Positions 1 to 64,000 of a DNA stretch of 64,000 bases are shown piece by piece. Origin of the DNA: Longimicrobiales bacterium (GTDB taxonomy: Bacteria > Gemmatimonadota > Gemmatimonadetes > Longimicrobiales > Gaopeijiaceae); contig CBDANQ010000029.1 of assembly GCA_965197725.1 (NCBI GenBank), positions 1 through 64,000 of the forward strand, read 5' to 3'. The translations under genes and the position numbers were made by a program. Positions within the stretch are counted from its first letter, which is position 1. Each line of letters begins with the position of its first letter. Under the pieces are notes generated by a model. That model was not told the DNA's origin. It was given only the letters and a program-made list of their open reading frames with translations, and did not search any database.

Positions 1-1
1 G

Positions 2-565
2 CGCAACGCCGAGGGATCGGGCAAGCAGCATTACGCCGCGATCACCGATCCCAAGGCACCGCTGGTGTTCGTGCGCCCCGGCGAGTTGATCAAGGCCGCA
101 TGGGCCGGCATCGACCTGGAGGGAGCCGAGTGGCGCTACACGGTGACGAAGACCGGCACGCCGCACATCGTGCCCCTGGCGCGTCAGGCGGTCGCGATTC
201 TTCGCGAGGTTCATTCTCTGACCGGACACGGCCGCTACGTCTTCCCGAACGCACGCTATCCCCACCGGGAGCGGCCGATGAGCCACGCCACGCTGTGGAG
301 CAGGTTCCGGGCGTTGGACATTCCGAGGGACCGGATGACCCTGCACGGGTTCCGGGCGATGGCGCGGACCATTCTGGACGAGGTGCTGGGCTTCCGGCCG
401 GACTTCATCGAGCACCAGCTGGCCCACGAGGTCAGGGATCCCAACGGCCGGGCCTACAACCGGACGGCGTTCCTACCCGAACGCAGGGTAATGATGCAGG
501 AATGGGCAGACTACCTGGACCGATGTGCAGTATCATCTAGTGAAGTCCATAAACGACTGCAATAA
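2..565 (+). pseudogene. P4-like tyrosine integrase, C-terminal fragment with internal deletion
   Basis: Frame open from position 2: KQHYAAITDPK joins directly to APLVFVRPGEL; intact homologues have roughly 20 aa between these motifs. Catalytic motifs R (VRPGE), HGFR, LAH and AY(NR) are present. 5' end lies outside the window. Confidence 0.8.
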
Positions 566-652
566 CAGTCCTTTACAATTATACTGCAGTCGTTTCAGTC
601 ACTCGTAACATCCCTTGATATCCGCTTCCATCCCCTATATTATGTGGGGATG
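551..652. promoter_or_regulatory. AT-rich att-like/integrase regulatory region
   Basis: 11-bp inverted repeat AAACGACTGCA (551-561)/TGCAGTCGTTT (585-595); three ATCC(C/G) motifs phased 10 bp apart (610, 620, 630); CATCCCC (629-635)/GGGGATG (646-652) hairpin overlapping the ATG at 650. Confidence 0.5.
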
Positions 653-1885
653 AGTACTGGAACAAAAAAGGCCAATCCGCCCCGGAAAACCAAGCCCAAG
701 GGCCGTCATCCCGACAAGGCCCTGTCAGCTGCCTTCGTGCGCACGGCTCCGCCGGGAAGACACGCCGACGGCAACGGTTTGTACCTCTTCGTCCAGCCGA
801 GCGGCACCCGGAGCTGGATTCAACGGCTGGTCATCCGGGGTCGCCGCCGCGAGCTCGGCCTCGGCAGCGTCGCGCTGGTCTCCCTGGCCGAGGCCCGGGA
901 GAAGGCGCTGGCCAACCGTAAGCTGGCCCGCGAGGGCGGTGACCCGCTTGCCGAGAAGCGTCGTGCGCAGGGCGTCCCGAGCTTCGCCGAAGCCACCGCG
1001 CGTGTAGTGCAACAGAAGCAAGCCGGCTGGCGAAGTCGGGTGCACGCCCGCGAGTGGATCTTGACCTTCGAGCGGTACGCCTTCCCGCGCATCGGGAAGA
1101 TGCCGGTGTCGGAGGTCACGAGCGCCGACTTGCTCGAGATCCTCGCCCCCATATGGCACACGAAGGCGGAGACCGCCCGGCGGTTGCGGCAGCGCATCCG
1201 TGCGGTGTTGGAGTGGGCGGTGGCGATGGAGTTCCGGATCGACAACCCGTGCGACCGGATCGGCCCGGTCCTGGGTCCCCAGCATGACGTCGTGCAGCAC
1301 ATGCGAGCGTTACCACATCGCGAGGTGGCCGCGGCCATCCGGACGGCGCGCGGCTCGACGGTGCCGCTGGCCGTCCGGCTGGCATTCGAGTTTCTGGTGC
1401 TGACGGCTGCGCGGTGGGGCGAGGTACGCTGGGCCGAGTGGACAGAGATCGATCGGGCCGAGGGCGTGTGGACCGTCCCGGCCAGGCGGACGAAGTCGAA
1501 CCGGGAGCACCGGGTCCCGCTGTGCGGCCGTGCACTGGAGATTCTGGACGAGGCACGGAAGCTCGTGGAGGGAACCAGTCCGTATCTGTTTCCCAATCGG
1601 GTCGGCAAGCAGCTCGAGGAGAAGCAACTCCGCCGGATGTTCCAGAAGCACGAGATCGCGGCCGTGCCGCACGGTTTTCGCTCGAGCTTCCGCGACTGGG
1701 CGGCCGAGGAGACGGATCATCCGCGCGAGGTCATCGAGGCGGCCCTGGCGCATGTCGTCCAGAACAGGGTCGAGGCGGCCTATCGGCGCACGGACCTGTT
1801 CGAGCGCCGGCGCTGGCTGATGGACGATTGGGCGGCGTATCTCGCGGGCGAGCGTCTGAACCCGGAGGCCGAACCGGCTCGCTGA
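650..1885 (+). CDS. P4-like prophage/genomic-island integrase (arm-binding domain + tyrosine recombinase)
   Basis: ORF 644-1885, likely ATG at 650. DGNGLYL...RELGLGS...VSLAEAR arm-binding domain; catalytic R (AARWGE), K (TKSNREH), HGFR, LAH, AYRR. Confidence 0.95.
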   Translation: MSTGTKKANPPRKTKPKGRHPDKALSAAFVRTAPPGRHADGNGLYLFVQPSGTRSWIQRLVIRGRRRELGLGSVALVSLAEAREKALANRKLAREGGDPLAEKRRAQGVPSFAEATARVVQQKQAGWRSRVHAREWILTFERYAFPRIGKMPVSEVTSADLLEILAPIWHTKAETARRLRQRIRAVLEWAVAMEFRIDNPCDRIGPVLGPQHDVVQHMRALPHREVAAAIRTARGSTVPLAVRLAFEFLVLTAARWGEVRWAEWTEIDRAEGVWTVPARRTKSNREHRVPLCGRALEILDEARKLVEGTSPYLFPNRVGKQLEEKQLRRMFQKHEIAAVPHGFRSSFRDWAAEETDHPREVIEAALAHVVQNRVEAAYRRTDLFERRRWLMDDWAAYLAGERLNPEAEPAR

Positions 1886-1945
1886 TCCGCCGCGCTCGCA
1901 GTGTCGGCGGACGAGTCCGTCAGGCGCTGAAGAGCGGGGGCGCGA

Positions 1946-1984
1946 AGGCTGGCTCACGACCCGTTAGCAGTCATGAGCCAGCCT
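1946..1984. repeat. 15-bp inverted repeat, possibly part of an oriT
   Basis: AGGCTGGCTCACGAC (1946-1960)/GTCATGAGCCAGCCT (1970-1984), 14/15 paired, 9-nt loop; lies just upstream of the mobC relic. Confidence 0.55.
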
Positions 1985-2063
1985 ACCCTTTGGGGCCACG
2001 CTTCGCGGGTCCCCGGCAGGAGCTGGCGAGGGTGGCTCCGCCCCTTCGATCCCCTGGACGCCC

Positions 2064-2136
2064 GCGCTCCGGCAGGCCATGGCGCGCACGCGGCCGGCAG
2101 GTCGCGCGCATCGGCGGCAACCTCAACCACCTCGGG
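2064..2136 (+). pseudogene. mobC: MobC relaxosome accessory protein relic
   Basis: LRQAMARTR followed, after a frameshifting deletion, by RQVARIGGNLNHL, resembling the MobC RIGNNLNQIA motif. Confidence 0.6.
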
Positions 2137-2937
2137 GCAGTTTCGGGCTTGGTCGAGCGCCGACGCCGACCTCACTGGGACGACTTGCCGAGCCACCTAG
2201 CTGGTGAAAAGCCGCGACCGGCGGCCGGATTCGTTGATACGCCGCGCTCCCAGCGGCGCTTGATGGCCTTCCCGCCAGGGATCGATTCAGGGGAGCGACC
2301 CCTCCGCGGAGGTTGGCATGGGCGTGCACATGCCAACCCTCTCCGATGCCGATCGAGGCATCCCAAAAGGGGGGGTCGCTCCCATCTACGGCCGAAAGCT
2401 CCGGAGCAGCGTCGCCGCTCCGGCGGCCGTGCCGCAACTGCAAGACAGCCAGCCACATACGGAAGTGCTGGCGCGCACATGGAATTGGCTTCTCGGTGCA
2501 CATGCACCCCGTTGTCTGATGTGCACTCCCCGATCAGCACCGACCCTCGCTGATCCGCGTTCAAAATCCGCCTCCAGGGAGCCGTCTCGAGCGCCATGTC
2601 GCGAAGCCGTGGATCAACGTTCCGGGAGTCGAGGATCGGTGGAGGTCATTCAGCTCGACGATCCGCTTGAGGCAGGCCTGCAGGTCGCCATACTCCTTGA
2701 GCACCCGGTCATCCTTGGCGCGGATGGCCTGCTCGATTCTGGCGATCTCGCGGCGGGCCGCACGGTCGGGTTCCGGAGCGGCGGAGGGGCCGGATGCTGT
2801 AGATGTGTTGGTCCAGCTCTCGAGGATCGTCCCAGGCCGTAAGGGCGACGCCGAGACCGACGGCTGATCCGAGGACAGCCCGCACGTCTCTGGTCAGCTA
2901 CTGGACTAGCGGGTTCAGAATAGGCTAGGATGCCTCC

Positions 2938-3345
2938 ATGGAACGACAGCTTGCTCACATGCAGATGGTCCAAGCCGTGATCACACGGATGGCTAGCAAC
3001 TCATTCCACATCAAGGGCTGGAGCGTAACGCTCGTCGCGGCTCTCTTCGCTCTCGCTGCCGCCGATGACATCAACGAGTACTTCGTCTGTCTGGCCTACT
3101 TCCCTGCCTTCATGTTCTGGGCGCTCGATGCGTATTGCCTGCGCCAGGAACATCTTTTCCGAAAGCTATACGACCACATCCGGACCCAGAAAGAGTCTAA
3201 GACCGACTTCTCGATGAGCACCACGACGTTTGAGAACGACGTCGACGGAATGTGGAAGGTGGCGTGGTCACCAACATTGAAGATGTTTCATTGCACCCTA
3301 ACCGGCTCGATCATCGTCGTGATGGCGTTGATGATCGTGTTTTGA
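2938..3345 (+). CDS. Small ~3-TM membrane protein, candidate TIR-associated defence effector
   Basis: 135 aa; HMQMVQAVITRMASNSFHIKGWSVTLV...FWALDAY..RQE.LFR.LY pattern; three hydrophobic segments; ends 9 bp before the TIR gene. Confidence 0.8.
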   Translation: MERQLAHMQMVQAVITRMASNSFHIKGWSVTLVAALFALAAADDINEYFVCLAYFPAFMFWALDAYCLRQEHLFRKLYDHIRTQKESKTDFSMSTTTFENDVDGMWKVAWSPTLKMFHCTLTGSIIVVMALMIVF

Positions 3346-3354
3346 CGAGACGAG

Positions 3355-3852
3355 ATGGCCAGACGTACCTTCTTCAGCTTCCACTACAAACCTGACAACT
3401 GGCGCGCCGCCCAGGTCCGGAACATTGGGATGGTCGACGGCAACAAGCCGGTGACAGACAACGAATGGGAGACGATCAAAAAGGGCGGGGATGCCGCGAT
3501 CAATAAGTGGATCGCCGGGCAGATGAAGGGACGCTCCTGCACAGTCGTCTTGGTCGGTAGCAACACCACGGGTCGAAAGTGGATCAACTACGAGATCAGC
3601 CAGTCGTGGAATCAGGGGATGGGCGTGGTTGGCATTCGGATTCACGGTTTGGAGAATTCGAAGGGCCAGACATCCACCTCGGGTGGAAACCCCTTCGATC
3701 ACGTCACATTCACAGAGAGCAAGAAGAAGCTTTCTTCCGTAGTGAAGTGCTACAAACCGGCGGGAGCGAACAGCCAAGAGCGCTATGCCTGGATTAAGAA
3801 ACATCTGGCCAACGCGGTCGAAGAAGCAGCGACAATCCGCAAGGCCAACTAG
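3355..3852 (+). CDS. TIR-domain protein, ThsB/DUF1863-like
   Basis: RRTFFSFHY..DNWRAAQVRN, CTVVLVG, KWINYEI (catalytic Glu retained), G.NPF motifs typical of Thoeris ThsB-like TIRs. Confidence 0.9.
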   Translation: MARRTFFSFHYKPDNWRAAQVRNIGMVDGNKPVTDNEWETIKKGGDAAINKWIAGQMKGRSCTVVLVGSNTTGRKWINYEISQSWNQGMGVVGIRIHGLENSKGQTSTSGGNPFDHVTFTESKKKLSSVVKCYKPAGANSQERYAWIKKHLANAVEEAATIRKAN

Positions 3853-4249
3853 TACTAGCAGCTACAAGAACGCAGGATCACAGAGTGAACCTTTCAAATC
3901 CAGACCTCCCGCAGCACTCAGGATTGGGACTTCAGCTTATCTTTCAACGCCTTAAGCTCGTCAGTCATTTCTGACTCGGGGACGACACTCATCGATTCGA
4001 TTACTATAATTCTGGTGTCCGAGCGTTTTTTGAGATGTGTAGCTGCCAAGGTCGAAGCCGTTGCCTAGTTGTCACCCGGAAAACGGGGCAACAGGAGTCA
4101 CTTCAGAATTTCCCCAGTGGGGCTAGTTGGCGGAAGCTTAACCTCCTACGAGTCTCCCGCTCGGCAGTGGACAAGCTGCCCCGCCAGGTGGTCATCTTCT
4201 CGGGACGAGACAATGCGTATCCGGCGAAGCGCCCCCGGCGGCGCGCGGC

Positions 4250-4621
4250 GCGCGCCACCTCATCGAGCATCTCATCGGCCACAATCTCGATCTGCAGGAG
4301 CTTCTTGACGACGGGGTGATCCATCATCGAAACCAGGTCCCCTTCGATTCGGTCGAAACTGCGGTCCAACAAGTGGACGACTCATTCGGGGCACTGATCG
4401 ACAAGCTCACCGTTATGGACGAGGGTCAGTGGTTAGAGGTGGGCCAGTTCTATGCCGGCGATCACTTGATCATGGAGGCGCCGTGCCAGCAACTCGCATG
4501 GATGATGCTCTTGGACGCGGTGCATCATCGTGGTCAGCTCAGCACCTATCTACGGCCGATGGGTAGTAAGGTGCCGGCGATCTACGGCCCGTCAGCGGAC
4601 GACCAGGGCGAGGGTCACTGA
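4250..4621 (+). pseudogene. DinB/YfiT family protein, 5'-truncated
   Basis: In-frame ARHLIEHLIGH...DAVHHRGQLSTYLRPMGSKVPAIYGPSADD; no start codon or N-terminal part upstream of about 4250. Confidence 0.75.
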
Positions 4622-4705
4622 ACCAAGCGGCTTGCTTTTGGGGCTCGCGCGCTACGCTTGCGGTCGGCACATTACTCGAGCAGCAGAATCGCAGATCCGT
4701 TAGAC
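4617..4705 (+). other. Degenerate integron attC site
   Basis: Begins at the DinB stop with ACTGAAC-CAAGCGGCTTGCT (R''/L''-like) and ends GCAGCAGAATCGCAGATCC-GTTAGAC (L'/R', GTTRRRY at 4699-4705); RBS and ATG of the next gene follow within 23 bp. Confidence 0.6.
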
Positions 4706-4727
4706 GGGCTTAGGACGGAGAGCCTCC

Positions 4728-5375
4728 ATGGCAGCTAATGAAGACCTCCTGGGATTCATCCGAGAGGCCCTGAATCGGGGCCTGCCACGCGACGAAATCC
4801 GAGGTGTGCTGAGTCAGGCTGATTGGTCGGACGAAGAGGTGAAGGCAGCACTCCTATCGTTTGCGGCGGTCGACTTCCCCATTCCCGTACCACGACCGCG
4901 CCCGTCGCTCTCGGCTCGAGAGGCGTTCGAGTACCTGGTGCTCTTCGGCACACTCTACATGAGTGCCTTTAGCCTAGGAACCCTTCTCTTCCAATTCATC
5001 GACCTCGCTTTTCCCGATCCGCTCTGGTCCGAAAACCGATTCGAGGTCATAAGGAACACCATCCGGCAGTCGATTGCTGCGCTCGTGGTGGCCACGCCCA
5101 TCTTCCTATATGCGGTGAGGACCAATAGCCGGGCGATGGCTCTCTCACCGCTGAAGCGAACCTCCCCGGTGCGCCAGTGGCTCACCTACCTGACACTAGC
5201 GATCTCAGCAGGCATCCTCATCGGTGATTCCACCACGCTGGTCTACAACGTCCTCGATGGAGAAGTAGCCGTCGGGTTTCTACTCAAAGTCCTGACAACT
5301 GGAGGCATCGCTGGCGCCATCTTCACCTACTATCTCGGCGATCTTAGGCGAGACCAGAAGGAGGTGGAAGGATGA
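4728..5375 (+). CDS. DUF5671-like membrane protein (cassette gene)
   Basis: 215 aa; SAREAFEYLVLFGTLY, IRQSIAALVVATP, VRQWLTYLTL motifs; four TM segments. Confidence 0.75.
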   Translation: MAANEDLLGFIREALNRGLPRDEIRGVLSQADWSDEEVKAALLSFAAVDFPIPVPRPRPSLSAREAFEYLVLFGTLYMSAFSLGTLLFQFIDLAFPDPLWSENRFEVIRNTIRQSIAALVVATPIFLYAVRTNSRAMALSPLKRTSPVRQWLTYLTLAISAGILIGDSTTLVYNVLDGEVAVGFLLKVLTTGGIAGAIFTYYLGDLRRDQKEVEG

Positions 5376-5806
5376 AACCGTCTCTGGGCAAGACCATGTT
5401 GGCCGCCGCCACGACGCTGGTTGTGGGATCCATCATCGCTGGCGTGATCCTGGTCGGATCACCGAGCGAAGGTCGTTTCCAACGACTTGATTCGGGCCGG
5501 ATCGAGGACTTCAAGCAGATCATGGCGGCCACGGACTCCTACTGGGACCGCAACGAGCGTCTCCCGACATCCCTCGACGAGCTTGCTGAAGATGCGCGAA
5601 CGCAGGTGAACACGGTCGATCCCGGCTCGGCTCAGTCCTACGAGCATCGGGCTTTGGATGAGGATACATACGAGCTCTGTACGACCTTCGATCGCGAGTC
5701 GCTTGAGTCAGCGCGCCGGAGCTCGGCTGACTTCTGGAGGCACGGGGTAGGCAGGCAGTGTTTTGAGGTAGATGTTGATACGAGTGGTGAAGCAGCGGAT
5801 AGGTAG
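5372..5806 (+). CDS. Pilin-like exported partner protein
   Basis: ATGA overlap with the upstream gene; N-terminal TM, GSP..R...D..R..D, LP.SL.EL, DP, YELC..F and C-terminal C. Confidence 0.7.
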   Translation: MKPSLGKTMLAAATTLVVGSIIAGVILVGSPSEGRFQRLDSGRIEDFKQIMAATDSYWDRNERLPTSLDELAEDARTQVNTVDPGSAQSYEHRALDEDTYELCTTFDRESLESARRSSADFWRHGVGRQCFEVDVDTSGEAADR

Positions 5807-5866
5807 GCCGTCGGCATTCCCATGAGTGAAAAAATCACAGGGGCCCCGATAGTGGCTGCCGAAGAT

Positions 5867-5890
5867 GCCTAACACTTATCAGGCCCCCGG
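5867..5890 (+). other. attC R'' box interrupted by a relic IS110-type end
   Basis: GCCTAAC (5867-5873) followed by ACTTATCAGGCCCCC; the 10-mer AACACTTATC recurs at the intact IS junction (6014-6023). Confidence 0.55.
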
Positions 5891-6029
5891 AGTCAAGAGC
5901 GCGCATGTCCCCCGGCGCGTCGCGGAGCGGCGCGTAATGAAGTGAGCGTCGGTCGTCGAGTCCTCTGACTTGGTTTCCGTCAACAGGTGCGAGCACTTCC
6001 GAGCTCTGCACCAAACACTTATCGAGGTT

Positions 6030-6331
6030 CAACCGCCGGGTGCCCTTCGAGGCGAGCTCGAAGGAGCGGCGGAGCAGGAGCCTGCTGTGGGCTCCTACGA
6101 CCTAGAAATTCATCTGTGCCCTCGTGCCGTCCGACTCCATTCAAGGTGAGCAGGCTCGGGCCGTGAGGCGCCGGACCAGTTAGCTCCGGGCTCGGGTGAG
6201 GGGCAGAGTCCTGAGTTAGACCGACTTCGATGTGTGGGGAGCGGGAGGAGGCGTCCAATCAAGCGAGGCGGCTGTCAGGCATCCGGTGCCCGCTCGAGTT
6301 AGAAATCGGGGCTCGCGACCTCCCCTCCCCG
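6030..6331 (-). ncRNA. Putative bridge/seek RNA of the IS110 element
   Basis: Non-coding end downstream of the transposase; contains guide-like CTAAC and CGCTTG/CCTTG segments matching an attC-like target CTAAC-AAGCG. Boundaries approximate. Confidence 0.65.
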
Positions 6332-7378
6332 TCAGGTGCGTGTATAGAAGCGTTCGGTGTGGAATGCCTCCCCGTTCTTGAGCATGAAGTAGGTGGCGCG
6401 ACCGATGCGAGCCGCGAGGATGCTGAGCGCCTTGCCCTTGCCGTGGCGGCGCGCGAGCCTCTTGAGATGGCCCTGGCCGCGGACGTTGTCGCGTAGGAAG
6501 AGGACGGCAGCCTCGCTGAACGCCCACTTGAGGTGTGCGTTACCGATCTTGGCTCCTCCGCTGCCGACCCGCTTGCCTGCACTGCGGTGCTCGGGCTTGG
6601 CGAGTCGACAGTAGGAGCTGAAGCGCTGCACTGTGCTGAAGCGAGCGATGTCGTGGATCTCATAGAGCAGCGTGAGCGCCAGGATCCGACCGATGCCGGG
6701 GATGGTTCGGAGCCGCTCCAGCGTGTCGGAGTCGTGGACACGGGCTTCTTCTTCGACCGTACGCTCGAGTTCTCGGATCACGGGGTCGTAGCGATCGGCC
6801 AGGGCGAGGTCCGCCTCAATGGTCCTCTGGATCATGGGATCGTCGAACGCCTGGGCCAGTCCCTCTCGGTTCTTCTTGTAGAGGAGCTGACCCGGGGGCC
6901 GAGGCAGGTTGTACTGATGAAAGGTGTTGCGGACGTGGGCGAGGAGCTCGCCGCGCTTGCGCACGAAGTAGAGTCGGCGCCGGAGCACATCGCGCGTGGC
7001 TCGCATCTGGGGAGGATAGACGTAGGCCACCGGGAACGCACCACCACGCAGCAAGACCGCCGTCTTGTGCGAGTCGATGTGGTCGTTCTTGGCCTTGGCC
7101 CCGTGGATCGCCTTCATGTAGAGCGCATGGCCGAGCACGAAGTGGATCTGCTCACGAGCACATAGATCGGCGAGCCAGTACCAGCAGAAGATGCACTCGC
7201 TGCCCACCACGAGGTCCAAACGGTAGGGCTCGAGGGCGCGAAGCAGTGCCTCGCGCTCACAGCGTAGCCTCTTGTGCAGTCGTATCTTGCCCTGGCCGTC
7301 CAGAACGCAGAGGTAGAGCGTGCGAGCGTGAAGGTCGATGCCACAGTAGTATCGATGCTGGCCGGTGTAGAAGCGCAT
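6332..7378 (-). CDS. IS110-family DEDD recombinase/transposase
   Basis: GIDLH, VGSEC and KNDHIDS (DEDD RuvC-like); IPGIG HhH; HRSAGK catalytic-Ser region; 348 aa, intact. Confidence 0.95.
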   Translation of the reverse strand: MRFYTGQHRYYCGIDLHARTLYLCVLDGQGKIRLHKRLRCEREALLRALEPYRLDLVVGSECIFCWYWLADLCAREQIHFVLGHALYMKAIHGAKAKNDHIDSHKTAVLLRGGAFPVAYVYPPQMRATRDVLRRRLYFVRKRGELLAHVRNTFHQYNLPRPPGQLLYKKNREGLAQAFDDPMIQRTIEADLALADRYDPVIRELERTVEEEARVHDSDTLERLRTIPGIGRILALTLLYEIHDIARFSTVQRFSSYCRLAKPEHRSAGKRVGSGGAKIGNAHLKWAFSEAAVLFLRDNVRGQGHLKRLARRHGKGKALSILAARIGRATYFMLKNGEAFHTERFYTRT

Positions 7379-7469
7379 GGTTCCCCTCCTGGGTTGGATG
7401 GATCGAGCGTCGCGCTCTGATCATTCCGTCCTCTCTGTGAGAGGTCCAGGAGGGGGCCTGCATGAGTAT

Positions 7470-8384
7470 CAAGCGCTTAGCTCGGTCCTTCAAGACGAGG
7501 GCTGGGACGGTTTGTATCTGCCGCCGCCCACCAACAACCCCTTGGTCCACAACCTTGCTGCCCGACGGTGGGAGCTGGCGAAACCTCAGAGCAGCTCCAC
7601 GAGCAGTTGTCTTGCCCGAGAGACTGAGGGAGGATGGCGCCTGGCAGGCAGGTATGACTTTGGCACCCTCGCAGATCCGGACCCAGTCATTGAAAAAGAT
7701 GAGGGGGGCGTGACTGGAGTCTTTACGTATCAGGAGGTTTTTGGTCACGAGTTCGTGGCGCGGCTAGAGGCGCTCCTGGGTGCGACAGGGGCGGAAGATC
7801 GAGCCGCCGCTCGGGACGAGCTGGACACTTTCCTGGTCGATGTAGGAGCCCGGCCTCCCGCTCACCGCCGAGACGAAGACCCGCCCGGGCCTGCACTTCG
7901 GGAAATGTTCACCCAGTTGCGCCACCTGCTGGAGTTGCTGTGGATGCCGCTCGGTGAGGTGGGTACGGCTGAGAGGGCCCGAGCTATTCTGGACGCCCAC
8001 AAGGTTTCTGAGGCTGATCGCCACCAGTGGTGCCTCCGGCTGGCAGTCCCCGCGCTCTCTTGGCCCGAACTCCAAGCCGTCATGGACCAGCAAGAGCAGG
8101 CGGCCAGCTGGGGGAAGCTGATGCAGCTCCCCACGGCCCGACGGCTGGCGGTATGGATCCTGGCCCGGCGTCTCGGCTCACCTCCCGCACGTATCGCGAA
8201 CAAGGTCGGAGCCGGTTCCGACTGGGATTACTTCAACGAGGCCACGAACCCCGTAGACCCCTTCGCTCCAGGGCGCGTAAGCGACCCACGAGTAGGAAGT
8301 GGGGGGTCTTTCGATCTCACGGACGTCACGCCTGCTCCGCGAAGCTTAGAGCGTATCCGCCCGACCTGTGTGACGGCGGGATAA
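7470..8384 (+). CDS. Hypothetical protein of the satellite-like element; 5' part cut by the IS110
   Basis: Long ORF 7377-8384 whose first codons lie inside the IS; removing the IS restores an in-frame ELCTK-QALSSVLQ junction. No recognisable domain. Confidence 0.5.
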   Translation, partial: QALSSVLQDEGWDGLYLPPPTNNPLVHNLAARRWELAKPQSSSTSSCLARETEGGWRLAGRYDFGTLADPDPVIEKDEGGVTGVFTYQEVFGHEFVARLEALLGATGAEDRAAARDELDTFLVDVGARPPAHRRDEDPPGPALREMFTQLRHLLELLWMPLGEVGTAERARAILDAHKVSEADRHQWCLRLAVPALSWPELQAVMDQQEQAASWGKLMQLPTARRLAVWILARRLGSPPARIANKVGAGSDWDYFNEATNPVDPFAPGRVSDPRVGSGGSFDLTDVTPAPRSLERIRPTCVTAG

Positions 8385-8387
8385 TTC

Positions 8388-9974
8388 ATGCAAGCGGAAG
8401 GAGGCCGAAAGATGGCCCGCATAGATAGGAAGCACGCAGACACACTCATTCACCTCGGCACCGAAGCCGAGCTATGGCGCACAACCGACGGACGACCATT
8501 CGCAACGGTTGAAGTCGAAGGCGCACACCAAAACCTCGAAGTGGATTCGAACCAATTCCAGCGTTGGCTGACCCGACGCTTTTGGGAGACAGAAGGAACT
8601 GCAGCGAGTGCAGATGGGCTAAGGCAAGCGATGGAGGTCCTTGCCGGGATCTCCGTCCACGAAGGCAGCGAGCACGACGCCTTCATCCGTCTAGCCAGAT
8701 GTGGTGCCAATATCTATCAGGACCTCGGCTGCTCAGAGTGGCATGCGATTGAGATCACGCCGAAGGGGTGGCAGCCCGTTCTTCACCCCCCGGTACGCTT
8801 CCGCCGCTCGCCAGGGTTAGGTGAGCTACCCTGGCCCCAAGCCGGCGGCAGTATGGACGACCTGCGGCCCTTCGTGAACGTCAGGGATGACCAAGACTTT
8901 GTCCTGGCCGTCGCGTGGCTCTTGGGTGCTCTGAATCCAGGCGGTCCATTCCCTATCGCGCTGATTCAGGGTGAGCAGGGGTCCGCCAAGAGCACTCTGA
9001 CGCGAGTGCTAAGGTCGATCATCGACCCAGCTACTCCGGTTCACACAACGAAGCCCTAGAGCGAGCGAGACCTCGTAATCTCGGCGCACAACTCGTGGGT
9101 GCAGGCGTTCGACAACCTTTCGAGTGTCCCCGACTGGCTGTCGGATGCCTTCTGTCGCATCGCAACGGGCGGGGGGTTCAAGACCCGACGTCTCTACCGG
9201 GACACTGAGGAGATCAGCCTCCAGGTGTGCCGACCGCAGATCCTCAACGGTATCGAGGACTTGGCCACGAGGGATGACCTCAGAGATCGAGGTATCCTAT
9301 TCGAGCTGCCAGTGATCCTGGGCCAACGGCGCAAGCCGGAGCGTGAATTCTGGGCCGAATTCGATGAGGCCCGCCCCCGCATTCTCGGTGCGCTCCTGGA
9401 CGCCGCTAGTACTGCGCTTAGGGAGCAGTCGCACGTCGATGTGGAAGAGCTACCCCGCATGGCAGACTTCGCCACCTGGGTCATTGGTGCGGAGAAGGGG
9501 CTGTCGTGGCAGCCAGGCACGTTCCTAGACGCTTATGAGCAGAACCGGAGGGACGCCATTGCCCTTGTGCTGGAGCACAGTCCGTTGGCGTAGAGAATGA
9601 TCCGGTTCGCCGAGGAGAGCATGCCTTGGGACGGCACTCCCACCGAGCTGCATGGGCACATCTGGGGACGCACAATCACTCTCTGGGGTGAGCGCAGCAC
9701 TCCGGCGGCAATGTCCCAAGAACTGAAGCGAATCGCACCGGCGCTGCGTCATGTCGGCGTCGATGTGACCTGGGCCAGAGAGAACGACAGAAATCGAACG
9801 CGGAAGATCGCCGTCCGCGCTGTCCGTGCCGTCCAGAACGAGGCAGGGGGTGGACCCTTGGACCGCGAAGCGTGCGCCGTGGACTCGGTGCCGGAACAGG
9901 AGCGCGTCGCAGAATCGTGGGAAGAAGCTACCGACGAGGCCGTGGCTGACTCTCCTGTGCCCTCGGTTCGCTAG
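8388..9974 (+). pseudogene. Phage/plasmid-type P-loop ATPase (primase-associated helicase-like) with two in-frame TAG stops
   Basis: ORFs 8388-9059, 9099-9593 and 9597-9974 share one frame; Walker A GEQGSAKST, AFDNLS, SDAFCRIATGGGF.TRRLY, PRMADF; TAG at 9057-9059 and 9591-9593. Confidence 0.8.
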
Positions 9975-10027
9975 CCCGACGAGCCCAGAAATTCACGAAG
10001 ATCAGAATATCAAGTCTAGGAGTAACC

Positions 10028-10807
10028 ATGATTAACCAATCCGCTATCGAGTGGACCGACGTAACCTGGAACCCGGTCGCCCCGTGCACAAAGGTCAGCA
10101 GGGGCTGCGACAATTGTTATGCCGCGAGGCCCGCCCGCGAGAAGTTGCGGGACATGTACGTCCCCCGCCTACGGGTCATTCAAACGCCAGAACCCAACCC
10201 AGATCCCTTCGTGGTTAGGATCTGGCCCAAGCGCCTCAACCAGCCGTGGCAGCTCGGAGAGCCTCGGATGGTCCTCGTGAACCCCATGTCGGATCCCTTT
10301 CACATCGACATTCCCGAGAAGATCCAGCGAAGCATCTTCAAGGTCATGCTCCAAGAGGACCGCCATATCTACCAGATCCTCACGAAGCATCCGAGTCGCG
10401 CCGCGAAATTCATCGAGCGTAACGCAGACCTCTTCGCGAATGGCATCGCTCCCGACCATATCTGGATCGGCACCTCAGTCGAAGACATGGACGTGATCCA
10501 TAAAGTGGATCACCTGAGGGCGGTACCGACGGAGGTGCGATTCCTGTCCTGCGAGCCGCTGCTCGGTCCCCTTGAGATCAATCTCAACGGCATTCATTGG
10601 GTCATCGTCGGGGGTGAGAGCGGGGTCGGGCATCGGCCCATGGAGGAGGAGTGGGTGGCCGACATTCGAGATCAGTGCGTCTGTCAGGGCGTTCCTTTCT
10701 TCTTCAAGCAGTGGGGAGGGCTGACCCCACAGGCCGGGGGGCGCCTCCTTGAGGGACTCACATGGGACGAATATCCCGTCGGGGCGGAACGTCTGCTCGC
10801 GGCGTGA
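10028..10807 (+). CDS. Phage Gp37/Gp68 (DUF5131) family protein
   Basis: SAIEWTDVTWNP, CTKVSRGCDNCYA three-Cys motif, FLSCEPLLG, WVIVGGESG, PFFFKQWGG. Confidence 0.92.
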   Translation: MINQSAIEWTDVTWNPVAPCTKVSRGCDNCYAARPAREKLRDMYVPRLRVIQTPEPNPDPFVVRIWPKRLNQPWQLGEPRMVLVNPMSDPFHIDIPEKIQRSIFKVMLQEDRHIYQILTKHPSRAAKFIERNADLFANGIAPDHIWIGTSVEDMDVIHKVDHLRAVPTEVRFLSCEPLLGPLEINLNGIHWVIVGGESGVGHRPMEEEWVADIRDQCVCQGVPFFFKQWGGLTPQAGGRLLEGLTWDEYPVGAERLLAA

Positions 10808-10810
10808 ACA

Positions 10811-11182
10811 ATGTTCCCCGCTGATCTGCCCGAAGCGTGGCGCGAACTCGCCCTCCAGCAGCGGGACCTGGGGGCCGATCCCCAGGCCCGCACGTTGGAG
10901 TGGTGCGCGGACACGCTCGAAGGATCGCTCCAAGACGGTGAGGATGAGCTACTGAACCTCCAAGAGGCTGGGGCGATTTCAGGCTATTCCCGACGCCACC
11001 TCGGACGACTCATGAAGGCCGGTGCGATTCCCAACTCTGGCACGCCGGACAGCCCCCGGCTGCTCCGATCCGATCTACCCCGAAAGCCGGGTCATGGCAT
11101 TGCGCCGCCGCGACCCGAAGCAGCATCCTCGATAGTGCAGGTTGCGCGGGTCATCGCAACTAGCAGTCCGTGGAAGAAATAG
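10811..11182 (+). CDS. Excisionase-like HTH DNA-binding protein; C-terminus altered by IS insertion
   Basis: LLNLQEAGAISGYSRRHLGRLMKAGAIP HTH; directly upstream of the integrase once the IS is removed. Confidence 0.65.
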   Translation: MFPADLPEAWRELALQQRDLGADPQARTLEWCADTLEGSLQDGEDELLNLQEAGAISGYSRRHLGRLMKAGAIPNSGTPDSPRLLRSDLPRKPGHGIAPPRPEAASSIVQVARVIATSSPWKK

Positions 11183-12287
11183 GTTCCCAGCGGATGATGG
11201 GTGGGAGAGAAGGCAGACACGCGGCGGTTGTCGTAGGTCGGCTTCTGCGCGTCCCGGTTGTTCTTCCATTTCCGGCGCCCGCGGTTGGGCTCGCTCACAT
11301 AGCTGCGCAGCTCCCGCTCCTTCACGCCCGTCATGGTCTTGTTCGAGTGGTAGCCTTTGTCGGCCACCACTTCCTCGGGCTCTACCTGCACTACTTCCAG
11401 CTGCCGCTCTGCCTCGTCCAGCGTGTTGGGCAGCGACGCCACATCTCCCCCGTCCATCGTCTGCACCGTCACCGCCACAAGCGCACCGGTCTCCATGTCG
11501 ACCGCCTGCTCCAACTTGTGCGCCAGGCGCGTCCTGCCGTCCTTCATCTTCGTGATCCGCGCCTCCGGGTCGTGCGGATGCACCCAGTCCTTGTTCGAGC
11601 CCTTCTTCGGACGCTTCCGGTCCAGCGTCGTCAGATCCTTGCGCGTCGGCGTCTCGATCCCCGACGCCCGGGCCACCTGCTCCAGCCATTCATCGTAGCC
11701 CAACCCGTCGTCGCGCCGCACGATCGTGCGCATCGCCGCATTCGCCTCCAGCGTCGTCGAGTCGACGCCCAGCGTCTTGCCGCTCAGCAACCCCGACCCC
11801 TTCAGCAGCTCCAGCACCCGCCCGAACACCGCCGCGTGCGCTTCCACGCTCAGGCGCTTGCGCGTCTTCGACAGGGTCGAATGCTCCGGCGGGTTCTTCG
11901 CCCACCCGTATCCCAGAAACTCACGCAACGACAACGAGTCCCCACACCGCCAGGCAATGCCCCGCTCCGAGCCGATCCCTTCCAGGTAGCCCACCATCAT
12001 CATTCGGAAATACACCCCGGGAGCAATCCCCGGCCGACCCCGATTGTCCGCGTAGAACTCACGGCATGCCTCTTCCGCGAACTCGTCAAACCCGCTTTTC
12101 GCCAGAAGCTCGTTCAAGGCCCGGTAGAACGGGTTGTCCAAGGCCCGAATCTCGCTCGCCACCACGAACATCTCGCCCTGCCGAGCCTCGGGCCGCTTGC
12201 CTACCGCCATCGCCGTCCTCGCTGCAAAAACCCTCGTGTCCTCCTGATTTAACACAACAGCGATGACCGGACTTTATCCACGGTCTG
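11164..12287 (-). mobile_element. IS1182/IS5-like insertion sequence with internal deletion
   Basis: CTAG at both flanks (11160-11163, 12288-12291); terminal IRs CAGTCCGTGGAAGAA and TTTATCCACGGTCTG. Confidence 0.85.
11220..12210 (-). pseudogene. DDE transposase (DUF772 + DDE), C-terminally truncated
   Basis: GRPGIAPGVYFRM...SERGIAWR, GVDSTTLEANA, VADKGY; similarity stops after TYDNRR, so the final catalytic Glu region is missing. Confidence 0.8.
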
Positions 12288-12299
12288 CTAGAGGTGAAG

Positions 12300-13212
12300 A
12301 TGATGGCTCGACGTAACAGAAGGCGGAAGAAGTACTGGTCCTACAACACCGGTGAGCGCGGCAGGAATTGGGTTCGCTGCTACGAGGACGGCAAGAATGG
12401 CAAGCTGTACTTGGAGTGGCACGCGGGCGACCGGAGACGGCGCGTCCTTGTTCAGACCCTGGATCGAGAAGAGGCGAAGCTACGTGCAGATGAGCTGGCC
12501 ACCGAGATCGGCTCTCGTGCTGTGGTGGACCGTGCGGTGTGTATTTCGATCTCCGACCTGCTCACGCTTTACGGAAAGGAGGTGACACCGATCAAGGGTG
12601 AGTCCAAGGCCGAGCACGACCGGCGTGCCACGAGAGTGTGGCGGGCCTTCTTCGACGCGCAGGCCGAACCTGACCGTCGATCAACGCGACAGCCTGACAC
12701 ACTCGATAGAACCGACTGGGATCGTTTCTGCGCATGGAGACGCGAGGGGATGATCCCCGGTTGGACCCGAGGTGTTGGCGACCGTCAGGTGGAATACGAC
12801 CTGAAGTTCATGCTGGCGGTCCTCAACTGGGCCAGGGGGCACAAGCTCGACGGTCGTGCAGTGCTTGAAACGAACCCTTGGAAGTCAAAGGTTCGCCGCA
12901 ACCAGGGTTGGGAGATGCCAAAGGAACTGAACCCTCACCGGCCATCAATGCCGGACGATATTCACGAGGGGCTCATCGCGAAGGCACCGAACGAGGAGTT
13001 CGGGGCAATGCTGATCTTGGAGCGGGAGACCAAGCGTCGGAATAGCTCGATTCGACGGTTGCGGTGGTCTGACATCGACTTTAAGGAGGAGACGATTACC
13101 TGGCGTGCGGAGACGGACAAGACAGGCAAACGTGGTATCACACCGCTGACCGCCCCAGCCTTGGAAGTGTTGCGTGCCCGGACCCGAGGTATCGGCACAG
13201 TGCCGATCTTTG
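12300..13212 (+). pseudogene. Phage-type tyrosine integrase truncated by IS21
   Basis: ETKRRNSSIRRLRWSDIDF...AETDKTG...PLT (R and K region) present; HxxR/Y region absent because the IS21 begins at 13213. Confidence 0.8.
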
Positions 13213-13371
13213 TGTTAGCGGCCTTCCAATATTGCACACATGTGGCCATCGAAAATTGCACACTTGGCGCTTTGACCTAGCGGGCGGGAGAGTGGGGATG
13301 TAGGCACCACCCCGAGCGATCTTCCGGCCGATCCACTCACTTGGCGCCTCCACCGAGAACGTGGAGGTGCA

Positions 13372-14400
13372 ATGATCGGAAGGGAGAAGCGCGTGCTGCT
13401 CCGTCATTACCTCGAGCAGGGGATGAACAAGGCGGTGATCGCCCGGGATCTGGGGGTCAGTCGCCGTACCGTGTACCACTGGATAGAGACCGGTCAACTG
13501 GACCGGGAGTTGGACGAAGAGCGTGTCGGGTACGGTCCGAGATGTCTGATGCCGTCGAAGCTGGATCCGTACAAGCCGTTGATCGACACGCGTCTCAAGG
13601 AGTACCCGAAGCTCACGGCTGTACGGCTCTTCAAGGAGGTCCGGGCCGCTGGCTACCCGGGCAGTTACAACCAAGTGAAGCGCTATGTACGCAAGGTCCG
13701 GCCTCGACCCCCAGAGGAGCCGGTCGTGCGCTTCGAGACGGCGCCTGGGCGTCAGGGCCAGGTGGACTTCGCCCACTTCCGGCTACCGTGGGGCAAGCGT
13801 TACGCACTAATCGTCGTGCTGGGCTACTCGAGGCTGCTGTGGGTTCAGTTCTACACCCGGCAGACCATGAAGGCCCTGATGCATGGCCTGGAGTCTTCGT
13901 TTTCCTACTTCGGCGGCGTGCCCTCAGAGCTTCTGTTCGACCAAATGAAGGCGGTCGTCATCGAGGACGGTCGATACGACGATGGTGCCCTCGTCGAGAA
14001 CCCGGAGTTCATGCGCTACGCCTACCACTGGAACTTCAGGATCCGCGCGTGCCGACCCTATCGGGCTCAGACCAAGGGCAAGGTGGAGCGGCCGATCCGC
14101 TACCTCAGGGAGAGCTTCTTCTACGGGCGCACCTTCACGTCGGACGACGATCTCAACGCGCAGGCCCTTCATTGGCTTGAGACGGAAGCCAATGTGCGCA
14201 GCCACGGAACGCTGAAGGAGCGGCCCCTCGATCGCTTCGAGCGTGAACGACTGCTCCTCGAGCCCTTGGCGACTCGCCCGTATCACCCCCTCGTCCTGCC
14301 TCCGGATCGCTCCTCACCCGGCACGACGTCCTTGCCGGCCATCCACGTCGAGCGACGTCCCCTCACGGCCTATGCCCAGATCGCGGGAGGGGACCGATGA
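13372..14400 (+). CDS. istA: IS21 transposase
   Basis: HTH, RFETAPGRQGQVDF, FDQMK, RAQTKGKVER. Confidence 0.95.
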   Translation: MIGREKRVLLRHYLEQGMNKAVIARDLGVSRRTVYHWIETGQLDRELDEERVGYGPRCLMPSKLDPYKPLIDTRLKEYPKLTAVRLFKEVRAAGYPGSYNQVKRYVRKVRPRPPEEPVVRFETAPGRQGQVDFAHFRLPWGKRYALIVVLGYSRLLWVQFYTRQTMKALMHGLESSFSYFGGVPSELLFDQMKAVVIEDGRYDDGALVENPEFMRYAYHWNFRIRACRPYRAQTKGKVERPIRYLRESFFYGRTFTSDDDLNAQALHWLETEANVRSHGTLKERPLDRFERERLLLEPLATRPYHPLVLPPDRSSPGTTSLPAIHVERRPLTAYAQIAGGDR

Positions 14401-15239
14401 AGGCTGCCGCTCGCTCTCGCCGTGACCGGATCCGAGCCCAGCTCGCCGATCTCAAGATGCCCGGTGCGCTGGAGGCCATCGACGACGTCCTCACCGGGGT
14501 CGATGGCGGAGGCGTGACGGCCTCGGAGGCCATCGAGCAACTCCTCGGTGCCCAGATCACGCTGCGCAACAACCGCCGCCTTCAGGCTGCGATGCGCTCG
14601 AGCCGGCTACCGGGCATCAAGACCCTCGACGACTTCGACTTCAGCTTCCAGCCCTCGATCAAGCGCGAGCAGATCGACTCGCTCCACGAGCTCGGCTTCT
14701 TGGAGCGTAAGGAGAACGTGATCTTCCTCGGCCCTCCGGGCGTCGGCAAGACGCATCTCGCGATCAGCCTCGCCATTGCCGCGGCTCAGAGCGGGCGCAG
14801 AGTCTACTACGGCGCTCTGGCCGACCTCATCACCTCGCTCGAAGAAGCCAAGACCACCGGCCAGCTGGGACGCCGCCTCAAGATCCTCACCTATCCTTCG
14901 CTCCTGGTCATCGACGAGATCGGCTACCTGCCGGTCAGCCAGACCGGCGCAATGCTCTTCTTCCAACTCATCAACCGGCGCTATGAGCGCGCATCCACTG
15001 TGCTGACCTCCAATAAAGGCTTCGAGGAGTGGGGCCAGATCTTGGGCGACGAGGTCATGGCCGCTGCGCTCATCGATCGCCTGCTGCATCACTGCCATAT
15101 CGTCAACATCCGCGGCAGCAGCTACCGGATGCGCAAGCACACCGACCTCTCCAAGATCCTCCACTCGCCTCCTGCGGAGTCGAGCCCTTCACCCCCGAAG
15201 AGAAAGAGAGCAAGAGCAAAGGAGAAAACGACGAACTAG
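14397..15239 (+). CDS. istB: IS21 ATP-binding helper
   Basis: GPPGVGKTHLA, IDEIGYLP, LIDRLLHH, GSSYR. Confidence 0.95.
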   Translation: MKAAARSRRDRIRAQLADLKMPGALEAIDDVLTGVDGGGVTASEAIEQLLGAQITLRNNRRLQAAMRSSRLPGIKTLDDFDFSFQPSIKREQIDSLHELGFLERKENVIFLGPPGVGKTHLAISLAIAAAQSGRRVYYGALADLITSLEEAKTTGQLGRRLKILTYPSLLVIDEIGYLPVSQTGAMLFFQLINRRYERASTVLTSNKGFEEWGQILGDEVMAAALIDRLLHHCHIVNIRGSSYRMRKHTDLSKILHSPPAESSPSPPKRKRARAKEKTTN

Positions 15240-15383
15240 AGGCTCGTCACCTCCGCCAAGTGTGCAATTTTCGATGGCCAGACCTGTGCAGCTTTCGATG
15301 GCCGTTGACATCAGCCTGTTGCTCCCGTGACACGATGCCTAGCTTCGGGCCCGCATCAACACTCGACGCCCCGGGGCAATCGT

Positions 15384-18300
15384 ATGAGCCACGCTTCGCT
15401 TGGATCGGGAGCGCAGCGGTCCGATGGCGAGCGATTTGCGGGGCCGCTGCCGCTCGTTGGACGAACGCGAGAACTTGCCGCGCTCGAGGCGCTCATCGAA
15501 GGCCCCGATCGCGCGGCGTCGCTCGTGCTGGTTTCGGGCGAGGGAGGGGTCGGCAAGTCCCGGCTCGTCGCCGAGCTCGCGGGACGCGCCGAGACTCGCG
15601 GTTGGGACGTGGCGCGCGGTAGGGCATACCCGGTTGAGAGGGGCGTTCCGTACGCCCTCTTCGCCGACGCCTTTATGCCGCTTTTGGGCGCCATGGACCC
15701 CGACACGCTCACGGTGCTCAGCAGGGGCGGGGAGGCCGAATTGAGCTACCTATTCCCGGCTCTGGCCGCCGGCCGGGACGAGGGCGCCGACGCAGCCGGG
15801 GGTGACCCGGAGGAGTTCCGCACGCGTCTGATGTGGAACTTCGCGGAGTTCTTGAAGAACTACTCGTCGCGCTCCCCGTTGCTTGTCGTGCTCGAGGATC
15901 TGCAATGGGCCGATGAGTCTTCGCTGCACCTCCTGCACTTCCTCGCCCGGCAGGCAGGCGAACAGGAGCTCGTCCTGATCGGTACGTACAACGATTCGGA
16001 TAGGGATCGCAGCCCTCAGCTCGTGAAAACCGAGCGCTCTTTGCTCTCGCTCGGCGCGGCCGAGCCGCTCCACCTCACTCCGCTGAACCGCGAGCAAGTC
16101 ACTGAGCTCGTCTGCCGCGCGTTCGCTGTCGATGCGGAATGGGTGGGCGAGTTTTCCGCCATGCTCTTCGGATGGACCCAGGGGAACGCATTCTTCCTCG
16201 AGGAGATCATCAAAGCGTTGGTGGCCAACGGCCGCATCAGCAGCAAACAGGGCGTGTGGATCGGCTGGGATGCCGAGGATTTCCGCCTCCCCAGAACGAT
16301 ACGAGACGCCGTGCTCGGGCGTATCGAGACGTTCTCCGACGACGCTCGAACGGTCGCTGATCTCGCGGCCGTGATCGGTACTCGGGCGAGCTACCCGCTC
16401 CTCACGGCGATCAGCGGTCTACCCGAGGCCGCCCTGCTGTCCGCCCTGGAGGAGCTGTGTGCTCATCTGGTTCTCAACGAGGGGGCGGAGGCCGGCGCGG
16501 TCGTCTACGACTTCGCGCACCCCCTGGTCCAGCAGACGCTGTACGGTGAGTTCGGGCTCCAGCGTGCGCGGGTCCTGCACGGGGCTGTAGCCGAAGCGAT
16601 GGAGGCCTTCTACGGCTCCTCATCGATGGATCACGCGGACGAGTTGGCCTTCCACTTCGCCCGGACCGACGGGGGGCACCTCCGCGGCAAGGCAGCGCAC
16701 TATCTCGCGGCGGCAGGCAGGCAGGCGTTGGAGCGGCGCGCGGACCGGGAGGCGGTGAACTACCTGCGGTCAGCTCTCGAACGGACCGACTCAGGGGACA
16801 CCGATGGTCCGACACGGGCCGACCTGGTGCCTCATCTCGCGCGGGCGCATCAGCACCTGGGAGAGTTCGAGGCCTCTGTCGAGCTCTGGACGAGTACCCT
16901 CGCCGAAGTAGCGCAGGATCATCCCGAGCACCCCGCGGTCCGGCGAGCACTCGGCATGGCGCACCTCTTGTGCGGTCGGCACAACGACGCCCAGGAGCAT
17001 CTCGGTATCGGGCTGGAGCGCGCGAGCGCGCTGGGCGACCAGGCTGAGCTGGTGCGCCTGACGATCACGAAAGGGCACCTTCTGAATGAACTCGGGATGG
17101 GGACGGAGGCGATCGAAACAGTGTCGCTCGCGCTGCCGATCGCTGAGGAGCTCGGAAGCCCTCACCTGCTCGCGCGTGTGCACCGGGCGTTGGCGCTGCA
17201 CCACGTATGGATCGGGCCGCCTCACAGGACCCGCGAACACGCCACGAGGGCGATCGAGTTGGCTCGGGAAGTCGGAGACCTATCGATCGAGTTCTGGGCG
17301 CGCTGGGCTTTGGCCGTCTTGAGCGGCATGTCGGGCGCGACCGACGAGATGGCCGCGGCGATCGACGAACTGAACGACCTCGCGGCCCGCTGGCACTCAC
17401 CGGTCCTTCGGCTGTGGAGCGCCGACATGGCGATCGAGTTGGCATGGGGACGCGGGGATTGGGACGCAGGCACCGCCTTGGGCGAACAAGCAATCACGCT
17501 CGCGCGAAACCTCAACCAGCGGACGTTGCTCCCCAGACTGCTCGTGTGGACTTCGCTCTTCTACGTCGGCAGGGGACAACTCGAGCAGGCGCAGGCGCTC
17601 GTCGACGAGGCCACGGAGATTTCCGGGCTCGGGAACCAAGCGGGCCCGATCGACGTTCACCAGGTCGTGCCCGCGTACATCGGCCTGGCGCACTACCTGC
17701 TCGGCCTCGGCGAGTACAAGCAGGCGATCGAAGCGGCAGAAAACGGTCTGCGCATTGCCGAGGGAACGGAATACGTCCTGTGGGCAATCCATCGACTGCT
17801 GCCGGTCCTGGGCGAGGCGTGCCTGTGGGCAGGGGAGATCGACCGGGCCGAGGCAGTCAGCGTTCGCATGCGTGAGCACGCGCGACGGCTCGACCACAAG
17901 CTCGGCTTTTGCTGGGCCGACGCGATCGACGCGCTGGTGTGCTGGAAGCGGGGAGATCCCGAGTCGGCGATCGACCTCATGCGTCAGGCAGCGGAGGCTC
18001 TCGAGGAGATCCCCATGATCCCGGACGCCGCACGAATCCGGCGACAGCTCGCGGGCCGTCTGGCCGAGATCGACCGCCCTGACGATTCGGCCGAGGAACT
18101 CAAGCGCGTCTACGACATCTTCCTGAAGCTTGGAGCCGAGCTGGAGTTGGAGAAGGCGAGGATCCAGTTCCGAGAGATCGGGCATCGGCCACCCCCCAGG
18201 GGGGTCGGTGAGGGAGTCGCAGGACTCACCGCTCGTGAGCTGGAAGTCGCTCGGCTAGTCGCCCAGCGCCTGTCGAACAAGGCGATCGGAAGAAAGCTCG

Positions 18301-18416
18301 GTATGGCGACTCGCACGGCCTCCACCCACCTCTCGAACATCTTCCAGAAGCTCGAGGTCGGGTCGCGCGGCGAACTGGCCGACGTGATTCGCGAGAAGGG
18401 GCTGCTCGAGGAGTAG
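15384..18416 (+). CDS. LuxR/MalT-like regulator (AAA ATPase + TPR + LuxR HTH)
   Basis: LVGR..EL, GEGGVGKSRL, VLEDLQWAD, GNAFF, F.HPL; C-terminal LTARELEVARLVAQ.LSN..I. Confidence 0.9.
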   Translation: MSHASLGSGAQRSDGERFAGPLPLVGRTRELAALEALIEGPDRAASLVLVSGEGGVGKSRLVAELAGRAETRGWDVARGRAYPVERGVPYALFADAFMPLLGAMDPDTLTVLSRGGEAELSYLFPALAAGRDEGADAAGGDPEEFRTRLMWNFAEFLKNYSSRSPLLVVLEDLQWADESSLHLLHFLARQAGEQELVLIGTYNDSDRDRSPQLVKTERSLLSLGAAEPLHLTPLNREQVTELVCRAFAVDAEWVGEFSAMLFGWTQGNAFFLEEIIKALVANGRISSKQGVWIGWDAEDFRLPRTIRDAVLGRIETFSDDARTVADLAAVIGTRASYPLLTAISGLPEAALLSALEELCAHLVLNEGAEAGAVVYDFAHPLVQQTLYGEFGLQRARVLHGAVAEAMEAFYGSSSMDHADELAFHFARTDGGHLRGKAAHYLAAAGRQALERRADREAVNYLRSALERTDSGDTDGPTRADLVPHLARAHQHLGEFEASVELWTSTLAEVAQDHPEHPAVRRALGMAHLLCGRHNDAQEHLGIGLERASALGDQAELVRLTITKGHLLNELGMGTEAIETVSLALPIAEELGSPHLLARVHRALALHHVWIGPPHRTREHATRAIELAREVGDLSIEFWARWALAVLSGMSGATDEMAAAIDELNDLAARWHSPVLRLWSADMAIELAWGRGDWDAGTALGEQAITLARNLNQRTLLPRLLVWTSLFYVGRGQLEQAQALVDEATEISGLGNQAGPIDVHQVVPAYIGLAHYLLGLGEYKQAIEAAENGLRIAEGTEYVLWAIHRLLPVLGEACLWAGEIDRAEAVSVRMREHARRLDHKLGFCWADAIDALVCWKRGDPESAIDLMRQAAEALEEIPMIPDAARIRRQLAGRLAEIDRPDDSAEELKRVYDIFLKLGAELELEKARIQFREIGHRPPPRGVGEGVAGLTARELEVARLVAQRLSNKAIGRKLGMATRTASTHLSNIFQKLEVGSRGELADVIREKGLLEE

Positions 18417-18424
18417 CGCTCTAG

Positions 18425-19069
18425 CTACTCGCGAACGAGCTCACCGTCCGCGAGGTGCCACCACTCCTCGGCGAGCACTTCTGCGTCCGTTTCGTCGTGA
18501 CTAACGAGCACGAGCGGGACACCGAGCCGCGCGGACCATTGGCCCACAACGCGAGCGAGCTCAGCGCGCAGGGGTCGGTCGAGAGCCGAGAACGGCTCGT
18601 CCAGCAACAAGAGCTTCGGTTCGGCGAGCAGCGCCCGTCCAAGCGCCACGCGTTGCCGCTCCCCACCCGAGAGTCGCCGGGGTCGCCGCTCAAGCAGCGC
18701 CGTGATCCGCAAGAGGTGGGCGGCCTCCTCGACGGCGGCGACGGAAGCGCCCCCGTAGCCCAGATTGTCCCGCACAGTCAGGTGAGGGAAGAGCAAGACT
18801 TCCTGGGGAACCCACCCGACTCGCCGCCGCCATGGCGGCACGAGGGTTCCGGCGTCGTCGTCCTGCCATCGCTGGTCACCGAACGTCACGACCCCGCGCG
18901 CGCGTCGCTCCACGCCAGCGAGCACGCGCAAAATCGTGCTTTTGCCCGCCCCGGAGGGACCCACAATCGCGATCGCGCCGCTCTCGCTGTCGAGCTTCGC
19001 TCGCATCGTCTTCGACGCCAGGGGAATCTCGAAATCCAGGCCGAGCCTGTGCTGAGCGTCAGTAGCCAT
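18425..19069 (-). CDS. modC: Molybdate ABC transporter ATPase
   Basis: GPSGAGKST, LFPHLTV, LSGGERQR, LLLDEPFSALD; overlaps the end of modB. Confidence 0.85.
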   Translation of the reverse strand: MATDAQHRLGLDFEIPLASKTMRAKLDSESGAIAIVGPSGAGKSTILRVLAGVERRARGVVTFGDQRWQDDDAGTLVPPWRRRVGWVPQEVLLFPHLTVRDNLGYGGASVAAVEEAAHLLRITALLERRPRRLSGGERQRVALGRALLAEPKLLLLDEPFSALDRPLRAELARVVGQWSARLGVPLVLVSHDETDAEVLAEEWWHLADGELVRE

Positions 19070-20582
19070 GTCGGTCTTCCAATCGAAGCTTCTGTCGGCG
19101 AGAGAGCGCCTCGAATCCGAGCAGAGCCAGCATGGAGATCGCGACGCTAGCGCCGACCAGCACCCAGATCGTGCTCCGGCCAGACGGCGATTCGAGCAGC
19201 GTGTAGACCGCGAGCGCGATCGTCCGTGTGGACCCCTCAACGTTCCCGGCCAAGACCACCGTTGCGCCGAACTCGCCCAAGGCGCGAGCGAACGCCAGCA
19301 CGGCACCGGCCGCGATGCCCGGGAGCGCGAGCGGCAAGGAGACCCGAAAGAAGGTCCGACGTGGGGGAGTGCCCAGCGTCCACGACAGCTCCTCGAACAT
19401 CGGATCCACGGCCTCGAAGGCGCCGCGAATCGAAATCACGTACAGAGGCAGCCCCACCACGAACGCGGCAATCGCGGCGCCCAAGATCGTGAAGGGAACC
19501 GGCAGCCCCAGAGACGCGAGCCGGCTTCCCAGGGGCGTTCCCCCGCCGAGCACACTGAGGAGGAGAAAGCCGGTTACAACCGGCGGCATGACCAGCGGTG
19601 CCATGACCAGCGTGGAGAGCAGAGCCTTGCCTGGGAACTCCCGGCGGGCCAGCAGCCACCCGAGGCCGACGGCGGGAACCAACCCGGCCAGCGTTGCCAG
19701 CAACGCGACCATGAGCGAGAGCCGGATCGCGGATGCCACTGCCGGCGCCTGGATCACGCCAGCTGGAGCAACCTGCGCCGCTGAAGGCCCCGCTTCTGCG
19801 AATCCCGAAGCTCCGACAATGGCTTGGCCCTCCTCGCCGACCACGAAGCGCAGGAACGAGTCCGTCGATTCCGGAGCGTCCGAAGCGCTCAACGGGGCAG
19901 CCCAATACAGGACCGGTGGGTGGCTACTCGCCTCAAACGCGAACGCCACTCGCACGCCCGGCTCGGCGGCCGCGTCCGTCCGGTACACAATGCCGACGGG
20001 CACCTCCCCCCGGGCTACCCACTCCAGGGCCCCGCGCACCGAGCCGCCACGCACCACCTTGTCCGCCACCTCGGCCCACACACCCGTCGCTTCAAGCGCG
20101 GCGCGTGCGTAGCGGCCTGCGGGCACGTTCTCCCCCGCAAGCGCGATGCGGGGGAAGCGCGCGAGGTCAACGGGCGAGGCGAGTGGACTCGCGTCAGCCG
20201 GCACGACCACCACGAGCTCGTTGCCCGCGATTGCCATTTCCGTGCCTTCGCGCACGATCGCGCGCTCCTCGAGCCAGTCCATCCATTCGAGGTCGGCCGC
20301 GAAGAACGCATCCGCGGAGGAGCTCTGCAACGCCTGCACCGCGAGTCGCGAGGTGGCATCGAATGAGAACCGCACTTCGGCACCCCCCGCGCGCCGCCAC
20401 GCGTCGGCGAGCCGGGGAAGCACGTCCGCGAGCGAAGAGGCCGCCAGAACCAAGAGGGAAGAATCAGGTACAGCCCTCGCCGACCATACCGTCGGCTCGA
20501 GGCCAGCGCGCGCTGCTTCGCCAGCGACCGCCTCCGCCCGAAGGAACGGAAGAAGACAGAACGCCACGACCCACCCCGTCAC
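19059..20582 (-). CDS. modAB: Fused molybdate-binding protein ModA + permease ModB (start uncertain)
   Basis: AASSL, ENVPAGRYA, GIVYRTDA (ModA), then PLVMPPVVTG, FARALGEFGAT (ModB) in one frame. Confidence 0.85.
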   Translation of the reverse strand: MTGWVVAFCLLPFLRAEAVAGEAARAGLEPTVWSARAVPDSSLLVLAASSLADVLPRLADAWRRAGGAEVRFSFDATSRLAVQALQSSSADAFFAADLEWMDWLEERAIVREGTEMAIAGNELVVVVPADASPLASPVDLARFPRIALAGENVPAGRYARAALEATGVWAEVADKVVRGGSVRGALEWVARGEVPVGIVYRTDAAAEPGVRVAFAFEASSHPPVLYWAAPLSASDAPESTDSFLRFVVGEEGQAIVGASGFAEAGPSAAQVAPAGVIQAPAVASAIRLSLMVALLATLAGLVPAVGLGWLLARREFPGKALLSTLVMAPLVMPPVVTGFLLLSVLGGGTPLGSRLASLGLPVPFTILGAAIAAFVVGLPLYVISIRGAFEAVDPMFEELSWTLGTPPRRTFFRVSLPLALPGIAAGAVLAFARALGEFGATVVLAGNVEGSTRTIALAVYTLLESPSGRSTIWVLVGASVAISMLALLGFEALSRRQKLRLEDRHGY

Positions 20583-20734
20583 ACTGACGCGAGGGACGTA
20601 AAGGTCGCGGGTACAACAGCGCGGACGGGAGATTCGGGCAACGGCAGACACGGGCCGCCCACGGTACCCAACAGCACGACACCGCGGCAAGGTCCCCACT
20701 TGCTGGGCCCCCTGCTTCTTGCGTCCTTTCCGCC

Positions 20735-20917
20735 ATGACGCCGCCAAGCGAAGGCGCCTCCGTCGCCGAAAGCGTGATCGATGTGCGAAGCCCCGAGCTC
20801 GACTCGTTCGGGCACGTGAACCACGCGGCCTTCCTCACTTATGTGGAGCACGCGCGCTTCGAAGTGATGCAGCGGGCCGGGTTCTTGGGATGGAAACGGG
20901 ACACTGTGGAAGGGTGA
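20735..20917 (+). pseudogene. Acyl-CoA thioesterase (4HBT/YbgC) N-terminal fragment
   Basis: VRSPELDSFGHVNHAAFLTYVEHAR motif; only 60 aa against about 130 expected. Confidence 0.7.
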
Positions 20918-21672
20918 TCGTCGGGAACGACGTCGTCGACCTCACCGATCCAAGGGTGCTTGGGAAGGCATCAAACGCGCGTTTCCTGGAGCGGATCTTC
21001 GCCGACGAGGAGCGCGCCGCAATCGCCAGCGCTCCTGATCCGGACCTCGAACTGTGGCAACGGTGGGCCGCGAAAGAAACGGCGTACAAGGCGGTGTCCA
21101 AGCTAGGAGGAAGTCCCCCGACCTTCGCACATCGGGCGTTCGTCGTGTCGTGGTCTCAGCCGAGTGAGCGCGACGGCTCGCACGGGGTTCGGTCGGGCTC
21201 AGTCCGCTACGAGTCGACGATCATCGACATCGAGGCGGCTTGGGATCCACAGACGGTGCACGTGGTCGGCTGGGTTGGTGATACCACGCATTCACGGAAG
21301 GACGAGCAGCTCAACAGCCGACTGGCACGACTCGATGAGGCCGGGGCGGCTTGGTCCGGTCCGCGCACGGAGTTGGAGCGCAGGCTGACGCCCCGGGAGT
21401 TGGAGGCCGCGTATTCGCAGGCTTCGGTGGCCGTCCGGATCGCCGCGCGCGTCGCGATCGCTGATGCCCTCGCCGTCGATGAGCAGCGGCTCGAGATCGT
21501 TTGCGCACCCGGCAAGCCCGGCCGCCGGCCGCCGGCCGTATTAGTGGACGGAGAGCGGGGCATGGTCGACGTCTCCCTCTCGCATGACGGCGACTGGATC
21601 GCCTGGGCGTTCGTGGTGCAGCCGGGACGCAGCACGCCGGTACCCGTTAGCGGTCGTTCGGCCGGTAGTTGA
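20914..21672 (+). CDS. 4'-phosphopantetheinyl transferase
   Basis: VGNDVVD, WAAKETAYKA, VSLSHDG motifs. Confidence 0.85.
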   Translation: MIVGNDVVDLTDPRVLGKASNARFLERIFADEERAAIASAPDPDLELWQRWAAKETAYKAVSKLGGSPPTFAHRAFVVSWSQPSERDGSHGVRSGSVRYESTIIDIEAAWDPQTVHVVGWVGDTTHSRKDEQLNSRLARLDEAGAAWSGPRTELERRLTPRELEAAYSQASVAVRIAARVAIADALAVDEQRLEIVCAPGKPGRRPPAVLVDGERGMVDVSLSHDGDWIAWAFVVQPGRSTPVPVSGRSAGS

Positions 21673-22215
21673 AGAGGAAGGAGAGTCCGAAGCGCTGGTA
21701 GTAGGCGTTTCCGATGTCGGTCTCAGCGCGGGTCCACCCGAGTCGTACACCGCCATCCAGATTGCTTCGAATCGAGCGCACCAGCTCGGCGTACGCGATC
21801 GAGGCATTGTCGGCCTCCTCACCCGGAACCAAGCGCGCGAAGTCGGTCTCGTTCACGTAGCTCTTGGTCGTGAGCAGAGCCAACACGCTGAGCGTCAGCT
21901 GCCCGGGAAGGGGCGCGGTCAACGCAGCCGACACGCTGAGCGCATCGTACTCCGGCCGGTTCGAGTTCGAGCGGTTGAGCGTGCCTTCGAGCCCCACCTG
22001 GACGAACAGCTCGCCCACATGGGTCCAGCCGAGTCCCGCGCGCACCGTGCGATCGCGCCGGAAGGGATCGTCCGCATCGAAGCTCCCCTGGTGCTCGTAC
22101 TCGCTCCAGCGGACGCCACCGAAGAAGCGAATCATCGAGGGTTCACGACCCCACCGCGCTCCCAGCTCCAAACCGGCCGCGCGGCGATCGAGCAGGTCGA
22201 GCTGGGGCACGAACG
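21647..22215 (-). pseudogene. C-terminal part of an outer-membrane beta-barrel-like protein
   Basis: Alternating amphipathic strands ending YQRFGLSFLFNYRP; no own N-terminus. Confidence 0.45.
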
Positions 22216-22416
22216 AACGAGGCCTCGGTAGGAGATCCGCTCGTACACGCTCCACGCCCCGGAGGACTGCCACTCGAGCCGTTGGAAGAGCGTCCCGGCT
22301 CCTAAGCGCAGCGGCGTTTCCAGCTGGATCGTGACACCACCCGAGAGGCCGAACCTCAGCGTCTCGGGACCGGTCCCATTGTCGTCTCCACACGCGGCCC
22401 CGAACACTGCTATCAT
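22216..22416 (-). pseudogene. N-terminal part of a lipoprotein
   Basis: MIAVFGAAC-GDDNGTGPE lipobox; coding sense is lost at about 22216. Confidence 0.45.
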
Positions 22417-22503
22417 GAGTGCGCAGGCGCGGCCGACGCCGAATCGCAGTATACGATTCGGTTTGGTTGGGACCCTGAACAGAGTTAGAGCAGAGTGGCG
22501 CCG

Positions 22504-23064
22504 ATGAATCATCGTAATCGCTTGAAGCAGCTTCTCGTAGAACGGTCCGTGAGACTCGGGGATTTTACTCTCGCTAGCGGGGCACGTTCGAACTACTACA
22601 TCGATGCACGCCCCACAACGATGAGTGCCGAAGGCCAGGTTCTCGTCGGCCACGTGGCCCTCGAGTTGATTCTGAACAGCGGCCTGGAGCCGACGCACGT
22701 CGGGGGACTCACCATGGGCGCCGATCCCATAGCCTACTCGATCGCCCACAGAAGTGCCCTCGACGGCTGTCGGATCGACGGCTTTTCCGTCCGAAAGAAA
22801 GCGAAGGAGCACGGCACGGGCCAGCGCGTCGAGGGCGGATTGCACGCCGCTTCGCGTTGCCTGATAGTCGAAGACTCGATGACGACGGGAAAAAGTACGC
22901 TTCAGGCGGTACGAGCGGTCCAGGAGCACGCCGCCACGGTCGTCGGGGTCATGACACTGGTGGATCGCTCTGAAGACGCGACTGGCCTGTTCGCCGCAGA
23001 AGGGCTTCCCCTGCTGTCGATCTTCACAGGCGAAGAGATTCTGGAGGCAGCGCGAGCACTCTAA
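22504..23064 (+). CDS. pyrE: Orotate phosphoribosyltransferase
   Basis: GDFTLASGARSNYYID, GGLTMGADP, RKKAKEHG, VEDSMTTG. Confidence 0.95.
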   Translation: MNHRNRLKQLLVERSVRLGDFTLASGARSNYYIDARPTTMSAEGQVLVGHVALELILNSGLEPTHVGGLTMGADPIAYSIAHRSALDGCRIDGFSVRKKAKEHGTGQRVEGGLHAASRCLIVEDSMTTGKSTLQAVRAVQEHAATVVGVMTLVDRSEDATGLFAAEGLPLLSIFTGEEILEAARAL

Positions 23065-23091
23065 TGAGTCGGCGCGTCGGAAGCGCTCCGC

Positions 23092-24198
23092 TCAGTCCAG
23101 TAAACGCAGTGGCATCACCAAACAGAGGTAGTCGATGTCATCATCGCCGGCCGGCACGATCGTAGCCGCCCGTTCAGGCGCCTTGAACGCGACATCGACC
23201 TCGTCTGTCGGCATATAACGCAAAACCTCCAGGAGGTAATTCGCGTTAAAGCCGATCTCCAGCTCCTCGCCTTCGTAGCCGATCTCCAATTCATCGTGCC
23301 CCTCACCAAGGTCAGGCGTGAGCACATTCAGGTGCACCCAACCGGGCTCGAACTTCAGCCGGATCCGATGCGTCTGGTCAGACGCTACGACCGCCATCCT
23401 GCGGACCGCGGACTCTAACGCCTTCTTATCGATAGTCGCGATCTTGTCGTTGTCTCGCGGGATTACCTGATCGTAGTCCGGATACGTGCCTTCGATAAGG
23501 CGCGCATACACTTCGGTGGAGTCGGCTCGGAATCCGAGATGATTCCCGCTACGCGCAACCTCGAGGGTATCATCATCCTTGAAGAGTCGTTGCACCTGTT
23601 GAAGTGCATTCGGCGGCACAATCAAGTCCGCCGACGGGGTGCCACTCGACTGTGCTGGCACACCCATCCGAGCGAGGCGATGTCCGTTGGTTGCCACCAT
23701 GCACATCGCTCCGTCACGTAACTCCCACAGCACACCGTTCAGGATTGGACGGCTCTCTTCCGTGGACACCGCGAACGCAGTGTGGTGGATGAGTCCGTTC
23801 ACGTCCTTACCCATCACGCTCCACCCTTCGCTGAAGTCGACCTCCACAAGGCTTGGAAACTCGTCGGCGGGTAAGCCGTTCAACTTGAAGTGGCTCCTTC
23901 CACACTTCAGTTCGATCTGCTCACCGTGGGTCGCCACCTCAACCGGCTGCTCGGGAAGGTCACGCGTGATCTCCTGCAGCTTCTTCCCCGGCGCAGTCAG
24001 GCGACCCGGTTCTTTGACGTCGGCCGGAACCTTCACGCGCACGGCAACGTCCAAGTCGGTTCCACTAATCCAGACACCATCTTCTTTCGCTTCAAAGAGG
24101 ATGTTGGAGAGAACCGGGAGCGTAGTTTTAGACGGGATGCTCGCCGAGACGGCGGCGAGACCGTTGTGAAAGTTCTGCCTGGTGATCGTGAAGTTCAT
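23092..24198 (-). CDS. dnaN: DNA polymerase III beta clamp
   Basis: LPVLSN, TDLD, SRPILNGV, VATNGHRL, IGFNANYL, VMPLR. Confidence 0.97.
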   Translation of the reverse strand: MNFTITRQNFHNGLAAVSASIPSKTTLPVLSNILFEAKEDGVWISGTDLDVAVRVKVPADVKEPGRLTAPGKKLQEITRDLPEQPVEVATHGEQIELKCGRSHFKLNGLPADEFPSLVEVDFSEGWSVMGKDVNGLIHHTAFAVSTEESRPILNGVLWELRDGAMCMVATNGHRLARMGVPAQSSGTPSADLIVPPNALQQVQRLFKDDDTLEVARSGNHLGFRADSTEVYARLIEGTYPDYDQVIPRDNDKIATIDKKALESAVRRMAVVASDQTHRIRLKFEPGWVHLNVLTPDLGEGHDELEIGYEGEELEIGFNANYLLEVLRYMPTDEVDVAFKAPERAATIVPAGDDDIDYLCLVMPLRLLD

Positions 24199-24532
24199 CG
24201 AGCGGTAGCTCCTCGTAAGCCCAGGATTATGCCGTTTTCAACGGAGCTAGATACTATCTCTCTTTTCATTAGAAAAATATAGTAGTAGTAGGACCTGTGG
24301 ATGTGTGGATTGGGACTGTGTGCACGTCACGGTAATCCTTCGTCTGCCACGACTTCAAGCCCGTTGGAGCAGTGTTGAATCTCTGTTTACTTCTTCACTG
24401 TTTGCCACGAGCCGTGACCTGGATCAAGGAGCGATGTGGGAAACAACCGGGCTTTCCCCCGTTGTATCCAGACAACCTGCGCGTGTATCCAGACAACCTG
24501 CGCGTGGGCGGACCGTACTCGTGGTACGGACG
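24199..24532. other. Chromosomal replication origin (oriC)
   Basis: dnaA-dnaN intergenic; AT-rich tract 24251-24279, four TAG DnaA-trios 24280-24291, overlapping DnaA boxes TGTGGATGT/TGTGGATTG 24296-24312, further degenerate boxes. Confidence 0.85.
24463..24506. repeat. Perfect 21-bp tandem duplication within oriC
   Basis: TGTATCCAGACAACCTGCGCG x2, each copy carrying DnaA-box-like GTATCCAGA. Confidence 0.9.
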
Positions 24533-25917
24533 CTATTCCGTGCTCCTGCATTCCGCCCGGACAGCATCGACCTGCTCCCGAAAGATGGGATCGCGCTCCA
24601 TCTGGTCTTCGACCTTCCGGATCGAGTGAATCACGGTCGAGTGATCCCGACCTCCGAAGAGCTCGCCGATCCGCACGAGCGACGTGTCGAGAGTCTCCTT
24701 GATGAGATACATCGCGACCTGCCGCGGTACCGTCAGGTCCTTGGTACGGCGCTTCGAGGCGAGTGCCTCCGCGCGGACCCGCCAGCGTAGCGCTACAGTC
24801 TCACGAATGCGCTCGGGAGACAGGACGGGTCCCTCCTCGCGGTGGCGATCCAGCACACCGTGAAGTGCTGTGCGTGCCAACTGCGGCGTGATCTCTCGAC
24901 GAGCGAGAGAGGATAACGCAAGCAGCTTAATCACTGCGCCTTCGAGTTCACGGACCGAGGAGGTGCAGGAGGTGCGCGATCATGTCGATGACCTCATCGT
25001 CGATCGACAAGCCGTCGTCGGCTGCCTTCTTCCGGAGGATAGCCATGCGCGTTTCGTAGTCGGGCGGCTTTACATCGGCCACGAGGCCCCACTCAAAGCG
25101 GGACACCAGACGACTCTCGAGACCAGGAAGGTCCTTCGGGGGTCGGTCACTCGTCAGAATGATCTGTCGCTGCGCGTCGTAGAGCGCGTTGAACGTGTGA
25201 AAGAACTCCTCCTGGGTCCGCTCCTTTCCCGCTAGGAAGTGCAACGTCGTCGACCAGGAGCAGATCCATCACCCGGTACCGTCTACGAAAAGTGGCCATC
25301 GCCCCCTGCTGGATCGACGTGACCAGCTCGTTGGTGAACTGCTCGGACGAGAGGTAGCAGATCCTGCGTGTCGGATCGCTTGCCAAGACTTGGTGCCCGA
25401 TAGCGTGCATCAGGTGTGTCTTACCGAGGCCAACCCCGCCGTAGAGAAAGAGCGGGTTATACATCTTGGCGGGCTTCTCGGCGACCGCCCGCGATGCCGC
25501 TGCGGCAAGTTGGTTGTCCACACCGACGACGAAGCGCTCGAAGGTGTAGCGCTCGTTCAGCACCGGCCGGGGCGCGCGCGGGGCGCTGGAAGCCACGGGA
25601 GTGGCCCCGACAGCGGCGGGCGAAGGCGTGGTCAGCTCGATGGACGGTATCGGAATCGGGGACGGCTCGGCGCTACACGAGGCCGTGATCTTCACCGGAC
25701 GTCCAAGGATGCGCTCCGCGGCCCCAGCGAGCACCGGACCGAACTTGTCCTCGAGCCACTCGACGTGAAAGCGGGAGGGTACCTCGACCTGGAGTTCGTC
25801 GGACGTTAGCGCGACGGCCTTGGCGGCCGCGACCCAGGTGAGATAGGCGTGCTCTGGCATGGAAGCGCGGGCGCTCTGGCGGATACGGGCCCAAAGCTCG
25901 GCCGCGGTCAGCTCCAT
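24533..25917 (-). CDS. dnaA: Replication initiator DnaA, two apparent single-base frameshifts
   Basis: [53 protein letters not shown] spread over three frames; shifts near 25244 and 24970. Confidence 0.95.
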
Positions 25918-26223
25918 TCCACCTCTCGTGTGCTGCGCCTCTCTTCGGTCAGGGCGGCCGAATGTGCTGAGGGGCGAGCGGCACCTACGGGCATGTGTGG
26001 AGGTTGCACGTGCTGAAAACGTGGTGCTTGTGAGTGGTTTTCCCGTAGCAGGGCCGCCGAAGCTACCAAGCGTGCGTGGGAAAGTCAAACCGGCAGTCAG
26101 GACGGGCGTTTTGGACGATTTCGTTCTCTACGGTGGGGAGGCCGTTGACGTGTTCTGACACCCTCGGCTATCTTTCCAGGCTTCTTTCTGAACGTACGAA
26201 AACGATGGGCTGGATTAATCGTC

Positions 26224-26373
26224 ATGATGCCGACGTACAGACCCCGGAACCGCAAGCGCGTGAACAAGCACGGGTTCCGGGAGCGCATGAGCACGAAGGG
26301 TGGTCGCAAGGTATTGAACCGTCGTCGGAGGCGAGGTCGGACCCGTCTGGTGGTCACGATCGGTCGGAAGTAG
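26224..26373 (+). CDS. rpmH: 50S ribosomal protein L34 (not in ORF track)
   Basis: [42 protein letters not shown]. Confidence 0.97.
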
Positions 26374-26753
26374 CCGCGGTTTCGCAGGAGCGGGGAGAGC
26401 ACCTGCCGCGGAGCGCGCGCATTCGGCACAGCACGGACATCCGCGCGCTATTGGAGCGGGGGAAGCGGAAGAGGACGACGAACGTTGACGTCTTCTTCGC
26501 GCCTTCCCCCGCTTCGCGTTCGCGCCTCGGACTCATTGTGCCGAAACATGCGCGGGAGATCGTGGAGCGAAACAGATTGAAGAGAAGGCTGCGTGAAATC
26601 GGTAGAAGGGAAGTCCTCCCGGAACTGGACGCCGGTGGCAGAGGTGGGGACCTGTTGATCCGAGCGCGCAGGGCAGCGTACGACGCGGAGTTCGGGCGAC
26701 TGCGGTTCGATGTCCATGAGGCGGTGGAGGCGCTGTGCTCAGACGAATCCTAA
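26370..26753 (+). CDS. rnpA: RNase P protein component (start uncertain)
   Basis: RLGLIVPK...[12 protein letters not shown] motif; canonical position after rpmH. Confidence 0.9.
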
Positions 26754-26971
26754 TCGGTGTGATCCACGTCTATCAAAAGGGGATCTCACCGTGGACGCCG
26801 GCTACGTGCCGCTTCACGCCGACGTGCTCCGCGTACGCGATCGAGGCCATGGGCACGCACGGTGTGGCCCGCGGAGGATGGCTGACCGTGAAGCGGGTGG
26901 CCCGCTGTCATCCGTGGGGTGGCTTCGGGTTGGATCCGGTACCGCCTCGCATGAATAGACAAACTAGATGA
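26735..26971 (+). CDS. yidD: Membrane protein insertion efficiency factor
   Basis: [32 protein letters not shown]. Confidence 0.95.
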
Positions 26972-28734
26972 AGACCGAAGTCCGCTTTCTGCTGGCCATA
27001 TTCTTGATGCTGGGTGTGCTGGTCGGCACCAACCTTCTGTTCCCCCCGGTGGTCCCGGAAGAAGCGCTGTTGCCTGGCAGTCTCGGCGGCACGCCTTCGG
27101 CCGCTGCAGTGGGAGCAGCGGCATCGGCCGCGGATCCCTCAGCCACTCCGGATGGCACCTCGGCAGCCGAGGTGCCCGAGATCCCGACTTCTAGCGCCAC
27201 GGAGATTCCCAGCGCGGGCGACGCCGTGACTGTGGAGCCCGCGACCGATCCGACCGCCGTGTCCGAGCGCAGGATCGCGGTCGAGGGGCCGCTCTACCGC
27301 TACGAGTTTTCGAACTACGGCGCGCGTGTAATGTCTGCTCGGATGTCGGGGTTCAAAGCGCTCAACAGAGAGGGGATCGTCGACCTCGTGAAGGCCGCGT
27401 CGAGCGGGTATATGGGCCAGAAGCTGGTTGTAGGCTCGGACACCGTGAACCTCAGCCGTGCGCCGTTCACGGTGGAGCCGGCGGACGGTCTGACGATGGG
27501 TGCCGGCTCCGGCGCGCGTACGCTGCGTTTCGTCTACGAGCATCCGACCAGTCCCTTCGCTTTCGTCCTCGAGTACGAATTCAACCCGGACGAATACACG
27601 CTTGGGGTGAGAGGGAGCGTGGAGGGGGACCTCGAGCGCCCGCTGTTGCTGACCGACCTGGGTGAGGGGCTCGCATACTCCGAGGCCGACTCCGTGGGCG
27701 AGTCCCGCACAATGGCGTACGTGACCAACCACGTGCAGGAGGGCATCGAATCGACGCTCTTGGGCAAAGCCGAGCCGACCATCGTGGAGGGTCCACTGCT
27801 GTGGGCAGCGTTCCGCAGCAAGTTCTTCGTCATGGCGTTGCTTGCGGGTGAGAACGACGAAGGCGCGACCGAGTCACGCTACCTCGGCGGATTGCTCGTG
27901 CAACCGACCGATGCCGTGGGAGTCGTCCGTGTCGCCTCAGCCCAGCCGCTGACGAACGACGGAAGCTTCGCCTATCGGCTCTTCGTGGGTCCGCAGCAGT
28001 ACGCACTGCTCAGTTCTCTTGGGCAGGGCATGGAGGAGGTGAACCCGTACGGGTGGAAGTTCTTCCAGCCGATCGTGCGACCGATCGTGTCTGTGATCAT
28101 GACCATTTTCGTCTACCTGCACACGAAGCTATCCGTCGGTTACGGATGGGTGCTGATCATCTTCGGTGTCATGATGCGGGTCGTGCTCTTTCCGCTGAAC
28201 CACAAGGCGATGAAGGCGCAGCTCCGCAACATGGCCGTTCAGCCGTTGCTCCAGGAAATCCAGAAGAAGTACAAGGACCAACCGGAGAAGCTGCAGAAGG
28301 AGATGATGCGGCTCTACAAGGAGCAGGGCTTCAACCCGTTGGCCGGCTGCTTGCCGATGCTGATTCCGTGGCCCGTGCTCATCGCGCTCTTCTTCGTCTT
28401 CCAGAACACGATCGAACTGCGGGGCGAGGCGTTCCTGTGGCTGCCCGACCTGTCCGCCCCGGATCCGCTCTACCTGCTGCCGGTGTTCATGGGGCTGTCG
28501 ATGTTCCTCATGCAGTATGTGAGCTACAAGTCGCTCGACACGCCGAACCCACAGATGAAGATGATGATGTACCTCATGCCGATCATGATGGTGTTCATCT
28601 TCTTCAGGCTTGCGAGCGGCCTGAACCTCTACTACTCGGTCGCGAACGTCGCGACGATCCCCCAGCAGGTTTGGATCGCGCGCGAGCGGGTGAAGATGAA
28701 AGGGAAGCCTCCTCCGAAGATGAAGAGCGACTAG
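26968..28734 (+). CDS. yidC: Membrane protein insertase
   Basis: [37 protein letters not shown]. Confidence 0.95.
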
Positions 28735-28777
28735 GCTGAGCAGCGCTCGCTGCGCTCTCTTCCGGCCCCGAATCGAA

Positions 28778-30148
28778 ATGACCTTGGACGTCGACACAAT
28801 CGCTGCCGTGTCGACCGCACCTGGCCTCGGTGCGATCGCCGTGGTTCGAGTGTCGGGACCGGAAGCTTCCTCAGTCGCTTTGCGACTCCTCCCTGGGCTC
28901 GAGGTGATGCCGGATCCACGGTATGCGACGCTCGCGGAGATTCGGGACCCGGACGATGAGTCGGTGATCGACCGGGCGGTCGTCACCTACTTCGCCGCTC
29001 CTGAGAGCTACACCGGCGAGGACGTTGTGGAGTTCTCGTGCCACGGCGGGTGGCTGATTCCGCGATTGGCGTTGGATGCATGTCTGCGCGCGGGCGCGCG
29101 CGCCGCTGAGCGCGGTGAGTTCACGAGACGTGCGTATCTCAGAGGGAAGCTGGACCTCGTGCAAGCCGAGGCGGTCTCGGATCTGATTGAGACGCGCAGT
29201 CGCGCGCTCCACGTTGCTGCGCTCGGGCAGTTGGAGCGGGGGCTGTCGGGCCGAATCTCGGAGCTTCGGCAGCGGATTGTTCGCCTCGAAGCGCTCCTGG
29301 TCCACCACATCGATTTTCCGGAGGAAGACGACGCGCCGGTACCTGTGGACGAGATCGTCGCGGAAGCCGCAGACGTCGCTCAACGGATCGACCGGCTACT
29401 CGCGACGGCGCCAGAAGGGGAACTGCTCCGTGAAGGTGCATTGGCCGTGCTCGCCGGCCGGCCAAATGCCGGCAAGTCGTCCCTCTACAATGCGCTGCTC
29501 GGACAGGAGCGGGCGATCGTGACCGAGGAGCCTGGCACGACCCGGGATGCGTTGGAAGCGGTGGTGCAAGTCGGAGGGTTTCCGTTCCGTTTGGTAGACA
29601 CCGCCGGCTTGCGAGAGACCGACCGTCGCGTCGAGCAACTCGGGATCGATGTGGCCAAGCGGTACCTGAAAGACGCCGATGTCGTCCTTCTATGCGTGCC
29701 AGCCGACGAAAAGATTTCTGAATGGGACCGATCCTTCCTCGAGGAGATCGAGGCGCCGGTGCTGGTGCTGCGGACGAAATCGGACTTCCGGGAGGGCTCC
29801 CGTGAGGGAGAGCCGCCCGCACACGCGGTCGGAGTGATCGATGCCTCGGTGCAGTCGGGCGACGGGCTCGAGGAACTGCGCAGTGCTCTTCCAGCGCTCG
29901 CGTACTCGGCGTTGCTCCGCGTGGGCGCTGAGGTTCCTGTAATCACGAGGCGGCGACACGCGCTCGCGCTCGAGACCGCGCGCGCCGAGGTCGACCTTTT
30001 CCGGGAAGCGCTCGCGGAGGGGCTCCCCCCGGAGGTCGCGTCGACCCATCTTCGTCCTGCGGAGACCGCGCTCGAAGAAATACTTGGTGTGATCTCCGTG
30101 GAGGACGTGCTCGACGTGGTCTTCCGCGAGTTCTGTGTAGGTAAATGA
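28778..30148 (+). CDS. mnmE: tRNA modification GTPase
   Basis: DTIAA, SYTGEDVVE, GRPNAGKSSL, GTTRD, DTAG, FCVGK. Confidence 0.97.
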   Translation: MTLDVDTIAAVSTAPGLGAIAVVRVSGPEASSVALRLLPGLEVMPDPRYATLAEIRDPDDESVIDRAVVTYFAAPESYTGEDVVEFSCHGGWLIPRLALDACLRAGARAAERGEFTRRAYLRGKLDLVQAEAVSDLIETRSRALHVAALGQLERGLSGRISELRQRIVRLEALLVHHIDFPEEDDAPVPVDEIVAEAADVAQRIDRLLATAPEGELLREGALAVLAGRPNAGKSSLYNALLGQERAIVTEEPGTTRDALEAVVQVGGFPFRLVDTAGLRETDRRVEQLGIDVAKRYLKDADVVLLCVPADEKISEWDRSFLEEIEAPVLVLRTKSDFREGSREGEPPAHAVGVIDASVQSGDGLEELRSALPALAYSALLRVGAEVPVITRRRHALALETARAEVDLFREALAEGLPPEVASTHLRPAETALEEILGVISVEDVLDVVFREFCVGK

Positions 30149-30444
30149 GCGAGGCAACAAATGGCGATCTGCAGCTGCGCGGATACCGGCTCCACGGGCG
30201 CGTGCAGGGCGTGGGTTTCCGGTGGTGGACGCGGTCGGTGGCGGATCGGCTGGGCCTTGGCGGTCACGTTCGGAATCTGTCGAGCGGTTCCGTCGAGGTT
30301 CACGCCACGGGTCGTCCCGACGTGCTAGCGGAGTTCGAGCGACTGATCGCCGAGGGCCCCCCGTTCTCACAAGTGAATTCAGTCGAGTACATCGCACCAG
30401 ACGGGGATATGTCACGGGTGAGTTTCGATATCGTACTACGATGA
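30145..30444 (+). CDS. acyP: Acylphosphatase
   Basis: GRVQGVGFR, G.VRN..GSVE. Confidence 0.93.
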   Translation: MSEATNGDLQLRGYRLHGRVQGVGFRWWTRSVADRLGLGGHVRNLSSGSVEVHATGRPDVLAEFERLIAEGPPFSQVNSVEYIAPDGDMSRVSFDIVLR

Positions 30445-30475
30445 CGGCCGCCGCGGATAACATGCGTGAGATAGA

Positions 30476-32404
30476 ATGCATACGTCGTACGACGTAATCG
30501 TCGTGGGCGGGGGACACGCCGGCACCGAAGCGGCCGCAGCCGCCGCGCGAGCCGGCGTGCGCACGTTGCTGGTCACTCCGGATCTGGCGCGCATCGGGCA
30601 AATGAGCTGCAATCCTGCCATCGGTGGTGTGGCGAAGGGGGTCGTGGCGATCGAGGTCGACGCGCTCGGGGGCGTGATGGGTCGCGCGACGGACGCATCT
30701 CGCATCCAGTTTCGTATGCTGAACCGTTCCAAGGGGAGAGCGGTGTGGGGTCCGAGGGCACAGTGCGACCGGGCGCTTTATCCGATCGGCGTACGTCGAG
30801 TGCTCGACGGGTTGCGGCACTTGGACCTTTACCAGGATCTGGTGAGCGGTCTCCTGATGGAGGGTCGTGAGGTCCGAGGATTGCGCACGCGGGGAGGCCT
30901 AACCTTCGAGGCGCCGTGCGTGGTCGTGACGACTGGCACGTTCCTGCGCGGGATGATCCACGTGGGCGGTGAGGCCGGTGTGGGTGCGGGGCGTGCCGGT
31001 GAGGCGCCGTCGATCGCGTTGGCCGAGGGGCTCGAAGCCCTGGGGCTGGAGGTCGCGCGCTTCAAGACGGGGACTCCGCCGCGAATCGATGGACGCACGA
31101 TCGACTTCGAGCGCACGGAAAGGCAAGACGGGGATCCCGAGCCGTATCGGTTCTCAGCGTACACTCGGGAGGAAATCCCTGAGCAGCGACCGTGTTGGAT
31201 CACATGGGCGTCGGACGACCTCAAGAAGATTGTGGCGGATAATCTGCAGAAGAGTGCGCTCTACGGGGGCGAGATCGCCGGGCGTGGGCCTCGTTATTGT
31301 CCGTCGATCGAAGACAAGATCGTCCGTTTCCCCAACGCCCCGCGGCACCAGGTTTTTCTGGAACCTGAGGGACTGCATACGACGGAGTTCTACGTGAACG
31401 GCTTGTCGACCTCCTTGCCGGCGGAGGTACAGCTCGAGTTCATGCGCACGATTCCGGGGCTCGAAGACGTGGTCCTGACAAAGGTGGGCTACGCGATCGA
31501 GTATGACTACTTCCCCCCGCACCAACTTAGGCACACGCTCGCGCTGAAGGCGGTTCCGGGTCTGTACTTCGCTGGCCAGATCAATGGCACGACCGGGTAC
31601 GAGGAGGCCGCGGGGCAGGGAATCGTCGCCGGCATCAACGCGGCGCTCCGGGTGAAGGGGGAGGAGCCGTTCGTTTTGGAGCGAGATCAGGCGTACATCG
31701 GAGTGTTGATCGACGACCTGGTGACGCGGGGTGTGGACGAACCCTATCGGCTCTTCACCTCGCGAGCCGAGTTTCGGCTGCTGCTCCGGCAGGATAACGC
31801 ACCGCGCCGGCTCGGCCCCATTGCGCGTGAGCGCGGGCTCTTGAGCGCAGCCCAGGTGGCGTCGCTCGAGAGCCGCCTACGGAAGGAGGAGCGGGTGCTG
31901 ACCTGGTTCCGGGGAACGATGATCCCGCCCGAGGTCGCCGGCCCGATTCTGGAGTCGGCCGACTCCACGCCGGTCTCGGAACCGACCCGTGCGGTCGAGC
32001 TGCTGAAGCGACCACGCGTGTCCGCCGCGTGTCTACTCGAGGGTGCTGGGGAGTCACTCGATCGGCTGCCTGACTCGGTGCTCAGTGCGGTCGAAGTCGA
32101 GCTCAAATACGAGGGATACGTCGCGAGAGAGCGGGAGCGGGCACACAAGCTGCGGAAACAAGCCGGTTTCCGTTTGCGCGACGACCTCCCGTATATGGAC
32201 TTCGGGACCCTTTCCTATGAGTCCAGGGAGAAGCTCGAAAAGATTCGACCGGAAACGCTCGCACAGGCGGGTAGGATTCCCGGTGTATCACCGGCGGATC
32301 TGCAGAATCTGCTGCTGGAGGCTCGAAGGGTTGGTGCCGGCCCGCCTGAGGCCCTCCCTGACTCGAGCAAGCGCGCTAGCGCGATAGGTCGTACCACGCG
32401 CTGA
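30476..32404 (+). CDS. mnmG: tRNA uridine 5-carboxymethylaminomethyl modification enzyme
   Basis: GGGHAG, MSCNPAIGG, GPRYCPSIEDK, AGQINGTTGYEEAA. Confidence 0.97.
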   Translation: MHTSYDVIVVGGGHAGTEAAAAAARAGVRTLLVTPDLARIGQMSCNPAIGGVAKGVVAIEVDALGGVMGRATDASRIQFRMLNRSKGRAVWGPRAQCDRALYPIGVRRVLDGLRHLDLYQDLVSGLLMEGREVRGLRTRGGLTFEAPCVVVTTGTFLRGMIHVGGEAGVGAGRAGEAPSIALAEGLEALGLEVARFKTGTPPRIDGRTIDFERTERQDGDPEPYRFSAYTREEIPEQRPCWITWASDDLKKIVADNLQKSALYGGEIAGRGPRYCPSIEDKIVRFPNAPRHQVFLEPEGLHTTEFYVNGLSTSLPAEVQLEFMRTIPGLEDVVLTKVGYAIEYDYFPPHQLRHTLALKAVPGLYFAGQINGTTGYEEAAGQGIVAGINAALRVKGEEPFVLERDQAYIGVLIDDLVTRGVDEPYRLFTSRAEFRLLLRQDNAPRRLGPIARERGLLSAAQVASLESRLRKEERVLTWFRGTMIPPEVAGPILESADSTPVSEPTRAVELLKRPRVSAACLLEGAGESLDRLPDSVLSAVEVELKYEGYVARERERAHKLRKQAGFRLRDDLPYMDFGTLSYESREKLEKIRPETLAQAGRIPGVSPADLQNLLLEARRVGAGPPEALPDSSKRASAIGRTTR

Positions 32405-32460
32405 CGTGAACACAGTATATGGGGGCTGACAGCACTCGATTTCCAGTCGTTGTCGGGGCC

Positions 32461-32476
32461 TGTTCCACGTGAAACA
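32461..32476. promoter_or_regulatory. parS site
   Basis: TGTTCCACGTGAAACA matches consensus TGTTNCACGTGAAACA. Confidence 0.95.
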
Positions 32477-32507
32477 GATGCCGCCTGATGAACGCCAAGC
32501 ACGGGGT

Positions 32508-32523
32508 TGTTCCACGTGAAACA
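32508..32523. promoter_or_regulatory. parS site
   Basis: Second identical TGTTCCACGTGAAACA. Confidence 0.95.
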
Positions 32524-32584
32524 GCCGGAAAGTGACCCTCGTCGATCGCAAGCTCGGTGCGCTCCACGAGCTCGACCGTCGGCA

Positions 32585-33050
32585 CTACGGCTGGACTAGC
32601 TGTCGCTGCAACTCGAAGTGCGAGAGTGCCGGCTCCAACGTGCCGTCTAGATTGAAGTCGAACTCGGTGTCACCATCCAGAATGAGGCGATCGGGACCTT
32701 CGAAGAGGAACGTCGAGATATCCCGCGAGGGAGTCGGGAACTCGCGGTCGAGGATCACCGTCGAGACGCCTGACACCGAGATCTGGCCGATTTCCGTTTG
32801 CGCCTCACCAGCGAAGGCCAGGATCGCGGTGTAGTGACCGCTCGGTTGGATGTTCAGGTCGAACGACGAGCCGAGTTCGATTAAGTCTAGCGAGACATCG
32901 GGGGGCTACAACGCTTTTGAGCACCAAAGAAGTGGCGTGCCAGTCGCCGACGAACGCGGCGAGTGATGGGTCCGCCTCGAGCGGTTTGTCGACTAGGCAC
33001 GACGAGAATACTACCGCGAGTACGATCGCTTCCACCCCACGACGCCTCAT
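32585..33050 (-). CDS. Hypothetical lipoprotein with a frameshift in a G/C homopolymer near 32903
   Basis: MRRRGVEAIVLAVVFSSC lipobox, VGDWHATS; continues DVSLDLI...FDFNLDG in another frame. Confidence 0.6.
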
Positions 33051-33251
33051 GTCCAGCTCCTGCACCGAGTTAGGGATGCTGTAACGCGTGCGAGCCATCC
33101 CGATTATCTATGGGAATGTCTCGAAGTCGTGCTCAAGGTCAACGCCCCCACGCCCGTGGTCAGGACGCCTGAGCTTTCCAGGGTGCGGCCGCAATGGATA
33201 TATTCTTCGGCCGCGCTTGTTTGGGCGCGCATTCACGGTCTCCGAGCGCTC

Positions 33252-34055
33252 ATGTCGCACGTCATCGCAATAGCGAATCAGAAAGGTGGGGTTGGGAAGA
33301 CCACCACCGCGATAAACCTCGGGGCCTCGCTGGCAGTAGCTGAGAAGCGAACGCTCGTCGTTGACATCGATCCGCAAGGCAATGCGACGAGCGGCCTCGG
33401 CGTGGAGGGGAGAGAGTCGCTGTCCACGGTTTACGACGTGCTGATGGGCGACCGCTCGGTGGACGAGAGCATCTTGCATGAGGTGCATTTCCCTTGTCTC
33501 GACGTCATTCCTTCTACTCAGGATCTGGTAGGGGCTGAGATCGAGCTTGTGCGGGTACGGCAACGGGAGACGATCCTGCGCCGCGCGCTCCAGCCCATTC
33601 GCGAGCAGTACGACTACGTCCTGGTCGATTGTCCACCGTCTCTTGGGCTCCTCACCCTAAACACCCTCACAGCGGCGGATTCGGTACTCATCCCTATCCA
33701 GTGCGAGTTTTATGCCCTGGAGGGCTTGAGCCAATTGCTCAACACCGTACGTGTGGTTCAGAAGGGCCTTAACCCGGAGCTCGACATCGAAGGGGTCCTG
33801 CTCACGATGTACGATGGGCGGCTCAACCTCTCCCGGCAGGTGGCGGCCGAGGCACGAGAATACTTCGGTACGAAGGTCTACCAAACCTCGATCCCGAGAA
33901 ACGTGAGGCTTGCGGAAGCACCGAGCTTCGGGCGGCCGATCGTGCTCTACGACGTTCTGTCGAAGGGCTCCCAGTGTTACCTCGCGCTCGCACACGAACT
34001 GATCACTCAAACGGCACGTGCCAGTGAGCATGGCCGCGCACGGGTGGTCGGATGA
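33252..34055 (+). CDS. parA: Chromosome partitioning ATPase
   Basis: NQKGGVGKTTT, DPQGNA, DCPPSLG, LAEAPSFG. Confidence 0.97.
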   Translation: MSHVIAIANQKGGVGKTTTAINLGASLAVAEKRTLVVDIDPQGNATSGLGVEGRESLSTVYDVLMGDRSVDESILHEVHFPCLDVIPSTQDLVGAEIELVRVRQRETILRRALQPIREQYDYVLVDCPPSLGLLTLNTLTAADSVLIPIQCEFYALEGLSQLLNTVRVVQKGLNPELDIEGVLLTMYDGRLNLSRQVAAEAREYFGTKVYQTSIPRNVRLAEAPSFGRPIVLYDVLSKGSQCYLALAHELITQTARASEHGRARVVG

Positions 34056-34933
34056 GCGCGCGGGATCGACTCGGCAAGGGCCTGGGGGCGCTGCTCGGGG
34101 AGTACTTGGAGCCGGAACCGCACAGTGGAGAAGCCCAGAGGCTTCCCGTGCGCGCCATCGTCCCGAACCCGGTTCAGCCTCGGCGCGTCTTCAAGGAGGG
34201 CGAGCTCGAGGAACTCGCGGTTTCTATTCGGGAGAACGGACTCCTTCAGCCCCTCGTCGTACGGCCTGCCCCCGCAGGGGCCGGCCGCTACGAGCTCGTC
34301 GTGGGCGAGCGCCGTCTGCGGGCGGTGAGGAGCCTGGGGTGGGCCGACGTCGCGGTCCTCGTTCGGGACGCATCAGACGAGACACTGTTGGTGCTGGCTC
34401 TGGTCGAGAACCTTCAGCGTGAGGCCCTCAACCCCATCGAAGAGGCGCAGGGTTATGCCGCGCTTAGCGAGCAGTACGGCATGAGCCAGGGCGACATTGC
34501 GAACGTGGTGGGGAAGGATCGCTCGACGGTCGCGAACCTGCTTCGCCTGCTCAAGCTGCCGCTCTCGATCCGCAAGTTCGTCGAGGACGGATCGCTCTCG
34601 ATGGGCCATGCGCGAGCATTGCTCTCAGTTGCGGATCCGGTTCGGGCGGCGGATCTGGCTCGCGCGACGGTGAAGGAAGGCTGGTCGGTGCGCGAGGTCG
34701 AGAAACGCGCCCGCAGCGCGGGTCCCAAGGGACGCAGCAAAAGCGCCATTACCGTAGACCCCTTGATTCGCGAGCTCGAAGTCGCGCTGCGCGATTCGCT
34801 CGTCACCCGCGTCTCGATCAAACAAAAACGTGGCGGAAACGGCAGCATCGATATTCAGTACCACGGCGCCGAGGACTTCGAGCGGGTGTTCGCGCTGATC
34901 ACGGGCCGCGAGGTCTCGGACGTCGTCGAATGA
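34052..34933 (+). CDS. parB: Chromosome partitioning protein
   Basis: LGKGLGALL, QPR, GERRLRA, ENLQRE, HTH. Confidence 0.97.
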   Translation: MSARDRLGKGLGALLGEYLEPEPHSGEAQRLPVRAIVPNPVQPRRVFKEGELEELAVSIRENGLLQPLVVRPAPAGAGRYELVVGERRLRAVRSLGWADVAVLVRDASDETLLVLALVENLQREALNPIEEAQGYAALSEQYGMSQGDIANVVGKDRSTVANLLRLLKLPLSIRKFVEDGSLSMGHARALLSVADPVRAADLARATVKEGWSVREVEKRARSAGPKGRSKSAITVDPLIRELEVALRDSLVTRVSIKQKRGGNGSIDIQYHGAEDFERVFALITGREVSDVVE

Positions 34934-35718
34934 ATAAGCACGGCGGCCGGAAGCTCACGATCATGGTGATGCCAGATGGGGGACCTGAGAGTCGCACCTT
35001 TCACATCCCGTACAAGTGGCTCAGGGTCCTTGCGGCCGGAGCTTCCGTTTTGGCGTTCGCGCTCACGGTGATGGCGGGGAGTTGGTGGTACTTGGCCGCT
35101 CGCGCGTCCCATGCAGCGGACCTCGAGTTCCAGCTTCAGGCGATCGACGGTGATCGTGCCCGCGTGCAGGCCCTGGCGCGGCAGCTCGAATCGATCGCGG
35201 CGCAATACGGCAACATCCGTGACCTGTTCGGGACTTCCGGATCGGGTGCCGAGTCGGATGTCTGGCTTCCGCCGGCCAGCGGTTCGAGCCGGGGCCGCGG
35301 TGCTGAGACGCTGCCGGCGGTCGGAGCGTCACCGCCATCGGTTTGGCCACTCAGCGAAAAGGGTTTTGTCACGCAGGCGTTGATCGAAGGCGCCTCTGGC
35401 ATCGACGACCACCCCGGACTCGACATCGCCGTGGCCTCGGACTCCTACATCCGAGCGGCGGGGGGCGGCACCGTGGTCGACTTGGGGGAGGACAAGGTAT
35501 ACGGCCGCTTCATCGTGCTCGACCACGGTGGAGGGTATTCAACCGTCTATGCCCATGCCTCGCTGCATCTCGTGGAAAAGGGGCAACGCGTTCGCGAGCG
35601 GGAAGTCATCGCGCTGAGCGGATCCACGGGCCAGTCCACGGCTCCGCACCTGCACTTCGAGATCCTCCTCAGGGGGGAGGCTGTGGACCCGCTGACCATG
35701 GTGGAGCAGCCGTCCTAG
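34930..35718 (+). CDS. M23 family peptidase
   Basis: N-terminal TM and coiled coil; HPGLD, YAH, STAPHLHFE. Confidence 0.9.
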   Translation: MNKHGGRKLTIMVMPDGGPESRTFHIPYKWLRVLAAGASVLAFALTVMAGSWWYLAARASHAADLEFQLQAIDGDRARVQALARQLESIAAQYGNIRDLFGTSGSGAESDVWLPPASGSSRGRGAETLPAVGASPPSVWPLSEKGFVTQALIEGASGIDDHPGLDIAVASDSYIRAAGGGTVVDLGEDKVYGRFIVLDHGGGYSTVYAHASLHLVEKGQRVREREVIALSGSTGQSTAPHLHFEILLRGEAVDPLTMVEQPS

Positions 35719-35815
35719 GAAGCCTCAGTATAGGTGGGGCGCAGGCCTCTTGGTAGCGTAGCCGGCGCGCAACGCTACATTTGTTTCCCAATTCTCAGTT
35801 GATCCAGAGGTACGT

Positions 35816-36274
35816 ATGGCACGTGACCGGAGCGGAAGCGTTGCATCTCCGGAGTCGGTGATCTCCCTCATCGGACTGGGCATGAAGGTCGTCGGCGATT
35901 GCGAAACCGACGGTACGATCCGAATCGAAGGTACCGTGGAGGGCAGCGTGCGGGCGGGCAAGGCCGTGGTGGTAGGCAAGGATGGTGTGGTTTCCGGCGA
36001 TATCGCCACGCAAGACGCGGTGGTGTCGGGAACCGTGATCGGCACGCTGGTCGCCGAGTCACGGCTCGAACTCCAGGCCACGTGCCGCATCGAGGGCGAT
36101 GTCACGGCACGCCGCATGCAGCTCGAGGAGGGGGCGATCCTCAACGGAACCGTCCACATGGGGGAAGTCCGTGGTCGGGGCACCGAGGCTTCTAACAAGG
36201 CCGAGGCGGGACCGGTTGACGGATCAAGTAATAAACGGACTTTTCCCCAACCCGTTGGCTCGACGCAGGGTTAG
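35816..36274 (+). CDS. Bactofilin (polymer-forming cytoskeletal protein)
   Basis: IRIEGTVEG...G.V.G.I beta-helix repeats, LEEGAILNG. Confidence 0.92.
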   Translation: MARDRSGSVASPESVISLIGLGMKVVGDCETDGTIRIEGTVEGSVRAGKAVVVGKDGVVSGDIATQDAVVSGTVIGTLVAESRLELQATCRIEGDVTARRMQLEEGAILNGTVHMGEVRGRGTEASNKAEAGPVDGSSNKRTFPQPVGSTQG

Positions 36275-36423
36275 TTGGCAGGGGGCTCCGTAGTACCACA
36301 ACTGTCTGCTGTGCAACGCTATAGTCGAGATCGGTACCCGACACGGCCGACCGCTGATCCACATGACCCTCACTTTTCCACACGTTGTCCACGCGCGCTC
36401 CGTCACGCCCGGAGGTCGATCGC

Positions 36424-37182
36424 ATGAAACTAGAATCCATCCTCCAATACCTGGACGGATACCTTGCGGTTGGTGAACATCCCGACTACTCGACGGCTCT
36501 GAACGGGCTCCAGGTCGCTGGGCCGGGAGAAGTCGAGCAGGTGGTCGTCGCGGTGGACGCATGCGAAGCGTCGATCGCCGAAGCCGTAGCGCTGGGCGCG
36601 GACCTGATGATCGTGCATCACGGCCTCTTCTGGCGTGGCCTCGAACCGTTGACCGGTAGGCACTTCAGGAGGGTGCGCATGTTGATCGAAGGCGGTGTCG
36701 CCCTCTACAGCTGCCACCTACCGCTCGACAGCCATGCGGAAGTGGGCAACTGCGCTCTGCTCGCTCGTGCTCTCGGCCTGGAGTTGCAGGGGCAGTTCGG
36801 AGACTATCAGGGAACGCCGATCGGTTGGTGGGGCGCCCTGCCCGAGGCCACGACCCCCTCCGGTCTCTCTGCGCAACTCGCGGCCGTGCTCGAGACACAT
36901 GTCCACCTCATCGACGGCGGGCCGGAGCACGTCGAAAAAGTCGGGGTCGTAACGGGGGGCGGAGCGTCCTTCGTGGAAGACGCGGTCGCCGCGGGCCTGG
37001 ACGCGTTGGTGACCGGAGAAGGCAGCCACCACAGCCACTTCGACGCGATGGAGCTAGGCATCACGCTCCTCTTCGGCGGCCACTACGCGACCGAGACCTT
37101 CGGCGTGCGTGCGCTCGGGCTCCATCTCGATGAGCGATTCGGTCTGCCTTGGGAATTCGTGGATCAGCCGACGGGCTTGTAG
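36424..37182 (+). CDS. Nif3-like dinuclear metal centre protein (YbgI)
   Basis: NGLQV, HHGLFW, HLPLD.H, GHYATETFG. Confidence 0.93.
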   Translation: MKLESILQYLDGYLAVGEHPDYSTALNGLQVAGPGEVEQVVVAVDACEASIAEAVALGADLMIVHHGLFWRGLEPLTGRHFRRVRMLIEGGVALYSCHLPLDSHAEVGNCALLARALGLELQGQFGDYQGTPIGWWGALPEATTPSGLSAQLAAVLETHVHLIDGGPEHVEKVGVVTGGGASFVEDAVAAGLDALVTGEGSHHSHFDAMELGITLLFGGHYATETFGVRALGLHLDERFGLPWEFVDQPTGL

Positions 37183-37188
37183 CGGTCC

Positions 37189-38850
37189 CTACCTCCCACT
37201 CGTCATCGCGTCCCGAGCAGCCTTGAACTCCTGACCGTCGTTCCATTCTGGCCAGCTGTCATCACCCGCGACATCGAGCAGGACCGAGAGCACGAGCGCG
37301 CCTTGCTGCACCGCGCCGTCGAATACGAAGTCCTCGCTGTACTCGTCGGACGGCGCGTGGTATCGGTTCGCCGTGTACTGAGTCTGAACTTCGGCGCCCC
37401 ATCCCTCGGGGCGACCGCGGTACTGCCGCCCGTGCTCGACATAGAGAGACGGAACCCCGGCCTTAGCGAACGGGAAGTGATCGCTACGGAAGAAGAAGCC
37501 CTTCTCAGGTTCGGCGTCCGGCCTGATGGTCAGGCCGAGCATCGCCGCGCGCGCACGCACGTACGCACCCAGAGTGCTCCTTTCCTCACCGTGAACGATG
37601 ATGTCGTCCGTCTCACCCCAGAGGTTGGCGCCGTCGACGTTGATCTCGGCCACCGTCCGCTCCAAGGGGTGCAACGGTGACTGCGCATACCACTGCGCGC
37701 CCAGGAGACCCTGCTCCTCCGCGGCTGTCGCGATGAAGAGGATCGAACGCTCAGGGCCCAGTGGCATCTCGGCAACGGTACTCGCCAGGTTGAGCAGCAT
37801 TGCCGTGCCTGAGGCGTTGTCGTATGCGCCGTTGTAGATCGAGTCCCCTTCGACCGCTTCACCGACACCGAAGTGATCGTAGTGCGAGCTCACCGTGATC
37901 CACTCATCCGGACGTTCGCTGCCACGAATGAGACCCACGACGTTCTTCGTCTCAACGATGCGCACCGAGCTCTCTACGCTTGCCGACACTGTGATCCCCG
38001 TCTCCACGGCGTTGAACGCTCGTGTGGCGGCGCGAGCTTTGAGCTCGTCGAAGTCCAGCCCGGCCGTCGCGAGCGTAGCACGAGCCACGTCGAGCGATAT
38101 CCATCCGACCATGCCTGCTGGCGTCGGGCCGCTCGGGTCCGGCGGCAGCGAGAACTGCTCGCCCGACCAACCGCCGCGCACCACGCTCCAGGGGTATCCC
38201 GCAGGCTCCATCTCGTGCACGATGAGAGCCCCCAGAGCCCCCTGGCGCGCCGCCTCCTCATACTTGTAGGTCCACCGTCCGTAGTAGGTCATCGCCCGGC
38301 CACCGAACAGATCCGGCTCCGCGGGGGGTGCGGGCGGATCGTTGACCAGGATCATGATGTATCTGCCCGCAACGTCGACCCCGGAGAAGTCGTTCCACTC
38401 GTTCTCGGAAGCGTCGATGCCGTATCCGGCGAAGATCAACTCTGCGTCGCCGCCCGCGCCGTCGGCAACCGGATCACCCGCGTTCAGTACGAACTCGGTG
38501 AGGTAGCGCGGGGTCACGGAAGCGTTCGATCCGGAGAAGGACAGCGACACAGTGGCCGGGTTCGTCGTCGTTCCCACCATCGGAACGGTCTGGAAGTACG
38601 ACCCGCCCGGTGCCTCCAGACCGTATTCCGCGTACCGCTCAGCGACGTAGTCCGCCGCGATATCCCCGCCTGGCTGACCGGGAGCGCGGCCCAGGAAATC
38701 ATCGGACGAGAGCGTCCTCATGTGCCGAGCGATCACGGTCCCGTCCAGCGCCGGGATATCCTCGGCCATGTTGGAGCCCTGACCGGAGTTGGGAACCGCC
38801 TCGCAGGCTGCGATGACCAGGAGCGACGAGAAAACGAACGCGCGGCGCAC
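37189..38850 (-). CDS. M28 family metallopeptidase lipoprotein (PA domain)
   Basis: IAAC lipobox, YYGRWTYKYE, HYDH.G, GAYDNASG, AEEQGLLG, RSDH, YH. Confidence 0.9.
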   Translation of the reverse strand: MRRAFVFSSLLVIAACEAVPNSGQGSNMAEDIPALDGTVIARHMRTLSSDDFLGRAPGQPGGDIAADYVAERYAEYGLEAPGGSYFQTVPMVGTTTNPATVSLSFSGSNASVTPRYLTEFVLNAGDPVADGAGGDAELIFAGYGIDASENEWNDFSGVDVAGRYIMILVNDPPAPPAEPDLFGGRAMTYYGRWTYKYEEAARQGALGALIVHEMEPAGYPWSVVRGGWSGEQFSLPPDPSGPTPAGMVGWISLDVARATLATAGLDFDELKARAATRAFNAVETGITVSASVESSVRIVETKNVVGLIRGSERPDEWITVSSHYDHFGVGEAVEGDSIYNGAYDNASGTAMLLNLASTVAEMPLGPERSILFIATAAEEQGLLGAQWYAQSPLHPLERTVAEINVDGANLWGETDDIIVHGEERSTLGAYVRARAAMLGLTIRPDAEPEKGFFFRSDHFPFAKAGVPSLYVEHGRQYRGRPEGWGAEVQTQYTANRYHAPSDEYSEDFVFDGAVQQGALVLSVLLDVAGDDSWPEWNDGQEFKAARDAMTSGR

Positions 38851-39197
38851 GATTGCTACCTCCGGAGATGTGTCGGGAACGTGCAACGGTATACGCGCGA
38901 GCGTAGCCGTGACAACAGTGTCAGCGATCAGCACCGAGGCTCTACAAGTACCTCGTACAGGACCAAGTCCCGTTCGTTTGCCGGCAGGTCGATGCGCAGC
39001 GTGCCCCCCGACGAGAAGCGGTAGTGCGCGAGGGTCGTGTCCGCGAGGAGCTGAGAGCGAGGAAGAGGAGCACGGGTGCCACCCCAAGTCCCCCGATCCG
39101 TTGCCGCCTTTGCAGAGCCGCGGTACCGTATTCCGGCACTGCACGAACCGCTGCGCGCGACGTGTCCGCTGCGGCGTGTCGAACAATGGGAGTATCG

Positions 39198-41489
39198 ATG
39201 GTTCGTCGACTCATTTTGGCCCTCGTGGCCCTCTCGATCTTGGTGCCCCCGCTTGCGGCCCAGAGCGTTCCCAGTCCACGCGATCAATTCGGGTTCGACA
39301 TGGGTGAGGACCGGAAGCTCGCCAACTGGGATCAGCTTACGGCGTATTACGAGATTCTGGCAGAGCGGAGCCCGCGTGTGGCGATGGAGTCGCTCGGCCC
39401 GACCGTGATCGGCCAGCCATTCGTCATGCTCACCATCACGAGTCCCGAGAACCACGCTCGCCTCGAAGAGTTGCACGAGATCCAGATGAAGCTCTCTGAT
39501 CCGCGCACCATCTCCGGAGCCGCCGAGCTCGAACGCCTCTTCGACCTGGGAAAGACCGTGGTGATGATCACGCACGGCATCCACGCGACCGAGGTCGGCG
39601 GAAGTCAGGGGGCGGCACGGTTGGCGCACATCATGGCGTCTTCGAACGACCGGAAGATCCTCGAGATCCTCGACAACGTGATCTTGCTCCAGATTCCCTC
39701 GTTGAACCCCGACGGCTTGCAGTGGGTCGCGAACTGGTACAACGAGCACGTGGGTACCGAGTTCGAAGCTGCTCCCCTGCCTTGGCTTTACCAGTTCTAC
39801 ACGGGTCACGACAACAACCGCGACTGGTACGCGTTCACACAGGACGAGACGATCCACACTGTTGGCGCGCAGAACGAGTGGCACCCGCAAATCGTGCACG
39901 ATATTCACCAGATGGGTGGCGACGGTGCGCGCATCTTTTTCCCACCCTACATCGAGCCGTGGGAGCCCAACATCGATCCTGCGCTCACCACCGCGGTCAG
40001 CCAGCTCGGCACGTACATGGCGGCCGAGCTCACGTCTCAAGGCAAGCAAGGCGTCGTGGTAAACGCCCAATACGACGCCTTCACGCCGGCGCGGGCCTAT
40101 ATGCACTATCACGGCGGTGCCCGCATCCTCTCCGAGACCGCGTCCGCGCGCCTGGCCTCCCCGACCACGGTCTCACCGGAGCGCTTTGGACCGCGCCGCA
40201 ACTTCGATTCCAGCAGGCGCTCCTGGAACTTCCCGAACCCATGGCAGGGTGGAGATTGGGGCCTGCCCGACATCGTCGACTACCAGACCTCTGGAGCCCT
40301 CGCGCTTCTCACCAACGCGGCCAAGAACCGTCGCTATTGGCTCGAGAACTTCTACGGCGTGAATAAGCGCGCGGTCGACAAGTGGGATCAGTGGCCCGAC
40401 GCCTGGATCATCCCGGCCGGGCAGGAAAACCAGACGGGCGTGAACTATGCGTTGCGTTCGCTCGTCATGGCCGATGTGGAAGTACATCAGGCCGAGTCGA
40501 GCTTCTCGGTCGACGGAATGCGGTTCCCGGCCGGTAGCTACGTGATTCCGATGAATCAGCCGTACGCCGGTTTCGCCAACTCGATGCTCGAGATCCAGCA
40601 CTACCCCGATCTACGCGAGTATCCGGGTGGCCCGCCCCAGCGTCCGTACGACGTGACCGCACACACGTTTGGCTACCTCTTCGACTTCGAGGCCGTGGCG
40701 ATCGACGGGCACGTAGGCGTGGGGCTCTCCGAAGCGATCGAGGCGCCGGAGTTCGACTTCCGGCTGCCGGATCATCTAGCTGGGTCCGACGCACCACGGG
40801 TCGCGATGTACAAGTCGTGGCAGGAGCCGATGCCCGAGGGGTGGCAGCGCTGGGTCTTTGATAAATTCGAGATGGTGTACGACACGCTGCATGACGCGGA
40901 CATCCGCGGAGGGGCGCTCAGCGGCTACGACGTGCTCGTCTTCCAGGCGCAAAGCGCGCAGTCGATCCGGGAGGGCTACGACGAGGGTCAGCTCCCACTG
41001 CAGTACACGGGCGGACTCGGCCGTCAGGGGGTGGCCGCCGTGAAGGCTTTCGTCCAGAACGGCGGACGCGTCATCGCGATCGAGGCCGCGACCGACTTCG
41101 TGGCGGATCTGTTCGAGCTGGACGTGTCGAGCGCGACCGTGGGTTTGTCCGACACCGACTTCTACATTCCCGGTTCGATCCTCCGTCTGGAGCTCGACCC
41201 GTCGTCCGAGATCACCGAGGGCATGAGGAATGAGATTTCGTCTTGGTATTGGCAGAGCAGTATGGCGTACGAAGTGAGCGATCCCCGTGTACGCGTCGCG
41301 GCCCGTTACGGCTCCGGCGATCCCCTGCTCTCGGGTTGGGTGCTTGGCGGTGAGCACATCGCGGGCAAGCCGGCGATCCTCGAGGCGGCCATCAGCGACG
41401 GTTCGGTCGTGCTCTTCGGGTTCCAGCCCAACTACCGTGCGCAGACCGTAACGACGTGGCCGCTTCTCTTCAACGCGATGCGTAAGTGA
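39198..41489 (+). CDS. Secreted M14 zinc carboxypeptidase
   Basis: Signal peptide; IHATE, NPDG, HDNNRD, DIHQM. Confidence 0.88.
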   Translation: MVRRLILALVALSILVPPLAAQSVPSPRDQFGFDMGEDRKLANWDQLTAYYEILAERSPRVAMESLGPTVIGQPFVMLTITSPENHARLEELHEIQMKLSDPRTISGAAELERLFDLGKTVVMITHGIHATEVGGSQGAARLAHIMASSNDRKILEILDNVILLQIPSLNPDGLQWVANWYNEHVGTEFEAAPLPWLYQFYTGHDNNRDWYAFTQDETIHTVGAQNEWHPQIVHDIHQMGGDGARIFFPPYIEPWEPNIDPALTTAVSQLGTYMAAELTSQGKQGVVVNAQYDAFTPARAYMHYHGGARILSETASARLASPTTVSPERFGPRRNFDSSRRSWNFPNPWQGGDWGLPDIVDYQTSGALALLTNAAKNRRYWLENFYGVNKRAVDKWDQWPDAWIIPAGQENQTGVNYALRSLVMADVEVHQAESSFSVDGMRFPAGSYVIPMNQPYAGFANSMLEIQHYPDLREYPGGPPQRPYDVTAHTFGYLFDFEAVAIDGHVGVGLSEAIEAPEFDFRLPDHLAGSDAPRVAMYKSWQEPMPEGWQRWVFDKFEMVYDTLHDADIRGGALSGYDVLVFQAQSAQSIREGYDEGQLPLQYTGGLGRQGVAAVKAFVQNGGRVIAIEAATDFVADLFELDVSSATVGLSDTDFYIPGSILRLELDPSSEITEGMRNEISSWYWQSSMAYEVSDPRVRVAARYGSGDPLLSGWVLGGEHIAGKPAILEAAISDGSVVLFGFQPNYRAQTVTTWPLLFNAMRK

Positions 41490-42271
41490 GCAAGCGCGGT
41501 GGCGGGAAGCCGTCCTGCCCAGAGTGCGGAGAGGCCGCGACAGGCAATTTCTGCCGGCACTGCGGCGCCGAGCTCGGTGGGCGCTTCTGCAATCAGTGCG
41601 GCGCCAAGGTCGTGCCCAGCGCGAAATTCTGTAACCAGTGCGGCGACAAGGCCGGGGAGGGGGGTGGCAATCGTGCCGCCGCGGCCGCGACCGTCGGAGG
41701 TCAGAACCTACCGTGGTGGATCGCGGGGATCGCGATGTTCGGACTGATCATCGTGGTGGGCACCCAGATGGTCGGCCCGGGGGGGCCGGCTGCGCCGGCC
41801 CCTGTTCAGCCGGTGGCCGGCACTCCGCCGGACATCTCGTCGATGACGCCCATTGAAGCCGCAGACCGACTGTACAACCGCGTGATGCAGGCCGTATCGC
41901 GGGGCGACTCCTCTGAGGCCCAACAGTTCATGCCGATGGCGGTCGGCGCCTACGAGCGGGCGCGCCCCCTCGACCAGGACGGCCTCTTCCACCTTTCCAT
42001 GTTGCAGCGCACCGCTGGCTTGCTCGAGCAAGCGCTCGCGGGCGCCGAGCAGATCCTCGACCGGGATCCGGACCACCTGCTCGGCCTCCAAGCTGCCGCG
42101 GCGGCCACTGCCGAGCTCGGACGAGACGTCGAGGCCGCCGCGGGTCACTACCGCCATATCGTGGACGTGTACGCGCCCCAGGTGGCGCGTCGGCTGCCCG
42201 AATACCTTGATCACTCGGGCATCATAGACAACCTACTAAGCGTCGCGGAGGCGTTCCTGGCCGCCCGCTGA
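41486..42271 (+). CDS. Double zinc-ribbon membrane protein with TPR-like C-terminus
   Basis: Four CxxC motifs, one TM, helical C-terminus. Confidence 0.75.
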   Translation: MSKRGGGKPSCPECGEAATGNFCRHCGAELGGRFCNQCGAKVVPSAKFCNQCGDKAGEGGGNRAAAAATVGGQNLPWWIAGIAMFGLIIVVGTQMVGPGGPAAPAPVQPVAGTPPDISSMTPIEAADRLYNRVMQAVSRGDSSEAQQFMPMAVGAYERARPLDQDGLFHLSMLQRTAGLLEQALAGAEQILDRDPDHLLGLQAAAAATAELGRDVEAAAGHYRHIVDVYAPQVARRLPEYLDHSGIIDNLLSVAEAFLAAR

Positions 42272-42296
42272 GGCCGCCAAGGGGCTCTGCAACCAC

Positions 42297-43322
42297 ATGC
42301 GCGTCTATCTGACTGGGGGGACGGGGCTCCTCGGGTCCCACCTCGCGTCGGAGCTCAGAAGTGAGGGGCACGAGGTGGTCGCACTTCACCGCTCCGACGC
42401 CGACACTCTCCCTCTGGAGGAGGTCGAGTGCGAGTTGGTCGAGGGCGACGTTCGTGACGCTGTCAGCATGCTGGCTCCCGGCATGGAAGGCTGCACGCAC
42501 GTCGTGCATGGCGCGGCGCTCGTGTACGCCGATGGCACGTGGCCGGAAATGCGGGCGGTGAACGTAGATGGGACACGTAACGTGCTGACTGCCGCGGTCC
42601 AGGCGGGCGTGGGGCACGCGCTCCACGTCTCGTCGGTTGTCGTCTACGGTTCGGCCGAAGGGCCGGTGGACGAGGACACCCCCATCGACTCGATCATCCC
42701 GGCGAGTGACTTGTACGCCCGCTCTAAGCGAGAAGCCGAGGAAGTAGCGCGAGGCATCGAACGCGTTCAGAGCCTGCCCGTTTCGATCGTGCGACCGAGC
42801 GCGATCTACGGCGAACGAGACCGACTCACGGTTCCGGCGTTACGAAATATCCTGCGGATGCCGGTGGTTCCGCTCTTCGGATCAGGCATGAACACAGTCC
42901 CGGCGGTCTATGCAGGCAACCTTGCCGGCGTGCTCCGGCGCGTCTTGGAGGCGGCCCGCGGTGGGACCACGTACGACCTCGGCCTCGACCACCCGCTGAC
43001 CCAACGCGACCTGCTGGAGTTCCTGGCGCGTGGTCTCGGTAGGCGTGTGAGATTCATATCGATTCCGGCTCGAGTCGTGCGTGTCTGCGCCTGGTTCCTC
43101 GAGCGGGCAGGTATATCGACTCCGGGCGCGAGGCATCTTCCGATTTCGCGCGTGGCGCGGCTCGCGCTCGGTGACAATCCGTATCCTTCGGAGCGCGTGC
43201 GGGAGGAGCTCGGGTGGGATCCGGCATACGAGCACCGTGACGCACTGCTGCGGACTGGCCGCTGGGCCGCGGACCACCCTGGCGGCCCACGGGCTGGCAA
43301 AAACTCCGGGAGCGCTCGATGA
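42297..43322 (+). CDS. NAD-dependent epimerase/dehydratase
   Basis: TGGTGLLG, SSVVVYG, YARSK, RPSAIYG. Confidence 0.9.
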   Translation: MRVYLTGGTGLLGSHLASELRSEGHEVVALHRSDADTLPLEEVECELVEGDVRDAVSMLAPGMEGCTHVVHGAALVYADGTWPEMRAVNVDGTRNVLTAAVQAGVGHALHVSSVVVYGSAEGPVDEDTPIDSIIPASDLYARSKREAEEVARGIERVQSLPVSIVRPSAIYGERDRLTVPALRNILRMPVVPLFGSGMNTVPAVYAGNLAGVLRRVLEAARGGTTYDLGLDHPLTQRDLLEFLARGLGRRVRFISIPARVVRVCAWFLERAGISTPGARHLPISRVARLALGDNPYPSERVREELGWDPAYEHRDALLRTGRWAADHPGGPRAGKNSGSAR

Positions 43323-44125
43323 GCGACGATAGCCAGCGCAGCCGAAGCCCTGAGCCGTATGCGCACGACCGCCGAACGGAAGACGAAAGCCTTCTGGAAA
43401 GCGTGGAGGAGTTGGAGACGATCGGGCGGGACGCGTGGAGGATATTCCGCATCCTGGGCGAGTTCGTCGAAGGCTTCGAGGGCATGAGCGAAATCGGACG
43501 CTCGGTGTCGCTCTTCGGTTCGGCCAGGGCGAAAAGCGGCGATCCGATGTACCAACGGTGTACCGAGACCGCACGGCTGCTTGGCGAGGCAGGCTTTGGC
43601 ATCATCACCGGTGGTGGACCTGGCATGATGGAAGCCGCGAACAAGGGCGCGAAGGAGGCCGGCGCCCGATCCGTCGGATGCAACATCGAGTTGCCGTTCG
43701 AGCAGTACACCAACGAGTACATCGATGTCTCGATCGACTTCCGGTACTTTTTCGTGCGCAAGATGATGTTCGTGAAATACGCGGAGGCGTTCGTGATCTT
43801 CCCCGGTGGCTTCGGCACCATGGACGAGCTCTTCGAGGCGCTCACGCGCATTCAGACCCACAAGGTGCGCCACTTCCCGGTCGTGCTCTTCGGCTCCGAG
43901 TACTGGCGCGGGCTGATGGAATGGATGCGCGAAAAGATGGCGGTCGAGGGCAAGATCACCCGGAACGACCTCGACATCATGCTCGTCACGGACAGTCCTG
44001 AGGAGGCGCGCGACCACATAGTGGAATCGCTGCGAGCACCGCAAGTCGATCCGGTAAGGCATGCTGCCACGAGATTGGAGCGAGCCCAGGTGATCTCGGG
44101 CCCCCCCTCCCGATCGCAGCTCTGA
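43319..44125 (+). CDS. LOG family (TIGR00730-like) nucleotide phosphoribohydrolase
   Basis: FGSAR, TGGGPGMMEA, YFFVRK, PGGFGTMDE. Confidence 0.92.
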   Translation: MSDDSQRSRSPEPYAHDRRTEDESLLESVEELETIGRDAWRIFRILGEFVEGFEGMSEIGRSVSLFGSARAKSGDPMYQRCTETARLLGEAGFGIITGGGPGMMEAANKGAKEAGARSVGCNIELPFEQYTNEYIDVSIDFRYFFVRKMMFVKYAEAFVIFPGGFGTMDELFEALTRIQTHKVRHFPVVLFGSEYWRGLMEWMREKMAVEGKITRNDLDIMLVTDSPEEARDHIVESLRAPQVDPVRHAATRLERAQVISGPPSRSQL

Positions 44126-44258
44126 CGCGACGCCTTGTAAGGAAACCCCGCCCCCGGCTACCTTTTTTTTGGCTCTTCGACGGAGGTTCGTATAGTGACG
44201 CCACGTCGCCAACCGGCTGTGGTTCACCGCACACCGACAACGCGGGCTGGAGGACGGG

Positions 44259-45359
44259 GTGAGCAAAACTGCGATGGAGACGCCGTACGGCTACGCGCCC
44301 ACCGGAAAGGACACCGGGCTCGTAAAGCCGAAGGGTACCTCCAAGATCCGTGCTCATGAGGGCCTCGAGACGATCAAGATCAGGTCGCGGAAGCCGCATT
44401 GGTTGAAGGTGCGCTCGCCGGGAGGCCCCAACTACCTGCGCTTACAGAAGAAGATGCGGTCGGAGGGCCTTCACACCGTTTGTGAGGAGGCGAGCTGTCC
44501 GAACATCGGAGAGTGCTGGGAGGCAGGCACGGCCACGTTCATGGTGCTCGGCGACGTTTGCACGCGAGCGTGCAAGTACTGCGGTGTCGCACACGGACTG
44601 CCTACGACGCTCGATACCGACGAACCGCGCCGCGTCGCACAGACCGTCGCAAGCATGGCGCTAGAGCACGTGGTGATCACGAGCGTCAATCGTGACGAGT
44701 TACCGGACGGCGGTGCGGGTATCTATGCCGAAACGATCCGCTCGATCCAACATGCGGTTCCCGGCTGCTCGGTGGAAGTGCTCATCCCGGACTTCAAGGG
44801 TGATGAGGACGCGCTCAAGACCGTAGTCGATGCCCAGCCGGCGATCTTGGGACACAACCTCGAGACCGTCGAACGCCTCCACCCCGACGTGAGACCGGGT
44901 GGTCGCTATTGGCGTTCGATCTCGTACCTCGGGGCGGTGAAGCGGTTCGATCCGGGGATGATTACCAAGACCGGCATGATCTTGGGCATGGGCGAAGAGC
45001 ACGACGAGGTGAGGCAGGCGATGGCCGACCTGAGAGAGGCCGCGGTCGACGTGCTCACGCTCGGACAGTATCTGCGCCCCTCTGCGATGCACATTCCCGT
45101 AGCGCGGTGGGTCACGCCCGACGAGTTCGCGACCTACAAGCGCATCGGTGAGGAGGAGTTCGCATTCAAGCACGTCGAGTCCGGGCCGCTCGTACGCTCC
45201 AGCTATCACGCGCAAGAGCAAGCGCGTGAGGTGGTGGCTGGGGGACCCGGCAAGATCCAGTCGGTGATAGAAGCCGACATCCCGGCGCCCGCCCAGATGC
45301 GGCTGGACCTCGTTCAACTCGAGCTCGGCCGTCCGGGCCGGCCGGTCGCGGGTTCCTGA
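44259..45359 (+). CDS. lipA: Lipoyl synthase
   Basis: CEEASCPNIGEC, CTRACKYC, VRSSY. Confidence 0.97.
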   Translation: MSKTAMETPYGYAPTGKDTGLVKPKGTSKIRAHEGLETIKIRSRKPHWLKVRSPGGPNYLRLQKKMRSEGLHTVCEEASCPNIGECWEAGTATFMVLGDVCTRACKYCGVAHGLPTTLDTDEPRRVAQTVASMALEHVVITSVNRDELPDGGAGIYAETIRSIQHAVPGCSVEVLIPDFKGDEDALKTVVDAQPAILGHNLETVERLHPDVRPGGRYWRSISYLGAVKRFDPGMITKTGMILGMGEEHDEVRQAMADLREAAVDVLTLGQYLRPSAMHIPVARWVTPDEFATYKRIGEEEFAFKHVESGPLVRSSYHAQEQAREVVAGGPGKIQSVIEADIPAPAQMRLDLVQLELGRPGRPVAGS

Positions 45360-45360
45360 G

Positions 45361-46428
45361 ATGGCGGAGACCACGACCAAGAAGAGGGGAGGGAAGAAGA
45401 GGGATGTGCTGGGCGAATATGACGTGAGCCCCGAGCTGGCCCTCGATCTCCTGAGGGACATGTTGCTCTATCGGCGTTTCGAAGAAAAAGCCGAAGAGGC
45501 GTACGGAATCGGCAAGATCGGTGGTTTTTGCCACGTGCACATCGGGCAGGAAGGTGCGGCCGCGGGCAGCATCAAGCCGCTGCGCGAAGACGACTACATC
45601 ATCACCGCATACCGCGACCACACCCTGGCGATCGCCAAGGGTGTGCAAGCGAACGCGGTGATGGCCGAGTTGTTCGGTCGGGTCGACGGGCCGTCCGGCG
45701 GCAGGGGCGGATCGATGCATATCTACGACAAGTCGTGCCGCTTCATGGGCGGTCACGGCATCGTCGGCGGCCAGGTGCCGCTCGCGAACGGCATTGCTTG
45801 GAAGATCCGCTACGCCGACGAAGACACGGTCGTCATCGTCTACATGGGCGACGCGGCCGTGAACCAAGGCGCCTTCCACGAGTCGCTGAACATGGCCGCC
45901 CTGTGGGAGCTTCCGGCGATCTACGTGGTCGAGAACAACGAGTACGGAATGGGGACCGCGTTCAGCCGAGTCTCCAGGACGGACATGTCCGCCAAGCCAG
46001 TCCCGCACGGCGTCCCGGCGAGCGTAGTGAACGGTCAAGACGTGCTCGCCACGTATGCGCACTTCCGCGACCTGATCGCCGAGGTGCGGGGTGGTGGCGG
46101 TCCTCGCTTCGTGGATCTGCGAACGTACCGCTTCCGCGGTCATTCGGTGTCCGATCCCGTCTCGGGCTCGTACCGCCCGACCGAAGAGGTCGAGCGCCGC
46201 AAAGAGGGAGACGACCCCATTGCGATCCTGCGTGACACGCTCCTTGCCGGGGGCCACCTCGATCAGGCCGACCTCGAGGAGATGGACGACGAGGCCCGCT
46301 GGATCGCGCAGGACGCTGCCGATTTCGCGGAGGCTTCCCCCGTGCCTGATCCCTCCTCTCTCTATGAGAACGTTTGGGCGCAGATCAACGAGAACGGGCG
46401 TCTCTTCTTCGACGGAAGGCAGAGATGA
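45361..46428 (+). CDS. pdhA: Pyruvate dehydrogenase E1 alpha
   Basis: IGGFCH..GQE, GGSMH, GDAAVNQG, YRFRGHS. Confidence 0.95.
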   Translation: MAETTTKKRGGKKRDVLGEYDVSPELALDLLRDMLLYRRFEEKAEEAYGIGKIGGFCHVHIGQEGAAAGSIKPLREDDYIITAYRDHTLAIAKGVQANAVMAELFGRVDGPSGGRGGSMHIYDKSCRFMGGHGIVGGQVPLANGIAWKIRYADEDTVVIVYMGDAAVNQGAFHESLNMAALWELPAIYVVENNEYGMGTAFSRVSRTDMSAKPVPHGVPASVVNGQDVLATYAHFRDLIAEVRGGGGPRFVDLRTYRFRGHSVSDPVSGSYRPTEEVERRKEGDDPIAILRDTLLAGGHLDQADLEEMDDEARWIAQDAADFAEASPVPDPSSLYENVWAQINENGRLFFDGRQR

Positions 46429-46465
46429 CCTCCCTTCGATTCCCGAGGGCAGGAGGTCATTCGTA

Positions 46466-47446
<981 letters not shown>

Positions 47447-47489
47447 TCCGGTTCCGACGAGGCCCGTGGGGCCGAGGGCGGCGATAGTC

Positions 47490-48725
47490 ATGGCGACCAA
47501 GGTCCACATGGAGGCGTTGTCGCCCACCATGGAGGAAGGGCAGCTCGTGCAATGGCTCAAGGCTGAGGGTGACGACGTCGCAAACGGGGACATTCTCGCC
47601 GAGATCGAGACGGACAAGGCCACTATGGAGCTCGTCGCGCGTGGTGCGGGTGTGCTTCGGAAGATCTTCCTCGCAGCGGGTGGTAGGGCGGAGGTCGGCG
47701 CGGTCATCGGGGTGATTGCCGGAGCCGACGAGGACATATCGGACCTGGCCGGTGTGAGTGGCGGCGGGGCGGCAGTAGCGCCCGGCGCTACGCCTGAGGC
47801 GCTTGCAGAAGCTGCCCCGACTGGTGCCCCCACGCTTCCAGCATCCGCAGCGAACGGTGCCCGTGTGAAGGCGTCTCCGCTGGCCCGTCGCCTCGCAGCG
47901 GAGATGGGCGTCGAGATCGCGCGCGTTTCAGGGTCGGGGCCGGGTGGCCGGGTGGTCAAGCGAGACGTCGAGGCCGCGAAGGCTGCCGGAGTCGCGGCTC
48001 CCGTTGCCGCGCCCGCGACCTGGGCGACCGACGGCGCCGAGTACGAGGACATCCCGACGTCGCAGATGCGGAAGACGATCGCGAAGCGGCTCGTCACCTC
48101 GATCGGTCCTGTCCCGACCTTCTACCTCACCGTCGACGTGGACATGGGCCGCGTCCTGGAGGCTAGGAAGAGCATGAACGCGATGCTCGAGAAGGACGGC
48201 CTGAAGGTCTCGATCAACGACATCCTCCTGAAGGCGGTCGCCGCTGCGTTGCGTCAGCACCCGAATTGCAACGCACAGTGGCACGACGGCTTCGTCCGTC
48301 GTTTCAGCGCAGTGCACATCGGCGTCGCGGTCGCGATCGCGGACGGCCTCGTCACGCCGGTTATCAAGAACGCCCACGCCAAAGGCATCGCGCACATCAG
48401 CACCGAAATTCGAGAGCTCGCGGGCCGGGCTCGCGAGAAGAGGCTCATGCCCGACGAGTATACCGGCTCGACGTTCTCGGTATCCAATCTCGGCATGTTC
48501 GGCATCCACGAGTTCACGGCGATCATCAACCCACCCGAGGCGGGCATTCTGGCGGTGGGTGGCATCGTGGAGACGCCGGTCGTGGTCGATGATCAGGTCA
48601 CGGTGCGGCCACGCATGCGAATCACGATGAGCTGCGACCACCGCGTCATCGACGGAGCGCAGGGTGCGCGCTTCCTGCAAACGCTACAGGGCATGCTCGA
48701 GGAACCGACGGCGATCTTGTTGTAG
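47490..48725 (+). CDS. pdhC: Dihydrolipoamide acetyltransferase E2
   Basis: ETDKA lipoyl domain, ASPLARR E3-binding domain, DHRVIDG. Confidence 0.95.
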   Translation: MATKVHMEALSPTMEEGQLVQWLKAEGDDVANGDILAEIETDKATMELVARGAGVLRKIFLAAGGRAEVGAVIGVIAGADEDISDLAGVSGGGAAVAPGATPEALAEAAPTGAPTLPASAANGARVKASPLARRLAAEMGVEIARVSGSGPGGRVVKRDVEAAKAAGVAAPVAAPATWATDGAEYEDIPTSQMRKTIAKRLVTSIGPVPTFYLTVDVDMGRVLEARKSMNAMLEKDGLKVSINDILLKAVAAALRQHPNCNAQWHDGFVRRFSAVHIGVAVAIADGLVTPVIKNAHAKGIAHISTEIRELAGRAREKRLMPDEYTGSTFSVSNLGMFGIHEFTAIINPPEAGILAVGGIVETPVVVDDQVTVRPRMRITMSCDHRVIDGAQGARFLQTLQGMLEEPTAILL

Positions 48726-48802
48726 ACGCCGAGCCACTTCAAGGCGGCACCGGGCGTACATAGTAGAGCCCTCTCGAACCAGGACGGATCGCCCCGATCA
48801 AG

Positions 48803-49357
48803 TCAATTCCCCATGCTCCACGGCGGAACGACGTGATTCGTGCGTGCGTATGCGATGAGCTGCCCGAGGTGCTCATGCATGTCGGCCAGGGACATCGCGA
48901 TGTGCGCGTGTACTTCCATCTGGCTTCCATCGAAGTAGCGCGCGTCGGCCATGCGTGCTCCGTCGTCCATGTCCCGCACCACCCCCGCCATGTAGTCGAA
49001 CGCGGTCTCGAGCGCGGCAATCATGTCGGACTGAGAGAGCGCTGCGGTTCGCTCGAGCTCGGCTCCAAAGTCCTGCGCGGCACCCGGGCCGGGCGCGGCG
49101 CCCCAGGCGCCCGGGAAAAGGTTCGCCTCCGCGATCGCCAATCCCAGGACCTGACGGACCGAACGCACTCCCTCCATGGGTTCCCAGTCGTAGTGCGACT
49201 CATCGAATGCCCCTGCCAGAGCGATCCACTTGCCCTTCATCGTTTCGATGTCATCCACCTGTACTTCTTGCCACGACTGCACCTGCGCCGCCGTCGTCGC
49301 GGGCAGGGAAAGCATCACCGCGAGCGCCACCAAGCTCCACACCGCCTTCCTGACCAT
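48803..49357 (-). CDS. Secreted DinB family protein
   Basis: Signal peptide; P.EGVRS; HEHLGQLIAYARTN.VVPPWS. Confidence 0.8.
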   Translation of the reverse strand: MVRKAVWSLVALAVMLSLPATTAAQVQSWQEVQVDDIETMKGKWIALAGAFDESHYDWEPMEGVRSVRQVLGLAIAEANLFPGAWGAAPGPGAAQDFGAELERTAALSQSDMIAALETAFDYMAGVVRDMDDGARMADARYFDGSQMEVHAHIAMSLADMHEHLGQLIAYARTNHVVPPWSMGN

Positions 49358-49577
49358 CAGCTTGCTCCTGTTCTGGTTCACAAACTTTGGTACTGCCCAA
49401 AAGCAACATCATCGTACGCGGCGCTATGCAAAAGGTGACCGAACTCGGGGCCGCCCAAACGCTACCGGTGAGCGGTGGCCTGAGGTCGGTGAATGGGCGC
49501 TGCGACGGCGACCTGGATTCAGGTAGGCGACCGGGCGGTGGGGCGCTATTCTACGCCGTCGTCCCTCGACTCCCACC

Positions 49578-50807
49578 GTGACCAACATGCACCGCTCCCG
49601 GCTCTCGGCGATTCTGGGTTCCCTCGCGCTCACGGTCGCCGCGTGCGGCGGAAGCCGGGCGCTCACGACCGACTTGCCCGTCGAGTCCGACACGAACCCG
49701 AAGAATGCCGAGGCGCACAACACTGCGCCTTACGTCGTGCTGGTGTCGTTCGATGGTTTCCGATGGGACTACCAGGACCAATACGCGACGCCCAATTTCG
49801 ACCGGGTCGCGGCCGCCGGGGTTCGCGCCGAGCGGATGACCCCCGTTTTCCCAACGAAGACGTTTCCCTCGCACTATGCCATCGCGACGGGGATGTATGC
49901 GGAGAACCACGGGATCGTGGGCAACACGTTCTGGGCGCAGGACAAGCAGGCCTGGTACACCATCGGGAACCGAGCGGCCGTCGAGGATGGAGGCTTCTAT
50001 CGAGGTGAACCGATCTGGGTCACGGCGGAGCAGCAGGGCATGATCGCCGCTTCGTTCTTTTTCGTCGGCTCGGAAGCGCCCGTGGGGGGCGTTAGGCCCA
50101 CGTATTGGAATCGGTTCGATGCCTCGATCCCGAACAACACCCGTGTCGACCAGGTGCTCACGTGGCTCGGCATGCCGCTCGAGAATCGGCCGCACATGAT
50201 CACGTTGTACTTCGAAGATGTCGACGACGCGGGTCACGATTTCGGCCCCGGTAGCGCTGGGGTTGGAGACGCGGTCGCGACCGTGGACGCGAATCTCGGC
50301 CGACTCCTCGACGGCATCGCGGCTCTGCCACATGCGAACGACGTCTTCCTGGTGCTGGTCTCGGATCACGGCATGATGAGCCAACCCGCGGACGGCGCCG
50401 ATGTGCTCGACATGGAGCTGTTCCCGGGCGTCCGGCTAGGGCAGGCAGGCCCATACGCGAGTCTGTACGTCGATGAAGGAGGCGCGGGGCGGGCTGCCGC
50501 CGTCCGCGACTCGATTGCCGCGACGATGCCCGAGAACGGGGTCTATCTGCGGGCCGATGTGCCGGAGCGGCTGCACTACAGCGCGGATCCACGGGTGGGC
50601 GACATCCTCATCGTGCCCGCAGAAGGGAGGTCGGTGGTCACTCCCGACCGCGTGCCCGACAGCGATGGTTTTAACCACGGCTGGGACAATGCCTTCGCAG
50701 GCATGGGCGGCATCTTCCTGGCACAGGGCCCCGGGATCGCCGGTGGACAGACGATCGACGTATTCGAGTCGATTCACGTCCGCAGGCCTTCTAGTCGTCG
50801 TCGCTGA
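49578..50807 (+). CDS. Ectonucleotide pyrophosphatase/phosphodiesterase lipoprotein (extreme C-terminus apparently lost)
   Basis: VAAC lipobox, SFDGFR, PTKTFPSH, SDHGM, HGWD; ends abruptly after FESIHV, overlapping lemA. Confidence 0.88.
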   Translation: MTNMHRSRLSAILGSLALTVAACGGSRALTTDLPVESDTNPKNAEAHNTAPYVVLVSFDGFRWDYQDQYATPNFDRVAAAGVRAERMTPVFPTKTFPSHYAIATGMYAENHGIVGNTFWAQDKQAWYTIGNRAAVEDGGFYRGEPIWVTAEQQGMIAASFFFVGSEAPVGGVRPTYWNRFDASIPNNTRVDQVLTWLGMPLENRPHMITLYFEDVDDAGHDFGPGSAGVGDAVATVDANLGRLLDGIAALPHANDVFLVLVSDHGMMSQPADGADVLDMELFPGVRLGQAGPYASLYVDEGGAGRAAAVRDSIAATMPENGVYLRADVPERLHYSADPRVGDILIVPAEGRSVVTPDRVPDSDGFNHGWDNAFAGMGGIFLAQGPGIAGGQTIDVFESIHVRRPSSRRR

Positions 50808-51342
50808 AGCTGACCTTGGGCACCGCCTTCTCTGCCTCGGCCACCTCGAAGAATTCCCGCTCGGTGAAACCGAAGGAGCGCGCGATGAACACGCTCGGGA
50901 AGGTTTGTGTCTTGGTATTGAAGTCGCGCACCACCGCGTTGTAGTCCTGGCGTGCCCGGGACAGCTGCCCCTCGATTTGGCCGAGTGTGCCCTGGAGGTC
51001 GCGGAATCCGCTCGCCGCCTGGAGGTCCGGGTACGCTTCCGCTAGCGCAAAGAGTGACTTCATCGCTCCCGCCAGCATGCCCTCAGCTTGGGCCTTCGCC
51101 GCGGGCCCCTGAGCCGACATCGCGCCGGATCGGGCGGCTACGACGCCCTCAAGGGTCTCCCTCTCGTGGCTGGCGTAGCCCTTCACGGTCTCGACGATGT
51201 TGGGGATCAGGTCGTACCGCCGTTTCAGCTGCACGTCGATGTCCGCCCAGGCGGCGTCACCGGTTTCCCGCAGCCGCACGAGAGAGTTGTACGACATGAC
51301 CGCCGCGACGACGATCACGCCGATGATCAGTAGTTGCCTCAT
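50791..51342 (-). CDS. lemA: LemA family protein
   Basis: YNSLV, IDVQLKRRYDLIPN, EAYPDL, YN..V, FPS. Confidence 0.93.
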   Translation of the reverse strand: MRQLLIIGVIVVAAVMSYNSLVRLRETGDAAWADIDVQLKRRYDLIPNIVETVKGYASHERETLEGVVAARSGAMSAQGPAAKAQAEGMLAGAMKSLFALAEAYPDLQAASGFRDLQGTLGQIEGQLSRARQDYNAVVRDFNTKTQTFPSVFIARSFGFTEREFFEVAEAEKAVPKVSFSDDD

Positions 51343-51588
51343 CACGCATCTCCCACCAGAAAGGTGCCCGGTCGCCTCGAGTCTCGAGCTGATCTTAGGT
51401 CCAGGCCCCCTCCGAGGGCAAAGCACGCATTCCCGGACGGCTACTGGGTTTACGGGCCCGGTCGCGGCTCCCGTCAGGGGGCCGGTTCTTCACCTTTACC
51501 CTCCGACCCGCCTGCTCTACCTTCGTGATCCCCACGATTTCCGCCCGTCAGGGCCCGCTCCAGCCCCTTTCATACAGAGAGAAACCAC

Positions 51589-53001
51589 GTGGCCGGCGAC
51601 AACAGCGGACACTTCGAACTAATCGTCATCGGGAGTGGCCCGGGCGGCTATGTAGCCGCGATTCGGGCCGCTCAACTCGGTATGAAGGCGGCCTGCGTCG
51701 AGGCGGAGGAGCTAGGCGGCGTTTGCCTGAACATCGGTTGTATTCCGACCAAGGCGATGCTCTCGAGTGCATTCTTCGTCAATGAGATGAAGGACGGGGA
51801 GAAGCACGGCATCATGGCCGAGCAAGTGACCTTCGATCTCGCGCCCGCACAGGAGCGTAGCCGCCGTGTCGCGGACGAGATGGCGAAGGGCATCGGCCAT
51901 CTCTTCAAGAAGAACAAGGTTACGCATCTGCCAGGCTATGGCCGCCTGAAGGGCGGCGGAAAGGTCGAAGTCGAGGCGGAGGACGGCTCCAAGACCGTCT
52001 ACGAGGCCGCCAACGTCATCATCGCTACTGGTTCGCGCCCGCAGAACCTGCCTGTGCTCCAGATCGACGAGGTCCGCATCTGGTCGTCGACCGGGGCGCT
52101 CATGCAGAAAAAGGCGCCCGAGTCGCTGTTCATCGTAGGGGCCGGCGCGATCGGCATGGAGTTCGCCGACGTCTACGATTCCTACGGCACCAAGGTCACC
52201 GTCGTCGAGGCGCTCGATCGGATTCTGCCGCTCGAAGATGCCGAGATCTCCAAGTTCGTGGAGCGCACGTACAAGAAGCGCGGCATCGACATTTACGCCG
52301 GCTCTGTTTTCCAGAAGGCCGAGATCGAGGCGGACGGTGTCACGGTCACGTTCACGGATAAGAAGGGTGAAGAGCAGACGCTCGAGGTCGAGTACGTTCT
52401 TTCCGCGGTTGGACGCGTGCCGAATTCGGAAGACATCGGCCTCGACGCCGCCGGGGTCAAGGTCGATGATCGGGGCTTCATCGTGGTCGATGAGCAACTC
52501 ATGACCAGCGCTCCGGGCGTCTACGCGCTCGGCGACGTCGCCGGGCACCAGCTTCTCGCCCATAAGGCGAGCCACGAAGGCATCGTCTGCGTCGAGCACA
52601 TCACGGGGCAGGGTCATGGCACCGTCGACTACGGCAACGTGCCGAACTGCACGTACTGCCATCCGGAGGTTGCTTCCGTGGGGCTTACGGAGGAGCAGGC
52701 CAAGGAGCAGGGATACGATGTCGCGGTGGGAAAATTCCCATGGGTCGCTAACGGACGGGCGGTAGCGGGGGGCCACGCGGAGGGTTTCGTGAAGGTCGTG
52801 CGCGACAAGAAGTACTCGGAGATTCTGGGGGCCCACATCGTGGGACCGCACGCCACGGAGCTCATCGCTGAGTTCGTCGTGGGCCGCCACCTCGAGTCGA
52901 CAGTCGAGGAGCTCGAGAAGGCGATGCACCCGCACCCGACGTTGTCGGAAGCCGTAGCCGAGGGAGCACTCGCCGCACTCGGGAGGCCCATTCACATCTA
53001 G
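51589..53001 (+). CDS. lpdA: Dihydrolipoamide dehydrogenase
   Basis: GSGPGGY, GGVCLNIGCIPTK, HPHPTLSE. Confidence 0.97.
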   Translation: MAGDNSGHFELIVIGSGPGGYVAAIRAAQLGMKAACVEAEELGGVCLNIGCIPTKAMLSSAFFVNEMKDGEKHGIMAEQVTFDLAPAQERSRRVADEMAKGIGHLFKKNKVTHLPGYGRLKGGGKVEVEAEDGSKTVYEAANVIIATGSRPQNLPVLQIDEVRIWSSTGALMQKKAPESLFIVGAGAIGMEFADVYDSYGTKVTVVEALDRILPLEDAEISKFVERTYKKRGIDIYAGSVFQKAEIEADGVTVTFTDKKGEEQTLEVEYVLSAVGRVPNSEDIGLDAAGVKVDDRGFIVVDEQLMTSAPGVYALGDVAGHQLLAHKASHEGIVCVEHITGQGHGTVDYGNVPNCTYCHPEVASVGLTEEQAKEQGYDVAVGKFPWVANGRAVAGGHAEGFVKVVRDKKYSEILGAHIVGPHATELIAEFVVGRHLESTVEELEKAMHPHPTLSEAVAEGALAALGRPIHI

Positions 53002-53267
53002 CCGACCTTCGTTAGCCGACCTCCATGAACAGCGCCGAGACCCCCGCTCTGACGAGCGACGACGCGCCAGCCAGTCGCGATTGGAGCGCCGGGAAGAGCG
53101 AGCCCTTCGGCTCTGGATCGCGCCCGCGCGTTGCTACGGGACATTTGCCAAGGCGGTCGCCGTGAAGGTGCGGTGGCTCGCCACCCCGACGGAAACGAGC
53201 AGGAGGAGCTTCGGAGCCTCCTGAAGACGCTCGGCGTCGGGATACGGGAGAACGATCTAGCCTGAGG

Positions 53268-54500
53268 CTACTCGGTTTGCGTGTAGGCGCGGAGATCGAC
53301 CCTGATGCCGCGAGTGGTCAGTATTCGTACAAGCGCCTCACCGATCTTGTTGTTGGGCGTCGATGCGCCTGCTGTGATACCGAGCGCGAACGGTCCCTCG
53401 GGGAGCCAGTCCGAGTCCACGACCTCCGGGGCGTCGGGGCTCAGCCCGACCTTGTGCCGGATCGTCCCCTTCTCGATGTCGATGCACGAGGCGTCCTCGA
53501 CGTGGAACGTCCGGGTTTGTTGTTCACAAAGGTGCGCGAGGTGGTTCGTGTTCGAGGAGTTGTAACCGCCGATGACCAGCATGATGTCGGGCGGGTCCTT
53601 CATCATGTCAGCCACCGCGTCCTGACGCTCCTGTGTCGCTGAGCAAATCGTTCCGAACGAGCGAAAGTGTGTGGCGGCGTGCTCGCCACCGAAACGCTCG
53701 ACCATCGTCTCGTGGATCTTCCATCCAATCGCAAGCGACTCGCTGGCAAGCATCGTGGTCTGGTTGGCCACGCCGATGAACTCGAGATCGACGTCCGGAT
53801 CGAAACCGTCTGACGCCTTCTTCTCGAAGTGGTTCATGAACTCTTCGCGCGGCATCCTGCCGGGTACGCGAGCGATGTAGTCGCGAATGAGCTGCGATTC
53901 ATCCATGTCACGGATGATGACGAATTTGCCGTCGTCGTATTTGTTCACCTGCGAGGCGGTCGCGCGGGACTCCTCGTGGGTGTCCTTGCCGTGGATGACT
54001 GCGGTGAAGCCGTCTTTGGCATAGCTCTCCACCCGCTTCCAGACATGCAACACAGAGCCGCACGTCGTGTCGACCAGGATGCACCCGATGTCGCTCAGCT
54101 CGTCGAAGTCGCGAAGAGTTACTCCGAACGCCGGCATGATGGCAACGTCCTGCGCCGTGACTTGGGAGAAGTCGAAAGCGCCCGACTCGTCGGGGTAGAT
54201 GAAGGAGATACCCATGTCGGTCATCCGCTGGTTCACATACGGATTGTGGATGATCTCACCGACGAGATAGATCTTCTTGTCCGGGAAGTTGTGCACGGTT
54301 TCGTACGCGTAGTCGACCGCCCGATCGACGCCGTAGCAGAAGCCGAACTCCTTTGCGAGCCTGATGGAGACATCCCCGAACTGGACCCTGTTCCCGTTTG
54401 AGCGGATCTGCTCGACCAACGCCGATTCGAATTCGGCGTCGATGACAGGCTTGAGCTCCTTCCTGAGCCCGAATCCCTTGCGGAAGTATGTGTGCTCCAT
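53268..54500 (-). CDS. ispH: 4-hydroxy-3-methylbut-2-enyl diphosphate reductase
   Basis: FGFCYGVDRA, IIHNP, DTTC, NQTT, TICSATQERQ, SSNT, AGASTP. Confidence 0.95.
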   Translation of the reverse strand: MEHTYFRKGFGLRKELKPVIDAEFESALVEQIRSNGNRVQFGDVSIRLAKEFGFCYGVDRAVDYAYETVHNFPDKKIYLVGEIIHNPYVNQRMTDMGISFIYPDESGAFDFSQVTAQDVAIMPAFGVTLRDFDELSDIGCILVDTTCGSVLHVWKRVESYAKDGFTAVIHGKDTHEESRATASQVNKYDDGKFVIIRDMDESQLIRDYIARVPGRMPREEFMNHFEKKASDGFDPDVDLEFIGVANQTTMLASESLAIGWKIHETMVERFGGEHAATHFRSFGTICSATQERQDAVADMMKDPPDIMLVIGGYNSSNTNHLAHLCEQQTRTFHVEDASCIDIEKGTIRHKVGLSPDAPEVVDSDWLPEGPFALGITAGASTPNNKIGEALVRILTTRGIRVDLRAYTQTE

Positions 54501-54642
54501 CCGTCGATTCCCGCCTGAGGCCCTTGAGGCAAGAGGGTTCACACCCCGGGGTACCCCTCGTGCGGGAGCGCGGTCCCGAGTCGGGCACCAAGTTCGTCGC
54601 GGGTCGTGAACCCCGCCGGTCCTCAAGCGGGTAGTGGTTTGC

Positions 54643-55128
54643 ATGACCACTCTTGGCCGTCTGGCTCTTCTCTTCGTCGTCGTCCCCATCATTGAGTTGA
54701 CGCTGCTCATTCAGCTCGGGCAGTTCGTTGGACTCATGCCCACGCTGGCGCTGGTCATCGCGACCGGCATCGGTGGAGCTGCGATGGCGCGAGCCGAAGG
54801 CCTGCGTGTGCTCTTTCAGTTCCAAAAGGAGTTGGCGCAGAGTCGGCTGCCGGGCCAAGCGATGCTCGACGGGGCGTCGGTTCTGGTCGGTGGTGCGTTT
54901 CTTCTCACGCCGGGGGTACTCACCGACCTGCTCGGCTTTTCGCTGCTCTTTCCTCTGAGCCGACGGTGGATTCAAAGACGGTTGAAAGAGTGGCTTGAGC
55001 AGCAGATCGCCGACGGCTCGATCCGGGTCGCGGCAATGGGGCCCGGCCTGGAGTTCCGTGCCGCGGATCCCCGGCAGGGACCCGGGATGGATCCCTCGAA
55101 GGGCATCGTCGTCGAGCCGGAGGAGTAG
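54643..55128 (+). CDS. fxsA: FxsA family membrane protein
   Basis: VPIIEL, LLTPGVLTDLLG. Confidence 0.9.
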   Translation: MTTLGRLALLFVVVPIIELTLLIQLGQFVGLMPTLALVIATGIGGAAMARAEGLRVLFQFQKELAQSRLPGQAMLDGASVLVGGAFLLTPGVLTDLLGFSLLFPLSRRWIQRRLKEWLEQQIADGSIRVAAMGPGLEFRAADPRQGPGMDPSKGIVVEPEE

Positions 55129-55227
55129 GCCGAGCCTGCCCGCGCGCACCACGCGCGGCCGACCCGTGGCTCGTTCCAGGGCTCGCGGATAGCTTTCGGC
55201 CCCCGCTACTCACCCATCCGGATTACC

Positions 55228-56295
55228 ATGAGTCACGACATCTCCTTCCTCGAGCGGCTTCTCGACGCCGCCGGGCCCTCCGGCTTCGAAGTCCGTGCGG
55301 CTCGCGTTTGGCGCGAGGACGCCGAGACCTTCGCGGACAACGTGCACACGGACGTTACGGGCAACTCGTTCGCGGTGGTGAACCCATCAGGAAGTCCGCG
55401 AGTCATGCTCGCGGGGCACATCGATGAAATCGGCCTGCAGATCACCCACATCGACGATGATGGCTTCGTATTCATCGCTGCGATCGGCGGGTGGGATCCG
55501 CAGGTGCTCGTCGGCCAACGCGTCACGATCTTGGGCAAGCACGGCGACGTGGCGGGTGTGATCGGCAAGAAGGCGATCCATCTCATGGACCGCGAAGACC
55601 GCAGCAAGGCGTCGGAGACGAAGAAGCTATGGGTCGACGTGGGCGCGTCCTCCAAGGAGGAAGTCGGTGAACTGGGCATCCGGGTCGGCGACCCCATGGT
55701 TGTGTCCCAGAGGATGGTGCGGCTTGCCGGAGACAGGATCGCTAGTCGTGCCATCGATGACCGCATCGGGGCGTTCGTAGTGCTGGAGGCGGTCCGCATG
55801 CTTTCCTCCAATCCGCCCGCCGCGTGTGCGACTGCGGTGGCCACCGTGCAGGAGGAAATCGGGTTCACGGGAGGTGGCGCAATGTCGAGTGCGTACGCGC
55901 TCGAGCCCGACGTCGCGATCGTCGTGGACGTGACGTTCAGTACCGACGTCCCAGATGTGGAAAAGAAAGAGTTGGGCGACCACGAACTCGGTGGTGGTCC
56001 TGTGCTCAGCCGCGGCTCGGCTGCCCATGACTGCGTCTTCGAGATGTTGGCTGATGTAGCTGAGGACGAGGGCATCTCCTACACGATCCAGGCGTCGCCC
56101 AGAGCGACGCGCACCGACGCCGACGGGATCTTCCTCACGCGCGCGGGCGTGCCGACGGGCCTGGTATCGGTCCCGAACCGCTACATGCACTCACCGAACG
56201 AGATCATCAGCATCGAGGATCTTTGCAACTCGGCGCACCTCATCGCCGCGTTCATCCGTCGGCTGACACCGGAGACCGACTTCACGCCACGGTAA
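55228..56295 (+). CDS. M42 family aminopeptidase
   Basis: GHIDEIG, DDRIG, QEEIG, VDV, TDAD, RYMHSP. Confidence 0.93.
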   Translation: MSHDISFLERLLDAAGPSGFEVRAARVWREDAETFADNVHTDVTGNSFAVVNPSGSPRVMLAGHIDEIGLQITHIDDDGFVFIAAIGGWDPQVLVGQRVTILGKHGDVAGVIGKKAIHLMDREDRSKASETKKLWVDVGASSKEEVGELGIRVGDPMVVSQRMVRLAGDRIASRAIDDRIGAFVVLEAVRMLSSNPPAACATAVATVQEEIGFTGGGAMSSAYALEPDVAIVVDVTFSTDVPDVEKKELGDHELGGGPVLSRGSAAHDCVFEMLADVAEDEGISYTIQASPRATRTDADGIFLTRAGVPTGLVSVPNRYMHSPNEIISIEDLCNSAHLIAAFIRRLTPETDFTPR

Positions 56296-56360
56296 TTGAC
56301 GCTCCGATCCCCCTTCCCTACCCTTCGTGCCCCTGTAAACGTCCTCGCGGATGTGAGATA

Positions 56361-56834
56361 ATGGCTTTGCATAGTGGAGAGGTGGTGCTGGCCCTGCAGG
56401 AGATGCGGGACGAGGGTCACCTCTCGGACGCGCTACTCCGTAAAGCCGTGCGCTCGATCGACGCGGCCGATGACCGCTTCAACTGGGTCGGCGTGTATCT
56501 GCTAGACGAGGCCGAGGAGGAACTGTGGCTTCACAACTACATGGGTCCTGGCACGGACCACGCGAAGATCCCCGTGGGCACGGGTGTCTGCGGGCGCGCG
56601 GTCGCCGAACGGACCAACCTCAACATCTCCGACGTGAGCGCCGAGGAGAACTTCCTCGTGTGCTCGCCCGATACGCAGTCGGAGCTAGTGATTCTGATCC
56701 GCGCGGGTGAGGACATCTTCGGACAGATCGATATCGACTCGGACGATCAGGCCGCGTTCACCGAGGAAGACGAGATGGCGCTCATCAGCATTGCGGACAA
56801 GCTCGCGGAGCAGCTCGCTGCGGAGCGTCGGTAG
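56361..56834 (+). CDS. GAF-domain protein (free Met-R-sulfoxide reductase-like)
   Basis: FNWVGVY, G.GVCG, SELV, GQIDIDS. Confidence 0.85.
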   Translation: MALHSGEVVLALQEMRDEGHLSDALLRKAVRSIDAADDRFNWVGVYLLDEAEEELWLHNYMGPGTDHAKIPVGTGVCGRAVAERTNLNISDVSAEENFLVCSPDTQSELVILIRAGEDIFGQIDIDSDDQAAFTEEDEMALISIADKLAEQLAAERR

Positions 56835-56863
56835 GAGTCACTCCGACGGAGCAGGCGGCCTAC

Positions 56864-57130
56864 CCGGCTGCGGGAGCTCGACGTCGCCGTCGCATACCCC
56901 GCTCACGGCCCGCCGCTGGAGGACGTGTCGACGGCGCTCGATCGCTTCGTGAGACACCGACGGATACGGGTCCGACAGGTCGAGCACGCGTTGATCGGGC
57001 ACGAGAACGCGGCCCCGAGGAGTTGTTCGAGATCGTCTACGGAGGGTCGCTGCCTCCAGGCATGGACGAGCCGGCCAGACGAAGTTTGGCCGCGCTCATG
57101 GAGTACGTGAGGGACCGCGATCAGCTCTGA
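56864..57130 (+). pseudogene. MBL-fold hydrolase C-terminal remnant
   Basis: RLRELDVAVAYPAHGPPL...FVRHRRIR, then a frameshift to EELFEIVYG; catalytic N-terminal part absent. Confidence 0.6.
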
Positions 57131-57175
57131 GGGCGACGTATTGCACCCGCCGTTGCGAGCGGGGTATGCTCGGGC

Positions 57176-58612
57176 ATGAGCCAGCCCATGCCCTCGGCGC
57201 TCGTGCGTCGCCTGTCCGACATCGTCGGCGCGAAGCACGTCATCACCGACCCCGATCGCCTTCTCGTATACGAGTCCGACGGCCTCACCGCGTATCGGGC
57301 TACGCCCCGGGCGGTGGTGCTTCCGGTCTCGACGGACGAGGTCGCCCGCATCGTCGAGGTTGTACACGAGGAAGGGATCGAGGTCGTGCCACGAGGTGCG
57401 GGCACGGGACTGTCCGGCGGCGCGCTCGCGACCGCGAACGGCGTGGTCGTTGGCACGGCCCGCATGAACCGGATCCTGGACATCGATCCGGAGAACCGAC
57501 TCGCGCGATTGCAGCCGGGTGTGATCAACGCACGCCTCACGGAGGCGACCAGTCCGCACGGGTTGTACTACGCGCCCGACCCATCGTCGCAGAGCACCTG
57601 CACCTTGGGTGGCAACGTGGCCGAGAACTCCGGCGGACCACACTGCCTCAAGTACGGCGTCACGTCCCGGTACGTCACCGGACTCACCGTGGTCCTGGCC
57701 GGAGGCCGCGTCGTCCAGCTCGGGGGTGCCTCGGGAGCCCGGCACGGGTCACTCGACCTGGTCGGGCTCTTCGTCGGTTCGGAGGGCTGCTTCGGAATCG
57801 CGACCGAGATCGAGGTGCGTCTGCTGCCCATCGCCCAGAGCGTGCGCACCTTGCTCGGCATCTTCGACACCATGGAGGACGCGGGGCGTGCAGTGACCGC
57901 GATCATGGCATCTGGTCTCATGCCGGCCGCGATCGAGATCGTGGACCAGGCCACCATCCGGGCGCTCGAGGCGAGTGTCTTCGCCGCTGGCTACCCGGTC
58001 GACGCTGGCGCTGCGCTGGTCGTCGAGTTCGACGGAACCGAGGCGGGTCTCGAGGCGGATGCGGACAGCGCGGAAGAGTGTTGTATCGCCGAGGGTGCAA
58101 GGGAGGTCCAGAGGGCTACGGAGGCCGAGCACCGCGCGGCGCTTTGGACGGCCCGCAAGAAGGCGTTCGGCGCCCTGGGGCGAATTGCGCCTGATCTGCT
58201 GGTCCAGGACGCGACGGTGCCGCGCACGAAGCTCCCGGAGGTGCTCGCGCGCATCGCTCAGATCGGTGAGAGTTACGACCTCAAGATCGCGAACGTCTTC
58301 CATGCCGGAGACGGCAATCTGCATCCCAACCTCCTCTTCGATCGGCAGGACACGGACGAGCTGGACCGCGTAGAGCACGCATCCAAGGAGATCATGCAGC
58401 TGTGCGTCGACGTGGGCGGCACGATCACCGGCGAGCACGGTGTGGGCATCGACAAGCGCGACTACATGCCGCTCGTGCACAACGAGACGGAACTGGACAT
58501 GCTGCGTTCCGTGAAGCGGCTCTTCGATCCCAAGGGGCTCTTCAACCCGGGGAAAGTGCTTCCGAGTCGCACGTCGAGCGCTAGCGAGTTGCCGGCTGGG
58601 GTGATTTCATGA
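57176..58612 (+). CDS. glcD: Glycolate oxidase FAD subunit
   Basis: PRGAGTGLSGG, PDPSS, NSGGPHCLKYG, HAGDGNLH, GEHGVG, NPGK. Confidence 0.9.
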   Translation: MSQPMPSALVRRLSDIVGAKHVITDPDRLLVYESDGLTAYRATPRAVVLPVSTDEVARIVEVVHEEGIEVVPRGAGTGLSGGALATANGVVVGTARMNRILDIDPENRLARLQPGVINARLTEATSPHGLYYAPDPSSQSTCTLGGNVAENSGGPHCLKYGVTSRYVTGLTVVLAGGRVVQLGGASGARHGSLDLVGLFVGSEGCFGIATEIEVRLLPIAQSVRTLLGIFDTMEDAGRAVTAIMASGLMPAAIEIVDQATIRALEASVFAAGYPVDAGAALVVEFDGTEAGLEADADSAEECCIAEGAREVQRATEAEHRAALWTARKKAFGALGRIAPDLLVQDATVPRTKLPEVLARIAQIGESYDLKIANVFHAGDGNLHPNLLFDRQDTDELDRVEHASKEIMQLCVDVGGTITGEHGVGIDKRDYMPLVHNETELDMLRSVKRLFDPKGLFNPGKVLPSRTSSASELPAGVIS

Positions 58613-59835
58613 CGGTGGGCAGCGCGACCCCCCTGACCGACGTGGTTTCCACGGAGGCGCTCGAAGTTCCGCCGGGCGGCTCGGCGTGGATCGCGCTTGG
58701 GCGGGAACCGGACGCATACGTCGCTCCCGGCTCGGTCGAAGAAATCGTCGAGCTTCTTGCGTGGGCTCAGGCCGCCGCCGTCGGGGTGATCCCGGTGGGG
58801 ACCGGTGCGCACGTTGGGGACCGCCGGTCCCAGCGTCCGTACATCGCGCTCTCTACCGCTCGATTGAGGGGAGTCGAGATCTACGAGCCTGCGGATCTCA
58901 CGCTGACGGCAGGGGCCGGTACTCCCCTGACGGAGCTCGCTGGCGTGGCGGGCGAGCACCGCCAATGGCTCCCTTTCGACCCGATGGACGCGCCAAACCG
59001 CACGTTGGGTGGACTCGCCGCGGCCGGAGTGACCGGGCCCCTGTGGGCCGGCTACGGACACGTGCGCAATCACGTGCTGGGAATGACGGTCGTGTGTGGC
59101 GACGGCCGCACGCTTCGACTCGGTGGTCGGGTCGTGAAGAACGTCGCGGGCTTCGATCTGATCAAGCCGATGGTAGGCAGCCGCGGTCGTCTCGCCGTGG
59201 TGACGTCGGTCACGTTGCGGCTCTTTCCCGTGCCGGCGGTCGACAGGGTGCTCGTGCTCGAGGCCGCCGAGCCCGCTGCGCTCGTGCCTGCTGCCCGGGC
59301 GGTCGCGACCGCACTGACCCTCCCGGCGTCAATCGTGCTCTCTTTCTCGACCGGGGCTGCGAGCTTGCTCGTGCGCCTGCACGGTGCCGTGGACACGGTC
59401 GACGCGGACCAACGGATGCTCGAGGCGCACGCCGGGGTCTCCTTCGCCGCGAGAGATGGGCCCGAGGCAGAGGCAACGCTTGCCGCCACCCGAGACGCCG
59501 GTGCGGACGCTGAGGTACTGCTCCACGCCTCTACGCTGCCCTCGAAGCTAGGAGCTTTGCTCGACCTGATGCGAGGCGCGCTCGCGGGTGTGGACGGCGT
59601 AGTCGTGGCGGACGTTGCCGAGGGCTCCGCACGGGTTGGGCTCACTGGCGCGGGTCCAAGCGATGTCGTGCACGCGCTACGAGTGGGAGCCGAGGGGTTG
59701 GGCGGTGCCGTGGCGGTGGACCGTTGTCCCATCGACGCGAGTCCGGCGGCTCTTTCTACCCCACTCTCGCCCGCTGCCCGGGAGATCGGCGACGGCCTGA
59801 AGCGGCTCTTCGATCCCGGCGGTGTGCTACTTTGA
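58609..59835 (+). CDS. glcE: Glycolate oxidase FAD-binding subunit
   Basis: YEPADLTLT, GGRVVKNVAGFD, GSRG, K..FDP. Confidence 0.88.
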   Translation: MTVGSATPLTDVVSTEALEVPPGGSAWIALGREPDAYVAPGSVEEIVELLAWAQAAAVGVIPVGTGAHVGDRRSQRPYIALSTARLRGVEIYEPADLTLTAGAGTPLTELAGVAGEHRQWLPFDPMDAPNRTLGGLAAAGVTGPLWAGYGHVRNHVLGMTVVCGDGRTLRLGGRVVKNVAGFDLIKPMVGSRGRLAVVTSVTLRLFPVPAVDRVLVLEAAEPAALVPAARAVATALTLPASIVLSFSTGAASLLVRLHGAVDTVDADQRMLEAHAGVSFAARDGPEAEATLAATRDAGADAEVLLHASTLPSKLGALLDLMRGALAGVDGVVVADVAEGSARVGLTGAGPSDVVHALRVGAEGLGGAVAVDRCPIDASPAALSTPLSPAAREIGDGLKRLFDPGGVLL

Positions 59836-61172
59836 GCCGCACGGCGTCGACGCTGTCCGAGGCGCTGGAAAAGCAGCGCGATCGCTTGCTCCCGTGCGTG
59901 CACTGCGGGTTTTGTCTGCCGGCTTGCCCCACGTACAACCGTCTTGGCGACGAGGCGGATTCTCCACGCGGGCGCCTCTACCTCATGCGGGCAGTTGTCG
60001 AAGGGCGGCTCGACCCCGGCTCCGACGCGTTCGGCACGCACATCGATCGATGCCTCGGGTGCCGCGCGTGTGAGCCGGTGTGTCCCTCGGGAGTCGAGTA
60101 CGGCGCCCTGCTCGAGCTGGCCCGCGAAACCGTTGCTGAGCACCGTCCCTCCGGTTTCCTGACGCGTGCTCTGCTCTGGGTGTTCTCTTCCTCATTCCGA
60201 CGAACCCTCTTCTTCATGCAGAGTCGGTCGATCCGGGGCCTCGGGCTCGCGTCGCTCGGCGCCGGCCTGACGCCGGCGGTGGGACCGCTCAAGACCGCGA
60301 AACTCGCACTTGCGATGCTCGCTTCGACGGCGGGTTGGAGCCGCCTCCGCACCTTCGGTATTGCCAAGACCGGCTCGGCCGACGCGCCGACGAGGTCGGT
60401 TGCGGCGGGTTCGCGTGGACGGGTCGCCGTGTTGATCGGCTGTGTGCAGGAGGGGCTCTTCGCCCGCCTCAACCGTGCGACTGTTCGCACCCTCGAGGCT
60501 AACGGCTACGAGGTGGTCCCACTCACCGGTCAGGATTGTTGTGGTGCTCTGCACGCACACGGAGGGGACCTCGAACAGGCGCGGGCCCTCGCTCGCGCGA
60601 ACATCGCCACCTTCGAGTCTGTCGATACCGATGCCATCGCGGTGAATACGGCAGGGTGCGGTGCGGCCATGAAGGACTACGGAGTGCTACTGGAGAACGA
60701 CCCTGAGATGTCTGAGCGCGCGCGCTCTTTCGCCGCCAAGGTGAAGGACGTCACCGAGCTGCTTTCCGATGCGGGGCCTTTGGCCGGCGCGGAAATGACA
60801 TGCATGGTGGCGTACGATCACCCCTGCCACCTGCTGCATGCCCAGCGCGTCGAGCAGCCTCCGCTCGCGGTGCTCGCTGCCATACCGGGCACCGAGGTCC
60901 GCATCGTCGAGAGGGCGGACGAGTGCTGTGGAGGAGCAGGCATCTACGGCATCACGCACCCGGAGCTCGGCGGCGAGATCGGACGGGACAAAGTGGCGGC
61001 GGTGCGCGCTTGCGCAGCGGACGCGGTCGTGACGCCCAACCCGGGCTGTATGATGCAGATCGGCGCGGGGCTCCGGATGGAGGGGGCCCGAGAAGGCGTG
61101 TTACACCCGGTGGAGCTGCTGGACGAAAGCTATCGGCGCGCCGGCTACTACCAGACGAGGTCGGAAGCATGA
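59832..61172 (+). CDS. glcF: Glycolate oxidase Fe-S subunit
   Basis: CVHCGFCLPACPTY, SPRGR, CLGCRACEPVCP, two CCG domains. Confidence 0.9.
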   Translation: MSRTASTLSEALEKQRDRLLPCVHCGFCLPACPTYNRLGDEADSPRGRLYLMRAVVEGRLDPGSDAFGTHIDRCLGCRACEPVCPSGVEYGALLELARETVAEHRPSGFLTRALLWVFSSSFRRTLFFMQSRSIRGLGLASLGAGLTPAVGPLKTAKLALAMLASTAGWSRLRTFGIAKTGSADAPTRSVAAGSRGRVAVLIGCVQEGLFARLNRATVRTLEANGYEVVPLTGQDCCGALHAHGGDLEQARALARANIATFESVDTDAIAVNTAGCGAAMKDYGVLLENDPEMSERARSFAAKVKDVTELLSDAGPLAGAEMTCMVAYDHPCHLLHAQRVEQPPLAVLAAIPGTEVRIVERADECCGGAGIYGITHPELGGEIGRDKVAAVRACAADAVVTPNPGCMMQIGAGLRMEGAREGVLHPVELLDESYRRAGYYQTRSEA

Positions 61173-62338
61173 GTGATGTGGGTGCCCGAGCGCAGTCGAT
61201 CCTCGGGTATCTGGCCGGGCGGCGCGACGCCATGGTCGAGATGCTCGTCTCGCTGGCGTGCAAGGAGTCGCCGAGCGACGTGGTGGCTTCCCAGGCGGCG
61301 GTGCAATCGGAGCTGTCCGGGGCATTGTCTGAGCTCGGTTTCCGAGTGCGACACGTCTCGGGTCGAGAGACGGGTGGGCACTTGTTCGCGGTGCCTGAGA
61401 GGCGCGAGCGAGGCAGGCCCGCACAGCTGCTGATCGGGCACTCGGACACGGTTTGGCCACTCGGTACGCTGGAGTCGATGCCGGTCGTTGTCGAGAACGG
61501 CTCGGTGCGTGGGCCTGGCACCTTCGACATGAAGGCTGGCATCGTGCAGGGTCTCTTCGCGCTGCGCGCGCTGCGCGACCTCGGTCATCAACCGCCTGCG
61601 ACACCGATCTGGTTCATCAACTCCGACGAGGAGATCGGGAGCCCCGAGTCGAAGCGCTACGTTCGGCTGATCGCCAAGCACGTCGCGCGCACTTTCGTGC
61701 TCGAGCCGGCCCTGGGCCCGGACGGCCACCTCAAGACAGCCCGCAAGGGTGTCGGGCGCTTCAAAGTGCGGGTCCACGGCAAGGCCGCTCATTCGGGGCT
61801 CGACCCCACGGGAGGGGCCTCGGCGATCCATGAGCTTATGCACGTCGTGCGACGTATTCACGCGCTGGCCGATCCCGAACGCGGGGTGACCGTGAATGTC
61901 GGCGTCGTTCGGGGTGGCACGCGAGTGAACGTGATCGCGGCGGGAGCCGAGGCGGAAGTCGACGTGCGCATCCTGTCGGCCTCCGATGGAGAGGCCATCG
62001 CCAAGACCATCCGTGGACTCGAGCCGCTGACCCCTGGCACGTCGATAGAGATCGAGGGAGGCATCGAGATACCGCCGTTGGAGCGTACCGCTCGGAACCG
62101 ACTGCTGTGGCGGGCCGCGACCGCAGCGGGAAGCCGTCTGGGCATCGAGCTAGACGAGGACATATCGGGCGGTGGCTCCGACGGAAATACGACCAGCCAG
62201 TTCACCGCGACGCTCGACGGGCTCGGTCCCCGGGGGGGCGGGGCCCACGCGCGACATGAGCACGTCGAGATCGAGGGCCTGGTTGAACGTGCGGCGCTGT
62301 TGGCGGAACTGCTAATGAGCCCCGTGGAGTCAGGTTAG
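61169..62338 (+). CDS. M20 family metallopeptidase (carboxypeptidase G2-like)
   Basis: GHSDTV, GPG..DMKAG, DEEIGS, GGSDGN, DGLGP.GGGAH. Confidence 0.9.
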   Translation: MSDVGARAQSILGYLAGRRDAMVEMLVSLACKESPSDVVASQAAVQSELSGALSELGFRVRHVSGRETGGHLFAVPERRERGRPAQLLIGHSDTVWPLGTLESMPVVVENGSVRGPGTFDMKAGIVQGLFALRALRDLGHQPPATPIWFINSDEEIGSPESKRYVRLIAKHVARTFVLEPALGPDGHLKTARKGVGRFKVRVHGKAAHSGLDPTGGASAIHELMHVVRRIHALADPERGVTVNVGVVRGGTRVNVIAAGAEAEVDVRILSASDGEAIAKTIRGLEPLTPGTSIEIEGGIEIPPLERTARNRLLWRAATAAGSRLGIELDEDISGGGSDGNTTSQFTATLDGLGPRGGGAHARHEHVEIEGLVERAALLAELLMSPVESG

Positions 62339-62340
62339 GA

Positions 62341-63597
62341 ATGAGTCACACGCACATCGCGATCCTGGGTGCTGGACCCATGGGTCTCGAGGCCGCCCTG
62401 GCGGCGGCGGGCGCGGGGCTCGACTTCACGGTTTTCGAGGTGGCGGACGGCCCCGCCGGCAACGTGCGCTCGTGGGGGCACGTGCGTCTTTTCACGCCGT
62501 GGTCCATCAATGTGTCCACGAGGGCCAGAGCGCGGCTCGCGGCGGCCGGCGTCACGGTGCCCGATGGGGATCGTTGCCCGACGGGTCATGAGCTCGTGCG
62601 CGACCTGCTCGAGCCCATCGCGGAGCTCCTGGACGTTGCCCCACATGTCCGGTATGGAACGCGGGTCCTGGAGATCGGGCGCGACGGGCTGTTGAAGAGC
62701 GACGAGATCGGCACCGCCCAACGCGGAGAGACGCCTTTTCGCATTCTGGTCGAACAAGCGGGCGAAGAGAGGCTCGTCTTCGCCGACGTGGTCCTCGACT
62801 GCACGGGCAGCTACCGCAACCCCAACGCCCTGGGCAGGAGCGGGATACACGCACCGGGTGAACGGTCCGTTTCCGACTCCATCGTCCGTATCCTGCCAGA
62901 CCTCATCGGGAACGAGTCCGACTGGGCCGGGCAGAGGATCCTGCTGGTGGGCGAGGGCTACTCGGGGCAGACGGCTGCCCGAGATCTGACGGAACTGTGC
63001 TCGAGGCACCCCGACACCGAGGTGACATGGGCGATCCGCAGCCAACCGCCGACGCTCGGGGAGGTCGAGAACGATCCGCTCCCCGAGCGAGCGGCACTCG
63101 CGGTGCACGCCCGTGGCCTGATATCGGCGGCGACGAGCGGCAGCGCGAAGGGCCCGGGGATTAAGGATCCAGGGATCGTGGTTCGCCTCGGCCGCTCCGT
63201 CGAGACGCTGTGGCGCACTTCCGCCGGCATCGAGGTGACCCTTCGCAGCTCCCGGGCGGGTGGAACGGAGACCGTGGTGGTCGATCGCGTCATCGCGCTC
63301 ACGGGCTACGTGGGGGATCACACGATCTACCGACAGCTCCAGGTACACGAGTGCTGGGCGATGTCGGGCCCGATGAAGCTCTCGGCGGCGTTACTCGCGT
63401 CTTCTTCGGTGGACTGCCTGGATCAGACGAGTCAGGGTGCTGACACGCTCAGAAACCCCGAGCCCGACTTCTTCATCTTGGGCGCCAAATCATACGGTCG
63501 GAACGCGACGTTCCTGATGCGAGTCGGCTGGGATCAGGTAGACGAAGTCTTTTCGCTTTTCAGTGCTACGCCCGCCATCGCGGGGGAGAGTAGATGA
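62341..63597 (+). CDS. FAD-dependent oxidoreductase/flavoprotein
   Basis: GAGPMGL, WGHVRLFTPW, GEGYSG, GAKSYGR..TFL. Confidence 0.8.
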   Translation: MSHTHIAILGAGPMGLEAALAAAGAGLDFTVFEVADGPAGNVRSWGHVRLFTPWSINVSTRARARLAAAGVTVPDGDRCPTGHELVRDLLEPIAELLDVAPHVRYGTRVLEIGRDGLLKSDEIGTAQRGETPFRILVEQAGEERLVFADVVLDCTGSYRNPNALGRSGIHAPGERSVSDSIVRILPDLIGNESDWAGQRILLVGEGYSGQTAARDLTELCSRHPDTEVTWAIRSQPPTLGEVENDPLPERAALAVHARGLISAATSGSAKGPGIKDPGIVVRLGRSVETLWRTSAGIEVTLRSSRAGGTETVVVDRVIALTGYVGDHTIYRQLQVHECWAMSGPMKLSAALLASSSVDCLDQTSQGADTLRNPEPDFFILGAKSYGRNATFLMRVGWDQVDEVFSLFSATPAIAGESR

Positions 63598-64000
63598 AGA
63601 TCGAACGCGCGGAGCTGAGGCAGATCCCGCTGCGCTTGAAAGAGTACTTCGAGAACAGCAGTGGCGGCGTGCAGGATCGCCGAGTTCTCCTTCTGACGCT
63701 GTATTCGGAGGGCGTCGAGGGATGGAGCGAATGTGTGGTGGGCGAGGATCCGGCCTACTCCTACGAGACCACGGGCACCGCGTGGCACGTGCTCACGGAA
63801 TACATCCTTCCAGGTATCGTCGGGCGGGATGCCGAAGCGCCGGAGGACATCCTGGCTCCGGTCCGTTGGGTGCGCGGCCACAACATGGCGAAGGCCTCCG
63901 TAGAAATGGCCGGCTGGGACCTCGCGGCGCGTGCCGACAGTGTCTCACTCTCCGAGAAGCTGGGCGGTGATCGCACCGTCGTGCCGGTCGGTGTGAGCGT
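63594..64000 (+). CDS. menC: o-succinylbenzoate synthase / N-succinylamino acid racemase (enolase superfamily), partial; not in ORF track
   Basis: MKIERAELRQIPLRL..F, GWSECV...P.YSYET, GHNMAKASVEMA.WDL, LGG.R..VPVGVS; runs off the window. Confidence 0.85.
   Translation, partial: MKIERAELRQIPLRLKEYFENSSGGVQDRRVLLLTLYSEGVEGWSECVVGEDPAYSYETTGTAWHVLTEYILPGIVGRDAEAPEDILAPVRWVRGHNMAKASVEMAGWDLAARADSVSLSEKLGGDRTVVPVGVS

Follow-up and report, generated by a model that had tools for sequence, protein, structure and literature searches.

The window analyzed here, a stretch of 64,000 nucleotides of Longimicrobiales DNA, carries near its start two genes that lie on the + strand and are separated by 9 nt. 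Gene A (ORF at 2938..3345) encodes a hydrophobic protein of 135 aa, and gene B (ORF at 3355..3852) encodes a 165-aa TIR protein. B belongs to the Pfam family ThsB_TIR (PF08937), with a score of 96 bits where the cut-off is 21 (E = 1.5e-27). In PADLOC it matches both ThsB1 (E = 6e-68) and PDC-M50B (PDLC04688; E = 4.4e-65), and it has no NCBIfam match. A matches PDC-M50A (PDLC04686; E = 7.1e-47, residues 1–131 of 134) and falls in no Pfam or NCBIfam family. The genome contains one copy of each gene. A sequence-only reading of this DNA had described a small gene lying just upstream of a ThsB-like TIR, and that arrangement is borne out. The same reading had suggested that the system was possibly uncharacterized. 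This suggestion falls, since the pair corresponds to PDC-M50 in PADLOC and the combination of ThsB with a protein of three transmembrane (TM) helices has been validated according to the accessible text of a December 2025 preprint (Yirmiya et al., bioRxiv 10.64898/2025.12.03.692087).

The pair had also been placed in an integrase island of lower GC content than the host, and both features were recovered. The GC content of A and B is 55.1% vs. 64.6% for the genome, and a value at least as low occurs in 0.15% of 5,925 equally sized windows of the genome. Upstream lie a full tyrosine integrase with an Arm DNA-binding domain (644..1885, + strand, from Pfam) and, judged by eye, an integrase end at 1–565. 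Positions 1936..2831, to which no strand is assigned, hold a remnant of mobile-element sequence that, by sequence similarity, is repeated elsewhere in the genome and in relatives. This remnant matches G000:C12:4616-5077 at 94%, the similarity ends at 2831, and loose ends occur at 2831 also in contigs X2 and X4; this position is likely the left edge of the low-GC cargo. The DNA of the pair was matched in 0 of 40 relatives and is therefore variable cargo. No tRNA, Rfam match, terminator, or att-like repeat was found. Contigs from two RNA-library runs cover 3246–3472, across the gene junction (X20), and 3545–3842 (X19), at low depth, and these may be DNA.

Several other features lie downstream. 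A sigma-70-like match (10/12) at 3982–4010, just 3′ of the TIR gene, faces away toward a DinB fragment at 4316–4621. Two consecutive ORFs at 8388–9593 (223 and 164 aa) resemble a single P-loop replication gene, now broken, from an integrated element; their sole Pfam match, AAA_16, is weak. A DUF5131 protein at 10028–10807 has PADLOC matches to PDC-M41B and PDC-M30B. Three IS-like elements occupy 6332–7378, 11092–12255, and 13213–15310, with a further recombinase-like ORF at 12294–13280. The last of the three, in which 57-nt inverted repeats flank two ORFs, is presumably IS21-like. As had been claimed from the letters, no SIR2, SLOG, Macro, or caspase effector was found among the ORFs of 1–16 kb scanned (10 Pfam, 10 PADLOC). 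Genome-wide, a search for type I ThsA (SIR2-SLOG) gave no match in the 89% complete assembly and detected its control; the corresponding Macro search was empty, and its control was likewise blank.

The claim that B keeps a catalytic Glu within the motif WINYEI held up in comparison with solved structures. The best structure match of B is PDB 8WCF (E = 1.7e-35), and the ThsB structures 6LHY and 9B7D are homologous to B (E = 3e-20) and align with B through FFSFHY and WINYEI. In this alignment, Glu80 of B (codon at 3592..3594, + strand) falls on the Glu of RWVRYEI in 6LHY/9B7D, which is E85 by our own count. That Glu of ThsB is reportedly catalytic, as Ofir is said to have found in 2021. Glu80 is thus the predicted catalytic residue of B, and B itself is predicted to be a signal-making enzyme. 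In addition, B belongs to the same TIR family as type I Thoeris, being 49% and 45% identical to TIRs that lie beside SIR2 genes in loci L161 and L165, respectively; the SIR2 gene of L161 is ThsA1 (PADLOC, E = 2e-192). The pair differs from type I in that no ThsA was found in the locus or the genome and in that A is a predicted membrane protein, not an NADase. In two further loci, L164 and L167, TIRs of the group 44–49% identical to B adjoin phospholipase genes. These genes (L164:4009-5625 and L167:3671-5287), each in a multi-TIR locus, are annotated as CBASS cGAMP-activated phospholipases.

For A, hydropathy and modeling together support the three TM helices that had been proposed. Three stretches of the protein are hydrophobic: near residues 25–43, 49–67, and 115–133, Kyte-Doolittle hydropathy over 19-mers peaks at 1.5, 1.5, and 1.7, respectively, and the corresponding family means are 1.6, 1.6, and 2.3. 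An AlphaFold2 model built on 134 sequences (pLDDT 96, pTM 0.86) has helices at residues 2–40, 47–83, and 112–134, arranged as a hairpin of the first two, a short linker, and then the third. The three hydrophobic stretches fall on these long helices, which points to a three-TM topology. A homo-tetramer prediction, with a score of 0.07 and a mark of 0.42, gives no verdict either way. Foldseek with the model returned nothing at E ≤ 0.001, and VIA-align, with a best Z of 9.0, returned generic helical hairpins and ESCRT-III-like coils; a search by sequence found no solved relative of A. The motifs RMASNSF..KGW and LDAY..RQE..FR, which had been singled out as conserved, are so throughout the family, their key residues being present in 105–110 of 110 alignment rows. 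In helix 1 these are R17 (109/110), K26 (108/110), and W28 (110/110), along with the conserved N21 and S22; in helix 2 they are D64 (107/110), E71 (108/110), and R75 (105/110).

The allele in the window has rare residues at two conserved sites, and these may weaken it. C67 is found in 1 of 110 rows, 108 of which have F or Y at that site, and H72 is found in 2 of 110, with R or K in 101; the cluster mates of A keep R72, and some have F67. These residues are also what one might see if A and B were a decaying copy that no longer functions. Pointing the same way, no strong promoter match was found upstream of the pair, and a second small TIR of the nearest relatives is missing here. In those relatives (L013 and L015), the order is A, a 124-aa TIR, and a 165-aa ThsB; the 124-aa TIR, which has a Glu within LKEV, is found in L011, L013, and L015 (about 1083–1458, minus strand) and is absent from the window. 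Several related loci (L012, L014, L021, and L022) are themselves decayed or broken. However, both reading frames of the pair are whole; B keeps E80, and A keeps 22 of its family's 23 most conserved positions. Moreover, an identical gene A is present in contigs from two runs of other studies, so C67 and H72 are real alleles. Decay is a very improbable account of the pair.

The sequence-only reading had named co-occurrence of the two families elsewhere as a check, and such co-occurrence is widespread. One search found 648 relatives of A, and the same figure for a Priestia homologue was 2,590. The A family is present in 128 plasmid records, in 14 of 301 genomes of its own phylum, and in 7 of 301 genomes of a Bacteroidota-centered sample (the center genome is counted in both); canonical DUF2270 is present in 1 of 301 genomes of the latter sample. 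Family members also occur in Bacillus thuringiensis and other Bacillaceae, a scan of genome contigs aimed at Bacillaceae giving one locus, and on E. coli plasmids they lie beside a TIR of 277–287 aa. Pooling plasmid, genome, viral, and metagenome loci gave 131 distinct loci once 2 duplicate loci, 6 identical proteins, and L079 (no full match) had been dropped. A same-strand TIR lies within 250 nt of the A-family gene in 97 of these by seed search, and Pfam confirmation added six, for a total of 103 of 131 loci with an adjacent same-strand TIR or SEFIR gene. When the loci are restricted to those flanked by 700 nt or more on each side, the figure is 69 of 84. These counts include the window itself and L162, which was fetched through its TIR, and kin among the loci are not independent. 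The TIR is downstream of the A-family gene in 72 loci and upstream in 25, and two TIR types are present in 17 of the 131, which is common in Thoeris loci.

Both the order of the genes and the kind of TIR vary in this family, the partners belonging to 12 seed classes. Such free exchange of partners, on both sides, is to be expected of a diffusible signal. The surface of A is conserved and its TIR partners differ widely, so a diffusible signal suits the data better than a fixed interface. Direct binding of A to the TIR, the second mechanism that had been put forward for this pair, is disfavored, given that TIRs of at least 12 seed classes partner the effector, on either side. These observations also bear on a reading in which B is itself toxic, by depleting NAD+, and A acts as its sensor or anchor through direct contact. 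The accessible text of the preprint allows that TIRs of unverified types are possibly NADase effectors, and some partners of the A family are large receptor-like TIR or SEFIR proteins. Nevertheless, B is of the ThsB1 type, close to TIRs that serve ThsA, and the A family keeps one charged surface while its TIR partners vary in length and class. We give this reading very little credence.

The neighbors of the three-TM gene include more than short TIRs. By Pfam, LRR-Roc-COR-TIR genes adjoin it in L009 (1473–3986) and L064 (1–2304), and this eukaryote-like receptor TIR may signal to an A-family effector. Other genes beside it encode a fusion of nucleoside-deoxyribosyltransferase-like and prokaryotic STING parts (L070:5396-6439), an NDT-like protein (L104:720-1166), a TIR-nSTAND1 protein (L121:5602-6336), a DUF4062 protein (L154:1418-1876), and a SLOG cluster 3 protein (L102:1-438). 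One could conceive of PDC-M50A as a minimal receptor in the membrane that reads ADPR-derived signals, is very widespread, and is separate from ThsF, although we hold this to be unlikely. Its signal makers would then be, with similarly low probability, short ThsB TIRs, TIRs of 260–290 aa, and SEFIR proteins. The LRR-Roc-COR-TIR (L009, L064), TIR-STAND (L121), and nucleoside-deoxyribosyltransferase-like (L070, L104) proteins would be makers too, which is again doubtful.

Our preferred reading is that A and B constitute a type V Thoeris antiphage system, to which we assign a probability of roughly 0.7; that they carry out Thoeris-type signaling of some kind is very likely. In the accessible text of the preprint, seven new Thoeris types were validated, and type V consists of ThsB and ThsF, a three-TM protein annotated as DUF2270. 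That text also reports that the type V TIR makes 3′cADPR upon infection, that added 3′cADPR was toxic in one of two type V systems and did not activate the second, and that Tad1 weakened type V defense. It describes an AlphaFold3 model of ThsF as a heptameric ring with positive pockets. By its count, about 1.2% of genomes carry type V, with 470 systems in all; these are said to be enriched in Bacteroidota, and the tested ones are from Bacillaceae. It places DUF2270-linked TIRs in one cluster with TIRs of types I and IV. The pair resembles type V in having two genes, a ThsB TIR with its catalytic Glu and a small partner with three predicted TM helices, and in the lack of a SLOG or Macro sensor. 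It resembles it further in a TIR clade common with type I and in a weak DUF2270 resemblance within the A family. It differs in that A has no Pfam DUF2270 match and that the tested ThsF is likened to it by description, not by sequence. It differs also in that A and B are known here from their genes, whereas signal, oligomer, and defense belong to the strains of the preprint.

By these likenesses A is likely ThsF, and the DUF2270 link was pursued at several levels, with remote-homology tests that rest on ∼400 family sequences. A itself did not reach the Pfam DUF2270 (PF10028) cut-off of 25 bits and gave no match. DUF2270 shares first place among the weak Pfam matches of the A family, being found for 29 of 134 relatives (best E = 4e-4) and for 4 of 61 in a narrower set; DUF3278 is matched by 29 of 134 as well, with a better best E of 2.5e-6. 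Comparison of the A family with DUF2270 by hhalign was weak (probability 17.5, E = 0.0014), pairing KGW with TNW and LDA with E-RR, and our own hhalign run scored 19.8, against 21.2 for the best of 40 column shuffles. L170:1420-1881 encodes a 153-aa membrane protein that has no TIR neighbor, scores 23 bits on both the A-family and the DUF2270 profiles, and matches PDC-M50A at E = 0.0014; it was chosen for its DUF2270 match, and the PDC-M50A side alone is independent. Canonical DUF2270 genes had a TIR neighbor in 0 of 9 loci, with flanks of up to 1.5 kb, two of them truncated. None of the strains named in the preprint was found among 20 A-family proteins looked up by cluster or among the named matches, and in the literature searched, its tested strains (B. 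thuringiensis DAR 81934 and Bacillus sp. 1NLA3E) are linked to Thoeris in that preprint only.

These results leave room for a Thoeris system that follows the same logic with an effector other than ThsF. In that case, A would be another membrane effector of the preprint, of the validated type IX or a putative type, or one unlisted there, possibly responding to another ADPR-derived signal. This is favored by the link of A to DUF2270 being below significance and by the 29 putative effector types in the accessible text of the preprint, several of them TM proteins, a text in which the type IX effector is not described. The named family nearest to A in the Atlas is 8xMP, at 0.85, as a lead only. On the other side, three TM helices, weak DUF2270 matches, wide spread, and a TIR clade shared with type I fit type V. 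In addition, among 30 ThsB loci of the Bacteroidota-centered sample, two of the three three-TM neighbors belong to the A family. The third, found in 1 of the 30 loci near a ThsB TIR (L175:3-374, minus strand), is of a different three-TM family with no PADLOC match, so a TIR accompanied by three TM helices does not by itself mean the A family. We judge it improbable that the effector is something other than ThsF.

It is useful to compare the type V assignment with other catalogued systems. A and B match both PADLOC models of PDC-M50 over their whole length and lie adjacent, and we found no difference from it. PDCs are 145 candidates described as untested in the accessible text of Payne et al. 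(bioRxiv 10.1101/2024.01.29.577857). The term PDC-M50 occurred in no full text searched, the only literature found on DUF2270, ThsF, or type V Thoeris was the preprint, and a link between PDC-M50 and type V was not found in print. The accessible parts of PMC13069673, PMC13712596, PMC13232231, and PMC13728456 hold no word on type V or ThsF. Type VII Thoeris (ThsB with the SLATT effector ThsH) and type II (TM-Macro), as far as the accessible descriptions go, are similar in that a membrane effector reads a TIR signal; they differ in that no SLATT or Macro is among the 25 families listed for 134 A-family members. The E. coli systems TIR-I to TIR-IX (Wang et al., PMC11350192) are, in the accessible material, TIR systems of two genes each, and a TM domain occurs in one of them. 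By eye, the accessible TIR-IV, VII, and VIII sheets of that paper have no accession in common with the cluster members listed. TIR-IV, whose taxa overlap those of the plasmid matches, is at most a possible counterpart, the Priestia accessions in the accessible material being different (QSF36399/400 vs. QSX23453/454). The pair is thus a new example of an architecture that has already been described and catalogued and, very probably, also validated.

Under the type V reading, the following sequence of events may be proposed. The pair and its family provide the two genes and their family assignments, an intact Glu80, strong linkage, and exchange of TIR partners. Phage sensing, the signal, ring formation, and membrane damage are modeled on other strains in the preprint. 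First, the ThsB TIR B would sense phage infection through a phage component. Second, B would convert NAD+ to a signal of the cyclic ADP-ribose kind, most likely 3′cADPR by analogy with type V and type I TIRs of the same clade; across the A family as a whole, the partner TIRs are highly diverse, and the signals they make may differ as well. Third, 3′cADPR would bind the predicted three-TM protein A. Helix limits of the model and conservation suggest that the signal site is a charged cluster in which R17, N21, S22, and K26 of helix 1 would face D64, E71, and R75 of helix 2, immediately beneath TM1 and TM2, where the membrane borders the cytoplasm. Finally, A would form a ring and breach the membrane, and the infected cell would stop or die. 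The neighborhood data and the published account of type V are both in line with the original proposal, in which a membrane-disrupting effector uses its conserved cytoplasmic helices to read the TIR signal.

If A and B are indeed type V Thoeris, they would add one more lineage, the Gemmatimonadota, to a described defense type and would tie PADLOC's PDC-M50 to a validated system. The alignment and model name a few candidate pocket residues: R17, K26, D64, E71, and R75. The only part that may surprise specialists is how broad a set of partners the effector has. Should PDC-M50A instead prove to be a receptor distinct from ThsF, which we hold to be unlikely, it would represent a further Thoeris type with sensor and pore combined in 135 residues, and large receptor TIRs would thereby be marked as signaling enzymes.

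Follow-up and report, generated by a model that had tools for sequence, protein, structure and literature searches.

The IS1111-type element and its insertion sites

The window, that is, the whole 64-kb stretch of DNA that was analysed, carries on its minus strand an insertion sequence that belongs to the IS110 family, IS1111 group, as had already been proposed in the initial annotation. The gene and the ends of this element are arranged as follows.

5873..7470, minus strand: whole IS1111-type element of ~1.6 kb, placed as the span common to the genome copies
6332..7378, minus strand: transposase gene, 348 amino acids, with a DEDD RuvC-like domain and a C-terminal Transposase_20 domain (ORF list, translation, Pfam, NCBIfam)
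7452..7470, minus strand: left end GATACTCATG and subterminal inverted repeat CAGGCCCCC, the repeat at 7460-7452 (sequence, end alignment)
5873..5896, minus strand: right end, composed of TTGACT (5896-5891), the subterminal repeat GGGGGCCTG (5888-5880) and the terminal ATAAGTG (5879-5873) (sequence, alignment)

The transposase matches the Pfam families PF01548 (E=5.1e-9) and PF02371 (E=2.5e-19) as well as the NCBIfam model NF033542 'IS110 family RNA-guided transposase', the latter with 187.7 bits at a cut-off of 140. The distribution of non-coding sequence, with 459 nt downstream of the gene (6331-5873) versus 92 nt upstream of it (7470-7379), is a trait of the IS1111 group. So are the subterminal inverted repeats (7-17 bp in the group, with short terminal extensions), which are 9 bp long in this element, CAGGCCCCC set back 10 nt from the left end and GGGGGCCTG set back 7 nt from the right end; both are kept in the relatives, and in 130 upstream regions the left end is kept as GATACT.AT..AGGCC. 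In transposase sense, the layout reads ..flank..T^GATACTCATG-CAGGCCCCC ... GGGGGCCTG-ATAAGTG^TTAGG..flank, where ^ marks the junctions and, in the sites below, the point of insertion. The terminal G/C (5873 or 7470) is a shared core base that is assignable to neither end. If the ends join via this shared G, the spacing read from the sequence between TTGACT (5896-5891) and GATACT (7470-7465) is 17 nt, and the two motifs may serve as candidate -35 and candidate -10 elements, respectively, of a junction promoter.

A BLAST search of the whole assembly yielded four full copies of 99.7-100% identity, on contigs C29 (the window), C52, C59 and C60, together with two partial copies on contigs C32 and C40. 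According to the end alignment, the exact span of the element is common to the genome copies and the flanks vary from copy to copy. An element end at 6016/6017, as initially assumed, is thereby refuted, the four full copies sharing sequence to 5873/5874. The same applies to the empty site CCAAAC-AAGCGC that had been reconstructed from it; because the full copies extend to 5873/5874, CCAAAC (6011-6016) is internal and not flank, and the true joined site is CCTAAC^AAGCGCTT. CCAAAC is the complement of GTTTGG in a candidate donor strand of the RNA described below. In the C52 copy, the 143-bp tail, bounded by the internal GATAAGTG and the terminal one, is duplicated in tandem, which could also be the result of ordinary recombination between 13-bp repeats.

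Five insertion sites of the own genome have the sequence ..(C/G)(C/G)CTT^GTT(A/T)G.. in common, with the element in one orientation and, as is usual in the IS1111 group, with no target duplication beyond the ambiguous single G. The target motif is ..T^GTTAGR on the transposase strand and RYYYAAC^ on the other strand, which equals the core of an integron attC site. The genome encodes one integron integrase (C32:61015-61956; TIGR02249, 410.6 bits at a cut-off of 265), and a rearranged copy of the element is situated 0.6 kb from it. The left flank of this copy is a clear attC, GCCTAAC-GTCTC-GCGATT...AATCGC-TT^, and the C52 copy lies within a long attC-like hairpin. The site of the window copy, GCTAAGCGCTT^GTTAGGC, is a short imperfect palindrome, and no full attC was seen at the window, C59 and C60 sites. 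As read from the sequence, the targeting of attC that had been claimed at the outset looks clear for two own copies, C32 and C52, of which one lies beside the integrase, but not for the window copy. An attC finder (RYYYAAC...GTTRRRY, 6/7 complementarity) returned 0 sites in the window, its criterion being too strict, and a loose scan for the attC motif was uninformative. Many left flanks of relatives look like attC inner repeats. On their rebuilt sites, an upstream partner of GTTAxx was found by folding in 26/63 cases versus 16/63 and 22/63 in controls, and an 8-mer attC partner on 9/66 rebuilt empty sites versus 7 in the control; neither comparison discriminates.

The relatives used here and in the following were gathered by scans with the transposase as query and comprise 160 loci, 80 from genomes and 80 from metagenomes. 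According to the record titles, identity to the genome relatives is 94-96% for two Longimicrobiales MAGs and 56-74% across many phyla, and members of the clade are frequent among environmental Gemmatimonadota, Desulfobacterota, Nitrospirota and other phyla. Matches occur in 3 of 400 genomes of the same class; two complete relatives contain one full element copy each. The architecture of the whole 3' region is kept across the relatives. Half or more of the element occurs in 16 sequencing runs; the four runs labelled as RNA-type (metatranscriptomic) contain only contigs of 90-95% relatives, which are silent on ends, strand and transcription. One 288-nt contig of a relative covers the end of the transposase gene and the adjoining first loop of the 3' region. 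A search of Rfam with positions 5500-8000, both strands, gave no match up to E=10.

The two look-alike modules and the target loop

The 459-nt region downstream of the transposase gene contains two look-alike modules, which were named loop A (6254-6315) and loop B (6136-6194). The pattern TCCAWTCAAG-N25-40-AGTTAG-N3-8-GGGCTCG has exactly these two matches, on the plus strand, in the window, compared with 0 expected by chance (100 dinucleotide shuffles), and the minus-strand alignment of the modules has the common blocks GAGCCC..TAAC..TTGA(T/A)TGGA. In this respect the initial annotation, which had described two copies of one scaffold, was right, and so were the guide positions given there (CTAAC at 6302-6298 and 6183-6179, CGCTTG at 6265-6260, CCTTG at 6146-6142). 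A third GTCTAAC mentioned there is indeed present on the minus strand (6215-6221) but unconserved, being GTCTCAC in L012 and GTCCACC in L010; it is probably due to chance, since the linker in which it lies varies among relatives. The parts of the predicted RNA, in 5' to 3' order, are the following.

6238..6328, minus strand: loop A, target-binding loop (RNAalifold on 28 relatives, flank covariation)
6215..6221, minus strand: third GTCTAAC, part of the linker that joins loop A to the multiloop (varies among close relatives)
6203..6208, minus strand: CTCTGC, 5' strand of the long-range stem closing the donor multiloop (comparative fold, helix 5)
6119..6202, minus strand: loop B, conserved target-loop-like stem-loop (covariance model, alignment, comparative fold)
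6105..6113, minus strand: strand ATGAATTTC, candidate right-donor guide (single strand of the multiloop, complementary to the left end)
6024..6104, minus strand: inner branch of the multiloop, branch 2 (stem 6103-6100/6028-6025 enclosing two variable hairpins)
6011..6023, minus strand: strand GATAAGTG-TT-TGG, candidate left-donor guide (single strand of the multiloop, copying the right end)
5897..6003, minus strand: 3' tail with two hairpins and a conserved GAAA..AAGTCAGAG (alignment, fold)

Loop A starts 4 nt past the stop codon of the transposase gene. Its closing stem (helix 1) is formed by 6328-6314 with 6253-6238 and has changes on both sides in 10 of its 14 pairs, and its inner hairpin leaves two strands unpaired. 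The 5' guide ATTTCTAAC (6306-6298) pairs with GTTAG.., the right flank as read on the transposase strand; the 3' guide TCGCTTGAT (6266-6258) runs in the sense of the left flank, ..CGCTT, and of the first bases of the element. Both guides covary with the flanks, as judged against a control in which the flanks were shuffled among the elements. At variable positions, the 5' strand is reverse-complementary to the right flank in 98/185 cases versus 72.0±5.6 (n=37), and the 3' strand is identical to the left flank in 71/95 cases versus 43.1±4.1 (n=19), with 0/20000 shuffles reaching the observed value in either comparison; these tests, like the other covariation tests of this study, take the elements as independent of kinship, and their p-values are overstated because relatedness is ignored. 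In a sliding scan of loop A, the highest score (z=9.7) falls on the left flank. In individual relatives the match is complete, as in L022 (CCCCGTGAT), where it is perfect over 9 nt, and in L087, where loop A agrees with the own right flank in 9/9 positions. Mutual information, computed on 25 full elements, recovered the loop A signal and that of the right end weakly. On the evidence of these comparisons, loop A is a programmable target loop choosing the insertion site, and the role assigned to module 6254-6315 at the outset is borne out by guides that are unpaired in the comparative fold and both covary with the flanks. The two strands of the internal loop in loop A each match one of the two DNA strands of the target and vary along with it, which is the property by which seekRNAs and bridge RNAs are recognized.

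The comparative fold and the candidate donor domain

Folded as a single sequence, the whole region did no better than shuffles (z=-0.43), and the guide strands were paired with each other. In the comparative fold, which was obtained with RNAalifold from 28 relatives, 96.4% of the cells are paired, versus 91.3% in shuffles and 41-47% with the partners slid, and 22 pairs are changed on both sides versus 10.1 (0/500 shuffles). The guide strands of loop A as well as the two strands of loop B are unpaired in the comparative fold.

Downstream of loop A, the fold consists of a multiloop closed by a long-range stem (helix 5), whose two strands are CTCTGC (6208-6203) and GCAGAG (6009-6004). Its outermost pair is GC in 11, AU in 9 and GU in 4 sequences, the other six being invariant or changing by wobble only. 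Along the multiloop the order is the loop B branch (CCCTC/GAGGG), the strand CACAGATGAATTTC, branch 2 and the strand GATAAGTGTTTGG, so that loop B is a side branch of the donor-domain multiloop and is not positioned beside loop A on equal footing. In branch 2, the pair 388/465 is GC in 10, UA in 10 and CG in 7 sequences, and changes on both sides are likewise seen in the pairs 392/413 and 420/456 and, in the 3' tail, in 2 of the 5 pairs of helix 12.

The two single strands of the multiloop resemble the ends of the element. In the window copy, ATGAATTTC complements the left end, GATACTCAT, in 7/9 positions, and 33 relatives together have 208 such pairs versus 187.1±4.5 (0/5000 shuffles of the ends). 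This left-end guide is imperfect, with a mean of 6.3/9 pairs, and it is clade-specific in divergent clades (8/9 in L151, 7/9 in L046, ATCATT versus AATGAT in L157); mutual information on 25 full elements did not recover its signal. The second strand reproduces GATAAG of the right end and the core TG, followed by two bases that resemble the beginning of the right flank; the copy of the right end spans about 6023-6014. The variable base of ATAxGTG is identical in this donor strand and in the true right end of 31/32 relatives (A 15, G 15, C 1), and in distant clades 11-12 nt of this strand also complement the left end exactly. Both the 31/32 and the 0/5000, by which a part of the RNA matches the element's own ends, were obtained with kinship ignored, the match to the left end being the imperfect one. 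The initial annotation had seen no convincing donor loop; with 6113-6105 and 6023-6014, candidate donor strands are present in the multiloop.

The target loop and the donor domain share further traits. The 5' strand of each ends in a C before the stem, and this terminal C would pair with the shared G. The 3' strands have the form guide-TG-xx-TGG, where xx is AT in loop A, as at the start of the element, and TT in the donor, as at the start of the right flank; by analogy, these dinucleotides may correspond to the handshake guides of IS621.

From this follows a model of the long RNA that is probably correct, in which the 459-nt region downstream of the transposase gene would encode a seek/bridge RNA of the IS1111 type with loop A as target loop, a donor multiloop, and loop B as a side branch without addressing function. 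The 5' strand of loop A would pair with the right flank on the transposase-sense strand and the 3' strand with the opposite strand of the left flank, and the multiloop closed by CTCTGC/GCAGAG would bind the donor, ATGAATTTC contacting the left end and GATAAGTGTT the right end. For many IS1111 bridge RNAs, a multiloop has been described as the place of the bases that bind the donor (Durrant et al. 2024, PMC11208160). That the 3' non-coding region encodes an RNA of the seek/bridge type, as had been claimed, is predicted from the conservation, the fold and the covariation, which are observed; from these we infer expression of the RNA, binding by the protein, the promoter and the role of loop B.

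The third loop and its relation to known systems

Loop B is closed by CCCTC (6202-6198) pairing with GAGGG (6123-6119) and presents two strands, GGAGCTAAC on the 5' side (6187-6179) and CTCACCTTGAA on the 3' side (6150-6140), both unpaired in the comparative fold. A covariance model was built from 41 sequences and searched against 82 sources (the window and L010-L090), metagenome loci being left out. It matches 73 of the 80 genome loci and, weakly, an element on a Vibrio campbellii plasmid; in the window it has a single match, at 6100-6211, and leaves loop A unmatched. A strict text pattern for loop B is found in 72/164 sequences. Invariant in the 41 sequences are AACTGG, TTGA, CTGCCCCT and GAGGG. 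The presence in 73 of 80 genome relatives argues that loop B is old and under selection.

According to the initial annotation, module 6136-6194 would be a second target guide, and a single RNA would multiplex loops A and B as alternative target loops, each for its own attC spacer variant. Loops A and B have their scaffold and invariant core bases in common, and the strands of loop B are unpaired in the comparative fold, both of which speak for this idea. So do L019 and L024, where the 5' strand of loop B matches the right flank 9/9, the C52 site, whose left flank ..GCCCTTG fits CCTTG of loop B equally well as it fits loop A, and the cognate CCTTGTTAGC of loop B, which represents the commonest ..CTTGTTAG.. 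class in the own genome. Yet, the covariation of each guide pair with the flanks, which had been set beforehand as the refuting check, is seen in loop A and fails in loop B, whose 5' strand agrees with the right flanks in 60/185 cases versus 54.2±5.1 in shuffles (p=0.15) and whose 3' strand agrees with the left flanks in 39/95 versus 39.2±3.0 (p=0.58). At positions where the two loops differ, the flanks agree with loop A 56 times, with loop B 18 times and with neither 45 times; the 18/119 are below the 25% expected at random. The own occupied sites match loop A in 7/10, 5/10, 6/10 and, on the left side, twice 5/5 positions, and loop B in 3/10, 5/10, 4/10 and, on the left side, twice 2/5 positions. 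Thus, all five scorable sites fit loop A at least as well as loop B, with loop A being better in four and a tie at C52, and the five sites of the own genome that fit loop B with at least 7/10 are unoccupied. The 9/9 matches of L019 and L024 rest on a recurrent motif, GTTATGTGC or GTTATATGC, which is common among guides and flanks alike. Considering also the location of loop B inside the donor domain, and not as the equal of loop A, multiplexing is very unlikely, and a role of loop B as target selector or second address is not supported by the sequence comparisons. Loop B could still address sites left unsampled, because its cognate CCTTGTTAGC occurs at no fewer than six (at least 6) places in the own genome.

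A partner for the variable bases of loop B was also sought in the flanks, the ends and the rest of the element, and nothing consistent was found. Sliding scans of its strands against both ends and flanks gave background signal (z<=4.8) at scattered offsets, mutual information on 25 full elements was noisy and yielded no partner for loop B, and a 7-mer search for a partner inside the elements gave nothing consistent. In moderately related elements, conservation of the 5' strand is 0.82, compared with 0.68 and 0.62 for the guides of loop A, and the 3' strand varies as much as that of loop A (0.61 versus 0.62) and matches nothing. The proposal that loop B evolves as a constant guide was dropped because only its 5' strand, which has the slower rate, exceeds loop A in conservation.

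Another explanation, which is improbable as well, is that loop B is the donor-binding loop for the left end. Its 5' strand, (G/C)AG-x-TAAC, would pair with G-ATA-CT(C/G) with one bulge and one mismatch, and TTGA would match the left junction. The bulge model gives a weak fit of 158 pairs versus 148.2±3.4 (p=0.0024); GGAG goes together with ..CTC.. and GCAG with ..CTG.. (G-C 14 and C-G 9 versus C-C 4 and G-G 2), and L036 changes two positions together. Against this stand the necessity of an invariant A·A mismatch besides the bulge and the failure of the pairing in divergent clades, where loop B has ACTAAC or GGCACTAAC. Moreover, the multiloop strand complements the same left end better and contiguously, mutual information leaves the columns concerned unpaired, and the variable 3' strand of loop B is without a match.

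Alternatively, loop B might be a third DNA-binding loop without an address, recognizing the invariant core ..TTG^TTA.. or the junction cores TTGA and GTTA, possibly at excision; taken by itself, this is hardly probable. In loop B, invariance is confined to TAAC/AACTGG and TTGA, the bases with which loop A touches the constant part of its site. Since the element's first base belongs to TTGA, this motif suits the left junction of a copy already inserted and not the empty site, and IS1111 excision is reported to require the correct flanks (PMC11187229). This evidence is positional only, however, 3-4 bp per strand are very little, and bases in contact with the protein would show the same invariance. 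For the wider proposition of a three-part guide RNA, consisting of a target loop, a donor multiloop and a third, target-shaped, address-free DNA-binding loop, the chances are somewhat higher, albeit still low.

The preferred model, with loop B as a non-addressing side branch, accommodates its retention of the scaffold and of those invariant bases that contact the core in the target loop (TAAC, TTGA). The most economical reading would be that of a paralogue of the target loop that has kept the scaffold and is maintained as a structural, protein-docking or folding module, or for binding nothing but the invariant core.

The attC-targeting members of the IS1111 group include ISKpn4, ISPst6, ISPa21 and ISPa25, and seekRNAs have been described for ISKpn4, ISPst6 and ISPa25 (Siddiquee et al. 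2024, PMC11187229). According to that report, the seekRNAs of ISKpn4, ISPst6, ISEc11 and ISPa11 likewise lie directly downstream of the transposase stop codon; those of the attC-targeting members exist in a short form of 82-86 nt and a long form of ~150 nt. As in the seekRNAs of ISKpn4, ISPst6 and ISPa25, loop A is an internal loop in which each DNA strand has its own guide strand, the guide for the top strand comes first (5') in the RNA, and the target is the attC core. Different from these, insertion occurs directly at ..TT^GTTAG; the sites of the three elements are given as TTGAA^CGAATTGTTAG, ~11 bp before GTTAG, in Table 1 of a review (PMC13604230), and this position does not apply here. 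The transposase is ~27% identical, over part of the length in tblastn, to relatives on enterobacterial plasmids, which perhaps do not include ISKpn4. A target-like second module, as present here, is unmentioned in the consulted text of PMC11187229. A second target-like loop was not found described in the literature consulted, where the supplementary long-RNA folds of PMC11187229 may bear on the matter, and a structure of an IS1111 complex was not found either.

Like the bridge RNA of IS621 as described in PMC11208160 and by Hiraizumi et al. (2026, PMC13626964), the predicted RNA has a part binding the target DNA and a candidate part for the element's own ends, each offering separate strands to the two DNA strands around a common core, with the handshake-like dinucleotides AT and TT. 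Unlike in IS621, the RNA lies at the 3' end and not at the 5' end, its guides come in the opposite order, long subterminal inverted repeats are present at the ends, and the candidate donor part is a three-way multiloop with an extra branch in the shape of a target loop. With ISPpu9 (Pares-Guillen et al. 2025, PMC12288879) the element shares an internal copy of the end motif, by which sub-modules can move or duplicate; other than in the account given for ISPpu9, this is seen here only as the tandem tail of C52, without a separate small-RNA gene module or a solo copy of the tail.

Summarizing, the kind of RNA proposed here, an IS1111 seek/bridge RNA, is known, and the conserved third loop would be the new part. 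RNA-guided recombinases of the IS110/IS1111 type are being developed as tools for genome writing, and the IS1111 branch is the less understood one, with the role of the 'long' RNA and the recognition of the element ends as open questions. For these, the locus and its ~160 relatives provide a testable map with readable target guides, two candidate donor strands and a third loop that is kept in 73 of 80 genome relatives. The element would represent a second, independent route of the IS1111 group to integron attC sites, with an insertion point other than that of ISKpn4/ISPst6 and a distant protein clade. If the RNA were indeed to consist of three DNA-binding parts, a single RNA could hold three DNA segments, for example, both excision flanks or a second attC.

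Copies and fragments within the assembly

Besides the element in the window (an IS1111-type insertion sequence, 5873-7470 on the minus strand), the same assembly contains a relative on contig C52 (19505-21257), in which the 143-bp tail is present twice in tandem; in the window, the corresponding tail is:

Window 6016-5874, minus strand: 143-bp tail, lying between two occurrences of GATAAGTG, one internal and one terminal

The junction of the tandem tails in the C52 copy is the 13-bp repeat CC(T/A)AACACTTATC. The arrangement recalls the modular circles of ISPpu9, while plain recombination between the repeats could have given rise to the duplication as an alternative to such circles. On contig C60, a 38-nt fragment (65812-65849), which is 92% like the element's right end and is located approximately 700 bp away from the full copy on that contig, probably represents a solo end from a related element.

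Variation and reduction among relatives

A second genome of the same genus carries copies of the 3' non-coding region at two loci, L191 (contig C55) and L194 (contig C2), and no transposase gene is present within 1.5 kb of either. The region is entire at L191, while L194 comprises only loop A (the target-binding loop of the guide RNA) and loop B (a target-loop-like module); guide and end motifs are degenerate in these copies, which are remnants or non-autonomous derivatives. The 3' region of the relative in JAZDDA010000239.1 is devoid of the internal right-end copy and its adjoining hairpins, but both loops are retained, as is the true right end. On a Vibrio campbellii plasmid (NC_022271.1, 68-2544), two IS110-family transposase genes adjoin each other; the second encodes a protein with 54% identity to that of the window, and downstream of this gene the loop B covariance model gives a weak match (E=0.0015).

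Integron-like surroundings

On contig C32 of the assembly, an integron integrase gene and a rearranged copy of the element lie 0.6 kb apart:

C32:61015-63979: integron integrase (TIGR02249, over the cut-off) and rearranged element copy

This copy consists of three matching pieces and has approximately 250 extra bases within the transposase gene. Its 3' non-coding region is missing, and on the far side of the copy there is a clear attC.

The motif GGAGAGTCTCCTTGTTAGCCTG(C/T)C, which shares a 10-nt match with the cognate of loop B, occurs four times in the assembly (C19:207, C30:1850, C52:70472, C61:152342), in most cases close to a contig end, and could represent either the end of another repeat or an attC-like site family.

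In the window, an attC-like site (4621-4706) terminating in AATCGCAGATCC-GTTAGAC is directly followed by a two-ORF unit on the plus strand (4728-5375 and 5372-5806), after which the element is located at a GCCTAAC box. This local layout of site, two-ORF unit and occupied box resembles that of a gene cassette.
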